A stretch of 64,000 bases of DNA from Craspedostauros australis (taxonomy: Eukaryota). Within the stretch, counting starts at the first letter, position 1. Each line of letters opens with the position of its first letter. The stretch covers positions 1-64,000 of the forward strand of contig JALAGF010001249.1 in assembly GCA_030167865.1 (NCBI GenBank). The letters run 5' to 3'. The notes beneath the pieces are model-generated. The model was not told the DNA's origin, ran no database searches, and saw only the letters and a list, made by a program, of their open reading frames with translations. The position numbers and the translations under genes are program-made. Below, piece by piece: positions 1-64,000 of the stretch.

Positions 1-803
1 TGGCACGATTGCTCGGGATTTAACCAAGGCAAACTTAGCGAGGGTCATTCTCGGAGTTTCTGCCCATGTGCCCCATAAATGAAAATGGCGTCTGTGACCG
101 GCAAAGAGTTCCCGAGAACACTAGTTTGAATCGAGAACTTTCTTCTCGGGAAAACAGTTGTCATCGCCAATACAGAAAGCTCTGATTGGCTGGGTCAGTC
201 ACATCGCATATTGACTAATTCGACCCATTTTGCCGGGTGTCCCAGGAAGATCCCTTTGCGGAAGCAATCATCTCGTGATGTGCCACCCGTCGTGAGCTGC
301 TGAGCAGCCGGTTACGATCAACGAAGAGCGCCGCATGTTGAAACCATCAGCGTCATCGATGCGTGCCAGCAGATCGCATTTGTATGTGTTTGGGGCAAGC
401 ATCATCTTCTTCGGGTTGCGCCAAACAGTGCAAATTAGAGTGAAGTATGGCATCGTAGTATATTATATTCTACACTGTTACTATCCTCGCATATTATAAT
501 ATTATACAATATCAGTACTGATGAGCATAATATGAACATCTTTCTATTCTGCATGGGTATTTGGAGTACTGTACTAGCTATGCTCTGTGCACATGCTATC
601 GCTTTGTCCATTTGATCTGATGCGCTGAGCGGCTATCACATGCGCTTTGTTGTGCCGTGCTGTGATGTGCTGTGCGAGTTTCGCTGGCACCTGGCCTCGT
701 CCAACTATGTTCATGTTGAAGGAACCACGGCCACTGCTCGCGTATCTTCTGCGCTCTGCTGCTATCGTGTGTATGTATGTATGGATGCATCGCCGTTTCT
801 GAC

Positions 804-2974
804 CTAGTAATCGTATGAATCCTTCATTTCGTAGTCTCTGCCGATCTGCTGGACGCTGGTCCTGGACTTATGGTTGGATCGTCTCTCCTGCAGGGCTTCG
901 TCCCACGACGCGTCTACAGGTTCGGATGACGTTCGCCCTTGCCTGTTGCCAAACACCATCGACGTGGCCGACCCGCTTCGCTCGCTGCTATCCAGTTTGT
1001 TCGTGGCGGTGCCGCGCTTGCTGTCGCTCGCGTCGTCGTCGCCGGCGGCGTCGTCATAAAAGGTGGTGGGTTGGTAGGCCGCTCGCAGCATGATCATGAG
1101 CATGCCGAAGAAGGAGATGAGGAGCAGGCTCGAGAATATCCATGACTCTGCCTGCATGGCAGATGTGCACGTGCCGTCGTGCATCACCTGCCGGTAGATG
1201 GGCACCAGGTTGTTGCAACCGATGAGGCCCACACCTTCCCACGCTTCCACGAGAAGTTCATCGATGAGCACGTTCATCGGCCGCAGCAGGTTCATTGGCG
1301 TGTTGAAGTCGACGCCGCAAACCTGCGAAATGACCTCGACGGTCTCATCCTCAATGTCTTTGATGAACAAATTCAGATTCTCCTTGGCAACAGCCTGCGG
1401 GTGTGATTGTGTGCATGTGCGTGTGGATAGGGATTTGTTCGTTGACGAAGCCACAGATGCAAGAGAAGACCAGATGAGTGTGAGTATGAGCACGTTGGAG
1501 AAATGCAAGGGATCAATCACACAGCAAATCAACATTGCGTCACGCACGCGCGTCAGGGGACAAATTGAGTCGAATAACACCATGCGTACTCACCAATTCG
1601 ACAATGTACTCATCCAAAAACTCCAGCGGATTCTCCGGACTCGTGCATTGGTCGACGTAAAAGGAAATGAACTCGTATTCAAAGGCCGCGTTGTCGAATT
1701 CCGATTGCGCGATGGCGCTGACGGTTGCTTCCGGCGTGTTGTCTTGACCGCCGGAACACGCATCGGCGTTGGCCTCGGCGATGAAGGAGGACGCGGCGCA
1801 TCCCACAATCGCCGCGAGTATGAGCAGAACGAAGAGCGGCAGGACGAGCCAATCGACCAGGCAGAAGAATTTGCGGTACGGAACCTCTTGGGGCGATTCG
1901 GGCGGCGTGGGCGAGGCGTCGATCTTCCAGCTGAGTCCCAGCGCGAGCAGCAGCGCCGATGTGATGATGACGAACGGAATGACGATGGCCGCCACCTGAA
2001 ACGTGGTCGGTCTGTCGCCCAGGAGAGTGTCGATGTCTTCCGAACCGTCCTGAATGTCATCGAGCACGGTGTCCAGCTCTTGCAGATCGGACTGAACGAA
2101 GTTCTCGAGCTGCTCGACGGCCGTCAAGGTGCTTTCGGATAAGCTGCGCAGAGTCGCCTCAAGGTCCGTGCCTGGGTTCGTGGGGCAGATATCCTGCTTG
2201 AGGAAGGTGGAGAGCTGGTCACGAAGATCGATGGCCTCGTTGGCATCCGTCTGCAGCTTGGTTGATATCTCCGCCAGCCTGCCGCTTATCGTGACCACAT
2301 GTTCGTTGGAATCGTGAAATACATCCGCCGCCTCTTCCAACTGCGTCGTGCCCTTTCCCACAAGGAGGCAGGCGAAGAGGATGACCATGATCGCGCTGCC
2401 GATGAATACGAATCTGACATATCTGACGAGAGCGCCAGCATCGTAGTATGAGAATGAAGACCCCGACATGAATCCCACCCGTCGCTTTCCTAGGCATTTG
2501 AGGATGAGGAGCATGAGGGCCCAAACTAAGAAGAGGCAGGCCATGATTGCGCCGACATAGAACAGCCCGCGGACGTAGGATTCCTTCTCCGTGTCAGAAC
2601 CACTGAATAGTATTGAGAATTCATCCGTACCGCTCGAACCTCGCGGCAATCCATGAAAGTTAGACACTACTCCGGGCTGCAATGCAGAGTTGCATTAGAT
2701 TGGGTTGGGTTGGGTTGGGTTGAGTGAGGCAGAGTGCAGCATGATATAATAGGTGGATGAATGAATGAATGAATGAATGAGTTTGGTATTCGTATGAGGC
2801 AGTGTGGGACGGTGCGAGATGATCACCAAAGAGAAAGCGCACCACAACGAGCGAGTTGATGATTTCATCTTCTCATGGGGACTTTCGTTGCCTTGAACTC
2901 ACCGCACTGTATGCTCCTCGGTAAATCTCGGGATCCCCGACGATGAATTCTCCGGTGCTGGTGTTGGTCGACAT
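804..2974 (-). CDS. Five-TM membrane protein, Tweety/prominin-like topology (~581 aa; exons 2974-2903, 2676-1594, 1394-804)
   Basis: Two phase-0 GTGAGT..CAG introns join MSTNTSTGEF..YSA|PGVVSNF..EYIVEL|AVAKE in frame. Five hydrophobic segments, two long helical loops, Cys motif ANADAC after TM4 and a disordered C-tail. Family is inferred from topology only. Confidence 0.7.
2700..2780. repeat. Intronic microsatellites (TTGGG)4 and (GAAT)6
   Basis: Visible at 2700-2722 and 2757-2780 inside intron 2677-2902. Confidence 0.9.
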
Positions 2975-4906
2975 CGTGGCTCTCTGCTTCTGGATGTGCT
3001 GCGTTTTGGATGTTTCGGTTCCTAGAAATGTGAGGGGCTTGAGAGTTGGTGGAGTACTCTTACTGCCGTCGCTTTCCCTGCTACTGCCACCGCTACTGCT
3101 ACTGCCACTGCTACTGCCACTGCCACTGCTCTATTGCTGTTTGTGAACGGATCAGCATCAATCTACATGCACTATGTGGATGACAGATGTTGTGCTAATA
3201 TGATGGCTGGTGGAGAGATGCTGGGAGCGGTGCTGTTGGCATTGATCGTCTGCCCAATGCTGGTGAGTGGTAAGAGCCGATGGGGGTGTGGTAGTCACTG
3301 CTGCAGTCGTGGAGGTATGTGATGTTCACGATGTCTTCGATCGTGATGATGTTGGTCGTGAGTACTGGGAGAGAATCGGCACGGTGTGGAACCATCCTCA
3401 CTTGGTGAAGTGATCATCCACGCCACTCTTCTTCCTCTCGATTCCTTTCCTCTTCTTTTCTCTCTTTCATTCAAAATTGCTGTCTCTGGTGCGTTGCGGT
3501 GGAGAGATGGCGACTTTCCCCTCTCTTGGCGCACGTCTACTTTCTCACTCCTGCTTGACAAATTTGTTGGTTGTTTCCATGTCGTTGCCTGACACAACGG
3601 AGAAACCTTAGCATTGGTTCCTTCTACCTCCACGGCGAAAAAACGCGTTGCATTGCTGTCACTCAGGCTAAGGACGAGGGCAATCGTATCAAATGTAACG
3701 GAAACCGTTCACTGCATGCCAATCAGGTCAAAAAAACAGTCACATTTTGTGATCCCAAATCACATCTCCGAACCGATCCCTGGTGCAGAACAGAGTCGTT
3801 GGCTGTGGCACCGCAATTCCTGTCTCACTGGTCGTCAGATGCTCTCTCTATCTCTCTCTCTCTCTGCACAAGCGGAGAGGCAACTATCATGAGAGAGTAG
3901 CACGCTGCCGCCAGACTGCATCTCCTCGCAATCCGTGAAATCAAATCGGATTGCAGCGGGAGCGTGGGAAAATCCAATCGTGTCAATTCAATCAGATCCA
4001 ATCCAAGTCGACTCCGTTCTCGTTGTGCTGTTTGGCCTGACAAGAGAATCCGTCTGTCTGAAGCCTTGGTTCGTGCTTTGGCAGGTATTCACAACTACCA
4101 CATCCACGCCTCAATGCTCTTGACAGAGTCTCAAACCACGCTCGAACTATACGACCAACCCGACATCATCCAAGATAAGTTTGTGTGTCCTTCCTTGTTT
4201 CGTTGGAAACTTATTTTGTGGCTGTTCACATCTGTCTGTTTGATAGAATGCGTCGGTTCACAATTTGAATCGTGACTGTTTGTATGTCTTCGTATCAACA
4301 GAACGGCATTGAAAGTTGCGGTAGTTGAATATTAATTGAATTTCAAATCCACAATTGATGCTTCGTCTGCATGTCTGTACGTGCCTGCACATGATGAATG
4401 ACGAATCACGCAAAAACCTCACTCCGTCTTCATGTTTGATTCGGACGACTAAAAACATGCCTCCACAATGGGACCATTGCGCACAAACGTGGACAACACG
4501 TTACTTGACTCAACGGTAAGCTTGGGTCGGAAGCCAGAGCGATGACAACATCCCGCCAAGTCGGAGATGGAGGGTGGTGTGCTCCAAGTCTCGTTGATGG
4601 TTGGACAGCACATCACCAACAGATCACTCGTAGCTTGTTCGACTGTTGCTCCACTGTTGCTCCATTGGTGCTCCACAGCATTTCGTCAATTGGATTGACT
4701 GCTTGATTTGGTCGATCGAGTGTCATGGAAAGCAAAGGAGAACGTTGGTTGCTGGAGACGAAGGAGGGAGAACGGTAGCATAACTTCGATCGGCTGCATT
4801 GGGCTTCAAGGAAAGTGAAGCAAAGACCCGACTTCCCCGAAGCATTTGCCGCCGACTGGGCAACATCGATCGGAGCACAAGGTGAAACGGAACGGAAGTG
4901 CGCGCC

Positions 4907-6966
4907 ATGCACGCTGCTCCTGCGGTGCGTGGGGGCTTCACAAACAACAACGGAAGCACCATCCAGGAGGGCGCGACAATGAACGCCAAGGATACGAACA
5001 ACGGCAACGGGGGAGGCAATGGTGGCAGTAACAGCGACGGCCACGGATGCGTCGCCGTACCTGATGAGAACATCGGATCCGTCTGCGATGTGGGCACCAT
5101 GTTCAACCCCTTCGCTCCCAAACCGATGGAGTGGGTCAGAAATCCGGACGATGGCAGCGTGCTCATGGATCACAACAACCAACCCGTCAGCGTCGACAGA
5201 CTGCTTGCGTCCAAACCTCTGCGCAACGAACTCTGCACGAGACCTGGACCAGGCAACCGAAAGCTCACCTACATCTCCGGCGAAGGCGTTTCGCGCACCC
5301 TCAACGATATCTTCGGCTTCGATGGTTGGAACTTGGACATCACCAGGGTGCAGCGAGAAGAATGCACGAAGGACTCCAACGGCAGATACGCGGTGGTCTA
5401 CACGGCGCAGGTCAAGCTCACCCACAAGAAGAGCGGAACCTACAAGGAAGATTGTGGTGCGGGGGACTCCATGGACAAGAACTTCGGAACGGCGGTGGCC
5501 CACGCGCTCAAGGGCAGCATCACAGATGCCATGAAGCGCGCTGCCAGACACTTCGGTGACAAGCTTGGAAACGGTGCGTTCAGCGATATCGTCTTGGTGT
5601 TGGCCCTGGTGTTGGTGCTTGTGTTGGTAATTGTAAAGGGAGTGGTGGACTCTATGTATGTTCGATTTCACGCGCGCTCATGCTTGAGTTCTTCCTTTCT
5701 CCCTGCCCGCCCATCTGCCTGCCTGCCTGCCTGCCTGTCAATCGATTGAATCACTCCACACAACACTGCTCTACTATTGCATACAACCTTGCACACAAAC
5801 TCGCACATGAAATTCAATCCACCTCGCCTCCATCGCACGCTGCAGCTTTGTATGAAGGTAAGTTTAGCGCGAAGAACGCACCAGTTTCACTGAAGGATGC
5901 GCTTGACAAGCAAAAGATCGATCGGGCCAACACCAAGTTTGGTTTCGAGAAGGATCGAAAGGCTGCGGCTGCCACTGCGACAACAACTTTAGTGGCAGCG
6001 GTTCCAAACACGGGGCCATCAGCAACCAACAACAACAATCAGCAACGACAGAAGCAACGACAGCAAGGTCCGTATGGCGGCGCGGCAAATCGCACTACGG
6101 CACCAACTGCAGGCAAATCGAATGCATTCACCACGGCTGCAAACCGTCCCATACAACCCGGCAATCATCGGCAGCCTGCGCAAGTCCGAACCAACGCAAC
6201 CACCAACGGCACGGTGAACGTGGATCGATTCGGCAAACCGACACAAGCCGGCAATGGAAATGGAAATGGCGTACACAAACCACCGCCGCAAGCAACAGCT
6301 GTAACCAATCGGATGGCGCAATTTGCATGCAGAGGTCCTCAAGGAACAGCCACCACATCCAAAGCATCAGCTGCTCAAGCCAAGGGAAATCTCTCCGCAC
6401 CAGCAACAACAACAATGACGACGATGGCGAATACCAACCCGAAAATCGCTACGAATGTGTACAAGAAGCAATCCCCCACAACAAGTCCTCGCACATCCCC
6501 ACTTTCCGCACCGCCCGACGATCCAAACACGACGTCTCACCAAGGACATCCAAACCAGAATCATCAAAGAACCCACAATGGCACCAGTGCCAACGCGACC
6601 GGCGCGATCAACCAAGGAGCGGGGATGCACCAGCAGTCCATCAGCAACACGAATCTCCCAAAGCATGCGAATTTTGTTTCGCAAATCAGCAATGATGCAT
6701 TCTCGCAACCGCAGCTGAATGGTCGGGATCGTAACTCGTTTGGTTCTAGCAGCAGACATCACAATCATCATCGTCACAAGAACCACGGCCGGCCATCAGC
6801 TTCCTCCGGTCGCAGAGTGACGACGGATGAACATCCCAACCTTCCCTTCGATCCGAGACAGCAAACAGTGCCACCGACGAACAAGCGCTTGTTGCCGCAA
6901 CCAGCCGCCGTCATTGACCCAACACCACCGAAGCGCAAGCACACCAACCCGTACGCAAACCGATAG
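4907..6966 (+). CDS. RAD52: DNA repair/recombination protein RAD52 (~595 aa; exons 4907-5573, 5846-6966)
   Basis: Rad52/22 motifs RPGPGNRKLTYISG, LNDIFGFDGW, KEDCGAG, ALKGSITDAMKRAARHFG. Intron GTGCGT..GCAG restores LGN|ALY. Long disordered C-terminus. Start could alternatively be the ATG at 4979. Confidence 0.93.
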
Positions 6967-7425
6967 CGAGAAGTGAAGAATAGAAGTAGTAGCAGAAACA
7001 ATAGCAGAAGCAACGACGGACTCATAAATTGACCACAGGTGGATGAAGACATTAGGAGATGAAGATCATGAGGAAGGCAAGGAACCAAACGGAGACACAA
7101 GGAACTGCGCCTCTTCCTCGCACCAGCGTGCTCCCAGAATGACGCGTCTAAAATAGTGTGAATAGAAGGGTGCGCCAATCTTCTCGAGACTCCGAACATG
7201 TTGACGTGGATCACGGCAGAATAAGCTAGTTGTGCATTGTTGTCACAAAGCAACATGAGGCGATAAAGTGGGTTTGATACCAGAGCAGAGTTGTCTGTTT
7301 AACTTTTTTAACTCATCATCGTGGCTGTACTTACGATACACAGACGCTCCAATGCGTCCTGCATTTGCTCTTGGTATTTCACCGACCCACCACTGCGGCG
7401 CATTCAATGCAGATAATCGCGAGCC

Positions 7426-10043
7426 TCAGCCAACGGCTGCTTCCGATTCGAAGATCTCCCTTTGGTTCTCGTCCATCTGGTGCACCTGCTGCGGTGAGAT
7501 CGACCCGGCGGACACCATGGCGGCAAGGCTGACGGATAGGGCATTGGGTGGATCAGGAAGGTGCCCATCCGGTCTGCGATCCTTCGGCGGATCCAGCTCC
7601 GGCAGCCGTCCACCGACCGGCCAATACCTGTCCGCAACGTCAGACAGAAACTCGATCCAATCGCAGTACAGATTCTTGCGGATGTACTCCAACGGCGTCT
7701 GGCCGTGCTTGTCTTCGATGAAGAGCTGGATGGGATCGCGGTCCAGGATGGCCTCCGCGATGTACCGGCTGAACTCCGATGCCCATGCAGCATGATGCAG
7801 AGGTGTTCGGCCGAACCCATCCGTCACCTGCAATTCGCAATCGTGGTCGACGAGGCACTGGAAGACCGTCTCGTTCGCTCGTTTGCAGACCAGATCGACG
7901 ATGGAATCGCGGAACTGGTTGCATGGATTGGGACTGATCCCGCATTCGAGGAGTTCCGCGAGCGTGTCCGTGTCGGAGCTGTGCACGGCGCGGACCAGAT
8001 GAGTGCCGAAGGATGCCAACTGGAGGGCGGACGGTACAGTCTCGTATCCCGCCTGGTCGGACTTGATGCGATCGACGGGGTAGCCTCGCTGTTTCAAGAT
8101 GCTCAGGAGGACATCCTGCGGTGCAGCCGATGTGCTCATGATGGGCGTACGAGTCTTCTGCGTGACAGCGAACTTGGATTGCATCTTTCCAGCCCGGGCC
8201 CGGATCGGCCTTTCTTTGCTGTAGACACTCGCCAGTACAGATGGTGGGATCGAAGTGGAAGGCAGCATCATCAGCGCCTCGTGTTTCGGCATCTGCACTT
8301 GCTGTTGCTGCTGATGTTGCTGATGCTGCTGTTGGAGCTGCAGTTGCTGATTTTCCGGGAATGCATCAGGCACCGACCAGGGTGTCGGTGGTAGCATTGG
8401 CTGTTGCATCTGCGATGCCATCTGTTGGAGCTGCAGATCCTGAGGTTGTTGTTGTTGCTGTTGTTGCTGTTGTTGCTGTTGTTGAAGCTGCTGTTGTTGA
8501 AGCTGCTGTAGTTGCATTTGCTGTACGTTCGGCTGCTGAACTGGTGGTGGCTGTGATTGTTGTTGAAATTGCGCCTGGTTGTTGGACAGATCAAAGACGT
8601 TCTGTTGCGGCATCATTTGTGACAGCTGCAAGTTGTTGTTGTTGCTGTTCATGATGGATGGGTCGGTGGTCAAGCCGGCATGATTGGTGTTGGTGTTGCT
8701 GGCTTTGTTGATGTTCTGCTGAGCTGATTGTAGCTGCGACACTGTCTTGTTCACATTCAATCCTTGAGTGTGACTGTTGTTGCCGCTGCTGTGGCTGCTG
8801 GCGTTGGTGTACATGGACCTCTCGCTCTGACCCAGAGCTGATCCTTGCTGCACCTGTTGCTGCACCTGTTGCTGCACCTGTTGTTGCTGCACCTGTTGCT
8901 GCACCTGTTGTTGTTGTTGCACCTGCTGCTGTTGTGGAAACGGCGAGGAAAGTCGCTGCTGCTGCTGATTTGGTGCCGGGCTGGGACCTTGTTGATGAAT
9001 GGTTTGGGCAGCCTCGAGAGCTTGCTGCAGCATCGTGAAATGATCTTGCTGAGGAGCGTTGACTTGTGGCGGCAACGAGAAATTGTTGGAAGCCTGCCAG
9101 TTATCAGCGTCGACGCCCAACGAGAATTTGATTGGGCCATCCGCAATCTCCGGGTTGGGTTGGACGGACATGCCGCGTCCCAGCGGAGCCACCGTGGCAT
9201 CGAGGAAGAGACGGTTGGACGGGTATCCGGAGAGCTGATTGTTGTTGGTGGCAGTCTGAGGCGCTGCGGGGTTTGGGCTTTGCATCTGCATGTTGCCTTG
9301 GGTCGGTGGTGGTTGTCCACCCGGCGAGTACAGATCTTGCTGCTGCAACGGGTTGGGAGTAGGTGATTGCATTTGCTGGTGCTGCGTTTGCTGTTGCTGA
9401 AGCGGATTGGGAACGGGTGACCGCAACTGCTGTTGCTGTTGCTGCTGCTGTCCCATGCTGGATGAGGCATTGGAGATGGAATTGGCGCTTGATTCATTGG
9501 CAGTATCAGCGACGTTGACCGACGGAGGAACCGGATCTGTCGGTTGGGACGCGAGAGGATTGTAGCCAAGCATCTGCCCGTACTGCGAAAGGATGGAGTT
9601 CATGTTGTCGGAGTATGGCTTGTTGGGAGCAAAGTTGGGCATGGTGGTGTTGGACTGCGGCTGGACGATGGACTTTTGATTGGCAGAGAAGGTATGCTGC
9701 GGTGCCGATTGTTGCGTTTGCTGGTGCTGCTGTGGCTGTCCGAGCCCCGCGCTGAGCTGCAATCGATCCTCCTGCGCCTGCCTCTGCTGCAGGACAGAGA
9801 CGTTCTTCTGCATCTCAGCGATCGCAGCTTGCTGCTGACGTTGTTTGTTGTCGTATGCGGCGCCGTGAGTTTTGGAACGGGGTGTGGTGGGCCTCATGCT
9901 GAGCATGGATCCCATCGTTTGGGGCTGAACCGATGCCATGCCACCTTCACGTGTTCTGTTCAACATTCCCGTGTTGTTCGACTGCTGTTGCTGCGCCATT
10001 CCGCCAGTCCCGTTGTTGCTGTTGTTGTTGTTGTTGTTGTTGC

Positions 10044-10098
<55 letters not shown>

Positions 10099-10473
10099 GC
10101 TGTTGTTGCTGATGCCGGTGTTGCCACCGAGTTGGCTTGGCATGCCAGACATCGTGGATGAGGCTGGAAGCATCGAAGACCAAGGCTGCGAGCTGCTGTT
10201 GGTGGTTGCGACCGCGCTGCTTGCATTGAGAAATGACTGGTTTGACTGGTGCGCGAAGTGTTGCTGCTGTGGCATTGCGACATTCGATGTGTGGGATTGA
10301 TTGATCGATGATGGTTGGTGCAAGCTTTGGGATAAGGGATGCTGCTGATGCTGCTGTTGAAGGGAGTTCCAGAACGATGCATCCGGTACCGATCCCGCAT
10401 TCAGCGCAGCAGCAGCGGCGGCGGCTGCAGCTGCCGAGGATGCGGAGGCATTGTTGCTGGGTTGGTTCATCAT
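7426..10473 (-). CDS. Q/N-rich low-complexity protein with C-terminal ankyrin-repeat domain (1015 aa)
   Basis: Single long ORF with ankyrin motifs (GISPNPCNQFRDSIVDLVCK, DGFGRTPLHHAAW, DKHGQTPLEY) after about 750 aa of polyQ/polyN sequence. Confidence 0.88.
10012..10110. repeat. Coding (GTT/AAC)n repeat encoding poly-Asn
   Basis: About 33 trinucleotide units with a few GCT interruptions. Confidence 0.95.
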
Positions 10474-10790
10474 AACCGGAGTATAGTACGAGTGTGCGCT
10501 GTGTGTTCAGCGTGCTTGTCCGCGGATAGGCTTTCTCTCTTCGTTCGTTCGTTCGTTCGTTTGTTTGTGCGGTTGAGCGTGTGTGTTCGCGTCGTTGTTG
10601 GCGTCAACGATGACCGGACCACTTGGGAGACTTGCCGAGGGGGTTTGGTTGAGGAACAAGTACTAAACGAGGACGTCACCCTGGGTGTGGGTGGCCCGCT
10701 TCTCGTTGGAGATGAGTTGGTCTGGTACGTGCTTTGGCGTGTGGTCTGTGGCTGTGATCGTCGTCGCTGCTGTTGTTCCCGTTGAAGCAC

Positions 10791-10814
10791 AGAGAGAGAG
10801 AGAGAGAGAGAGAG
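10791..10814. repeat. (GA)n microsatellite
   Basis: Directly visible upstream of the ankyrin gene. Confidence 0.9.
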
Positions 10815-12941
10815 GATGGAAGGCGCAGCGAGGCAGAGACAATAACGAGAAGTGTCGCAACGGCCGAAAGTGCATTCGATAGAGGGATGCGTCGTAGCCA
10901 AAACGTGAAGTTGTCGTTGACAGAGAGCAATGACGAGGAAGGCTGAAGGTGAGAGAGCGACTGCAGAACCGCGGGCGTGCTTGAAGAGCGCAGAGGAAGG
11001 ATTCTTGTGGAGCGCGGATTGCGCCGAAGGTACAACAGCGATACTTTCTGTCGGCGGAAGAAATGCGAGTGGGCTTCCGTCCACCTTGAGGAAGGTTTTG
11101 TCTGTGTTCTGATGGACTCGATGTGCCTGCTGTTTGATACTGCGCTTGTATCAGCATTCGAGCATGAGCATTCGAGCATCAGCATCCGATGGTTCATTCT
11201 GCACTTGCATCGCAGCAGTCTCCATTGTGGGCTTGTGCTCCACGCGATGCAATCGGGGTGCTGTGTATGGCATGGTACTTACGAGCCCTTGGTATTGTGT
11301 GGCTTGGTAGTTGTCTTGTGATGAAGATCGTCTTTGCCCCCCGAGGATGTGTCATACAATATTGAATGTGCAGAATGTGTGGATGTTCCAAGTTTGTGGT
11401 GTGGTGGTGGTAGTGGTGGTGTTGATTGACGCACTCGTTCAGGATGGTACACGTTCACGTTTTGCAAAGACGCCGGCTGTCGCAGAACGTGGTTGTCACT
11501 TGGCAGCAGAGCTCCTTCTTCTTCCTTGTTTGTGATGATCAGCCTCTCCACTTGGAATGGAGGTGAGTTGAGCTGAGCAAGGGTGCGAGATGGTGCCACC
11601 GTCGAAGATGGGTGCAGTGCCGCAAGGAACGGAATGTGATGCCAACGACGCTGTTATTGGCAACTCGTGATTGTTCACAATGAATGCGACTACGGAAGAC
11701 TCGACTGGATGGATGCGGTCTCTCTCTCTCTTGGATGATTTGGAGAGTGGGTTGCAGAAGGCGGACGGAGTGGATCGATTGTTGCGTCTGTCTGTGTGTC
11801 TCCTGGTTGGGTACTTGAATTGAGTATGAATACTTTTCGCTCTTGGTGTCTCCGCTCGGCTTTGTTCTGCTCTTCGCTGATCTGATTTGCTGGCGTTGTG
11901 TGTTCGTGCTTCGATAACAAGAGTCTTCCGTGCGGTTCCGTTGATTATTGTGATGTCTGTGTTGGGATGCGTGCTTCAACACCACCAATCATGCCGGGTT
12001 TAAGCCTTTATTGGCGTAATGCAACTCATGGTACGTCTTGTGTAGAATTGTACTCACGCGATGCACCGTGTAAACATTCGATGGTTGACATTCGTTTGGT
12101 CCGAGGAACCTGGTTGACATGTTCTCTGCTTCTTCGCCAGATGACATCATTTCGCGTCAGTTCGCCACGAGAAAAACAAAGCACATCACAAAATCCACCG
12201 AAACGGTCTCCGCATGCAACGTGTTTCTCCCGCTCTCGGACGCCACGATCCACGCTCATCTTTCCATCCGCAGAGCAGAAGAAAGCACTATTTTCCATTC
12301 CTTTAGAGTCCACGATACGACCTGCTCCACTCAATTCTTCCTACACACACGATGTACCAACAACGCAATGCATTGGATTTCATTTTCTCCACCCAGGAGG
12401 AATCTGCCGTTGTCCTATTGGTATCTCACATTCTTTGCCACCAACGAAAGCGGTTGCTCCACAACCTGTCTAATCCTACAAATCCGAACGGCGATGTTCT
12501 TTCGTGGATCTGCACAACGACTGGCACTCGCCATGCAAGGTTTTGCCAAAGGTTCGCTGGTGTGATCCGCAGCCTCTGCATCGAGCTTGCGGTGATGCAA
12601 ACGCATGCCGTCTGTGAAAGAACAACGGTGTCATCGTTGCTTCTCATGTCACGAAGTACCATTGCTCTTGGTTTGGATTGTGGATGTTCTTCACTGAGTC
12701 AGCTGTTCGTGAAGCAGAGCGATCCATGGGAGTACTGCAGTGTACTGCACTGTGATGTCCTGAATGAGAAGATATGCCAAAAGAACAAGCATCCTGTTCG
12801 CTCATCGATCTGCATGAAGGACGCGCATGGTGTTCACAAATGCGATCCACGATGGTGTCTTCTGCGAATAGAGTGCTCTAATGTGTTAATTCTATTAAGG
12901 TGCTGCCGTCGGCGTTCTTCTTGAGATCCCGCCGATACAAT

Positions 12942-14822
12942 CTACGACCGCAGCGGCGCTCCTTCGGTGGTGACGTAATGGTACGCCGCTTCGAGGCCGA
13001 TGCAGGTGATGCCCATGCGCTCAAAGAACTCCTGAACACGCTGCAAATCGCGGCGCAGCCATTTCTCGGCGTTGGGGTGCTTGTGATTGACGGCCTGTCC
13101 AAAGTCGATCAGCGCGACCTGCAGGGCTTCCTTGTCGTCGGGGTCGTCGAACATGAGCTTGCTGGGACACACGAGGATGTTGTACTCGCTGAGATCGCCG
13201 TGCACGAGATGCGCCTTGGTGTAGAGCAACTGCACGGCCTCCATGGTCTGTTCGTAAAGCGAGGTCCACTTCTTGCTGCCCTTCTTGATGTCGATCTCGC
13301 GCAACTGCGGCGACGGCCAACCTTCTTCGCCCAAAAAGCGCATGAAGAGGACGTTGTCGTTGTACGAGAGAGGCTTCGGTACCGGCACGCCGCTGCGCTC
13401 CGCACGGATCAGATTGCGATACTCCTTCTCCGTCCACATGCCGAGCTGCTCCCGCGGACCCGCCTTGCTGAAATTCTTGCGCGTAAAGCGCGTGTCGCCC
13501 GTGACGTAGTCTCCACGATTGCGGAACTCCTGGATGCGCTTGAAGACCTTGATGGCCACGTCGTGACCGCCACTTTCCGTGCCTTGCAGGGCGTGGTACA
13601 CCATGGCCTCCTTGCCTTCCTTGACGGTGCCGTTGAACTTCTCGATGAGGCCGTTGTTGATGGCCTTCGTGATCTCCAATCGCGTCGTGCCGTCCAGCGC
13701 GCCCTCTCTGGTTCGTTCGGCGTCCGTGTTGGCACGGCCGTGGCCATGGGCGGCGACGCCCTTGACCGTGCGCTTCTTGAAGGCGGAGCGGAAGGAATTG
13801 AATGCCTTGTTGCCGACGTGGATGGGACCGTCCTCGAAGTCGAGCTGCATGCGATGGGCGTTGGCCTGCGCCTGAAGGCGAGGATCGTGCTTGGTGCGAA
13901 TCTCCTTGTTGGGACCCATGATGGCGTCGCTGTCGACCCTGGCCCATTGCGATGCTTTCGATGAATTGATTCGGAACCCCGCTTCCTCCGGAAGGAATGC
14001 GCCGTCATCATCATAAGGGTCCAGATCGGATTGCGCAGGCGGCGGCTGGACGGCTCCTCCCTCCTGCTCCTTGAGGTACTCTGCACGCGTCATGGTTCGG
14101 ACGTGGCCCTGCTTGAGCTGGGTGCTGCCGACCGAAACGTGCTTGGCCGCCGATGGTTTGCTGTTCTCCTGATCCTGCAGATGCAATGCCAGCTGAAAGG
14201 ATTCTGCCAATTCGCGCGCCTCCGCCTCCTTCAAGGCCTTCTGAATCAGTTCCATCTCGGCCTCGGAGATGGCGTCGTTGGCATCGGCTGATGGTGCCAC
14301 TGCTGCTGCTGGAACTGCCGCTGAACTCGCTTCCTGCTCCAACGACAATCGAATCGCCCTCTGGATTTCATCTTCCTCCGACGATGCTGTGGTTGACACA
14401 TCCTGCGACACAGGCTGCTCCATCAGAGAAGCCTCCATGGCCGCCTTGAGGACGGCATCATCTTGTTGGATGAGCTTGTTGGCGTGCGATATCTCCGCCT
14501 CCTCTGCCATGATGGAGAGTAGGCTGGCCTTCTTCTGACCGCCGTTGTTCTGCTTTGCTTGGGCAGGCTGTGCAGCAGTAACAGTAGTAGTAGTAGTAGA
14601 GGTAGGAATGCCAGCCGGCTTGCCCCATGCCATCTTGATGGGTGCTGCTCTGGTGATGACCGTCGGTTCCATGTTGCTGTTTGCTTTTTCTTGAGTTGTT
14701 GTTGTAGTTGTTGTTGCTGTGGCTTCCGTCGAAGATTGTGATGCGGATGGTATCATTGCTTGCGATTCTTCTTTGCTTGGTTTATGATCAGATGCTGCGT
14801 TGCTGTCCTTGTCGGTCGTCAT
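12942..14822 (-). CDS. RIO-family atypical Ser/Thr kinase, RIO1/RIO3 type with RIOK3-like N-terminal extension (626 aa)
   Basis: Motifs GKEAMVYHA, AIKVFK, WTEKEYRNL, VLFMRFLG..GWPSPQL, LVHGDLSEYNIL, LIDFGQAV..HPNA. Upstream TKHD motif and UIM-like helices. Confidence 0.92.
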   Translation of the reverse strand: MTTDKDSNAASDHKPSKEESQAMIPSASQSSTEATATTTTTTTQEKANSNMEPTVITRAAPIKMAWGKPAGIPTSTTTTTVTAAQPAQAKQNNGGQKKASLLSIMAEEAEISHANKLIQQDDAVLKAAMEASLMEQPVSQDVSTTASSEEDEIQRAIRLSLEQEASSAAVPAAAVAPSADANDAISEAEMELIQKALKEAEARELAESFQLALHLQDQENSKPSAAKHVSVGSTQLKQGHVRTMTRAEYLKEQEGGAVQPPPAQSDLDPYDDDGAFLPEEAGFRINSSKASQWARVDSDAIMGPNKEIRTKHDPRLQAQANAHRMQLDFEDGPIHVGNKAFNSFRSAFKKRTVKGVAAHGHGRANTDAERTREGALDGTTRLEITKAINNGLIEKFNGTVKEGKEAMVYHALQGTESGGHDVAIKVFKRIQEFRNRGDYVTGDTRFTRKNFSKAGPREQLGMWTEKEYRNLIRAERSGVPVPKPLSYNDNVLFMRFLGEEGWPSPQLREIDIKKGSKKWTSLYEQTMEAVQLLYTKAHLVHGDLSEYNILVCPSKLMFDDPDDKEALQVALIDFGQAVNHKHPNAEKWLRRDLQRVQEFFERMGITCIGLEAAYHYVTTEGAPLRS

Positions 14823-14869
14823 GGCACGAGCAGCGTATCGGAGGATGCGAAAGAGATGCTCAACGCAAG

Positions 14870-14935
14870 TGATGAATGATGGATGGATGGATGGATGGAT
14901 GGATGGATGAATGAATGATGGATGAATGATGGCTG
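14870..14935. repeat. (GGAT)n/(GAAT)n microsatellite just upstream of the RIO kinase start
   Basis: Directly visible. Confidence 0.9.
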
Positions 14936-15466
14936 GCTATGGTACACGCACTCGCATGTACTATACGTAGTCGTACCAACAGATCGCAGTCGTGCACAAA
15001 CTGACGAACACAGTCGAAGATGGCGGATGCCGGAAGAGGTCGGACCTGTTGTTGTTGTTGTTGTTGTTGTGTCAGCTGCGTACGACTACAACTACAACTG
15101 CTCATACGATCCACCACACGAGTGCAACACAACATGAACACAGCACAAGGACGTGCAAATCGAATGGATGGCAACAACATCAGCCCCCCTTGGATTCGAT
15201 GCCGTTCCAACCAAGACCAACACGCTCGTTTGCCAAACGTGGAATAACACGATTGGAACAGATCACTATGACTACTTGGAATCATCCTTCACAAGACTCA
15301 AGACAAGTGCATCCACGAGTGACGAAGTTGGAAGATCCAGTCACAAATGTGCACGCGCCCTTGATGAGTCCATGTGCTACTACGCACGTAGTAGTACGAC
15401 CAACAATGATCATGATGGATCTTCACCTCCCGATCATCACACTCTCATACTCAGCCATGCCACTGA

Positions 15467-15510
15467 CTGCACATTGACTGGCTGCACACTGACCGACTGC
15501 ACAGTTGACC
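15467..15510 (+). repeat. Three imperfect 15-bp direct repeats (CTGCACA..TGAC) abutting the ATG at 15511
   Basis: CTGCACA occurs at 15467, 15482 and 15497 (exact 15-nt period), each followed by TGAC. Confidence 0.75.
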
Positions 15511-17397
15511 ATGACAGAACAGGCTGCGACGATCATCATCACCGGCGGCGGTGGATTCCTGGGACAATGCCTGGCATGCGAGCTGCTGAAGACGAAGACG
15601 GCAAAGTACCAATCTCAGGATGTCTCCATCGCGAAGATCATCCTGGCGGACATCGCATTCCCACCCACGTTGGCCGCTGCGATTGAGGAAGCCACCGCCA
15701 TCGTGGAGAAGGTCCCGGGCGACGTCTCCTCGCGATCCTTCTGCGACAGCCTCTATGCGAAGATCGACCACGCCGCCACCACGCACGTCTCCGTCTTCCA
15801 TCTGGGCGCGGTCATGAGCGGCGACGGCGAGCGCGACTTCGATCTCTGCATGAACGTCAACCTGCACGGCTTCCTCAACATGATCGAAGCCGCGCGTCGC
15901 AACGTCCACGACAAACACGGCTACGCCCCCAAGTTCCTCTTCGCCTCGGCCGGCGCCATCATCGGATCGGGCGCCGCCACGGATTACATCACGAAGGACG
16001 ACACCATCTGCGATGCCACGCGCGCGACGCCGCACACGACCTACGGCGCCACGAAGGCCTGCTGCGAATTGCTCCTGTCGGATTACGCGCGCCGCGGATT
16101 CGTCAATGGACGCGCGCTGCGGTTGCCCACGATCGCCGTCAGGGCCGGCAAGCCCAACGCGGCGACGACGTCCTGCTTTTCGGCCGTCGTGCGCGAGCCG
16201 TTGGCCGGTGTCGATGTGGCGCTGCCCATCGCGGCGCACGTGCTGCATGCCATCACGAGCAAGCGCGCGGCCATCGCGGGGATGATCATGCTGCACGATG
16301 CGACGAAGGAGGTCGTGCAGGATGTGTTGGGATACGATCGCACCGTGTTTTTGCCGGCCAAGGCGCTGTCGCTCGACGATCTGCATCAGGCGCTGCTGAA
16401 GGTCGTGGCACCGGATAGTCAGGACAAGCTGGGCAAGATCACGTACGACGTCGATCAGCGGTTGAGCGATATCGTCTCCAGCTTTCCGACCAAGATCGAT
16501 GCTGCACGCGCGCACAAGATCGGGATTCCGCCGTCGCCCTCGGCCGAGACCATCGTGAGGGAGTACATGGAGGACTTCTCGTCGGCCGTGGTGGATGACA
16601 TTGCATCAACGGATGTTTCGGCCGCAACGTCAGCGCTGCACAGCAAGGAAGGCCTCAAGGTCGCGGTCGTCACGGGTGGTGGATCCGGAATCGGCAGAGG
16701 CGTCGCGCAACGACTGGCACGCGGTGGCTGGACCATCGTGCTGGCGGGACGACGCATGAACACCCTCAAGGAAACCGAGGTGTCGTTGGATGGTTCGGAT
16801 CATCTGTGCGTGCGCACCGATGTGTCGGTGGAGAGCGAAGTGCGACAGCTCTTTGACATGGTGCGTTCCACGTACGGACGCCTCGACGTCCTGTTCAACA
16901 ACGCCGGCATCAACTGCCCGGCCGCCTCCATCGAGGACATCACGGCCAAGGACTTTGAATCCGTCTTCCAGGTCAACGTCACGGGCCCCTTCCTCTGCGC
17001 CAAGCACGCCATCCAGCTCATGAAGGAGAACGGCGGCGGCCGCATCATCAATAACGGCAGCATCTCCGCGCACGTGCCGCGTCCCGGTTCCGCCCCGTAC
17101 ACGGCCGCCAAGCACGCCGTCCTGGGCCTGACCAAATGCATCGCCTTGGACGGCCGCGCCTGCAACGTGGCGTGCGGTCAGATCGATTTTGGCAACGTCG
17201 TCAGCGCCTTGAGCATGGCCACGAACAAGGTCGGCAGCGGGGCCATGCAGGCCAACGGCACGCAGATGGTCGAGCCCACCATGTCGATGGAAGATGCGGC
17301 GGAGACGCTGTGGACCATGGTCAATCTGCCGCTGACGGCCAACGTCCTCCAGATGACCGTCATGGCGACGCAAATGCCATTTGTTGGGCGTGGTTAA
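15511..17397 (+). CDS. Two-domain SDR fusion: extended SDR (D-erythronate dehydrogenase DenD-like) + classical SDR (628 aa, intronless)
   Basis: N-domain: TGGGGFLG, LADI, HLGAVMSGDGERDFDL, YGATK, LRLPTIAVRAGKPNAATTSCFSAVVREPLAG. C-domain from ~16654: TGGGSGIG, AGRR, NNAG, INNGSISAHVPRP, YTAAK, ending MATQMPFVGRG. Confidence 0.9.
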   Translation: MTEQAATIIITGGGGFLGQCLACELLKTKTAKYQSQDVSIAKIILADIAFPPTLAAAIEEATAIVEKVPGDVSSRSFCDSLYAKIDHAATTHVSVFHLGAVMSGDGERDFDLCMNVNLHGFLNMIEAARRNVHDKHGYAPKFLFASAGAIIGSGAATDYITKDDTICDATRATPHTTYGATKACCELLLSDYARRGFVNGRALRLPTIAVRAGKPNAATTSCFSAVVREPLAGVDVALPIAAHVLHAITSKRAAIAGMIMLHDATKEVVQDVLGYDRTVFLPAKALSLDDLHQALLKVVAPDSQDKLGKITYDVDQRLSDIVSSFPTKIDAARAHKIGIPPSPSAETIVREYMEDFSSAVVDDIASTDVSAATSALHSKEGLKVAVVTGGGSGIGRGVAQRLARGGWTIVLAGRRMNTLKETEVSLDGSDHLCVRTDVSVESEVRQLFDMVRSTYGRLDVLFNNAGINCPAASIEDITAKDFESVFQVNVTGPFLCAKHAIQLMKENGGGRIINNGSISAHVPRPGSAPYTAAKHAVLGLTKCIALDGRACNVACGQIDFGNVVSALSMATNKVGSGAMQANGTQMVEPTMSMEDAAETLWTMVNLPLTANVLQMTVMATQMPFVGRG

Positions 17398-17585
17398 TCG
17401 TCATTGTTGTTGGTGGTGGTCGTGGTGGTGTTGGAATGGCCATTGAAGGAATGGAGGAATCAATGACTAGAGTCGATAGCTAACATTGTACTCACTACAT
17501 ACATGTATATATAGAGAGACGGAGAGAGAGCAACATCAAGTCTGCTGCTCTACTGTACTGTACTGTACTGCACCCATGTTCTATT

Positions 17586-18503
17586 CTACTTGCAGCCATC
17601 CCTACACCATGGGCATGCATCGGTGGTCCCATTCTCATGACACACGCAGCAACACCCCAACGACTGCGCCTCCGTCCACCCTGCATCCTCCACGATCATT
17701 TCCAGTTGTGGCACAACATCGTCGTCATCGCAGTTGCCGTTGCTGTTGCCGTTCGTTACGTTGCCATCCACAGCTGCCACATCATTGCTCGTCTTATCGG
17801 ACACCGCCGCCGCATCGACGCGATATTGCGCAACATCCACCACCGCCCCATCTTCGCAACACTGCAACAACCACGCGACATCGACCAACGCAATCTTGCG
17901 CTTGACGGCCTTGCGCACACGCTGCGTGGCATGGTGGATCGCCGAGGGCGTGCAGACGACGTAGCGCACTCTCTTGTGCACCTGCGTCGTGACGGTCGCG
18001 CCCAGATTCTGCGCTAGGTCGCGCACGGTCTTGTAAGAATGCTCGTGCGTTTTGCCGCGCTCTTCCAACGTCGATATGGAGAGGATCATGCCGTGCAAGG
18101 GTGGTTTGGATGGTGATTGCTGGTGTGGCTTCTTCTTCTTCTTTCGTTTCTTGGGAGGCGCCTTTGATGGGGCGTCGTTTGGCTTGCCGCTTGGTTCATC
18201 TGCGGCAGCTGGTCGTGGTGGTGATGATGATGATGATGATGATACAGCAACACCGGTCTGATCTGCTGCCATCATCCCCGTTGCTTCCAAAGATGGTTCA
18301 TCATAAGAGCACTCATGCGACTCCGCATCGCGATCATTCTGCAGTTGATGCTCATGCTGTGCTTTCACTGATCGTTTCTGCTTGGAACTGCCACTCGTGG
18401 CACGATCGCCATGCTTCTCTTCTTTCCGTTTCTTCTTGGATGCCTTCTTCGCCTTCCTTGCGACCTTCTTGTCATGCTTGGCATCGCTCTTGACCTTCGC
18501 CAT
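17586..18503 (-). CDS. Small BRCT-domain protein with Lys-rich N-terminus and Cys-rich C-terminus (305 aa)
   Basis: BRCT-like pattern LHGMILSIS..LGATVTTQVHKRVRYVVC..KAVKRKIALVDVAWLLQC. NLS-like PPKKRKKKKK. Terminal CCCVCH..CPWC..C. Confidence 0.8.
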   Translation of the reverse strand: MAKVKSDAKHDKKVARKAKKASKKKRKEEKHGDRATSGSSKQKRSVKAQHEHQLQNDRDAESHECSYDEPSLEATGMMAADQTGVAVSSSSSSSPPRPAAADEPSGKPNDAPSKAPPKKRKKKKKPHQQSPSKPPLHGMILSISTLEERGKTHEHSYKTVRDLAQNLGATVTTQVHKRVRYVVCTPSAIHHATQRVRKAVKRKIALVDVAWLLQCCEDGAVVDVAQYRVDAAAVSDKTSNDVAAVDGNVTNGNSNGNCDDDDVVPQLEMIVEDAGWTEAQSLGCCCVCHENGTTDACPWCRDGCK

Positions 18504-18897
18504 GGCTTTCTATCCGTCCCGTATTCCCAATTCCCTCTCCTGGCCGTTCCTCATTTGATGAGAACATGTGTTGTGGTTGGTGACCGGATTCGTTTCCAAA
18601 ATCATGAAATCGTGAGAAAACACGTTCATCCGTTGTGGTGGGAGTTGAAGTACTCTACGAAGGACAGACGCGCAGACCGATTCAATGAGGATTTGGCGCC
18701 ATCTTCAATCACGATCGTCAATCACGAGCGAAGAAAAACGCTCATCGAAATGACCATAACGAACCTCGTTCCACGCTGGACGCCGTTGTGCCTCTGTGCA
18801 GGAACTCGCTGTGCCATGTGTACTATTATAATATAATATTATAATACAACCAAGGAGCAACGCTTGTTGGAATCTGCAGTGTCGTGGGAAGGTGCGG

Positions 18898-20529
18898 ATG
18901 GTTGCCACAGCAGCCGCAATTGATGCCATGACAGCGAAAAGCAAGAGCACGCGCAGGAAGACGAAGGAACGGAATGTCCTGCGCCTCATCGGAATCTTCG
19001 TGCTGTTTCAGTTCCTTCTGATGTGCCATCTGGTGCTGCGATTGGATCAGCATGCAACGGCGTCCGCGCAAGCTTCCGTGAAGAAGGAACGCAAGTTGAG
19101 CGATGCCAATGCGCCGGGTCTGTCGCGGCCGCCCAAGCCGCTGCATCCGATCGAGCAGCCGGTGTCGGCCACCGCGTCTGTGCAGGGTCAGTCTCAAGAT
19201 CATAGTCAGGATGGCAACAAAGAACAAGAGAAGAAGGAAGAGGACAAGGAAAAGGAAGAGGACAAAGAAGAGGACAAGGAAAAGGAAAAGGAACGCTCTG
19301 ATGATCAGAAGCAGCCTCCGCCACAACCCGCATCCCAGACGAAGACAAAACCCAAGCAAGGCAGGATAGAACGCGCTCCTCCAGACTTGCTCAGAAAGCT
19401 GATGGACGATTCCAAGGACGGCAGCTGTCCTCAACGACCGGAAGGTGGACCCCATATCCTCGCTTTCATCATACCGTTCCGCGATGCCTCGGTCGATCTG
19501 CGCAGCCAGGGTCTGGGACGAGAGCAGAACCTGCAGCAGTGGCTCCAGTACATGCGCAACACCTTGCCGCTCTCCATCGTGCAGTCCTCCCACGTCTTCA
19601 TAGTGGAGCAGACGCAAGGCGACGTCTTCAACAAGGGCCTCCTCTTCAACGCGGGATACGACTTCGTCTTTGAGAAGCACCACCCGTGCCTCTTCGATTA
19701 CATGGTCCTGCATGATGTGGATCAGATACCGACCGAAGCGACGGCGAGATTCGCCTACGACTTTCGTCCCGTGCCCACCAAACTCATCGCGCAGACGACG
19801 CGCAAGAAGAACGCCGACGCGCCGGAGGAATCGCGCAAGCTCTTCACCTCCAACGTCGGCGGGGCCCTCATGATGCAGCCCGAGACGTACCGACGCGTCA
19901 ACGGATTCTCAAACGCCTTCCAGGGTTGGGGCGGAGAGGATGAGAACATGGCCGTGCGCATCCGCTCGTACAATAAGAAGAAGCACGCGACGATCGCGAA
20001 TGGCATGTTCCGCGAGCTATACCACACGCGCGTCGAAGGGTTGGATGGTGGCAAGTACTACCTCTCCAACAAGGCCCGCACGCGCAGGGATCTCAAGACG
20101 GGGCTCGTGGATCTCACCTACCAGCTGCAGCAGCAGAATCAGTTCGATGTGCAGGGTTGGCCCGTCACGCGTCTTCTCGTCGATCCGCCCAAGATCAAGC
20201 TGGCGGATCCGGCGCAGGTCAAGGTCGCGCAAGTGGAAGCTGCGAAGCAGGCCGCCATGAACAATCGTGTTGCTGCGGGGCGGCGCAGACCGGATATGGT
20301 CATTGCGACGCAACAACAAAAGCAGCACAAGCAGCAGCAGCAGGAAGCAAGAGAACAACAAGCAAGGGAAATCTTGCAACAAGTAGAAGAGCAGCAACAG
20401 GCACGACTGGTGCAGGAACTAGCAGACGCCGATCCCAAGAATCGCCCGTTGCGTGCGGTGGCGATGTTGGAGAAGGGGTTGATGAAGAAGGGATTGCATC
20501 TGCGAGATGTTCATCATGAAGAGTGGTAG
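18898..20529 (+). CDS. Glycosyltransferase family 7 (beta-1,4-galactosyltransferase-like), type II membrane protein
   Basis: Motifs IIPFRD, FNKGLLFNAG, LHDVD (DxD), GGAL, VNGFSNAFQGWGGEDE. Basic N-tail, one TM and a charged stem. Start could be the ATG at 18928. Confidence 0.9.
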   Translation: MVATAAAIDAMTAKSKSTRRKTKERNVLRLIGIFVLFQFLLMCHLVLRLDQHATASAQASVKKERKLSDANAPGLSRPPKPLHPIEQPVSATASVQGQSQDHSQDGNKEQEKKEEDKEKEEDKEEDKEKEKERSDDQKQPPPQPASQTKTKPKQGRIERAPPDLLRKLMDDSKDGSCPQRPEGGPHILAFIIPFRDASVDLRSQGLGREQNLQQWLQYMRNTLPLSIVQSSHVFIVEQTQGDVFNKGLLFNAGYDFVFEKHHPCLFDYMVLHDVDQIPTEATARFAYDFRPVPTKLIAQTTRKKNADAPEESRKLFTSNVGGALMMQPETYRRVNGFSNAFQGWGGEDENMAVRIRSYNKKKHATIANGMFRELYHTRVEGLDGGKYYLSNKARTRRDLKTGLVDLTYQLQQQNQFDVQGWPVTRLLVDPPKIKLADPAQVKVAQVEAAKQAAMNNRVAAGRRRPDMVIATQQQKQHKQQQQEAREQQAREILQQVEEQQQARLVQELADADPKNRPLRAVAMLEKGLMKKGLHLRDVHHEEW

Positions 20530-20874
20530 AGCTGCTGCGCTCGAGGTGGATTCCGTGCAGGCCAAAGACAATAGACTCCATTCTTAGACAATGCAAATGC
20601 AACGAATGCCTAATGCAACGAATGAATGCGGATACTCATACTTACAGTACAGTGCGATCTCCAGCATGTTTAGTGTTATTGCTCTGTAGCAGCAGGTTTG
20701 TTACGAACGAACGGGTATTTCCAATGAAGATAGCCTTAACTCGCCCACCTCATTGTGAAACCCTTGTGTACCGTGCTAGCATTGACGTAGATTCATCGTT
20801 CCCTCTCCGCGATAGCGCTGTATCCACCTGGACTCCGAACGTCACCACAAAGCATGACAATGAGCTCAAACAAG

Positions 20875-23070
20875 TCACTCATCCATGGACTCCAGCACAC
20901 CGAGAGCCTCCTGGACATCGAGATCATCCGACACGCGAAACAGCCACGACAGAATATCCGTCGGATCCGACAGCGTCCCCACCTCCTCCCCGAAGGCCCC
21001 GAGCTGATCGTACAACGCCGTCGGCGCGTACTTATCGTCATCTGGCGCGTAGTACGCAATCATGGGAAAGTAGGGCACGTCGACCATATCCTCGCGCATG
21101 GCGGACGTGCCATCCATCTTCCAGACCTCGATCCAGCGTTGCCATCCGAGATACTGCAACAGCTCTGCCAGTTCGTTCCACACGACGGACAGACGCTTGG
21201 AATGGCCGCACGTGGGGGATGTGATCAATGCGAGGACATGCGCCGTCCGACGTTGCGTGGGGAAGGCATTCTGCAGGACGGTGACGCCGTATTCGTTCGT
21301 CGTGGATTGGGCAGGACCGGCGGAAGGCTGCGCCAACGTGCCGCTCCAGAACTGTTGAAAGAAGGCGGCGACATGCGCAGTGCTGAAGTCGTGGTCGAGA
21401 CGATAGCGTCGCAGTTGATTCGTCTGGCGGCGATCGATGATTTGCAGGACGGGCAGGATGGACGGCGGCACCATGTCCTCATCATCATCATCCATGTGAG
21501 AAGTTGCCGCATCTCGCGCCTTGTTGGAACACGCCCATTCATCGATGGGGGACCAGATATCGACATCGAAGGACTTGAGCATGCGCGTATCGGTCGAGGG
21601 CACGACGAGACACACCGCGCCTCGTTGGTGCTGACAGGCATGCCGCAGCGCCTGGATGGCATGACGCGAATCCGATATGGCATCGCGGTTGTGAAAGTCT
21701 ACGAAGAGGACGGCGTGGACCTTGACGCGATCGCGCATGGCGATGGGCGCCGTGCTTTGTCGATCGAGCCACATGACGGATGGCGTGAGGGCGGACAGCA
21801 TGAAGTCGTGCATGCTGGACATGGCGTTGGTTGTGTCAGCGTCGTGACTGGCGGGTGGTTGCCACGTGGACTGCCACTCAAGTCGCTGCGTTTCATCGTT
21901 CACAAGGTATAACCTCAATGTCTTGTCATCATGGCTGTCGCTGTTTTGAGAAACATCATCATTGTTGTCAGCAGGAGCGCAGTTGTAGAGCAAGCCCGTC
22001 AACAGCCTCTGCGTTTGCGACAGGATGGCCGCGAGCTGATCGAATTCGGAGTATTCCGATGGATACGTCGCGCCATGCGATTCGCGACATTGAACGATGA
22101 CGTAGTTGGGATCCTTCGTGGTGGATGCAGCAGTCTGATGATGCGCGTAGGTATCATGATCGCCCATGAGATATCGAATCGCGTCGATCTCCTCTTGTGA
22201 ATAGTGCGGATTGTACGCGATGGGCGTGTTGCGAAACAGGATGCTGCTTTGCGCATCAAAGTGATAGAGCTGCACGTAGCGTCGCAGCTGATGTTCGGAG
22301 TGGAACTGCACCGGAAATGGCACCAAGGTATGTTGCTGCACGTAATCGTACTGCGATGGAGACAGACGCAGCATGCTGTGCAGCAATCCATCCTGCAGCG
22401 CTTGCATGGGACCGGCGTAGTCCGTGATGTTGCTGTTGGCCGAGTCGGTATCGTGGACGCGCACCATCAAGATGGCGGGAACGGCATTGATGCCGAGGCT
22501 TTCTGTGAAGTGGGTGCGCGACGGCATGGTTGCCAGATCGACTTCGAGGAACCATGGGTAGTTGAGGATGTAGTGCCGGTTGGGGAAGTCCTGCATACCA
22601 TTGTCTGCGTTTGCACTCACCGCATGATCGGCCCGAAAGCGAGACACGACGTCGTGGATGGACGCAACCGCCTGCTTCCACCGTCCCAGCATCGCCTGAC
22701 AGGGCTTGCAGGACGGATCATGCACCAGCACCGCGATGAGGTTGGAATGCGAGGGCGACTGCGCAACGCTGACCCGCTCCACGAAGCGCTTCAGATCATC
22801 GAGAGACGAGACGCTGTACGTGCCATCGTGGTTGACGCGCGGTGCTTGCAGATCGTCTTCGCCTGCAGAGTCGGCCTGCTGCTGTTCTTGAGCGGCATCC
22901 GCTGACACAACCGGCAGCAGCAGGAGCGGCAGCAGCAATACCAACAGCAAGAGAAGTGGGGAAGATCGCCTTCGGCTGCCTTTGCGCCATCGCGAGGCTG
23001 CAGTCGCCCTTGATGTTGCGATGAACGGCTCTGTCATGTCGGTCGACTCTGCTGCGTGCTGCAACAACAT
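20875..23070 (-). CDS. Secretory-pathway multi-thioredoxin-fold (PDI-like) protein (~731 aa)
   Basis: Leu-rich signal/anchor ending VSA. First Trx-like domain has CKPC and GINAVPAI; last has CGHS and VPYFPMI. Non-catalytic middle region. Confidence 0.72.
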   Translation of the reverse strand: MLLQHAAESTDMTEPFIATSRATAASRWRKGSRRRSSPLLLLLVLLLPLLLLPVVSADAAQEQQQADSAGEDDLQAPRVNHDGTYSVSSLDDLKRFVERVSVAQSPSHSNLIAVLVHDPSCKPCQAMLGRWKQAVASIHDVVSRFRADHAVSANADNGMQDFPNRHYILNYPWFLEVDLATMPSRTHFTESLGINAVPAILMVRVHDTDSANSNITDYAGPMQALQDGLLHSMLRLSPSQYDYVQQHTLVPFPVQFHSEHQLRRYVQLYHFDAQSSILFRNTPIAYNPHYSQEEIDAIRYLMGDHDTYAHHQTAASTTKDPNYVIVQCRESHGATYPSEYSEFDQLAAILSQTQRLLTGLLYNCAPADNNDDVSQNSDSHDDKTLRLYLVNDETQRLEWQSTWQPPASHDADTTNAMSSMHDFMLSALTPSVMWLDRQSTAPIAMRDRVKVHAVLFVDFHNRDAISDSRHAIQALRHACQHQRGAVCLVVPSTDTRMLKSFDVDIWSPIDEWACSNKARDAATSHMDDDDEDMVPPSILPVLQIIDRRQTNQLRRYRLDHDFSTAHVAAFFQQFWSGTLAQPSAGPAQSTTNEYGVTVLQNAFPTQRRTAHVLALITSPTCGHSKRLSVVWNELAELLQYLGWQRWIEVWKMDGTSAMREDMVDVPYFPMIAYYAPDDDKYAPTALYDQLGAFGEEVGTLSDPTDILSWLFRVSDDLDVQEALGVLESMDE

Positions 23071-23843
23071 GCGCTGGTGAATGGGCGATCAATTACACGA
23101 TCCGTCAATCGATTGGTCTTCGCAGCGATCAGAGAGGTGGCGCAGGTGCGCAAAGTTGTGAGAGTTGTCTTGTGTTGTCAACTGTTCGCACCCAACAAGG
23201 CATTCGTAGTTGTGCACAACAGACAACGAGCAAGAACGCGCTGTACAAAATCTCGCGCGCTTTTGCTAAAGTTTGGGACCACAAGCAATCGCGGCCGCAA
23301 CAAGATGCACAGAACAACCAGCTGCACACTAATGGGCGACATTCATACTCTGGTGGATTAAAATTGGTGGCTAATGTTGTTATTGTAGTGAATTGTGTTA
23401 AAAACTGGAATGTCCTTGTATGAAAATCAAGGCCATCCCAAAAACTGTGATTACTTCTGTGGATGCTCTTCTTGTCGTTGATGGCGTCGTTGTCTGTGAT
23501 GCTCGTTGTCGCTGGCGCGTGTGATTGATGAGCCTCTTCTCGTGGTTTCAAAATGTCAGGCAGAGGAACACACTCGCACTTGGATGTGCGTTCCTCATGC
23601 CCATGTCGTTGTGATGGTTGGCAAGCCCGTGTGTGTGGCTGTGTTAGTGGATTCGTTGATGTTGTTGCTGATCTTGATGTTGGTACATGGGTGCTGATGC
23701 TTCCTACGTTGTCAGGCTTGTGGCTTCCTGTCTCACGTCTTCAAAATTGGGGTTCAGCGTGGACGCAATCACAAGAGGCAAGCAGAGCATCGTGATTGCT
23801 GCTGCTGCATCGTGAAAGCGTTCCACGATCGTGCCATTTTTGT

Positions 23844-25028
23844 TCAACGGAAACGGAGGCCCGCCTCATCCTCGTAGACGCCCTGGCAGCGCACTCCCTC
23901 GCCCCAGTAGCGCTTGCCGCCACCGGCTGGCGACTTGCGGAGGCGGAGGACCTTGATCTTGTGGCGCACGTCTTCGGGGATGTGCTTGCAGTGCTCCACG
24001 AGGTGGAAGGCGCTGAGGTTCTGGGCGGCCTGGTAGATGCGGTCGAGCTTGGTGGGGAAGTACATGCATCCGCGCTGGCGCTGGCGAGGTGGGATGCAGG
24101 TGCAGTGCCGGCAACGAATGCCGACCTGTCCTTCCACAACCTGCTTGTTGCGGCCCTGGACGCTGCTGTTGGCCTCCTCGAAGTCAGCATCGAACAGCTC
24201 GATCTGCTTGCGGATGAGGCACTGGTACTCCGAGAGCGAGTCTTCGTCGCACTCCATGAACAGCGGGACTGGTTCGCGCTTCTTGTTGTGCTGCACCATC
24301 ACGCCACCCATGGCAGTCTGCGAAGCCTGGGATGCGGCGAAGCTAGCGTTGGCAAGTCTGGCTGCCATGAAGGCCTGGTTGCGGAGGTAGGCGGCCGCGA
24401 CTGCGTTCGCTGATGGAGCTGCGTTGGCTGTGGTGAAGGCGTTGGTAAGAGCGGCCGATGCTGCGTTGGTGTTGGCGCGGGCACGGGCGTTCATGAGCCT
24501 CACCAGATCGAGCTGCTGCTCGAGGGTGGCGCCTGGCAGAGCCTTGGCGAGGATGGCGGAGGAGGTGGATGGCGTGTCCGAAGCGACCGATGCTCCGCTT
24601 GCGTTTGCGCCCGCACTCCTGGTGAGGGAGGGGGCGAACAGGGTCGGAGATGTGGATCTCAGTGCCTGCAGGGCGGTGGCCTGGCGCAACGCGAGGAGCT
24701 GGTTCTCGGCAGAGGAGGCCTTGGAGACCAGAAGGAGCTGCGCAAGAGCCGCAGTTCTGCTGTTGCCGCTGGCCAACAAGGCCAGCGACAGCATGTTCTG
24801 GTCGGCCTGGGAGGAGTTGGTGAGGCCGAAGCTGGACCCGGCGGAGACTCCGAGGGACTGGCTTGTTGGGGTGATCTGCGCGGGCAACGCGAAGGGGGTC
24901 TGCTGCGCGATCAAGGGCGGGGAAGCAAGTGTCTTCTGAAGAGGAGATCCAATGGGCGACACGCTGTGCACAAACTGCTGTCCTCGCAGCTGTGCGATCA
25001 AGGGCGAGTTATCGACGCTGGCGACCAT
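23844..25028 (-). CDS. Uncharacterised protein: Ala/Leu/Ser-rich N-region + C-terminal Cys/His domain (394 aa)
   Basis: Single ORF with strong codon bias. Ordered C-domain LSEYQCLIRKQIELF..GQVGIRCRHC..YFP..HLVEHCKHIP..GGGKRYW..GLRF. Confidence 0.85.
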   Translation of the reverse strand: MVASVDNSPLIAQLRGQQFVHSVSPIGSPLQKTLASPPLIAQQTPFALPAQITPTSQSLGVSAGSSFGLTNSSQADQNMLSLALLASGNSRTAALAQLLLVSKASSAENQLLALRQATALQALRSTSPTLFAPSLTRSAGANASGASVASDTPSTSSAILAKALPGATLEQQLDLVRLMNARARANTNAASAALTNAFTTANAAPSANAVAAAYLRNQAFMAARLANASFAASQASQTAMGGVMVQHNKKREPVPLFMECDEDSLSEYQCLIRKQIELFDADFEEANSSVQGRNKQVVEGQVGIRCRHCTCIPPRQRQRGCMYFPTKLDRIYQAAQNLSAFHLVEHCKHIPEDVRHKIKVLRLRKSPAGGGKRYWGEGVRCQGVYEDEAGLRFR

Positions 25029-25661
25029 CTTGAAAGTATCTGGGTTTTTGAGAAGAAGCGAATTTGGTCTAGATTGGTTGGGTGTAGTTTGGTCTGGCGT
25101 GCTGGGGGCGTGGTTTCGCGAGGGATGGGGAGACGAGTGGCAGTGACGGATCTGTTGTCGGACGGCGGAGAGGATGGGCTGGTTGAAAACGGGTGGTGAA
25201 AACTGTAGCTTTCGCTGTGGGTGGGGTTGGTGGTGATGATGGCTGTTGCAAAAACTGGATATGGAATCAACTCAACTCTGAACGCACTATTCGTAACACA
25301 ATCTCTTCAAAAATGGGACGCAAACAAAAAGTCCCTTGAGGTTGTGTATGAACGTGCGGTAAACAAAATTGGTTGGTTGCTGTTGTGGGAAGATCAGACC
25401 ATGCGATGTTGGTGTTTGGTTAGATAGTCAGCCTCGTTGGGTTGCTGCTGGCTTGTCTGTGTTGGTTGGGGTTGGTGGTGTCGATGGTGTTGATCGTCCT
25501 CAATTGCGATGTGTTTCCGTATCCGTTTTCGTTGTTGGTGTTGGTGTTGGTGTTGCCGTCTCTCGTCCGTGCCTTTCGCTTTCCCTTGCGTTGGGTGAAT
25601 TTTATGAAGCAACCATGGAGCAAAAAAGCACAATGAAAGGAACTGCAACAAATCCAACGTT

Positions 25662-25735
25662 CACAACACAACACGACACAACACGACACAACACGACACA
25701 ACACGACACAACACGACACAACACAACACAACACA
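25662..25735. repeat. Tandem pentamers ACACA/ACACG alternating as a 10-bp unit (ACACGACACA)5
   Basis: Directly visible in the divergent intergenic region. Confidence 0.92.
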
Positions 25736-26761
25736 ATGCACACAAGGTAAACGTCGTGGTGCCTCTGGCGTATTCCTGCTCGTGCAACAGGTAGCGGAAA
25801 ACAAAGAATACCGAGCAGCACGCGCGATACTCCAAACAGAGAAGCAACGCACTAACTTCACGAACCAGGCCAGACATCCAGCATTTCAGCAGCCAGCAGC
25901 CACACCCGCACGCGAAGTACCGAATGCTACGAGGCACACGTGGCGGCGTTTCTGCGCCACGCCGTTCAAAAGCCTACCAGACCTCACGTGGAACACGAGA
26001 CATCAAGTCCGCATTAAACGGGATGGTGTCAGGAGAGCATCCGCTTCCCAACCTTTGCTCCGAGTTTTTGCGGTTTTGGACCAATCCACGCAACCACGAG
26101 GAAAGCGATGCAACGTGACGAATGACCACGTATCTCCAAATATCGATGTATTCGTGGAAGTGCCAGGCATGTTGTGTCAGTCAATATTTTTAGCCGGTTT
26201 TGCGCAAGAGTGATGTGTTAGAGCGCGATGAACGAAGGGCCCCAAACGCCTCTCAGGCAATACAATAAGCTTCAAACAGCATTTATAATCGCATCGCATG
26301 ACCGCATAAGCGATGTTCACGAGTGTCATCCCGATGTTCTGTTTGTGTCGACAACGCTTCTGGAGTTACTTCTCGGTATAATTAATACCATTCACGATCT
26401 GAATTCTTCCGCGAAACGGTACTCCACAGCGCTCAACTCTCTCTTCTTGACTCGTTTGACTACACTGAAGGTCTGACTTCATATCTATATGCAGGCGTGA
26501 ATAAATGAGAATGCACTCGTTTTCAAATCGAGAACCCACAAAGAACCATCAACGAAATCGCATTGCGACCACAATTTGAAGCAAATCGACGCCGACACCA
26601 CCAAACCAAACAGCAACATCAACACATTCTCATCAGCACCACAACACCATCATCATCAACAGCACAACATCTCCCACAGAGCCGCTTCGGAGCATTCGTA
26701 TCATACCATTCCCAATTGCCAACACTCATCCTTCGACCGCATCGAAACTCTTTTCCCAACC

Positions 26762-29700
26762 ATGAGAGTGCAACAGGCTCTCGAGAAGCTGCTGCAGCAG
26801 CAGTTCGAGGCTCATCAGGTGGATCGCAAGTCGACGGCGACGCGATCAAGCACCATCCGCAAGAAGATCAAGGCGCTCGAACTCAACCATGCCATGCAGG
26901 GCATGAGGTTGCAGAAGGGCGCCTCATCTAGCAACAGCAATGGCAATAGCGACGACGATGGCAATGATATTCATGAGATCGTGGCCTCCATCTTGACGCG
27001 ATACGTGGATACCATCATGGCCGTGCCGGTCAAGGCCGACAATCAGAAGGTCATGCAGCGCATCATGGATTTGCTGGCCTGCGTGGCAACCACTTACGCG
27101 GAGGCGACGGATGCGGTGGTTGCGCGTGCGACCGAATTCTCCACCGTCCTGCTGGAGCGTGTGCGAGCCCAGGCGTGTCAGCTGCTGGGCATGCTCTGCA
27201 AGCATCTCGCGCAGAATGTGCAGGACGATCACAAAGGAGGAGCCAGCGATGAGTCGAGCGAATGGATGCACGAGAGTCTCGACGACATGAAGGCCACGCT
27301 CGTGGACAGGCTCACCGACAAGAGCCAATCCGTGCGTTGCGCCGCAATCAAGGCCACCGGTCACTGCTTCTCTGCGCCATCTTCGTGGTCTGCAGATGAC
27401 AACGACCATGATTGTGGTGACGATGATGATAGTTGTGATGACACAGATATGAACGAAGAGAAAGACGGCGAGGAGAAGGATGAGCTGCTCGAGGCTTTGA
27501 CGTGGAGCGTGTGGCATGACCCCTCCATCACCAACCGTGTCGCTGCCTTGGCTGCACTCCCGATCACGCAGGAAACCTTGGATCACATCATCGTGCGCAT
27601 CCGCGATGTGAAAATGAAGGTCCGAATCCAAGCCCTCGACGTCCTGCGAACCAACGTGCAATCCATCTCCGATCTGTCCAAGGACCAGCTGGCGGACATC
27701 GTACGCTCCGGTCTCTCTACGAGGTACGTACGACTGTGTGAATCTGCTTGGATTGCTATGCTTGCATTACTGTGGCTGTCTGTGCCAGCTGCATTAAGTT
27801 ACTCCCGTGGATGCAGGAAGCATGCGCAAACTACCAAGCCAGCAAGTGCACGAATCGTCCCATGGCTTGCAGTCTCTTGGTCGGTGAAAGGGTCGCACGC
27901 AACATGATATCCTTGCCATGTTCTTACAACCTCAACGCGAATAACATTGCACAACTTCACTGCACCCCCTTCTCCATTTCCTTGTTTGAACAGATGTGAA
28001 GATACGAAGAAGGCAACGGCAAAGTTGATCTGCGAGCATTGGATGAAGAGCTGCCAATTCGACCCCATCCTGCTGCTGCGCAACTTCGATGTGATCGAGC
28101 ACGAAGACGAATGCGAGAAGGTGATCAAGATCGTGGTGGAGGCGTCGAAGGAATCAGAATCGGATGCGTTGGAGAATTTGAGCGATCCGGAGATCCGTTC
28201 GTTCTGCTCCTGCATCGAACCGTCTATCCGACCCATCGATTCCGTTGACGGGATCTGCGATCCCACCACGCTCCTATTTGCTCGCGTGGTGCTGTCGGCA
28301 ATGTCCGAAGGAGAGGCGGTACCGTCGCATGAGCGCGAAAGGATGATCGCCAAGCTCGTGCCAGACATTCCCATTCTGTGCGAGGTGTACGGCATCCACT
28401 CCAAGTGGCTCATGGAGGCCATCGCAAGCCAGGATGCTCAGCAGGAGGAGAAGATGACCTTCATCTGCTTGCAGCTGCTGCATGTGTCCAAGATGACCGG
28501 TCTGCAAGAAGAGGGCAGCCGCCGTCACTTCTCCAAGGTGATGAAGAGCATGCTGAGCTCCATCACGACGCCCGACGATCTGGTCGAAGGCAGCATCGAA
28601 GCTCTGCGCGTTGCGTATGGTGACGACAAGGCGTTCATGGACATCATCAAGCAGATCATCTCCTCGATTCAAGAGAATCAGACCGAGATGGAAGGCCAAG
28701 ACGATCAGGAGGGCACCATCGACATTTCGTGCACGGTTCGCATCCTATCCATCTTCGCGATCGTGTTGGAGAACGCCTCCGCCCGTCTTGCGACTCCCGC
28801 ATTCATCAAGGATGCTTCCGAGCATGTGATACCTGCCGTGAGTCACGACAACGACTTGGTCCGAGAAGCCGCAATCAGCTGCCTTGGCAAGCTCGGCATG
28901 CTGACTGACGAACGCACCCTGCTCAATGACTTCCGCCCCATCCTCCTGCAGGTGGCACATGACGAGAAGGAAACGCTGGAAATTCGAAGTCAGGCATTGC
29001 TGGCCCTGTCGGACTGGACCATGCTGTTCCAGGACGTGATGGAAGCTTACGAGACCGCAAACGGCAAGACGGTGAGTTTGATGGACATCATCAACACGAT
29101 GATCCAGCATTCATCCAAAGCCGTCGTTGCCATCGCCGCCGAAGTGGTCGCCAAACTCCATTTCGTGGGACGGTTCTGCGACAGCTCGCTGCTCGCCAAG
29201 CTGGTCGCGCTGTACTTCGATCCGACCATGCTGCAAGATGGTGGCGATGATGCGGAAACCGGCAGCAACGGTGCCTCGAAGGAGGTCGGAAGCCCCGTGC
29301 GATTGCAGCAGATGCTGAGCCTGTTCTTCCCCGCGTACTGCTTGAAATCGAGCGACGGACGCGATGCCTTCCTGGAATGCATCGAGGAAGCCTTGGCCAT
29401 CACAGTGAACCGACCGAAGCCGAAGGCATCAAGGGGCAAGAAGAATGCTGGGCGTGCGAAGAGGACATCGACCGCTTTGCCTTTGCCTCGCATCGTCGAC
29501 TTCGTCTGGTCCATCGTCGAGAGCAGCGAAGCCAGTGCCGATGCGGAGCGCTCCTGCAGCATCGATCTGCGTGTTTTGCTGCAAGTCGCTGCGTTCCTCA
29601 ACAGACCGGATGCAACGATGACCGTCACGAATCTGCGAAGTCTGTGCAAGCTGATCGGCGATCAGGATCTGGACTTGGAGGCTGAAGAGACGCGGCACTT

Positions 29701-29980
29701 GGTGCGCCTGAGAGATGCCATGGAAGATCTCGGAGCCGTCGTGGAAGATCCCACTGCACTCAAGCATCTCGAACGCATGCATGACCTGTTGGAAGAAATC
29801 GAGGAAGACGACATCGAAGACGAAGTTGTGGACGATGGATCAGAGACGGAGACGGAAGATGAAGGCGACGATGATCTTTGTGACAAGGAGAATGAGACAT
29901 CAGCAGTTGTGGGCAAGAACAAGCCCCATCGTGCGCGTCGCGGCGCGTTGGGGAATGCCAACCATGAATGTCTGTACTAA
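26762..29980 (+). CDS. NCAPG: Condensin I HEAT subunit CAP-G/Cnd3/Ycg1 (~982 aa; exons 26762-27723, 27994-29980)
   Basis: HEAT motifs RLTDKSQSVRCAAI, HDPSITNRVAAL, RIRDVKMKVR, VREAAISCLG and LQQMLSLFFPAYC match the CAP-G pattern. Intron GTACGT..CAG keeps frame (ST R|CED). Confidence 0.82.
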
Positions 29981-30466
29981 ATATGTAGTATCATGTGTGA
30001 CATCTCCTCCATGGAATACCGTGTTTGAGAACGGCATCAACAAGAATTCGATCGCCAAAGAAGGAAGAGCTACTCGATGAATATGATTGGGTAAAGAAGA
30101 TATGATCAATCGAGTCAAGTGATAGGTTAAATCCCGGTGTGCTTGACATTTGCGTGCCTTTGTTGACACCATTCGTGACTGAGTCAACTGCCAACCGTGA
30201 CGCCATCAAGATGTTTGGTCATCACAGACAAGCGACGTGGTTTCTGTGGGTTGATTGATTGATGGGTGATCGTGGATGATCATCAGTGGAGTGAGGAAAG
30301 GATCTCTTTCGTCTCATAGTCCCAAAGCAGGTGGCGATACTGATTGGGCTTGGACTTCGAGTGCGTGTTGTGCTCTCCCATCATAATACTGCATTGTGTT
30401 ACATTGCATTGCATCCAACAAGTGAGTGCGCAGGTGCGGAGGCATTGCATCACATCACATCACAGC

Positions 30467-32326
30467 ATGACGTTCCTGTCCATGGGAAAAGATACCTACA
30501 GGGTCCCGCTGGAGCTATTCCAGGAGAACCGAGCGAGGCTGGTGAAAGAGCTGGAGGCCACGCAAGCCCCGGCTGGTTCCGTCATCTTCCTGCGCGGCGG
30601 AGTGTCCCTGCTGCGCAACGACTCCGATCACGAGCCCCTGTTTCGGCAGGAGTCCTACTTCTGGTGGCTGATGGGCGTCAAGGAGCCGGACTGCGCCTGC
30701 ATGATCCAGCTCGCCACGGGCCGCACCACGCTCTTCGTTCCCAACCTGCCTGCGGAGTACGCCACCATCATGGGACCCTTGCGGACGTGCGAGCAATGGA
30801 AGGACCTGTATCAGGTGGACGACGTACTCTACACCGATGATGTGGATGTCACGCTCGAGGCCGCGATCCAGTCGCCCACCAACGGATCGTCTCCCAAGGT
30901 GCTCGTGCTGCGTGGCACCAACTCGGACTCCGGGAATCAGTACCAACCGCCCTCGTTTGAATCGGAAGCGGTCACAAAGTCGCTGGATGAGGCCATTCTC
31001 TTTCCCATCTTCGCGGAATGCCGCGTCATCAAGAGCCCCAAGGAGCTCGTGCTGCTGCAGCAGACCGCGCGCATCACGTCATTCGCCCACGCCTACGTCA
31101 TGCGCAACACCAAGCCGGGCATGATGGAGTACCAATGCGAGAGTCTCTTCCAGCATTACGCATACTACAACTACGGATCGCGGCTTGTCGCCTACACCTC
31201 CATCTGCGGTTGTGGACCCAACGCCGCCGTCCTGCATTACGGTCACGCAGGCGAACCCAACTCGCGACAGCTGGCGGAGCATGACAACTGCCTGTTCGAC
31301 ATGGGCGCCGAGTACATGTGCTACGCCTCCGACATCACCTGCAGCTTTCCTGCTAATGGAAAATTCACTGACAAGTACAGACCCATCTACCAGGCCGTGC
31401 TGGACGCCCAGATCGCCGTGTACAACATGGTGCGCCCTGGCACTTCGTGGGTGGATTGTCACAAGGCCGCCGAGGCTGAGATTCTCAAGGCCCTGCAGGT
31501 GGTGGGCATCGTTAAGGTTCCGGCGGGAACCTCCATCATGCAGCTCGTGGAACAGCGGTTGGGGGCGGTCTTCATGCCGCACGGGATGGGGCATTTCATC
31601 GGTATTGATTGTCATGATGGTACGTGCGTGCTTGTGTGTGCATGCGTGCATGCATGCATGTATGTATGTGGTGTCGTTTGGGCATAATGTGGGGATTTGC
31701 ATGTATGCGTGCATGTGCCTATCCTTGCGTGCAAGCGTGCGTGCATGCATGTATGCGTACTGTTGAAGAATATACACGGCTGTATCCTTGTTCAAAAGAG
31801 GTGCAAAGCAAACGTATGGAGTACGCTGGATTGACTCACAACTCTCTTCCATTTTCATCTCCCATTTTCGTCCCCGCTTTCATCCATCCACATGCACATG
31901 TACATCCACGCAAATGCCTCAACAGTCGGCGGATACCTCCCAGGACACCAGGAACGGATCATGCAGCCGGGACTGCGGTCGTTGCGAACGGCTCGGATCC
32001 TGCAGAAGAACATGGTGCTGACCGTCGAACCTGGATGCTATTTCATCGACCACCTCTTGGATGGCGCGCTGGCTGGACCGCTGGGAGCCTATCTCAACGC
32101 GGACCTCCTCAAGGAGTACCGAGGGTACGGAGGCGTGCGGCTGGAGGACATGATCGTCGTCACGGACGAGGGATGCATTAACTACTCCTTCTGTCCACGC
32201 ACCGTGGAGGAGGTAGAGCTTGTCGTGGGCGGTGGCAAATGGCCGCCGCTTGTGGACAAGGCACCGGAGCTGCGGCGGCAGGGACTCTGCGATCCCGTCC
32301 CAATCGGGCCACCGCCGTCTCTTTGA
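30467..32326 (+). CDS. PEPD: Xaa-Pro dipeptidase (prolidase, M24B; ~517 aa; exons 30467-31619, 31926-32326)
   Basis: Motifs [61 protein letters not shown]. Intron GTACGT..CAG is phase 1. Confidence 0.95.
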
Positions 32327-32778
32327 ACATACAGATTGGACGAATCATTGGAGAGATTCTGCCAATGGCCCATTTTGAGTATGTAGCTATATGATTAGAT
32401 TTTGTGACTCTTGTTCAAATGATCGCTACGGACAAGGATCGTGTGCAATTCAAGACTACACGACGCTCTTTGACAAGTTGCATGATTGGCGATCGAAGAT
32501 TCAAGTGGTGTGACCATGCCATGGCGCACTAATCAATAATCGAGCTTCCCTTCACTGCGACCAAGCCGAGCCGTGAACATTCGTGCCCTCTTTCTTCCTT
32601 GTTTGCGGGCGTCCGCAGTGCAAAGTCAAAAGCCACTCGTAACATGAACCAGCGCCAGCACAATGCGGCCGTGGCATCCATCAAATGCTTTGCTGGACAT
32701 TCGCAGCATACATAAACCTGGTATCAGGCGAGTATCAGAGGAGTCTTCGATAGCCGTGTAGCGCTGTCGATGTACAAA

Positions 32779-35700
32779 TCACGACCAATACAGATGCGTC
32801 AACTTGAAATTTGCACATCCTGTCAGCCGGATCTTGACCTGGACATCGCGTTCCTCATCTGCGCCACCTGTGTGCGATGGATCATCCAAGATCTTCATCA
32901 GTTCCACAACGCGCTGCATCTCAAACCGACGGGCCATGTACTCCTCGTCATTCAAAGAGATGATGTCACCGCCATCAATGCTGTAGTCGAAGGTGTAATC
33001 CACACAGCCTTGTCGCGCCAATTTGCGATCGGATGAGACAGAGGTCGTGGTGTTATTCGCACCTGCTGGGTGAGCAATCTCCCTTACTTGAGGATTCTGC
33101 ATTTCAGCTGTTTCGTCCGCATCTCCAGCTGATGCAACCGCATGCACTGGGCTTTGGGCACTCAACTGCCGTCTTCGATTGCTGCTGTCGGGTTTGTTGT
33201 TCACCGTGGTCCACTTGATCGTTTTCGGATTCGATCCTGGTTTGTACCAGGTCTCCAGCTTGACGATGATCAACCCGTGTTTCACCTTTGGCACGTTGAA
33301 CACCATCCAACCGCTCTTGCCGTCAAATGCCAATCCATTCCGTCGGTCATTGTGACGGCTCAGCAAGCATTCCTGACCATCCGATTTGTCGCACCATGAA
33401 TACATCGTCCCATCGCAGTATCCGGCAATGGAATGCAAGTAGGTCCCCTTCCCGATATCCGTCGCAGCAGGAAGGTTCGAAACTTCATTCATGGACGTGT
33501 CCATGTGGATTGGATCCCTGTTGGGACGGAACGAAGGACCACCCTCAATGATCGTGAGCACGTCGATATCGTCCTTGGGAGGATGCAATCTGGGCTGAAA
33601 CACATCTGGCGGCATGTAGAAGCTCGGTGGTGGTGGGTTGATGTATTGCAATTCTTCTGGTGGCATGATGGAACGCAAACTCGTGTACTCCGGGTTGGCC
33701 CTCGGCGTGAACTCCGTCCTGCCCTGTTGGTTCCACGCGGGTTTCGTCATAGGAGAAGGTCGGCATGATGCAGCCGTTTGGGTTGAATGTCAGAATACGT
33801 TGTGCATGGTCAACGTGGATGTTGTGAGTACAATTATCATTGCGGAATATGATGTGCGTTCGTGCAAAGAGTATTGGTGTTGCAAAATCAAAAGTCAGAA
33901 GTGCTAACGGAGCCAAGGAAGATTGCGAAGATGCATCATTCATCACAGCAAGGACGGATGGATGCCTCTTGAGACAATGCGATGCATGTCATTTCATTTC
34001 AGTATGCGCATGAAGCACGGCATTGCGTTCACACGTTCACACTGACCTTCATTGGAAGATAGCACAGTTTCTCGAAGCCCGGCGATCTGTCTCCCAAATT
34101 GTAGCACGGGCTGTCTTCGGGCTTGATATCCAATACCTTCTTCCGCGTGGTCTCGTACAGCTTCGTCACGTGCCACTCCTCGTCGGGGATTGCGTAATCA
34201 TCTGCTGCACTCCATGTGTCGATCACCTCTTCGAGGGCTTTGAGCAACGTGAAGGCCAGGACCCTGCCGCGGATTTGATGCACCTTGTTTCCTGGGTGCC
34301 AGCTCGTCCGACCTTCGTCATGTTGATGCAGATCAGTATGGAGCACGGGCGGATGCATGAATACATGTGTTGTGAATGCGCACTGTGAGGAACATACATA
34401 TTGATGGTGGGCACCACAGACCAAGCGAAGCATTGTGGCAGATACTGCGAGCTCAATGTGTCGGCACGAATGCCTCACTTAGTGTCCATCCACTTTTTCG
34501 TATCGCAACACAGCACATCACATCACAGCATATCACAGCACAATACCAATTAACATGACGTGAAACAGCCGCACACAGCATCACGACTCCCCCAAAAGGA
34601 AACATCATGAACAGCTCATCGTTTTACATGATCCAAAATGCAATCCTCACCTTGCGGAACCCGCTTTTGTTTGTGTGGCGGTTCAAGATCTTTGCGATCC
34701 ATCCAGCATTTTCCATTGTACTCTCGTCTCTTGCAAAAGTCCTCTCGGATCGATCTAGCGCAATCTAACGCTTGCACTGCGTACGGTTGCGCGTCCAGTT
34801 CCTCCGAAGTCGTCGCCTCCGGCACGCCGCTACCAGCACTGCCATTCATTCCAATGTGAACGCCAGCGAGACCATGCAGCTTGACCAAGACATCCCTTGG
34901 GAATGACCACAGCACAGGTACCTTTGGCCCACCAATTAGCGATTGTCTTGCCATCAGGTCCGGATCTCGCGGTCCTGCACAGAATGATGGGAGCAGTAAT
35001 GGGCAACGAAGATATTTGAAAATACAGAAGCGTGTTGGAAGAGGCATCAACCAATATCATCCGAAACGTTGTTCATATCCATTACTATCGCTGCGGTCTC
35101 ATCTCACATACCTTTTTCCGTCATGCCGCTGTCCCACATCACGATCGCGTTGTCGCCGTAGATATCGCCAGCGGCGATTGCATTGTGACCTGTTCCCAGA
35201 CCTCCATTGCCAAAGTTCCTGGATGTGTGCCGCACGCCAAGTCTGGCAAATACTGGCTCCATGATCTTCGCAACTTGTAACGTGTAGGATTGTTGGAAGT
35301 GATTCCTGCAAAGCAAGTGTGAATGGGGGTAGGTACGTACCATAGGTAGAGCAGATGAAAGGACATTGCATTCCGAAGCAGATGTGCAAATACAGCGGTA
35401 TGGGTGTTAGAATTGAACCACATCGTCCCCGAACGATAGCACACAAACATCACTGCGCATTACTGGACATTACTGGACATTCCTGGGCATGCGAGAATAC
35501 AGTAGCATTCGCATTCACGGCAACTCACCCGTGTCCCGCAGCGGCCGAATGGCCGCCCATGGCAAAATTGAAAGAATCCTCCGTGATGATTGCATGGAGA
35601 AGGCGGCGCTTCAATCCTTCCCAGCTCTTGGGCGTTGTCCAACCTCCATGGCCCACGTTCGAATCCTTCCCAGCATTAGCGAGATCGTCATCTTCGAAGA

Positions 35701-36706
35701 ATTTCACTGCAAACATGTCCGATCGCGCTGCACGATCATCGCCCGACGCATTCTCATCCTTGCCATGCCCGTACTCTGCAAGTATCGCTTCCATGGCTCG
35801 GACGACGAGCTGTTTGGCCTCCCGCAGAAATCGCTCCATGTACTCCTTGTCCTTTTGCCACGCTTCAATTGGAAATTCTTTCCACGGCACATCACGATTC
35901 GGATACGCCTTGTAGAAATCAGCTTTGGGTCGCTCTGGCTCATCATCCCACGACCAGGATCCCCATCTTGCCTTGATCTCTTCCCGCTCGGCATCGTTGT
36001 AGTAGGGCGCACCTCGTTTCTCGTACGTGAAGAAGCGCACGTCACCTTTTTCACTGTACGTCGTGAGATATTCATACGGGCTTGCCTCAAAGTGCTGTGC
36101 GTGCAGATCCGCCGGATGCTGATCAGCAGCGGCACCAGGCGTAGCAGGAGCGTTGGCAGCAGCCGATGTTGTGGCAGCAGTTGTCGCCACTCTATCGGAT
36201 AGAGATGACTGTGCCTGCGCCTGCGCTGCTTCATCGTCCTTCTTCCTCTGATTGTATTCACTCTTCCTTTGGGCCAAGTCAGCCTTTGACTTTTCGAAGT
36301 CCGATTGGACCTGATCGCTGAGGCTGCCAGAGTCGACCTTGACACCATCTTCGTGAGGTTTGTGAATGACGTCCCCATCGGCAAAGTTGGTTTGCTCGAT
36401 CTCCATGACCCCAGTGAACATGAGCACGATGAAACCCACCAACATGACCGTCGCAGCCTTCCACACCAGCACGTTGTCGCGTGATGCCGATGGTTCTGAA
36501 TCTATCGCGATGTTGTTGTCATGGCCATCATCATAGCTATTATTGTTAATGTTGCTGTTGTTGCTGTCGATGTCGAAAGGCCTTATTCTGTTTGCGCTCG
36601 TTGATGGGGGATATCTGCTGCTGCCACGGCCATTGGCGCTCCGCCGATGATCTCGCATGCTTTGGTGATGCCGTGGGACGTCATTCGATGCCGAGAGCCT
36701 GTTCAT
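32779..36706 (-). CDS. Type II membrane protein with SGNH-hydrolase-like motifs (~968 aa; exons 36706-35529, 35305-35112, 34974-34651, 34312-34047, 33723-32779)
   Basis: Four GT-AG introns give a continuous frame (2907 nt). One TM near residue 80-100; FAMGGHSAAAGHG|NHFQQSY, RNFGNGGLG, VMWDSGMTE, SWHPG. The acceptor at 34313 is AAG and less certain. Confidence 0.75.
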
Positions 36707-37593
36707 CTTGCAGCGCTGGGCACTGCTTCACCCTGACTACGTCTACGAATGGATCGTCTGGATTGGAAGAATGCCTCCCTTGTATGTAGACTTTGCCTCA
36801 TTCAAGTATCAGCGTGGGCAATGACCGTGCGAATTCGAGACGTTGCGTCTTGTTGGTTTGGATAAAAGCGCAAGTGGCTCGATTATTGTGAGTGTGTTCT
36901 GACTCTGACATACGCCATCTGACATGAGAGAGTGGGTAGGTCGTTGGACATTCGTGTCGCATGAGCACCAGTCACACCGCATCTTCCTTTGTTGGCAGTA
37001 GGCGCCTCTTCTTGAGAGGGAGTCGTGTGGGCAACGCTGATTTCCCACACTGCCTCCATTGTGCACATCTTGTGCCGTGTTTTGACACGATGGGTCTTTT
37101 CCTTTGTGTGTTGTTTCCCACAAACACGACATGAGGCACTAACCATGCACTTTTTCGCTCCAGTCGTGTTTCTTAGAGTTGATCATCGTAGTCGAAAGTG
37201 TCCGTTTTAGACTGGATGGAACTCTACGATGATAAATCCAGTGAAGTGTACCCGGTTGTCTTTGCAGAACCCGAGCACAAGCGCGCCGCATGTAGTTTCT
37301 ACGACGGCCTGGTAGGGATCCCATGGTTGCGTCGCGATTTGTTTTTTGTCGACTCTGGTTTTCGGATCAAACTTGACCAGCCGACATCGCAATCGGAAAA
37401 AAAAAACAAGAACAACGCGGCAATTCACGCGATAAAATTACGAAGAAGAGGGCGATGCACAAAAACAACGCGAAACAACGCGAAACAACACGCAGAAGAA
37501 AAAAAGGCACCGCACAACAACACGCGTTTGCACACAAAAATCGAGCACGACAACAACAACCAAACCCAAAAGCACCACCATCAAGAACCCAAA

Positions 37594-39129
37594 ATGGCGA
37601 CCATCGCAATGATTCTGGAGGCCCTCGAGGCCCTGAAGGACCGCACAGGATCCTCCGTCCCCGCCATCAACAAGTGGATCGAAGCCGAGAAGAAAGTGAG
37701 TTCATTTGATCGAGTTACGCCCGATTTTCGTTCGCTGGTCGGTTGCAGAAAACACGCATGCGACTTCGGATGGTCGAAAATTGTGAGGTCCACTTGGTGA
37801 CCATGGAGCGGGTGCACGGCTTCACAACTTTGCAGGCATGCTGCAATGATCATTCTCTGCACGCAGGAAAAGTTTGAGCTCGATCGGAGGTCGGCAAGTG
37901 TCGATTTGGGCCATCTCAATTTGAGGATGCCTCTACGAGGGGTCCGGTACAAAATTGTAGGAGGGAGCAAAACCTCCTTCAGATGACATGTGTGGAGTCA
38001 TGCGAATTGCCTGAGGATGTATCCAACTGCCGTTCATCACTCACGACATCCTCCTCATTCATCGTACATCCATGCTGCCGGATTCCGCAGACGACCATCA
38101 AGAAGCACGTCATGAGGGCGGCCTTGAAGCGGGGCGTTGAGAACGCCACGTTGGTCCAGGTCAAGGCTTCGTACAAGATTTCTGCGGAACACAAGAAGAA
38201 GATGAAGGAGGCAGCCAAGCCAAAGAAGAAGAAGGTCGTCAAGAAGGCACCACCCAAGAAGAAGACTCCAGCCAAGAAGAAGGTGAGATCGTTGCATTGG
38301 CGGATTGCATGAACAGCCGCATCATCCATGGTTGCGCACGATCATCGTCAGCTGCGTCATCGTCACGTCCGGCGCGCCCTTTCATGACCAAATCTCACAC
38401 CACAATTTTTTGCCTCCCCACCAATGTGCTTGTACGTCTGCGTCAATGACTGTGCGCGCAGACAACAACTGCTGCCAAAAAGAAGGTAAGAGAAAACAGC
38501 CTGGGTGAAATCAGAAACGCAACAGAGTACAATGTATCGCATTGCAGCGTTGCGTGGCGCAGTATAGCTGTATGCAAGAGCCCCATGGTGAAACGGCAAC
38601 ATCCAACAGCGGGCGCGGCAGCTCAAAACTCGTGCGCGGCCAGGGATCGGGTCGTACTTTCCGTTTGGATGCGAAGGATGATTTCGCGATTGGCTGGGTG
38701 ATTGCAGCATCATGTCGTGTCATGTCATTGCAGCACAACTGATGGCTTTCATTCATTCGATTCATTTTACCGCAATGGTGCCTCACACTCACTCGCTGCC
38801 TATGCCCATTCGTCATTCCTGTCCTGGACTCCAATAATTTTTGCCAACCACAGACAACCACCGCCTCGTCCACCAAGAAGGCTGCCTCCACCACGGCCGC
38901 AAAGAAGAAGACGACGACAAAGAAGGCCACAGCAAAGAAGCCAACCGCCGCCAAGGCCACGAGCAAGGCGACAAAGAAGGCCGCGAGCAAGACCACGACG
39001 AAGAAGGCGTCTGCCACTACTACCAAGAAGAAGGTGACCAAGGCCAAGCCAACTGCCACCAAGAAGAAGACGACGACGAAGAAGACAACAGCCGCCGCCA
39101 AGAAGAAGGTAGCCACCAAGGCACAGTAA
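37594..39129 (+). CDS. Linker histone H1 (~197 aa; exons 37594-37695, 38091-38282, 38462-38485, 38854-39129)
   Basis: Winged-helix motifs MILEALEALKDRTGSSVPAINKWI..AALKRGVENATLVQVKASYKI, then a K/A/T-rich tail. Three phase-0 GT-AG introns. Confidence 0.92.
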
Positions 39130-40488
39130 GCATGTCGAGCGTCGATCCCTGTCGCATTCCTGCTTGGGAGAGACGCGCGGCGGCAACGACCGCACTACCT
39201 ACATTCAGTGTGAAGAGAGAGGCTGGGTGGTTTACCAGTTGGCACGCGGACTGACAGACGGGTCAGCTAAAACACACGAGTGCGAACGAGGATGCAGATG
39301 CAGATCCAGGCATGTACAAAGACCTTGACAATTACGCACAAATCGGCAGCCAACACGTGCATGAATACATACATACAATAGTATATTGTGGATGTTTTGA
39401 CAGAACTAGACACGAGATATTGACACCACTGTCGACCATAGCCTTTGCAAAGCAGAGTATTCTGTTCGTGTCTATCGTAAATGGTTGAGTGTTGTGCGTT
39501 GCGTGATAACGGTTGACGCCGGTTGCGGATGGGGATGTCACCTCGCACAGAGACGTTGATTCTGTTTCTTCGTTTTCCACCATCGGGAAATTCTTTCATC
39601 GAACCCGCGTCAGCCTGTTCTCGTCCGTTTCAAAGCCAAAATGTGAGATCAGTTTTAAAACCCTTCCACTGCCTCGTTTCCAGATATGATTGCACCATCG
39701 TGATCGCATTCATTCAGAGATGATGAATATGGTCTCATATCGTCGCATCGACGGCTCCTTTGCCGCTCCCGATACCTTGCGAACGCCATTGTCGCCACGC
39801 GATACTGCGCGTTGTTGTGATTTTTGGGTTGTGTTGTCGATCATGGAAAAAAGGTATCAAGGACTTTGGAAGCTCCTTTTCGATTCTTCGATTCCCGAGC
39901 CATCAGCTGAGTCCTGAATTGGTACGTGCGTACTCGTACTGTGGTGATGTGAAAACCTGGATTCCATTCCCCGTTCCACGTGAAGCGATGATTGCCGCAG
40001 AAGCGAGCATCGGGATGGAATCCTGATGAAAGCGTTCTCTGTTGACACCGTGCAGGTTGGTTTGTCTGTGCGATGTTGCGTGTTCGCCTCCATCAATTTC
40101 ACGCAGCTGCCGCAACCACTGACTGACGCAGGCCTTTGCGGACATCATCACAGCCACAGACGGAGAAGAAGCGCCGCGGGCAACGAAAGGGCCGAATCAA
40201 CACATCAACATGGACGGAAGCAAGAGCCGAGAGAAAGTAAAGGGTGTTCGGCAGTTGGCTGCTGTGTGAACGCGAAGCTGGGATACGTCAATCAGCCAAC
40301 CAACCAGCAAAGCAGTCAGTCAGTCAGTCACTCGGCCAACCAGCCGCTCAGCTCTCTGAACAGCAGCCATCAACAACGAACACATCACATCCAGCAGAGA
40401 AGAAGGAAAGACTTCCTTGCCATCAACTCGCTGCCTCAATCACATTCACATTAACAACAACTGCACAAGCAACAGATAGACAGACACC

Positions 40489-41651
40489 ATGATGTTCTCA
40501 AGAACCACCGTCCTGGCCATTGTTGCCGTTTGCGGAGTCGCCGTTGAAGGCTTCACACCAGCTGCCCCATCCTCTGCCAGAGTACGTACGGTAGCATGCA
40601 CAGGCCTCCACTTCCTTCGTTGCATCAACCATGGCGGCGTGTAGAGCGCGTCTCAGGGGGTGATGCCGCTGTCATGGGCCGGTGCTCGCATTGCGCATCA
40701 AGCGGAGCTGCGTTGCGGTGGATCGATGGGATGGGAACAGCTGATGCAATTTCAGTTTTGTTTCGTGTCTGTGAACAGCTGTTCGTTGTCGGCAGGGCAG
40801 TTGTTTGTCGTCGGGAACTCTCGAAGCTGATGGGCATGATGGGAAGAGCGTCGCCCGATGCAGTTCAAGCGTGGACATGGGGACGATACAAGCTCTGCCT
40901 GTTACGATGGTCGAGACTGCTTCACAGCTCTTGATGGTGTCACGTGACTCTCTCTACTGCGCAAACATCATGTTCTCACCTCTCTTCTTGCACTGCCACC
41001 CGCTGCCTCAATCGCTCACCTTCTGTTTGATGCACGCATCGATGTGATGTGATGTATTGCGATGTGATGTTACCCAATGGCGTGTTTCGTTGAATGCAGG
41101 TCTCTGAAATTGTGAAGGACAGCGAGCGATTCAACCCTGTGCCGCAGACCGTCCTCTCCGTCGCCACCGACATCCTGGACGACATCGAGGGCGCCTCCGA
41201 AGAGGAAGAGGATGACTACATGTTCAACGAGGGCGAGCTCGAGGAGGAGGACGACGAGACCACCGGAATCGAGGATGACGGCGAGCCACCGGCCTGGTTC
41301 ACATCCCAGCAGCGCATGGATGAACTCAGATCCACATGGCGACGATCGGAGAAGGACACTGGAAGCCCCGAGTTCCAGGTCGCCGGCATGACAGAGCGCA
41401 TCAGCTACCTCACCAAGCACCTCCAGCAGAATCCAAAGGACTACTCCACCCGCAGAGGCCTCGTGGCCCTCGTCAACAAGAGACGCCGACTGTTGAATTA
41501 CCTCATCCGGGAAGACGAGCAGAAATACGCAGACATCATCAGCTCGTTGGGCATCCGCCACAAGGCGCCAGGCCGAGTCGAATCGCGTGAAGACAAGTAC
41601 GGACGCTTCAACAAGCAGAAGTCCGTCAAGAAGCATCTCCAGAAGAAATAG
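40489..41651 (+). CDS. rps15: Nucleus-encoded plastid ribosomal protein uS15 (~214 aa; exons 40489-40581, 41100-41651)
   Basis: Bacterial-type S15 domain DTGSPEFQVA..ERISYLTKHL..KDYSTRRGLVALVNKRRRLLNYL..LGIR. Exon 1 encodes a signal peptide with VEG|FTP cleavage motif. Phase-0 intron GTACGT..CAG. Confidence 0.9.
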
Positions 41652-42282
41652 ACTATTCAATCAACGCCTACACAACCAAACAGCTCTCCTGCGCGTAAGA
41701 GTTGTACCGCGAGCAACACGACAGCAACAACAACGTCACACTGATACTAATACCATAGGTCCCATTCCACCAGTTCTAACGTGAAGAGTAGCCACTAATC
41801 AAGGTTGGATTGCACGTTACCATGGCTCGGCGAATCGAGATACGAGAATGATGTGAAGATGTGATGGATGCGATGATGTCATGATGGATCGGGTGATGCG
41901 AAAGTACTGATGGTACAGTGCACACACGGTCTGTGTTGTTGTACTTGTGTTTGTGCGGAGTCGGCCACGATCAGCAACAAACACGCCCATCAAAAACACG
42001 TCAGTCACTTCCACCGAACAGAACAGAAAGTCGGTGCTGTGTGCATCACATGCGTCTCCTCATGAATTCAACTTGGTTTGCTTCTCTCTCGGACGAACGA
42101 ACATGTATCGTGCTGGAGCGTTGAGGATCCACCTCATGCACACATTCAGGGATGCATGCCTTCGTGAACGACGCTGAATCTGGTACACTTGACAGAGCAC
42201 GTCGCTGATCAATAGGTGATGCACGAAGCCAAACGACTTCGAGGAAAAGATACATTGTGAGATCAGCAAGCACATCCACAAC

Positions 42283-42882
42283 ATGCATCTATCGGGACGG
42301 CAATCGTCAGCTCGCGGTGGGGGACAGGCTCTCTCCAGCGATGCACACCACCATCAAGCACGATATCCAAGCAAGGACGACCGATTGTCGCAACAGCACA
42401 CCCCACAAGAGACGGAATGGGATACAGCGACGGTGGAATCTTTGCGATCAAGTGGAAATGATCACACCCCAGCCTACAGACGACTTCTTGGTTCCGTGCT
42501 ATCCGCGCTGATCATCACATCGACCATGCCGCTGCAATCCCATGCACTGATCAGCGAACAGCCTTCCCTGATGATCAGCATGGACGATGCAACCACGCTC
42601 GGCAACCCCGCCGACGCCGCACGACGTCTCCTCGTCGACCCATCGCCCGTGCGACCCAACGCCATCGCGCTGCAGCAACTGCGACAGCAGCAGGACATGC
42701 AGGACTTTCGGCTGCAGCTGTGCCAGACGCAGGGGCAGGACTGGGATCAGTGCTTCTTCTATGGTCCGCAGAATATGAAGCGGCAGAGTGCCGTGCTTCC
42801 ACCGTCGGCCAGTTTGGAGCAGATGCCGGCACGCAACGCCTTCGTGCCGTCGTCGGGCGGTAACCGGATACCGACGTGGTGA
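42283..42882 (+). CDS. Hypothetical protein, possibly thylakoid-lumenal (5' end uncertain)
   Basis: Coding-like 3' half (LCQTQGQDWDQCFFYG..RIPTW). Internal RR-hydrophobic-SHA segment resembles a Tat lumen signal. No signal-peptide exon found. Confidence 0.55.
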   Translation: MHLSGRQSSARGGGQALSSDAHHHQARYPSKDDRLSQQHTPQETEWDTATVESLRSSGNDHTPAYRRLLGSVLSALIITSTMPLQSHALISEQPSLMISMDDATTLGNPADAARRLLVDPSPVRPNAIALQQLRQQQDMQDFRLQLCQTQGQDWDQCFFYGPQNMKRQSAVLPPSASLEQMPARNAFVPSSGGNRIPTW

Positions 42883-43517
42883 ATGTCATTGCGTTGGGAG
42901 TTGAGTGGAGTGGAGTGGAGTTGGGTGAAGTGGAGTGAAGCAGGCGAGTGGAGAGATGGATTTGAACTACGAGTGCAACAATGTGGGAGACTACTCTACT
43001 CTATAGTACTCTACCTGTGCTCTATCATGGATACGGGCGCACGCCCCTTGGATCAAGCAACTACATGAAGGGAGACAGAGTAGCAACATTGATCGTACCC
43101 GCAGAGTGGCAGAGTGATTGTTACTGGTGATAGTCACTGCTACTTTCGGTGGTCTAGTCTACATCTATAGCCATTCTCCAAAAAGAATCTATATAAGTAC
43201 CCGTCACCAAGTATCTTTCGCGACGAGCACAAGGAAGCCAACCGAAGTCGTGAGAAGAACGAGCAACAACAAAGCAAATCGCGGATTCGGCAAGAAACAC
43301 CATGGCGATAGCAGATCTTCGTACTGTCTCCGCTCTCGTTCACACAGACAAACAGCCACACTCACACACCAACAAAGAGCAAAGGAAGCAAGTCTCCTGG
43401 TTTTTCGCAAACAACCAAGCAAGAAGAGAAGCAAACAAGCAAGGCGACACATCTTGTAGATCACTCCATTCACCTCATCTCATCTCATCTCTGAACAGAA
43501 GAAAGAAAGAAAGCAAC

Positions 43518-44703
43518 ATGTCATACGATCGCGCGATCACAGTGTTCAGCCCAGACGGGCATCTGCTGCAAGTCGAATACTCCATGGAGGCAGTCCGCAG
43601 AGGCTCCACCGTGGTGGGCATTCAGGGAGCGGACTGCGTCATCCTCGCAGTTGAGAAGAGAGCGATTGCCAAGTGAGTTGCTGCGTGTCGTGGTGTGCTG
43701 AAGTTGTCTTGTGTTGCGATGGTGTTGCGCTGGGGTCGTTGTGTTGGTGTGCCTTCTCCTTTCGTTTCATTCCATACCGTTCAGTTCAGTTCTGGGTGCT
43801 CCATCCAGGGGCAGGTCCCTCCTCTGCTATTGGCGCCATCGATGTCGGCAATGGCAATGGTGTTTGAATGGAATGCAGTGGAGTGGCGGAAGCAACTGCG
43901 AGGTTGCCAACAACGACAACAACAACACTACAATCACGCAATGATCCAACTGCATGCTCTGCAGCAGCCACTCAACAATAACAGCATCTAACCTCTCACC
44001 CATTCGAACACATACGCTCACATTCTTGCACCAACTTTGAACATGCGACAACAATCACGATGACAATCACGATGACAATCACGATGGCAATAACAGACTG
44101 CAGGACTCTCGAACCATCCGAAAGATCGTGTCCGTGGACAACCGCACCGTGCTGGCATTCGCTGGATTGACGGCCGATGCCCGCGTCCTCATCAACAAGC
44201 TCCGCATCGAGGCGCAGAGCTACCGCCTCACGATGGAGGATTCGCCATCCATCGACTACCTCGCCCGTTACTTGGCCAGAGTGCAGCAGGGATACACGCA
44301 GCGCGGAGGAGTGCGTCCGTTCGGTATCGCCACGCTCATGACGGGAGTCAACGACGACAAGGCCAGCGAAGGCCGTCCCTTCCTCTACCAGACCGATCCG
44401 GCCGGAACCCACAGCCGGTGGAAGGCGCAGGTCATCGGAGGCCGCAATTCCAAGTCGCTGCGCGAGTTCCTGGAAAAGCAGGTGGAGGAGAAGAAGGACA
44501 CAATGACGGAGGCGACGTGCGTGCGAATGGCCGTCCAGGCCTTGCTCGAGGTCGTCGACAGCGGCGCCAAGACCATGGAGATTTGCGTCGTCAGACGACA
44601 TGGCAACAAGGAGATGCTCAGCGAGGAAAAGATTGATGCCGTCGTCAAGGAGATCGAGGCGGAGCAGCAGACGGACGCGCCGGCGGCATCTGGAGACGAG
44701 TAG
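43518..44703 (+). CDS. PSMA7: 20S proteasome subunit alpha-4 (alpha type-7; ~253 aa; exons 43518-43672, 44097-44703)
   Basis: Motifs [62 protein letters not shown]. Intron GTGAGT..CAG is phase 2. Confidence 0.95.
44051..44091. repeat. 12-bp tandem repeat (ACAATCACGATG)3 next to the intron acceptor
   Basis: Directly visible. Confidence 0.9.
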
Positions 44704-45226
44704 AACATGGCATGCGTTGTCATGCGTTGTCATGGACTGCAATAGATACTCGGATGATACAATTTGATGTACAACATCGCCAACCACATCGAAACGAAAT
44801 GCAATGAAATGGAATTTGTTGAATATGACACACAATCCAACCGTCCCATTCCACAAGTATCGTACTCGTTCAGCGCTGTCTTGTTGCTGCCTGTTTCTGC
44901 AGTATTCAACTGCGGTGGTTTCATTCGAACATGGCCATTGCTGCGGAGTATTACATGAGCTAGACGATGTGTATCATGAAGATTAGGTGCTGACATTCGG
45001 CAATCTTCCGAGCATGTTTCTGCTTGCCAATGCATGACTGGAGAATGCCCATACGATACAGTGGCAAAGGCAAGCGTCTCTCTACAGATGTCAGCATGTT
45101 AGGTGCACTCCACCAAACTCATCCAACTCCATGAAGAACCAGCCCGCGCGCTAGTGATCTCGCATTGACTCTTATTGACTTACTTGCTCAACCGCCTCTT
45201 TTTTCCAATAATTGTGCTGGCTGCAT

Positions 45227-46919
<1,693 letters not shown>

Positions 46920-47752
46920 TTATTGATATTGATAGATGAATTCGTTGGGATCAACTACGTATGTGCTGTTGATAAGTGTGTGTATGTGTGCTGATGTGAC
47001 TGCGAACGGATGATGTCTGCTTTCTCTGCAGAGTACGAATGCCAATGATACCTTTTGATGCAATGAGCCGTGATGTGTGTGTGCGTGTGTGTTCAGAACT
47101 CAATTGTGATTGCTATTCGATCCTCTTCGTTGCATCGATTGGCACAACTCGAGAGGGAGAGAGAGTCTTCCTTTCAAAACCTTGGCATCAACAACCACAA
47201 CGACACTGACAGCAACGGCGACACCCAACCAACACACACGTCCATCAGAAGTACAGGATACCCTCCCACGTCTCTCTGTTGCCGACGCACGAACAAGATC
47301 CGCTGTTCTTTGGCCATGGTCGATCCTTTGCCTTCACGTGGAAACGCACGCACCACACTTCAACTTTCCATGATCCGATTCAATGGAGTTGAATGACTCA
47401 TTCGACCGTGGAAAAGGCATCTTTTCTTGACAACAAACGAGAATGGAAACGAGAACAGGAATTGAACGCGAACGAGAACACATCACCAACCAAGATGCCG
47501 TCTTGGGAGATCATCGTGTTGGCGAACGTGCGCGGCGATTGAGGATGCTGCCTCATGCCGCACTCTCTGTATTCATACGATTCACTCTGACACTGATGCA
47601 TGCCTTGCAGCTCTTCACTTCACTTCACTTCATTTCGATTCAATCCAATCCAATCCAATCCAGTCAAGTCAAGTCATTTCATACGACCTATCGATCTCAA
47701 TCTCAATCTCATTCCGTACTCCAGGACTCTCAGATTCCAACAGAAGTCAATC

Positions 47753-48607
47753 ATGGACCATGAAGACCTCGTGATGGATCCTCTGGATACTGTGCACGTC
47801 TTCCCATCGACGAAGGCCACGGAGACCGAATGCGGGAATCGTATCAGCCTGCGCGAGTTCCTGCAGTCTTCCGACCTGAACGCAGGGCATTCCAAGGCGC
47901 CGTCGTGTCCGGACTCTCAAACTCCGATTGGCTGGGTCTGCGACGAGTTGGCAGTGCGTGCAGGTCACGTCAACACCCGCACAGACAATGCTGATGGCAT
48001 CGATGACCAGCCAGTGCCCGTTATCACGTTCCGATATGGCAAGGTGGTCTACAGTCTCTCTGTTAGGCCGGCGATAGCAGATGCAACGATATCAAACGAC
48101 GCTCCATCCTCTTGGCTGGCTTCGTTGCGAACGCGCGCCGCCGCTGTAGCTCATTCATTGTCGACTTCGATTTCAGACGTGAAAACCGACGAGTACACAG
48201 CGCAGCAAAGGATGGCGGATGCGTTGGACATGGATATTGCCAGAAGCTTCAAGATCTTGCATAAAGGCAAGATCCTCTTTCCTTCCTCCTCCAAAGACGA
48301 CGACTCGCAGCAAGTATCCCACCGCCTGCTGCAGCTGTCGCAGACGGAATGGAACCAACACCGACGATCCTGTTTCGTCGTCATGGGAACCCGCAGAGGC
48401 AATGAGCTGAAGCCACGGCAATCGTCGCAACCATCCTTGTTCAAGTCTCTGTTGGCCATCTTGCAGGTGTGGATCAAAGCGCCCGTCGCCACCACGAAGC
48501 ATGCCGTCATGGGGATGCTCAACATCCTCTACCTGTTTGGTTCAACCTTCGTGCCAAGGCCAGGGCAGCCGCAGTTGTCCAGTCATCGACATGACAAAGA
48601 TGATTGA
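47753..48607 (+). CDS. Hypothetical protein (~284 aa), possible divergent ubiquitin-like domain and hydrophobic C-terminus
   Basis: Intronless ORF from MDHEDL. Motifs ITFRYGKVVYSL, FKILHKGKIL, FVVMGT; apolar segment near the C-terminus. Confidence 0.6.
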   Translation: MDHEDLVMDPLDTVHVFPSTKATETECGNRISLREFLQSSDLNAGHSKAPSCPDSQTPIGWVCDELAVRAGHVNTRTDNADGIDDQPVPVITFRYGKVVYSLSVRPAIADATISNDAPSSWLASLRTRAAAVAHSLSTSISDVKTDEYTAQQRMADALDMDIARSFKILHKGKILFPSSSKDDDSQQVSHRLLQLSQTEWNQHRRSCFVVMGTRRGNELKPRQSSQPSLFKSLLAILQVWIKAPVATTKHAVMGMLNILYLFGSTFVPRPGQPQLSSHRHDKDD

Positions 48608-48936
48608 GTTGCTGCCTGGAGCGTCTCGACAACTATATGTAATATTGTCGGGGATGCTCTGCTATAACGACCTATGGCTGACGATTGCCAACAATATGAT
48701 GTTGTCATTACTTAACACCAGAGCAACGATTCATCCATGGTTTCTGTCTCATACAAAACACAATCTGAATCTGCAATGCGTTGCACAATGAAGCAATCTA
48801 GTGAGATTCTTTCTGCATGGTGTTCTAACTGTTGGCGCTTCTGTCTTCGCCTTTAATCTATTCCTTCGCTCTGCACGTCTTCGTGTCTCCAAGCCCAGCG
48901 TTGTTCCTGTGCGGACACGTGTTGAGTCGACATCAC

Positions 48937-51412
48937 CTAATGAACCTGCGCTCTGCGTCCAGACCGCATGCGCCGCGCCGATGGACCCCGGGCCAGACCG
49001 CGTTGTGCATGCTTCCTGGATTCGGAAGACGATGCCTTCTGCGCCTCGTCGCCGTCTTCGTGGTGCACGTCGTCCGAGTTTTCCGATTCATCCGTCATGG
49101 CGCCTGTCGTGTCCGTGGCTGCCGAGTCGATGCTCTTGTTGTTGTGCGTCGCGAGGCGGCGCGATGACAAACCCCGCGCGGATGCCTGGCGCATCATGTG
49201 ACGGCGGCTGATGGGGCGCACGGGATTGCCGTTTCCAGCCTTGCGCCGTTGCGTCTTGGGTGACTCATCGTCGTCGTCATTGTGCGATTCGGCATTGTAG
49301 TTCATGCTGCCGTTGCTGCTGTTGTGGTCCTCGAAACTCTGGATGCTACTGCTGCTGTTGTTGCGGAATGACCTTGGTCGCTGCGAGTCGGCGCCTCTCA
49401 TCCTGGAGCTGCGCGTGCGTGGTTGCATGCCGCGACGGACCTTCGGGGCACCGTTGGCCCGGTCGTTGGACAGGTGGCCTTCGTCTTCGCTGCCGCTTCT
49501 GCCGTCCATGAGCGATCCTTCTTCGCTGCTGTTCGATTGCGAGGAATGTGTACGAGCCACGCCCATACGTCCTTGCGTGGCACGTCCGCGTCGTCCTGGT
49601 CGCGATGAACCTCCTCCTGCTCCCATGTTGAGCGAACGGGCGCTGCTGGGCGCCACAACGTTGCCGGCGCCATCGTCATCGAAGGAGAAGTCGTTGAGGT
49701 CATCTTCATCAGATGATATCGACGTCAATGAGCGCGATGATGATCCGCCCGACATGTGATTGCTGTCGCCGTGATTGCTGCTGCCAGTGGTGCTCGTGGC
49801 ACCGACGGAACCACGCCTTGGCGCGCGTCGTCGTCTTCCTGCAGCGCCTCCCGACGCAGCCGCACCACCCTGGTGCTCCACCGATTTGGCGGGCTTGCCC
49901 AAGCCTCTGGCAGATGGCGGTCTGGAAGGCGCCAGATCCTCATCCTGCGGCGCCTCGTTCGTGACGGCCGGTTGCGGCGCACCGATGGAGGAACGTCGTG
50001 CCGCGCGGCGACGCGCCGCAACGCCCTGTGTTGGCTGCTGGTCTTCCTCCACCTTTGCCGAAGCTGCCGCATTCGCCATGTCCATGATGCCGCTCTGGTT
50101 GGATCCCATGCGGCTGACGCCACGATGCGGCATCGACCCGGTCATGGAGCCGCGTCGCATCGACCTTTGCCGCATCATGCCCGGGCGTGCGCCGCGGGCT
50201 GGAGCATCGTGGTGCTCGTTGTCGTCGGCTGGCGCATGCCTGGACGATCCCATCAGGGAACCTCTGCGTCCTTGACGGCGCATGCCGTGCGCGGGTGCCG
50301 CGTTCTGATGACCATCATCCGCCATGATGTTGCGTGCGGACATGCGCCGTGACATGACCCTGCCCATTCTGGGCCGCGCATCCGCAGCAGGTGCGGGGAC
50401 TTTGGTGCCATCGTTGGGATCGCCGTCATCCAATCCGCCGCCCAGCGGAAGGGTGTAATCCTCCGCGCCGTCATCGTTGCTGTTGCCTGCTGCTGCAGCA
50501 GCACCAAGTCGGCGTGCCGATCTGGATTTGAGGGTGGATGCCGTGTCGGACGATGACGCCTTGAGTGCGAAGCCTCCGAAGGAAGCGGACTTTCCACCGA
50601 GCTTCTTCATGATGGATTCGCTGAACCAATCCCGTTCGACGTATTTGCTGACGATGAACTCGTCGCGTTCTGGACGCTCCGACTTGGAGTTCGGACGAGG
50701 CGTGTTGAATGTGAACTTGGCCTCCCATGCTCCGTTGACCTTCTTGTTGCATCCTCTTTCCATGGCCATGACATCTTCCTCGCTCCCTGTATTTCATTGT
50801 GTTCAATCGAGTATAGTTGCATTCAATGCATGGCGTTCAATTGAGCATAGTGGAAAAGGAATACGCAGGCACGAAGATCCCAAAAGACATGAGGCAGAAT
50901 GTGAACCGATGGCACATTGAGCGGCCCAATGGCAGTGTGGAGTCAGTGGGGTGTGAAGCCAGTGGGATGTGGAGATGGCAAAAGTTAGTCTGGCGCTCTC
51001 TTGTTTTGCACAGGCGACGCACACATCCATCCAACATGATAAATCCCAATGTGGCAATCATGACCTTCACATGTGCGGCATGGAGATTGCGAAAGCAGCC
51101 GATCTCCATTCCACACGCCATCGCATCGGGACTCTCCTCTGCACCGCCAAATGACTTACATTCCTCCATCCCCACTGTCTTGACACGACAGTTGGCCTTG
51201 TTGACGGACTTATGCGACTCGGCGCACGCATGGCAGATGAATGCACCGAAGGTCTCCTCCGCCCCTGGTGGTGCATTCAGGATGGTCGCCCAGCACGACG
51301 AGGTGTTGAGCGCTGCGGCGCAATCGCAGCACGATTGGTTTTCCGGTTTCTTGAACAGGGCATCCAAGCGGCGGCGCAGATCGCGGTATGCCGTGGCTGC
51401 TGGGTTGGACAT
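48937..51412 (-). CDS. Atypical ArfGAP-domain protein A (~700 aa; exons 51412-51160, 50786-48937)
   Basis: KPENQSCCDC..W..GAFICHACAESHK..RVKTV..EE|WSEEDVMAMERGCNKKVN..RDEFIVSKYVERDW. Intron GTAAGT..CAG is phase 1. Long disordered R/S-rich tail. Confidence 0.85.
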
Positions 51413-52822
51413 TGCGTTGCGACTGGTCTGCGCTTGATGCTATGTCCTTGATGCGGTGTCCTTGATGAAGATGTGGAGTTTGGCGAATGGCAATCGGTTG
51501 CCTCCGTCCTTCTGAAGTTCTTCGCTTGGTTCAATCAAGGAAAGTGCTTGAGATTGTGAAGTTGGCTGTCGAGTATGAGTATGAGTAGAGTCTATCTCTC
51601 GCTCTCTTTCTCTGCCTGCTGTCCTACGCGTTGCCGGTTGTTGGTGGTCTTGGGAGGTGTTTCGGACTCTCGTCTTTTTCGCTGCGGATGCCTGGCACAC
51701 GATGGTCTTGACAGTTGATTCTGATGTCTTGCTTGCTTTGTGAGATCTTTGCCAACAACAGCAACACTTTGATGTTCGATGGCTGGCCGTTGAAAGTGCA
51801 CAACGTCGAGTGTTTCACAAGACCGGATAGTGTGAGAAGAGTATGTGAGTGTGTTGGTCTTGCTGTTTGCATGCAGTTGTGATCTCTGCTCTCTTGCGCC
51901 TCTCTTTGCCGAACGGGATTGTGCCTCGCAAGTTGTGCACAAACGGTTGCAGAAAATTGGCTTGGTATCCTTTTGTGCCTCGTTGTACCTCGCTGTGTCT
52001 TGTTGCTTTTCTTTTCTTTCCTTTTTCCCTTTGGTTGTCCGTGTCGTGTGTTGTGCCTCCTGCCAGCGTTTTTGGCGTGTTGTGCCTCGCAGGGGATGTG
52101 TGCACGATAGTACTGCGAAGTACAGCACAGCGCTGTTCAAGTACTCCAAGTCACGCCGTGTGGGCAAGGAGGCTATTTGTGCAATGCCAGTCTCGCGTTC
52201 CACCGAACGAGTATCGTTTAGCGCCATGTGGGATTGTCCGGTGTTGTGATTTTCTCTTGCGCCTTCTTGTGTTCAGGGTGTGACCGATGTCCTTGCATCC
52301 AGCGTTCCCCGATGACTGCTGCGTCACCACGCTGTTCTTCTTGCGCGATTCGGGAGATTTCAGGAAGGGCTATTTCGTTTCGTGCGCTGGACAGACGGGA
52401 AAATATACCATCGTGCGACTGACAGACGATAGCGAGCAACTTTGTTGTTGTTCTTGATGACATCACAAAGTGACCAAACTAGGACACGCTTCATGCTCCG
52501 TCTCGCACACAGAAGACCAACAATGAGGTAGAAACAGGTTGAATAGGGCTTGCCCCATCTCGTCACGTCACATGTCTGCATTCTGCGCACTCACGGAAGG
52601 CAAGCATGGCTACTCATGTAATGCACTTCCATTCCTATCATAACTTGCATAATGCATATTGCAGGTACGGCAGAGCTCGTCGTCGTCTCGGCCATAGAGA
52701 GAGGTCTGCATGGTGCTCTACTGTTGAAGCGACCGTCTTCTACTCTCCCTCTCTTCCTCTTCCCAGACTGCTCTCCTTCCATATTTCTCTACCATGCTCC
52801 CACGCACCCCGCAGCACAGTAC

Positions 52823-55800
52823 CTAACCGAAAGGAACGTTCGGCAAGCTCTTCATGCTCGCTTTTTGGAAGCTGTAGTCAAAGTCATCGTCATCGTCGTC
52901 AAACTCGACGTCGTCGTGCATGTTCCTCATGCTGTGGCCAGCGCTGGCGCCGTTGCTCCTGCCGCCGGCTTTGCCCTTGCGCTTGGCGATGGGAGTCGAG
53001 ACCAGATTCTGCGACTCCGTGATGCCATCCAGCATCATGAATTGCTTCACGCGTTCTCGGTGCTCCTCCGTCTGCGATCGGAGGGAATTGTCTGCCGTGC
53101 CGCTGCGGGTGGAGCGATGCCGAGATGATGACGACGACGGCTTGCTACCCCGCTTCGACGAGCGGTGGCTCCTGGAGTGAGAATCGGTGCGGCGAAAGTC
53201 GTCGACGGAATGAATGTCCGAATCCATGCTCAGGATCGTGTGATCGTCCTGAAGGCTTGGGAACGTGGTGGGCAGGTCAGTGCGCGTTGCGTGCGTCTCC
53301 GATGTCGCTGGTAGGAAGTCGCTCAACGAACGTTGCTGCGACGCCTTCTTTCCATTCCCGATGACGCGTTTGCGACGGGGATTCAACGTGTCTGGCGTGC
53401 TCGCCACCGATTCATCGTAATTCACCAGCGAAGGCAGAGTGCTGGCATCGACACTGCCAACATCTTGTGATAGATCGTCCTCGTCACAATCGCCGACGCT
53501 GTTCGCGGTGCCTCTGTTGGTGCTGTTGACGCTGCCGCCGGATGCTGCCGTTTGCTGGATGAGCTCCGCCAGCTTCGCGGCAGCCTTCTGACGGATGTTG
53601 TCATCGAGCTGGATCACCTTGCCGTTCTTGTCCTTGATGCCGGTGGCCGACGGCCCCAGAAGATCATCCAGGAATGCGGTCATCGCGTTGGCCTGCTCGA
53701 TGGAGCTGATATTCATCTTCCTCATCATCTCGGTGCTTTCACCTGTCGACGAAGCAGCGCTTGCCACGGCCGGCGACGGAAGAACCGCCGTGATGGAGCC
53801 ATCATGGTAGTACATCTCGGAGCCAACGCTGGATGGCGACACGAACGACTCATCGCATCCCAGCGTTCTCGAATTGGTCGAGAAGTTCATGCTATCGTGA
53901 TTGACGTGCCGTTTCGGCGGTGCCGTGAGCGTGTCATTCGACAGCTCCTGCTTCCACCGATGGTCCGATGACGGGCTGCAGCTTCTGGAGTCCTTGTTCT
54001 TGATGCGTGGCTTGGTGGTCATCTTCTCGCGCTCATAGTCTGACATCATGGACATGGTGGCCCTGCGTGGTTCGTTACGACGGCGGCTGGACGCTTCTTT
54101 GATCGGCACGGTGTATGTCTGCATCGGGGACTCGGGGCTGTCGTCCCGCACGAACAGCTCCTTGCTGGATGCCGGCCTCTGGTGTTCATGCGCATTGCCA
54201 TCCCTGTTCTTGCTGCTGCTTCCGCTTGAGTTCTTCGCACCGTACGATGTGGGCTGCCCGTGAAAGGTCGCACGTCCCAGCGGGTCGTTCTTCTGCGCTC
54301 GTTTCTTCTTGGCCCGCTCCAATCTCGCCTTGTCCTCGTTCGTTATCAGGTTCCTCGACGATGATGGCGCCGTTGGGGGAGTGGGGGTGGCATGCGTGGT
54401 GGAAGTGTTGTTGCCCGTGGAGGAACGACGCCGCTGTCTCGATCTTTCGCCTGCTCCCATATCCGACGACTCGACGCTGCTCGATGAGAAGATATCCTTC
54501 TTGGAACGTCTGGGATCAACGCTCTTTGGCTGTCCCGTCTGGTGCGAAGAGGATCGGCTTGATTGTCGAAAGGTTCGGGCGGATTGGGGTCGTTGGTTCT
54601 CGTACTTTTCGCTCTCATCGTAGAACACCGTGGGTGATCCGCTTCGGCTTCTCGTGTTGCGCGCTCTGGAGGCAGGTGGAGATGAGGACGATGACGACCT
54701 CTGCTTCGTTGGGAGGTTGGACATGGATGCGCGTCGGCGTGACTTGAATTCGGTCTCGTCTTGTTCGATATCCCCGCCGCCGCCTCCGTCGTCGTACTCG
54801 TCATACAGGTAGTACTTGTCGAGCTTGCGGTTGCTGGACTTTCTGGTGAGGAGCTGCGATTCCTTGGATTTGCTGCGCTTCTTCTTGCTCGTGCCATGGT
54901 TCGACGATGATGATAACGATAACGGGACGGTGGCCTCATTCTTCATAGCATCTGCCGCGCTCTGCGTTGCGGGTTTTTGCGAGAAACTCTCCTCCGACCC
55001 GTTCAGGTACTCTTTATTTGAATCAAGGCCACCGTCAGAGGCCGGGCCATCCTCCCGGATGGTGGTCTGGTACGAGTCCTTGGACGCTGACTTCTTGCCG
55101 CTTGGGAAGCGTTTGGTGGCGAGTGAGAAGAGGCGCGAGATGGCGTTTTTGGATTTGTGCTTGCGAGGGGATGACATGTCATGGTGGGAGTACACCTCCT
55201 CTGTGAGTTCGCTGACTTCATCCTGGCTCGTGGTGTAGATGAGGGGACCCTTGTTCATCTCGTCGATGTGCTTTTGCAATTCGGATTCGTTGGCAGCAGC
55301 AGCAGCATTGGCGGCGGCATTCGTCGGTGGAGTGCCCTTTCGCATGTTTTGCTGCTGGTGCTGCCGATTCAGTCTGGTCTGTTTGGATCCCGATCCTCCA
55401 TGTCCCATGTGCTGCTGTCTCTGCTTTGACTGTTTCGGCTGCTGCCTCTGCGATTGGTCGTGCTGGGATGATGCTGCTGTTGTTGGTGCGGAGGGTGGCG
55501 GCGACGTTGGCGAGGATCTGTTCTTTTCGTTGCCGCCGGACGGCGTCGAAGATGATGAGGTGGCTGCCGTGGCCGCACCGCTCTTGTCCGAAGATGCCTT
55601 CTTGCGGATGGAGCGTGGTTTGGAAGTGGTGCTGGCTGTTGGCGTATTCGGCATGATCTGCACATCCCGTTTGCAAAACTTTCTGAGTTCGTACTTCTCC
55701 CGTATGAACTGCTCTCGCATGGACATGCCATCCGTCACAGACGGACGGTATTGGTCGTAGTAGTTGGAATTAAGGATGGATGCCTCGAAGTAGGCGTTGA

Positions 55801-57039
55801 CCACTTCGTTGCCTCCATTTTCCATCGCTAGAACATCTCGCTCCGTCACTGCAGATCGAACATGTGGAGACAGATGGAGTGGGACACATAGCGTTGCATT
55901 GCAATGCATTGCACGAATGAGTGTTGACGAATGGAATTGATTGGTTTGTTGCATCGGGGATTCCATTGTGAATGACCAAATGGCGATCATGTTCGAGAGG
56001 GGGTGATGGAGACGTTCGGTTGGCAATCAAATTGTGAGGATGGGGAAGCGAAAGAAGAAGCAGAAGATGATGCAAGTTGCGAAGACGGGGAGGTGAGAAC
56101 AAAGACAACAAAAGTGGAAGATGAGATTGGCTGCACGAGTAATAGAACGTCCGCGCTTGTGTTTGTGTTTGTGCTTGCGCACGCAATGGGATGATGTACA
56201 TGTACCATACTCGTGTGTACCAACAGTGACGACTTACTGTTGTCCAGACCGATACTTCTCACGAAGCAAATGTGCGTCCCCAGGGCCCTGTTTGTTGGCA
56301 GATCCGCATGTGCATGTGTGCGTGGGCATGAGCATTTATTGTTGTTGTGTTGTGTTGCATTGCGTTGTGTTTGGATGTTTGCGCGTATCCCATGGTCGAC
56401 GATTTGTCGAAGGGAATGCATGAATTTGGACACAGGATCGTGGTGATGAGTGATGATGCAACGATGATACAAAGGAGGTCAAGCATAAAGCAAAAGTGAT
56501 GAAAAAGGCATGGATGACAACAGAAAAGAGTATTGCGTGGAGTATTGTGTTGAGTATTGCGTCGAGTACGGATGTGCATGTTGACTTTCTGCATGTTATC
56601 TTCTGATGAGCACAGCATCCCAACAGCGAAAATGAAAAGCAGGCAATGGCAGACATCCTTCCACTGACAACCCCAAAGACAGCAGAAGACAGCATAAGAC
56701 AACAGAAGACAATGGGACAGGAATCGTCAATCACAGCATAACTTACCGGTGCGCAATGGCACATTGATAACAGCAAAAGGCCCCGACCTTGAGCTGCTGC
56801 TGCTGCGGTCCGTTGTCGACGACGATGATGGAGACCCACGTTGGTTTGGGGGCCGCGCAGTCGCAGCAGACTGGGTTGGCGTTCATTTGCACCTTGATGC
56901 GACGCGTGAGATCTCGTTTGTTGGCGGTATTGCCTCCTGCCTGGTCATTGGTGCTGGCATGGCCGTTGCCATTGGCATCGTGGCGATTCTGCGAGGATGA
57001 TGATGAAGAGGATTTCATGTTGTGATCTGGGATGCTCAT
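52823..57039 (-). CDS. Atypical ArfGAP-domain protein B (~1122 aa; exons 57039-56747, 56287-56238, 55848-52823)
   Basis: NPVCCDC..PTWVS..GAFCCYQCAIAHR|ALGTHICFVRSIGLDN|MTERDVLAMENGGNEVVN..REQFIREKYELRKF. Two GTAAGT..CAG introns flank a 50-nt internal exon. Confidence 0.87.
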
Positions 57040-57672
57040 GTTCTGCTTGATCGTCAGCGATGGATACTGTTTGTCTGCAGTTTCTGTTGGGTTCTGCAGT
57101 GTTTGTTATCTGCTTCTCTGTGTTCGAATTGAGTCGGCGAAGAAAGGATCGTCGCTCTCTCCAGCGGCTGGATGTGAACCCGAGTCAATGGCGGCAGTCG
57201 TCGTCAAAGGATTTGCTCCGCTGTGTTGTGTCCGTTCAATTCCGACAATGACGACGACGATGATGCCAAAGAGCAAGAGGATGCGCAAGTATGTCACCCT
57301 CTACGGAGAGAGTGTCAGAGAAACGTTGGGTCGGATGCTGCTCAAGCTCAAGCTCAAGCTCCAATTCAATCCTATTCAATTCCAGTCCAGCTCTGTCCGT
57401 TCCAACCTGTTCCTTTGTAACTTGCGAATATACCAGAAGACTTATGCTCCGGAATAGCGTGTGTCAGAGCAGAGCAGGGTTGCAGCTACGTTCTGTTGTT
57501 GCGTCGAGCCCTTCCGCTCCACGATGATGGTAGCGCGAGTTTGAAATGCTGTTGACACTGGTGCTCCTGCTGTTGCTGGGAATACTTCGGCGCTGCAAGC
57601 AAGACCTTGTGTCGTGCTGTTCCGTGTTCTGTCGCTTTGGTTGCCGCGTCAGTCTCTCTGATTCCTGCCTTT

Positions 57673-57718
57673 CTTGTTGCTGTCCTTGTTGCTGTCCTTG
57701 TTGCTGTCCTTGTTGCTG
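57673..57718. repeat. 12-bp tandem repeat (CTTGTTGCTGTC) ~3.8 copies
   Basis: Directly visible upstream of ArfGAP B. Confidence 0.88.
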
Positions 57719-58769
57719 CGGTCGTTCGTCGATGCCATGCACAGCGACAAGCAACAAACCAACAAACCAACCAACAAGCAAGGGAGGATGGTGTCAGCTC
57801 TGTGATGTCGTCAGAAGGGGCACAGCTCTTCCTGTCTGATGTTGACTCTCTCTGGGATGATGCTGTGTTCACTGTTTCGTTGTTTCTCTCTCCACTTGCT
57901 ATCTGTGACGCCACACGACGCCTGTTAGCGTTTGATGCGGTTCGTGGCGTGGCCTTTCGTTCTCGGTTCCTCACAAGTCTGTCCATCTGTACGTCTCTCT
58001 TCAAACGGTCATAATGAGTCATTCCTGTGACCAACACGAAATGTCCTGAGCATGTCTTGTTCGTCCAACGACTATCAATTAGGGCCATGTCGATGACTCC
58101 TTCACGAATGACAAGCCCAGCACGAATGCTTCAACTAACAAATAAGAGTGTCTAGACATGAATACGAAGATAGAATACGGATACAATAACACTCATGTCC
58201 CGAACTGTGATGTTGCGCCTGGTTTGGTGTCTCTCTCGTTCTGTCTCCTGGAATTGCGGAATAGTTGTGTGGAACTGACATCGCCATCTGCGAACGGAGA
58301 GCTGTGCCGTTCGGTTGAGCCTTGTGTCTCTTGCGCACCCTTGGGCACGATGGTGTTCTGCGAATCTGTTTCGCTTCGGCTCATTGGCCCGTCATGGAGA
58401 ATGGAACAAGGGGGGATGCAAAGTGGTCTCCGGGCTCTGTTGCGGCCATGAATCTTCACGAGCTGCTCGTGGCTATGCGGATGGTGGAGATTCACACCTG
58501 CTCCTCCCTAACTCGAAGACTCTCGAGATCAATTACATTGTTGGATATGCTAGGTGTATGTAGGAACGTGGTGTGGTTTATTGTACGTTACAGTCACGGT
58601 GCATTGGAAGTGAAAGGTGCCTCTTTGCAAGGAATGTTAATGTCTGTCTGCGTGTGCATGGTGCGTTTCTGTTTCGCTTCCTCCCCGCGTCAAGCAGTGT
58701 GAGTGTCTGTATGAGTGGTCTTCAGAGCGTTGGACAGCGCATTAGTGTAGTGTCGATGAAGCTCAACCT

Positions 58770-61102
58770 CTAGTTCTGCTGCTCGTCATCGCCATCGTCG
58801 TCCGCGTGCACCGTGGTCCAGAGCCTTTGCGATGCCGACTTGAGCAGCCAGTGACGCTCGCACCCAGTGCGGAAGGCGGTCTGGATACGTGCCTGGAGCT
58901 CCGTGTCGCTCTGCACCATGGATCGAATCTTGGGCGATGCTTCGCATAGGTAACGAAGACACTTGCATCCCTGGTAGGCCCTGTGATGGATTTTTGGTGC
59001 GCTGCGAATTCCGTCAGACATGACCTGCACGACCTGCTGCGTGAAGGACGAGGAATCGATGATGTCTCGCAGGGTTCTGCCCTCCAGCTTATTGTGACCC
59101 TCGAGGTTGGCGATCACCTCTACCGAATTGACGAAGCAAGTGAGGGCCATGTGGAACGAATGCCTCAGGAATCGCGTATACTCTGCGGGTCTCTGAGCGG
59201 ATGTCTGCGCTGTCGTTGTTGTTGCTGCTGTCTGAGCTTCATCCTCTTCGTCGTCTGATGGGAACTGATCGACGTATCTGTGCTTGTCGGAGGTGGCCGT
59301 GGCGGAAGAGCCGGCTGGGAGAGCGACATCAAAGTCTGGGTACTCGCGTTGCAAGACCAGCGACGTGACGGTATCCTGGATAGATCTGCATGCCTCTTCT
59401 GTTGGTGCGACGTAAGCCTGGTCAGTGGTTGCTGACGATGACGACGATGTGCTGCCGCTTGTGCTGCCGGTCAGCACAGCCAACGCAGTGTCGATGGCGA
59501 CCGACATGACTGTCTTGCGCGGATCGGACATGACCACAAGCGACTCCAGGGCCACCTTCTTCTTGTGCGGCTTGTCGCTGGACAGGAACTGGTGGACGAT
59601 GTCGAGGCTCGACGTTGTAGGCTGATTCGCTTCCTCTGCGGCCTCCTCGGTGTCGCTGGGAGCGCTCTCGCCGGACTCATCCTTGTCATCGTCCGAGGAG
59701 AAGTCGCTGCTGTCGTCGTCGTTGTTGTTGGCCTTGGCCTCGAGCTTGGCGAGGACGTTGTTGACGGCGCGCTCGGTGGATTCGATTGCTGCTCTGTCGA
59801 AGACGTCGTCGATGCGGAAGTGGGATTCGTCGAGATCATCGGACACAGCTGCCTCGACGATGCGGCGGACGTATCCAGCGCAGACCATGGCATCGCCCTT
59901 GGTGCGGTGGATCTCAAGCAGCACATCGTTGGAAGCTCTGCACTTCCACAGAGCGAGGTGGAGCTCGGCGTCCTCCATGGTGAGGAGGGTGGCAGACACT
60001 GGGTCGTTGTTGAACTTCGCCTGGATGCTCATGGCGTGGAGGCTCTGGGTAACGCGCTCGAGGATCGCAGGGAGGGAGTGCTCATCCAGCGACAGGCGGT
60101 TCTTACAGAGATGCACAGGGTGGTATCGCGGAGTGGGCTGGAGCTGGGGGTCGCTCCATCCGCTTCGTGGCGTGTCGATCTCAACCAAGGCGACCGGCGG
60201 TGCGAGGCTCTTTGCTGGCGTGGCCTTGTTGAGATGTCTGGAGAATTTGGAGGGAGCTGATGCTGTTGATGTTGTTCCTGTTGCTGCTGTCTTGGCGGCT
60301 GTGGTGGAGACCGTGGATTGCAGCTGCAGACCAGATGCGTGTGCGCCACCTCCCAGGTTGCTGATCATGCCGCCCTCGAGGGTGCGAAGCTGTGTCTCGG
60401 TCTTTGGTTTGATGGCCATCCCTCTGCGCGATTATTCGTAGTATCCGGATATGGAAGAATTTGGGTGTGAGCGTGGTAGACGTCGCCATGGGTGTAGATG
60501 TAGATGCAGATGGCCATGTTCGGGAGCGGAAGGCGGGAACCGGTTTCGTTGTCGCGGAGCGCGGTGTGCGCGTTTGTGTTCATGTGATGTTGCGATTCGC
60601 GCGTGAGAAACAAAAGCGAGAACAGATTATCGTTCATCGCCAATAGGAAGAGCAATTGGGTTGGTACCGCGTTGCATGGAGGTGTGTGGTGGGTATAACG
60701 AAGAGGTGACGGTAGTTGCGGGGGTGGACATTTGGGAAAAGCGGTGCAGTTGGGCTTGTGTGAGAGATGGATCCGTCTGGGCGCTGTTGTTGTTGTTGTC
60801 GTTCTTGCGACTGCCGGCAGCTGCCGTGATATCTCAACGAACTGTGGAAAGAACGCAGCAGCAGAGAGAGAGAGAGAGAGAGACGGAGCATGCCGAGGTT
60901 ACGTTACGTACCTGAATGTTGGAAGGTCTGGCTGGTGGCTGACATGGCCAACGACTGCGGAGGAAGGCAACTGCTTCTTCTTGCCGACGCTATCAATTCC
61001 CAGCGCGCTGCTGTCGGCGCTGGCGCTGCTTGCGACACTGACATTGTCATCATCGTTGCTCTCCATGAAGGCGGCGTTCGGTGTGTCGTTGGGTTGGCTC
61101 AT
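58770..61102 (-). CDS. Hypothetical protein with KA1-like domain and helical (ARM-like) C-terminal region (main exon 60423-58770; probable first exon 61102-60912)
   Basis: 549-aa ORF with coding bias. A phase-2 GTACGT donor at 60911 and CAG acceptor at 60424 would give ~614 aa. An extra middle exon is not excluded, so the 5' structure is uncertain. Confidence 0.7.
60863..60882. repeat. (GA)n microsatellite in putative intron
   Basis: Directly visible. Confidence 0.9.
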
Positions 61103-64000
61103 TGTGCTGTGTGCTGTGTCTTGTGTCTTGGTAGTGTGTGTTGATGTGTGTCCTTTGTTGCGTTGGTTGCCTCTGTGTGTGTGCGGAGTGGTGGTAGTGC
61201 TGGTTCGTTGCTGCTGTTCCGCTGTTGTCTTTGGGTGTTGTTGTTGGTTTGCTGTGATTTTTATGGCTCTGTGGTGAACTTTTGGTAACGTTGTTCGTCG
61301 TGCTTTTGCCGCTGTTTCAGCACGGTTGTTCGTGCAGCTGGTTCGTGTGGCGCAGTGGCAGGTCTGGGTTGATTTTATTGGTTGCGCTTCTCTGTTGTCA
61401 ACCTATGTAAGCGTAGTACTGTTTCAATGCTCACCAGTACTCTGACCTTCGCGTCTCGAGCTTTGCGCTCAGCGCCAAAACCACCCAAATTCGGAATTGT
61501 TACGTCGCGTTCCGTCGCGTTGCATTACCAGTTGTCGCACGACCGACTCGTGGCTGCCGCTTGTCCCGTACCAGGAATGACACAACACAACACGACCTCG
61601 CTGCGATGATGTTAATGGATGTGGGCGCAGCACCACACGCACAGACGTTCCTTCTTTCGTCTTCGGACTTTGGTTGTGTCTCTCACCTTGTGTCTTCGTT
61701 TTTTGCCCCAGACGTGTGCTGGATGCATCGCGTTTTAGCCCCCAGGCTTGCAGGTCAGACACGTATGAGTGGAACGAGGAATGAACATCGCCGACGTCAC
61801 AAACTCCGCGCTCATGTCGTTCACGTCTGATAGTGTTCGAATGGCACAGATGACATTTATGGGACGGCTCCTACTTAAACGGCTTCTGAACCGTGGTACT
61901 TAAATGTGTGGTCGATGCCCTTGGCCAATCTCCAGACGTGCAGTTGCCCCATCAACAAATCACCCCCCGAGGGCTTTACTGCACATCAAGTTGCTTGGTG
62001 GCACAGAAGGCACATGCGTTCCTTGCGCAGCTGCAAAAGCCACCATGACCACTTCCAACACTCGTACTCTGAACACGCGTCTCTCGACACGAATACAAGA
62101 AGAGGTGACAAGATGGTGGGGACAATCGCGCTTTGGTGGCGACAATGCCAAAGAGCGAACTATACTGATGACAGAGGCGATATACACATATACTTATTTT
62201 CGTATGTTTTGAATCAACGATCAGGCACTCAATCGTTGTTGTTGTGCGTAAGCGGTTGCATTTGCAACATTTGTGCAACATAATATACATTTCACCGCGT
62301 GTACCAGGATGCAATCGACATCCACACCCGACGAAAACGCGTTTCCAAGGGGAAATGCGCCAAAAAGCCGTGTTGATGTTGACTTTCGGGTGATGAGTTC
62401 GTGACTGGCGACAGGTCCGATGTCCGTGTCTATGGTCATTGGAGTGTAGAGCCGAGAGCAGAGTAGAGTAGAACGCAGAAGGTGGAGCACAGAACAGCAG
62501 AGTGGAGTGTGGAGTGTGGAGAGTGGAGTGTGGAGCGGAACCCCACTTCGATTCCAAGCATCACACCGACATCGATGACCATGGCATGCTGCAGAGGGCC
62601 TCCATTGTCGGTGACCGGAGTGATCTGTGGCTGCGTTCTTGCGAGTGCGTCGCACTCGGGGGAGAGAGAGAGAGAGAGAGTGGAGTGATCCTCGGCGACG
62701 CCGCCCCAGGGAGATTCCATTACCAAAACCGCAACATAGCCATGTGGAGAGAACTTCTCGCAGACCATCGTTCGAGTATTATGTACTCGTTTCGAAAATC
62801 TCAGAGAGTAGCGAACATGTGCTGCTTCACAATCATCGATCGATGACCGAAGGGAAGGTTGGAGGAGTGGCAACGACAGCAGGCGACACGTCCACAGAAA
62901 GAAAGGTCAAGGGGGAGACGGACATCATACGCACATCCTCAATTATGGCGGTGAATGCACACAGATCATGTTTCGGGCCATGAGGCATAGCGCATTGTCC
63001 ATGCCCCGTAAATAGAGTAGATTTAGGTAGGTAATAGATCGGAGTAGATCAGGGTAGCGTACCTGCTCCGAAGAGGTCAACCGAGAAAGGACATTGACGA
63101 AGGATACGGACAAATGCTGCGCTTCCTCTGACTCTGTCCCTGCCTCTTCTCGGAAGCTCTCCGGAGAAAGTTGGAGCATCACAGGTCTCAAGCTTCCAAC
63201 ACGCTGAAATTGCAATCGCAACAACTCTCCTGTCGTCGCCTCTGATCTATTCTTAGTAGTATTCTCCTGTGATACTCGTCTTCCATTCTCCTCTATTTGC
63301 TTCTGATCGCAACCCACATGAGAAGGAGACTCGATGACACACATACAGAGTATAGTAAGAGAATTGTAGAGGAACACCAAGAAATCAGAAGTGGGAACAG
63401 AATGCGGATTGGAAGCAGATCCGATCACAACAGACGTGAGTGCCAAAGTGCGGCACGTTGTTGCGTGTTTGGCCAGTTCAAGAACGCTGGAACACACATC
63501 ACAACATCACAGAAGAAGCCGAGACCCCTCCACGGACGAGATAGCGGACTGGAAGCAGAGCCATCAGAGGCTCTGCATGAAGGAGAACCCTAATTGCAGC
63601 CATGCGTGCACACACAGAGTGAGTGAGAGAGGAAGGTGAGGAAATGAGAACGCAAACCATCGCCTCTTGGGGGGTCTCCAGAGTTGACGTTGAGGTTGAG
63701 GTTGTCGGAATCAACAACTCGTCGCGTGTGATCTGCTCCCTTCCTTCGGGTCTGCAGGTGCATTTGCACTCTTGCATTCACGCTCTTGCATTCGCAGTTG
63801 TGTAGTCGTGCCTGAACCGCGCCACGCGAAGGTACGCATCGACCACAGTTGGAGTGTTGCTACCATGGTATGATACGGTACGACAGGAGTTGGGGTTCCA
63901 GCGCATTTGCACGAAGTGGATGTGAGTGACTCCGTACCATTGTGGCCTCCCATGCCTGTCTCGTGCTCTCTGGTCGCATTCCGTTCCCAGTCTGTGGCGG

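Follow-up and report, generated by a model that had tools for sequence, protein, structure and literature searches.

The window, a stretch of 64,000 nucleotides from Craspedostauros australis (contig JALAGF010001249.1), contains no N and carries on its forward strand one reading frame of 628 codons (15511..17397, +), which ends in TAA, has no internal stops, and was single copy in the genome search. Pfam places an Epimerase domain at residues 8–233 of the product and an adh_short domain at 383–572. The protein comprises an apparently DenD-derived extended SDR (domain 1, residues 7–355; 15529..16575, +), a variable linker (residues 356–382; 16576..16656, +), and a classical SDR assigned to the Ltn3D subfamily (domain 2, residues 383–628; 16657..17394, +). 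Conservation of at least 90% is seen in 2 of the 27 linker columns, the figures for domains 1 and 2 being 113 of 349 and 94 of 246, and among 116 full-length fusions the linker has a median length of 27 residues (range 23–56). The AlphaFold2 model of the fusion has a mean pLDDT of 91.4 and a pTM of 0.79, with the linker as the least confident block of its interior.

An earlier note on this DNA had allowed for a stop or misassembly in the linker. The frame is open there, and since the same two-domain order recurs in 116 of the 214 proteins collected, the query included, and the halves are alike in GC3 (0.85 for domain 1, 0.83 for domain 2), misassembly and chance read-through can be discounted. 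The full-length fusions come from diatoms, a pelagophyte, and Noctiluca; the fusion is old and widespread, and not peculiar to the Craspedostauros australis genome. Several of these sequences derive from transcriptomes, which supports, by analogy, one transcript spanning the linker; in the single RNA run mapped at the gene, the linker was without cover. Bacterial contamination is likewise rejected, as the frame lies among eukaryotic genes (RIO1 kinase, BRCT, GT7, thioredoxin-like, and ankyrin) and the closest named relatives are diatoms. At least 15 extra N-terminal residues are found in just 8 of the 116 fusions, and because it has no N-terminal extension the protein is probably cytosolic.

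Domain 1 matched the whole of the model for DenD, D-erythronate 2-dehydrogenase (NF043036, E 1e-73), with 248 bits, below the cutoff of 325; the rhizobial and Anderseniella proteins score 362 and 371, and the other eukaryotic members 255–297. Its nearest structure in the PDB is 2hrz (E 7e-42), with the threonine dehydrogenases at E 1e-10, and Foldseek returns TM scores of 0.87 to 2hrz and 0.85–0.87 to L-threonine 3-dehydrogenases. The Rossmann motif TGGGGFLG and Asp47, within LADI, make up a predicted NAD-type nucleotide site (GGGGFLG at residues 12–18 plus Asp47; 15544..15651, +), Asp47 being kept in 116/116 fusions and 79/79 bacterial DenD relatives. The DenD-family residues S103, R211, and N216 accompany this site and the YxxxK motif. 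The DenD likeness recognized in the earlier note was thus borne out, and we conclude from the profile match and the model that domain 1 is a remodelled DenD with a predicted NAD-type site.

The departures from bacterial DenD lie at A147, M102, G99, T219, T220, C222, and F325. Ala147 (15949..15951, +) replaces the catalytic Ser/Thr of SDRs, two methods agreeing on its alignment with Ser124 of E. coli GalE; 111 of 116 fusions have Ala there, and 78 of the 79 bacterial relatives have Ser. The Ser-Tyr-Lys triad is incomplete in consequence, so that, of the claim of two complete SDR domains in one frame of 628 residues, the frame stands but the completeness of domain 1 does not. Fusions of the Noctiluca type and those with a beta-hydroxyacid dehydrogenase, which fall in the same clade, have Ser or Thr at this position. 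The catalytic Tyr178-x-x-x-Lys182 is retained (Y178 and K182 in 115 of 116 fusions) together with a clade-specific His175 (16033..16056, +; 111 of 116), a residue outside the five commonest at that position in the 79 bacterial rows. In a putative acid-binding loop (R211-N216-T219-T220-C222; 16141..16176, +), R211, N216, and T220 are each present in all 116 fusions. The Arg and Asn are common to DenD, whereas T-T-x-C is peculiar to the eukaryotic clade, the bacterial rows having A219 in 76 cases, S220 in 78, and Phe or Trp at 222 in all 79. In the main clade, Ala147 with Gly148 and the newly gained His175 and Cys222 have become fixed. Because exchanging the triad Ser for Ala slows other SDRs 200- to 3000-fold in kcat (PMC2279256) and Ltn3D about 1300-fold (PMC12994016), domain 1 may, by analogy, be a poor dehydrogenase.

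Domain 2 is closest in the PDB to 9x6i (E 7e-71), with 4dyv and 4dry similar and the next match at 2e-32. Entry 9X6I, like 9XAX, is Ltn3D, the L-threonate 3-dehydrogenase of Paracoccus litorisediminis (GL300_RS07945; PMC12994016), to which Foldseek gives TM scores of 0.93–0.94 at 47–48% identity. A name is thereby given to the bacterial SDR group to which the earlier note had assigned this half. The motifs of domain 2 are TGGGSGIG, AGRR, Y530xxxK534, and a terminal MPFVGRG. Arg414-Arg415 (16750..16755, +) align with Arg33-Arg34 of Ltn3D, the NADP 2′-phosphate site according to mutant data for that enzyme (PMC12994016); R414 is present in 116/116 fusions and R415 in 89/116. The opposite cofactor signatures reported at the outset, NAD-type at Asp47 and NADP-type here, therefore hold. 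The predicted catalytic and substrate residues S517, S519, R524, Y530, K534, N562, E588, and M622 (17059..17376, +) correspond, in a mapping made by hand from the alignment, to S136, S138, R143, Y149, K153, N181, E204, and M238 of Ltn3D, and each of them, as well as N489, is found in every one of the 116 fusions. With R33, R34, and N106, domain 2 matches 11 of the 12 mapped Ltn3D residues. The sole exception, M186, which is Leu here, is dispensable in that its Ala mutant is near wild type; the R143A, Y149A, N181A, and E204A mutants are inactive (PMC12994016). At the level of sequence and model, these agreements establish domain 2 as an enzyme of the Ltn3D type.

Neither half closely resembles the remaining SDRs of the genome, the best such match being 32%. 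In a FastTree phylogeny of domain 1 the eukaryotic rows (63) form their own clade with a support of 99. The tree for domain 2, from which two very long outgroup branches were removed on account of misrooting and 17 bacterial rows were thinned out, reveals no grouping with the rhizobial pair; five of its 26 fused rows lie among bacteria, and a single fused clade is not rejected (p-AU 0.62). A recent transfer from rhizobia is rejected on these two topologies. In rhizobial tetronate operons (ltnD-otnK-otnC-TIM barrel-denD-SDR-ABC transporter), denD and a domain 2-type SDR gene nevertheless adjoin in the order of the fusion, either overlapping or one base apart. The suggestion that acquired neighbours were fused is thus upheld as regards the adjacent pair, but the sister group lies outside rhizobia and no donor operon was identified. 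Similarly, the expected placement of the bacterial hits in otn operons is true of rhizobia but not of the nearest bacterial relatives of DenD, where the partner is next door at 1 of 80 loci. In one record of Rhizobium gallicum the pair appears as a 589-residue fusion; since a single base in a G run separates this record from two others of the species, and it stands alone among seven near records, it probably reflects a sequencing error and not a natural bacterial fusion.

Within the eukaryotic clade, domain 1 also occurs as stand-alone proteins (Durusdinium and Emiliania models) and, in 7 of the 13 long proteins that were scanned, joined to an unrelated beta-hydroxyacid dehydrogenase. Six of these seven have, after strand 2, an NRT motif, which we take to be NADP-type. 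In a tree of beta-hydroxyacid dehydrogenases (25 rows, built without reference reductases), neither the fused nor the verrucomicrobial partners are LtnD. Among 49 bacterial genomes, 13 have denD adjoining a beta-hydroxyacid dehydrogenase gene; OtnK, OtnI, and Ltn3D are each found in 0/13 of these and Dak1 in 9/13. This pattern is weak, since 8 of the 20 genomes with OtnK have Dak1 as well and the 13 genomes, from Verrucomicrobia/Planctomycetes, are related to one another.

The partner genes were sought in the draft genome (6734 contigs) with family searches, all of which matched control genomes. There were no candidates for OtnK (PF07005 and PF17042) in the draft; OtnI was not found, the one PF01261 match being xylose-isomerase-like, nor was OtnC, the single PF00596 match being MtnB. 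The search of the draft for LtnD gave no match over the cutoff and hence no sink for L-threonate. The otn partners anticipated in the earlier note were therefore not recovered from this assembly, and a 2-oxo product would have no known exit. A glycerone (dihydroxyacetone) kinase is present (TIGR02361, 589.7 vs. a cutoff of 574.95), as is a galactonolactone-dehydrogenase-like gene in three pieces, and matches to FGGY pentulose kinases, the candidate exit for C5/C6 ketoses, fall under the cutoff. The dihydroxyacetone kinase carries a leader which, judged by eye, resembles a plastid-targeting one (ASAF motif); the fusion has no leader.

In the literature DenD oxidizes C2 and Ltn3D oxidizes C3, so that no oxo intermediate is common to the canonical halves, and the channelled common intermediate first envisaged fails for these parents; an epimerase is feasible only if domain 1 has moved to C3. 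Our preferred reading, to which we assign a probability of about 0.4, is that both halves oxidize C3-epimeric acids to one 3-oxo acid, the decarboxylation of which would lead to ketose salvage. The fusion would then be a two-headed aldonic-acid dehydrogenase salvaging small sugar acids independently of the bacterial Otn pathway. By extension from Ltn3D, which prefers NADP+, accepts L-threonate, D-gluconate, L-arabinonate, D-xylonate, and D-galactonate, and works in the oxidative direction in Paracoccus (PMC12994016), domain 2 would oxidize (2R,3S) acids at C3, preferably with NADP+. Domain 1 would convert their (2R,3R) C3 epimers, such as D-erythronate, with NAD+ into the same (2R)-3-oxo acid, unlike the 2-oxo acid formed by bacterial DenD. 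Loss of CO2 would yield a ketose, in the case of C4 acids dihydroxyacetone, which the ATP-dependent dihydroxyacetone kinase of this genome could convert to DHAP. L-Threonate is likely to arise from ascorbate breakdown, and D-erythronate as a side product of GAPDH. In general terms, the fusion probably serves in the recycling of four-carbon acids such as the threonate from vitamin C breakdown.

Oxidation at C3 by domain 1 is favoured by the clade-wide rebuilding of its site and by its nearest solved structures after DenD being the C3-oxidizing threonine dehydrogenases. For salvage speak the position of the rhizobial pair at the end of a catabolic operon and the bacterial denD pairs in genomes that have Dak1 but neither OtnK nor OtnI. 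Against it, reduction is the direction that the NADPH/NADP+ ratios of the cytosol favour for domain 2, and the kinase has a plastid-like leader which the fusion lacks. Dihydroxyacetone was, moreover, inferred only in trace in the Ltn3D reaction (PMC12994016), and the ApnO paper describes 3-oxo-L-threonate as slow to decarboxylate. A wider proposition, somewhat doubtful on present sequence comparisons, is that domain 1 would be a D-erythronate 3-dehydrogenase, an enzyme called hypothetical in PMC12994016, that the fusion would act as a C3 epimerase or a kinase-free funnel, and that its route, independent of OtnI and OtnK, would be shared with Verrucomicrobia. If true, a C2-acting DenD has become a C3 enzyme without its catalytic serine in major marine phytoplankton groups; free sugar acids would be epimerized by a single chain with NAD+ and NADPH, or funnelled without a kinase; and the exchange of partner (Ltn3D or beta-hydroxyacid dehydrogenase) would mark an undescribed tetronate route.

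The salvage reading shares its chemistry with a single-chain C3 epimerase, the direction of domain 2 being the sole difference: domain 1 would oxidize the (2R,3R) acid with NAD+ and domain 2 would reduce the 3-oxo acid with NADPH, giving, for instance, L-threonate from D-erythronate, D-xylonate from D-ribonate, or D-galactonate from D-gulonate. The family-wide conservation of opposite cofactor sites is in keeping with this, as is the repeated joining of an NAD-type domain 1 to an NADP-type partner, be it Ltn3D or a beta-hydroxyacid dehydrogenase, although such a partner fits NADP+-linked oxidative decarboxylation equally well. The fusion would shield an unstable intermediate, the pTM of the model suggests a fixed arrangement of the domains, and OtnK and OtnI were not found in the draft genome. 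Nor, however, was a sink for L-threonate; the bacterial pair belongs to catabolic operons, and the same unproven shift from C2 to C3 is required, and the epimerase is an unlikely candidate.

It is improbable that domain 1 is no net dehydrogenase but holds NAD structurally and decarboxylates or isomerizes the 3-oxo acid of domain 2, replacing OtnK/OtnC or OtnI. The fixed Ala147, Gly148, His175, and Cys222 of the main clade would suit such a role, and the 3-oxo acid seems slow to decarboxylate unaided. Bordetella WbmF, with Ala in its triad, offers a precedent, but in the available part of PMC2279256 its non-redox keto role is a structure-based proposal; furthermore, Asp47, Tyr178, and Lys182 show little or no variation, and Ser or Thr147 occurs in fusions of the same clade. 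Quite improbable, to our minds, are independent halves acting at C2 of D-erythronate and C3 of L-threonate, joined as neighbours with no common intermediate. The closeness of the rhizobial genes, the one-base change that yields a single frame in the Rhizobium gallicum record, and the stand-alone eukaryotic domain 1 proteins would all agree with this; OtnI and a 2-oxo-tetronate kinase were, however, not found in the draft genome, and domain 1 falls below the DenD cutoff and is altered at the positions listed above. That the substrates are algal analogues such as C3 sulfonates and not aldonic acids is very improbable. Domain 1 is indeed remodelled and the taxonomic spread of the fusion overlaps that of known sulfonate producers, but all essential Ltn3D substrate residues are kept in domain 2, and no sulfonate enzyme is the best match for either half.

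Literature searches found nothing relevant on the fusion or on diatom tetronate enzymes, and none on the disposal of ascorbate-derived L-threonate and D-erythronate by phytoplankton; the main text of PMC12994016 makes no mention of eukaryot, alga, diatom, fusion, or fused. The fusion offers a single, intron-free candidate for tetronate disposal, conserved across diatoms and other algae, and places Ltn3D, a bacterial enzyme described in 2026, in eukaryotes. Domain 1 represents a natural SDR clade which has lost the catalytic serine while keeping predicted NAD binding, tyrosine, and lysine, and any change of regiochemistry or role in it is for that reason directly assayable with commercial substrates.

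Among known systems, the 7-alpha/7-beta hydroxysteroid dehydrogenases, HpsO/HpsP, and the plant RHM two-SDR fusion combine NAD and NADP(H) enzymes via a keto intermediate. These act on other substrates, and no sequence kinship to the fusion was seen. With Ltn3D, domain 2 shares the Arg-Arg NADP site, the N-S-Y-K tetrad, and the equivalents of R143, N181, E204, and M238; it differs in forming the C-terminal half of a fusion protein in eukaryotes, in having Leu for M186, and in that no OtnK/OtnC was found downstream. Domain 1 and DenD have in common the NAD-type Asp, YxxxK, S103, R211, and N216, whereas Ala for Ser, M102, H175, T219, T220, C222, and F325, in a genome in which neither otnI nor otnK was found, set domain 1 apart. 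L-Threonine 3-dehydrogenase (3a1n, 3a9w), which oxidizes C3 of a four-carbon acid, is the next-closest fold to domain 1, and its Thr178-Thr179 align with T219-T220; it is, however, about 21% identical, has a catalytic Thr, and lacks R211 and N216. Domain 1 as an SDR-type L-threonine 3-dehydrogenase was rejected on its E values (1e-10 vs. 7e-42 for 2hrz) and on the Ala at the Thr position. In land plants LTD (Arabidopsis AT1G18270) is required for L-threonate turnover (bioRxiv 10.1101/2025.05.18.654769). It consists of LtnD, kinase, and aldolase-like domains and contains no SDR, and such kinase domains were not found in this draft genome; like the protein described here, however, LTD joins tetronate enzymes of bacterial type into one multi-domain eukaryotic protein.

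The fused ORF lies at window positions 15511-17397 on the forward strand as an open frame of 628 codons, with an extended SDR as its N-terminal half and a classical SDR as its C-terminal half (Pfam). The motifs named in the earlier note are all there: Asp47 in LADI, Y178/K182, AGRR at 412-415, Y530/K534 and the MPFVGRG end. Both halves are confidently folded in the predicted AlphaFold2 model (pLDDT 91.4, pTM 0.79). Base composition is continuous with the rest of the window, and the flanking genes are eukaryotic, encoding a Q/N-rich ankyrin protein (7426-10473, reverse strand), a RIO1 kinase (12942-14822, reverse), a BRCT protein (17586-18503, reverse), a GT7 glycosyltransferase (18892-20529, forward), and a thioredoxin-like protein (20875-23070, reverse); no metabolic tie between these five and the fusion was found. 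The GC3 of 0.84, versus 0.64-0.73 in five adjacent ORFs checked, may be a sign of high expression. A 111-base GT...CAG stretch with CTGAC repeats (15394-15504), which stops 6 bases 5′ of the ATG, is possibly a 5′ UTR intron; no coding exon is evident upstream of it. The C. australis genome yielded one full-length match to the fusion, the other 33 being distant and confined to domain 2.

Judged by its sequence, domain 2 is a member of the L-threonate 3-dehydrogenase (Ltn3D) subfamily, with which it agrees in every sequence test. Its top three PDB matches are better than all others by about 40 orders of magnitude, and one of them, 9X6I, is Ltn3D of Paracoccus litorisediminis, which prefers NADP+ and oxidizes C3 in acids with C2(R), C3(S) (PMC12994016). 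When the Ltn3D numbering is carried onto the fusion by hand from the alignment (offset 11 for the tag), domain 2 retains 11 of the 12 residues named for that enzyme. The difference is M186, replaced by Leu567, and the M186A variant of Ltn3D is reported there to be close to wild type (PMC12994016). Ten of the 11 kept residues are present in 116/116 fusions, and R415 in 89/116.

Domain 1 is built on an altered DenD scaffold, yet it failed two DenD membership tests. It aligns to the D-erythronate dehydrogenase model NF043036 over the whole model length, scoring 248 versus a cutoff of 325. The SDR catalytic Ser/Thr position, Ser124 in E. coli GalE, is occupied by Ala147 (hmmalign and MAFFT). Ala occupies the position in 111 of the 116 fusions, and 78 of the 79 bacterial relatives have Ser there (80th locus left out); Ser or Thr is still found in Noctiluca-type fusions. 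Further differences throughout the clade are G99, M102, H175, T219, T220, C222, and F325, while Asp47, S103, Y178, K182, R211, and N216 are retained. In PMC2279256, Ser-to-Ala substitution at the catalytic position lowers kcat 200- to 3000-fold in other SDRs, and WbmF provides a precedent for Ala there. Among solved structures, threonine 3-dehydrogenases come next to DenD in closeness to domain 1.

A whole-protein search gave 349 matches. Among the best 120 of these, which were listed, carriers include Fragilaria, Cylindrotheca, Corethron, Odontella, Thalassiosira, Cyclotella, Conticribra, and Pelagophyceae CCMP2097; others are Ditylum, the dinoflagellate Noctiluca, and an incomplete name read as Florenciella. 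The two domains occur together in 139 of 214 proteins compared, and at least 90% of each is covered in 116 of the 214, query included. Since several relatives are transcriptome proteins, the single chain is expressed in relatives. Haptophyte entries are partial or have domain 1 without domain 2, and in Durusdinium domain 1 is a stand-alone protein. This fusion was not found in the literature searched, which took in few subscription journals.

On the basis of operon context and the trees of each half, both halves are bacterial in type and the fusion is old. Eukaryotic domain 1 sequences form a single clade separate from all bacteria; in the domain 2 tree one clade holds 21 of the 26 rows that are fused, and testing did not reject a single origin. 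The earlier idea that the halves were neighbors in bacterial otn operons holds for rhizobial plasmids: plasmid tblastn matched 391 records, and the halves are adjacent in 22 of 60 evenly spread rows, every one rhizobial. The order in Rhizobium sp. Pop5 is ltnD, otnK, otnC, TIM barrel, denD, SDR, ABC transporter; denD and the beginning of the SDR gene overlap. Such adjacency is rare among the nearest domain 1 relatives, where the partner adjoins in 1 of 80 GTDB loci, in reversed order. An Ltn3D-like partner exists somewhere in 24 of the 49 bacterial genomes behind these loci (genome G034 is included in the 80-locus count and in a raw tally of 25/50, and left out of the 49). A Rhizobium gallicum M101 plasmid (L123:5767-7536) has denD and an Ltn3D-like gene in one 589-aa frame, owing to a G run that differs by one base; this probably reflects a sequencing error, and the record was rejected as a natural fusion. 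In an Acidimicrobiales sugar-acid cluster (L081:1899-12395) an Ltn3D-like gene is immediately 5′ of denD, among ORFs labeled by eye as lactonase-, dehydratase-, and aldehyde-dehydrogenase-like.

A profile search listed 150 representatives, 12 of which, with P0174, made up the 13 long proteins scanned. Seven (P0174, P0491, P0495, P0503, P0510, P0517, P0523) fuse domain 1, of the same clade as in the two-SDR fusion, to a beta-hydroxyacid dehydrogenase (PF03446; PF14833 also in two); one comes from a transcriptome. Six of the seven carry an NRT cofactor motif, which we take to be NADP-type. In a Tripos fusus cluster (P0516/P0639), a relative of domain 1 continues into some 200 C-terminal residues that match nothing in Pfam at E 1e-5. 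A beta-hydroxyacid dehydrogenase gene, tartronate-semialdehyde-reductase-like, adjoins denD in 13 of the 49 bacterial genomes (L022-L024, L027-L029, L031-L034, L038, L039, L041; Verrucomicrobia and Planctomycetes), one match being partial with its motif not visible; these genomes are related and mostly incomplete, and so count as one observation, not 13. The one neighbor scanned was nearest to tartronate semialdehyde reductase, under the cutoff; the substrate of that enzyme is a 2-hydroxy-3-oxo acid. Ltn3D, OtnK, and OtnI were not found in these 13 mostly incomplete genomes; Dak1 occurs in nine of them, as it does in 8 of the 20 genomes that carry OtnK.

The otn partners anticipated in C. australis did not appear: OtnK, OtnI, and OtnC were not found in the draft genome, where division into 6734 contigs leaves absence unproven, and nothing exceeded the cutoff for LtnD. 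The sole class II aldolase match is MtnB; mtnB and mtnC (enolase-phosphatase) of methionine salvage lie head to tail at L121:249-2391, possibly as one spliced fusion gene. A xylose-isomerase-like TIM barrel protein (L130:1156-2316; TIGR02631, E 6e-24) is far under cutoff, and a galactonolactone-dehydrogenase-like gene is present in three pieces, each under cutoff. An ATP-dependent glycerone kinase is present (L011:781-2772), whose leader of 70 residues contains an ASAF motif and closes with another Met, which suggests plastid or dual targeting.

L-Threonate (2R,3S) differs from D-erythronate (2R,3R) in configuration at C3 alone. In PMC12994016 and PMC13753588, DenD oxidizes at C2 and Ltn3D at C3, so that canonical halves would have no common intermediate; their independent action in one chain is ranked fourth and considered improbable. 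If domain 1 oxidized at C3, one 3-oxo acid would be common to both domains. An inferred shift to C3 would be in line with the failure to find an isomerase or kinase, with the remodeled site, and with the repeated association of domain 1 with partners of C3 type. We rank first, with a probability of roughly 40%, a salvage funnel to dihydroxyacetone, because the sink exists and the scheme is in keeping with plant LTD (bioRxiv 10.1101/2025.05.18.654769) as well as with an operon that was catabolic in its ancestral form. Against it, unaided decarboxylation seems slow, according to PMC12994016 and PMC13753588, and the glycerone kinase leader looks plastid-targeting. Net epimerization by the fusion, the role first suggested for it, comes second and seems rather unlikely; a non-redox domain 1 is more doubtful still, and action on other substrates is the least probable reading.
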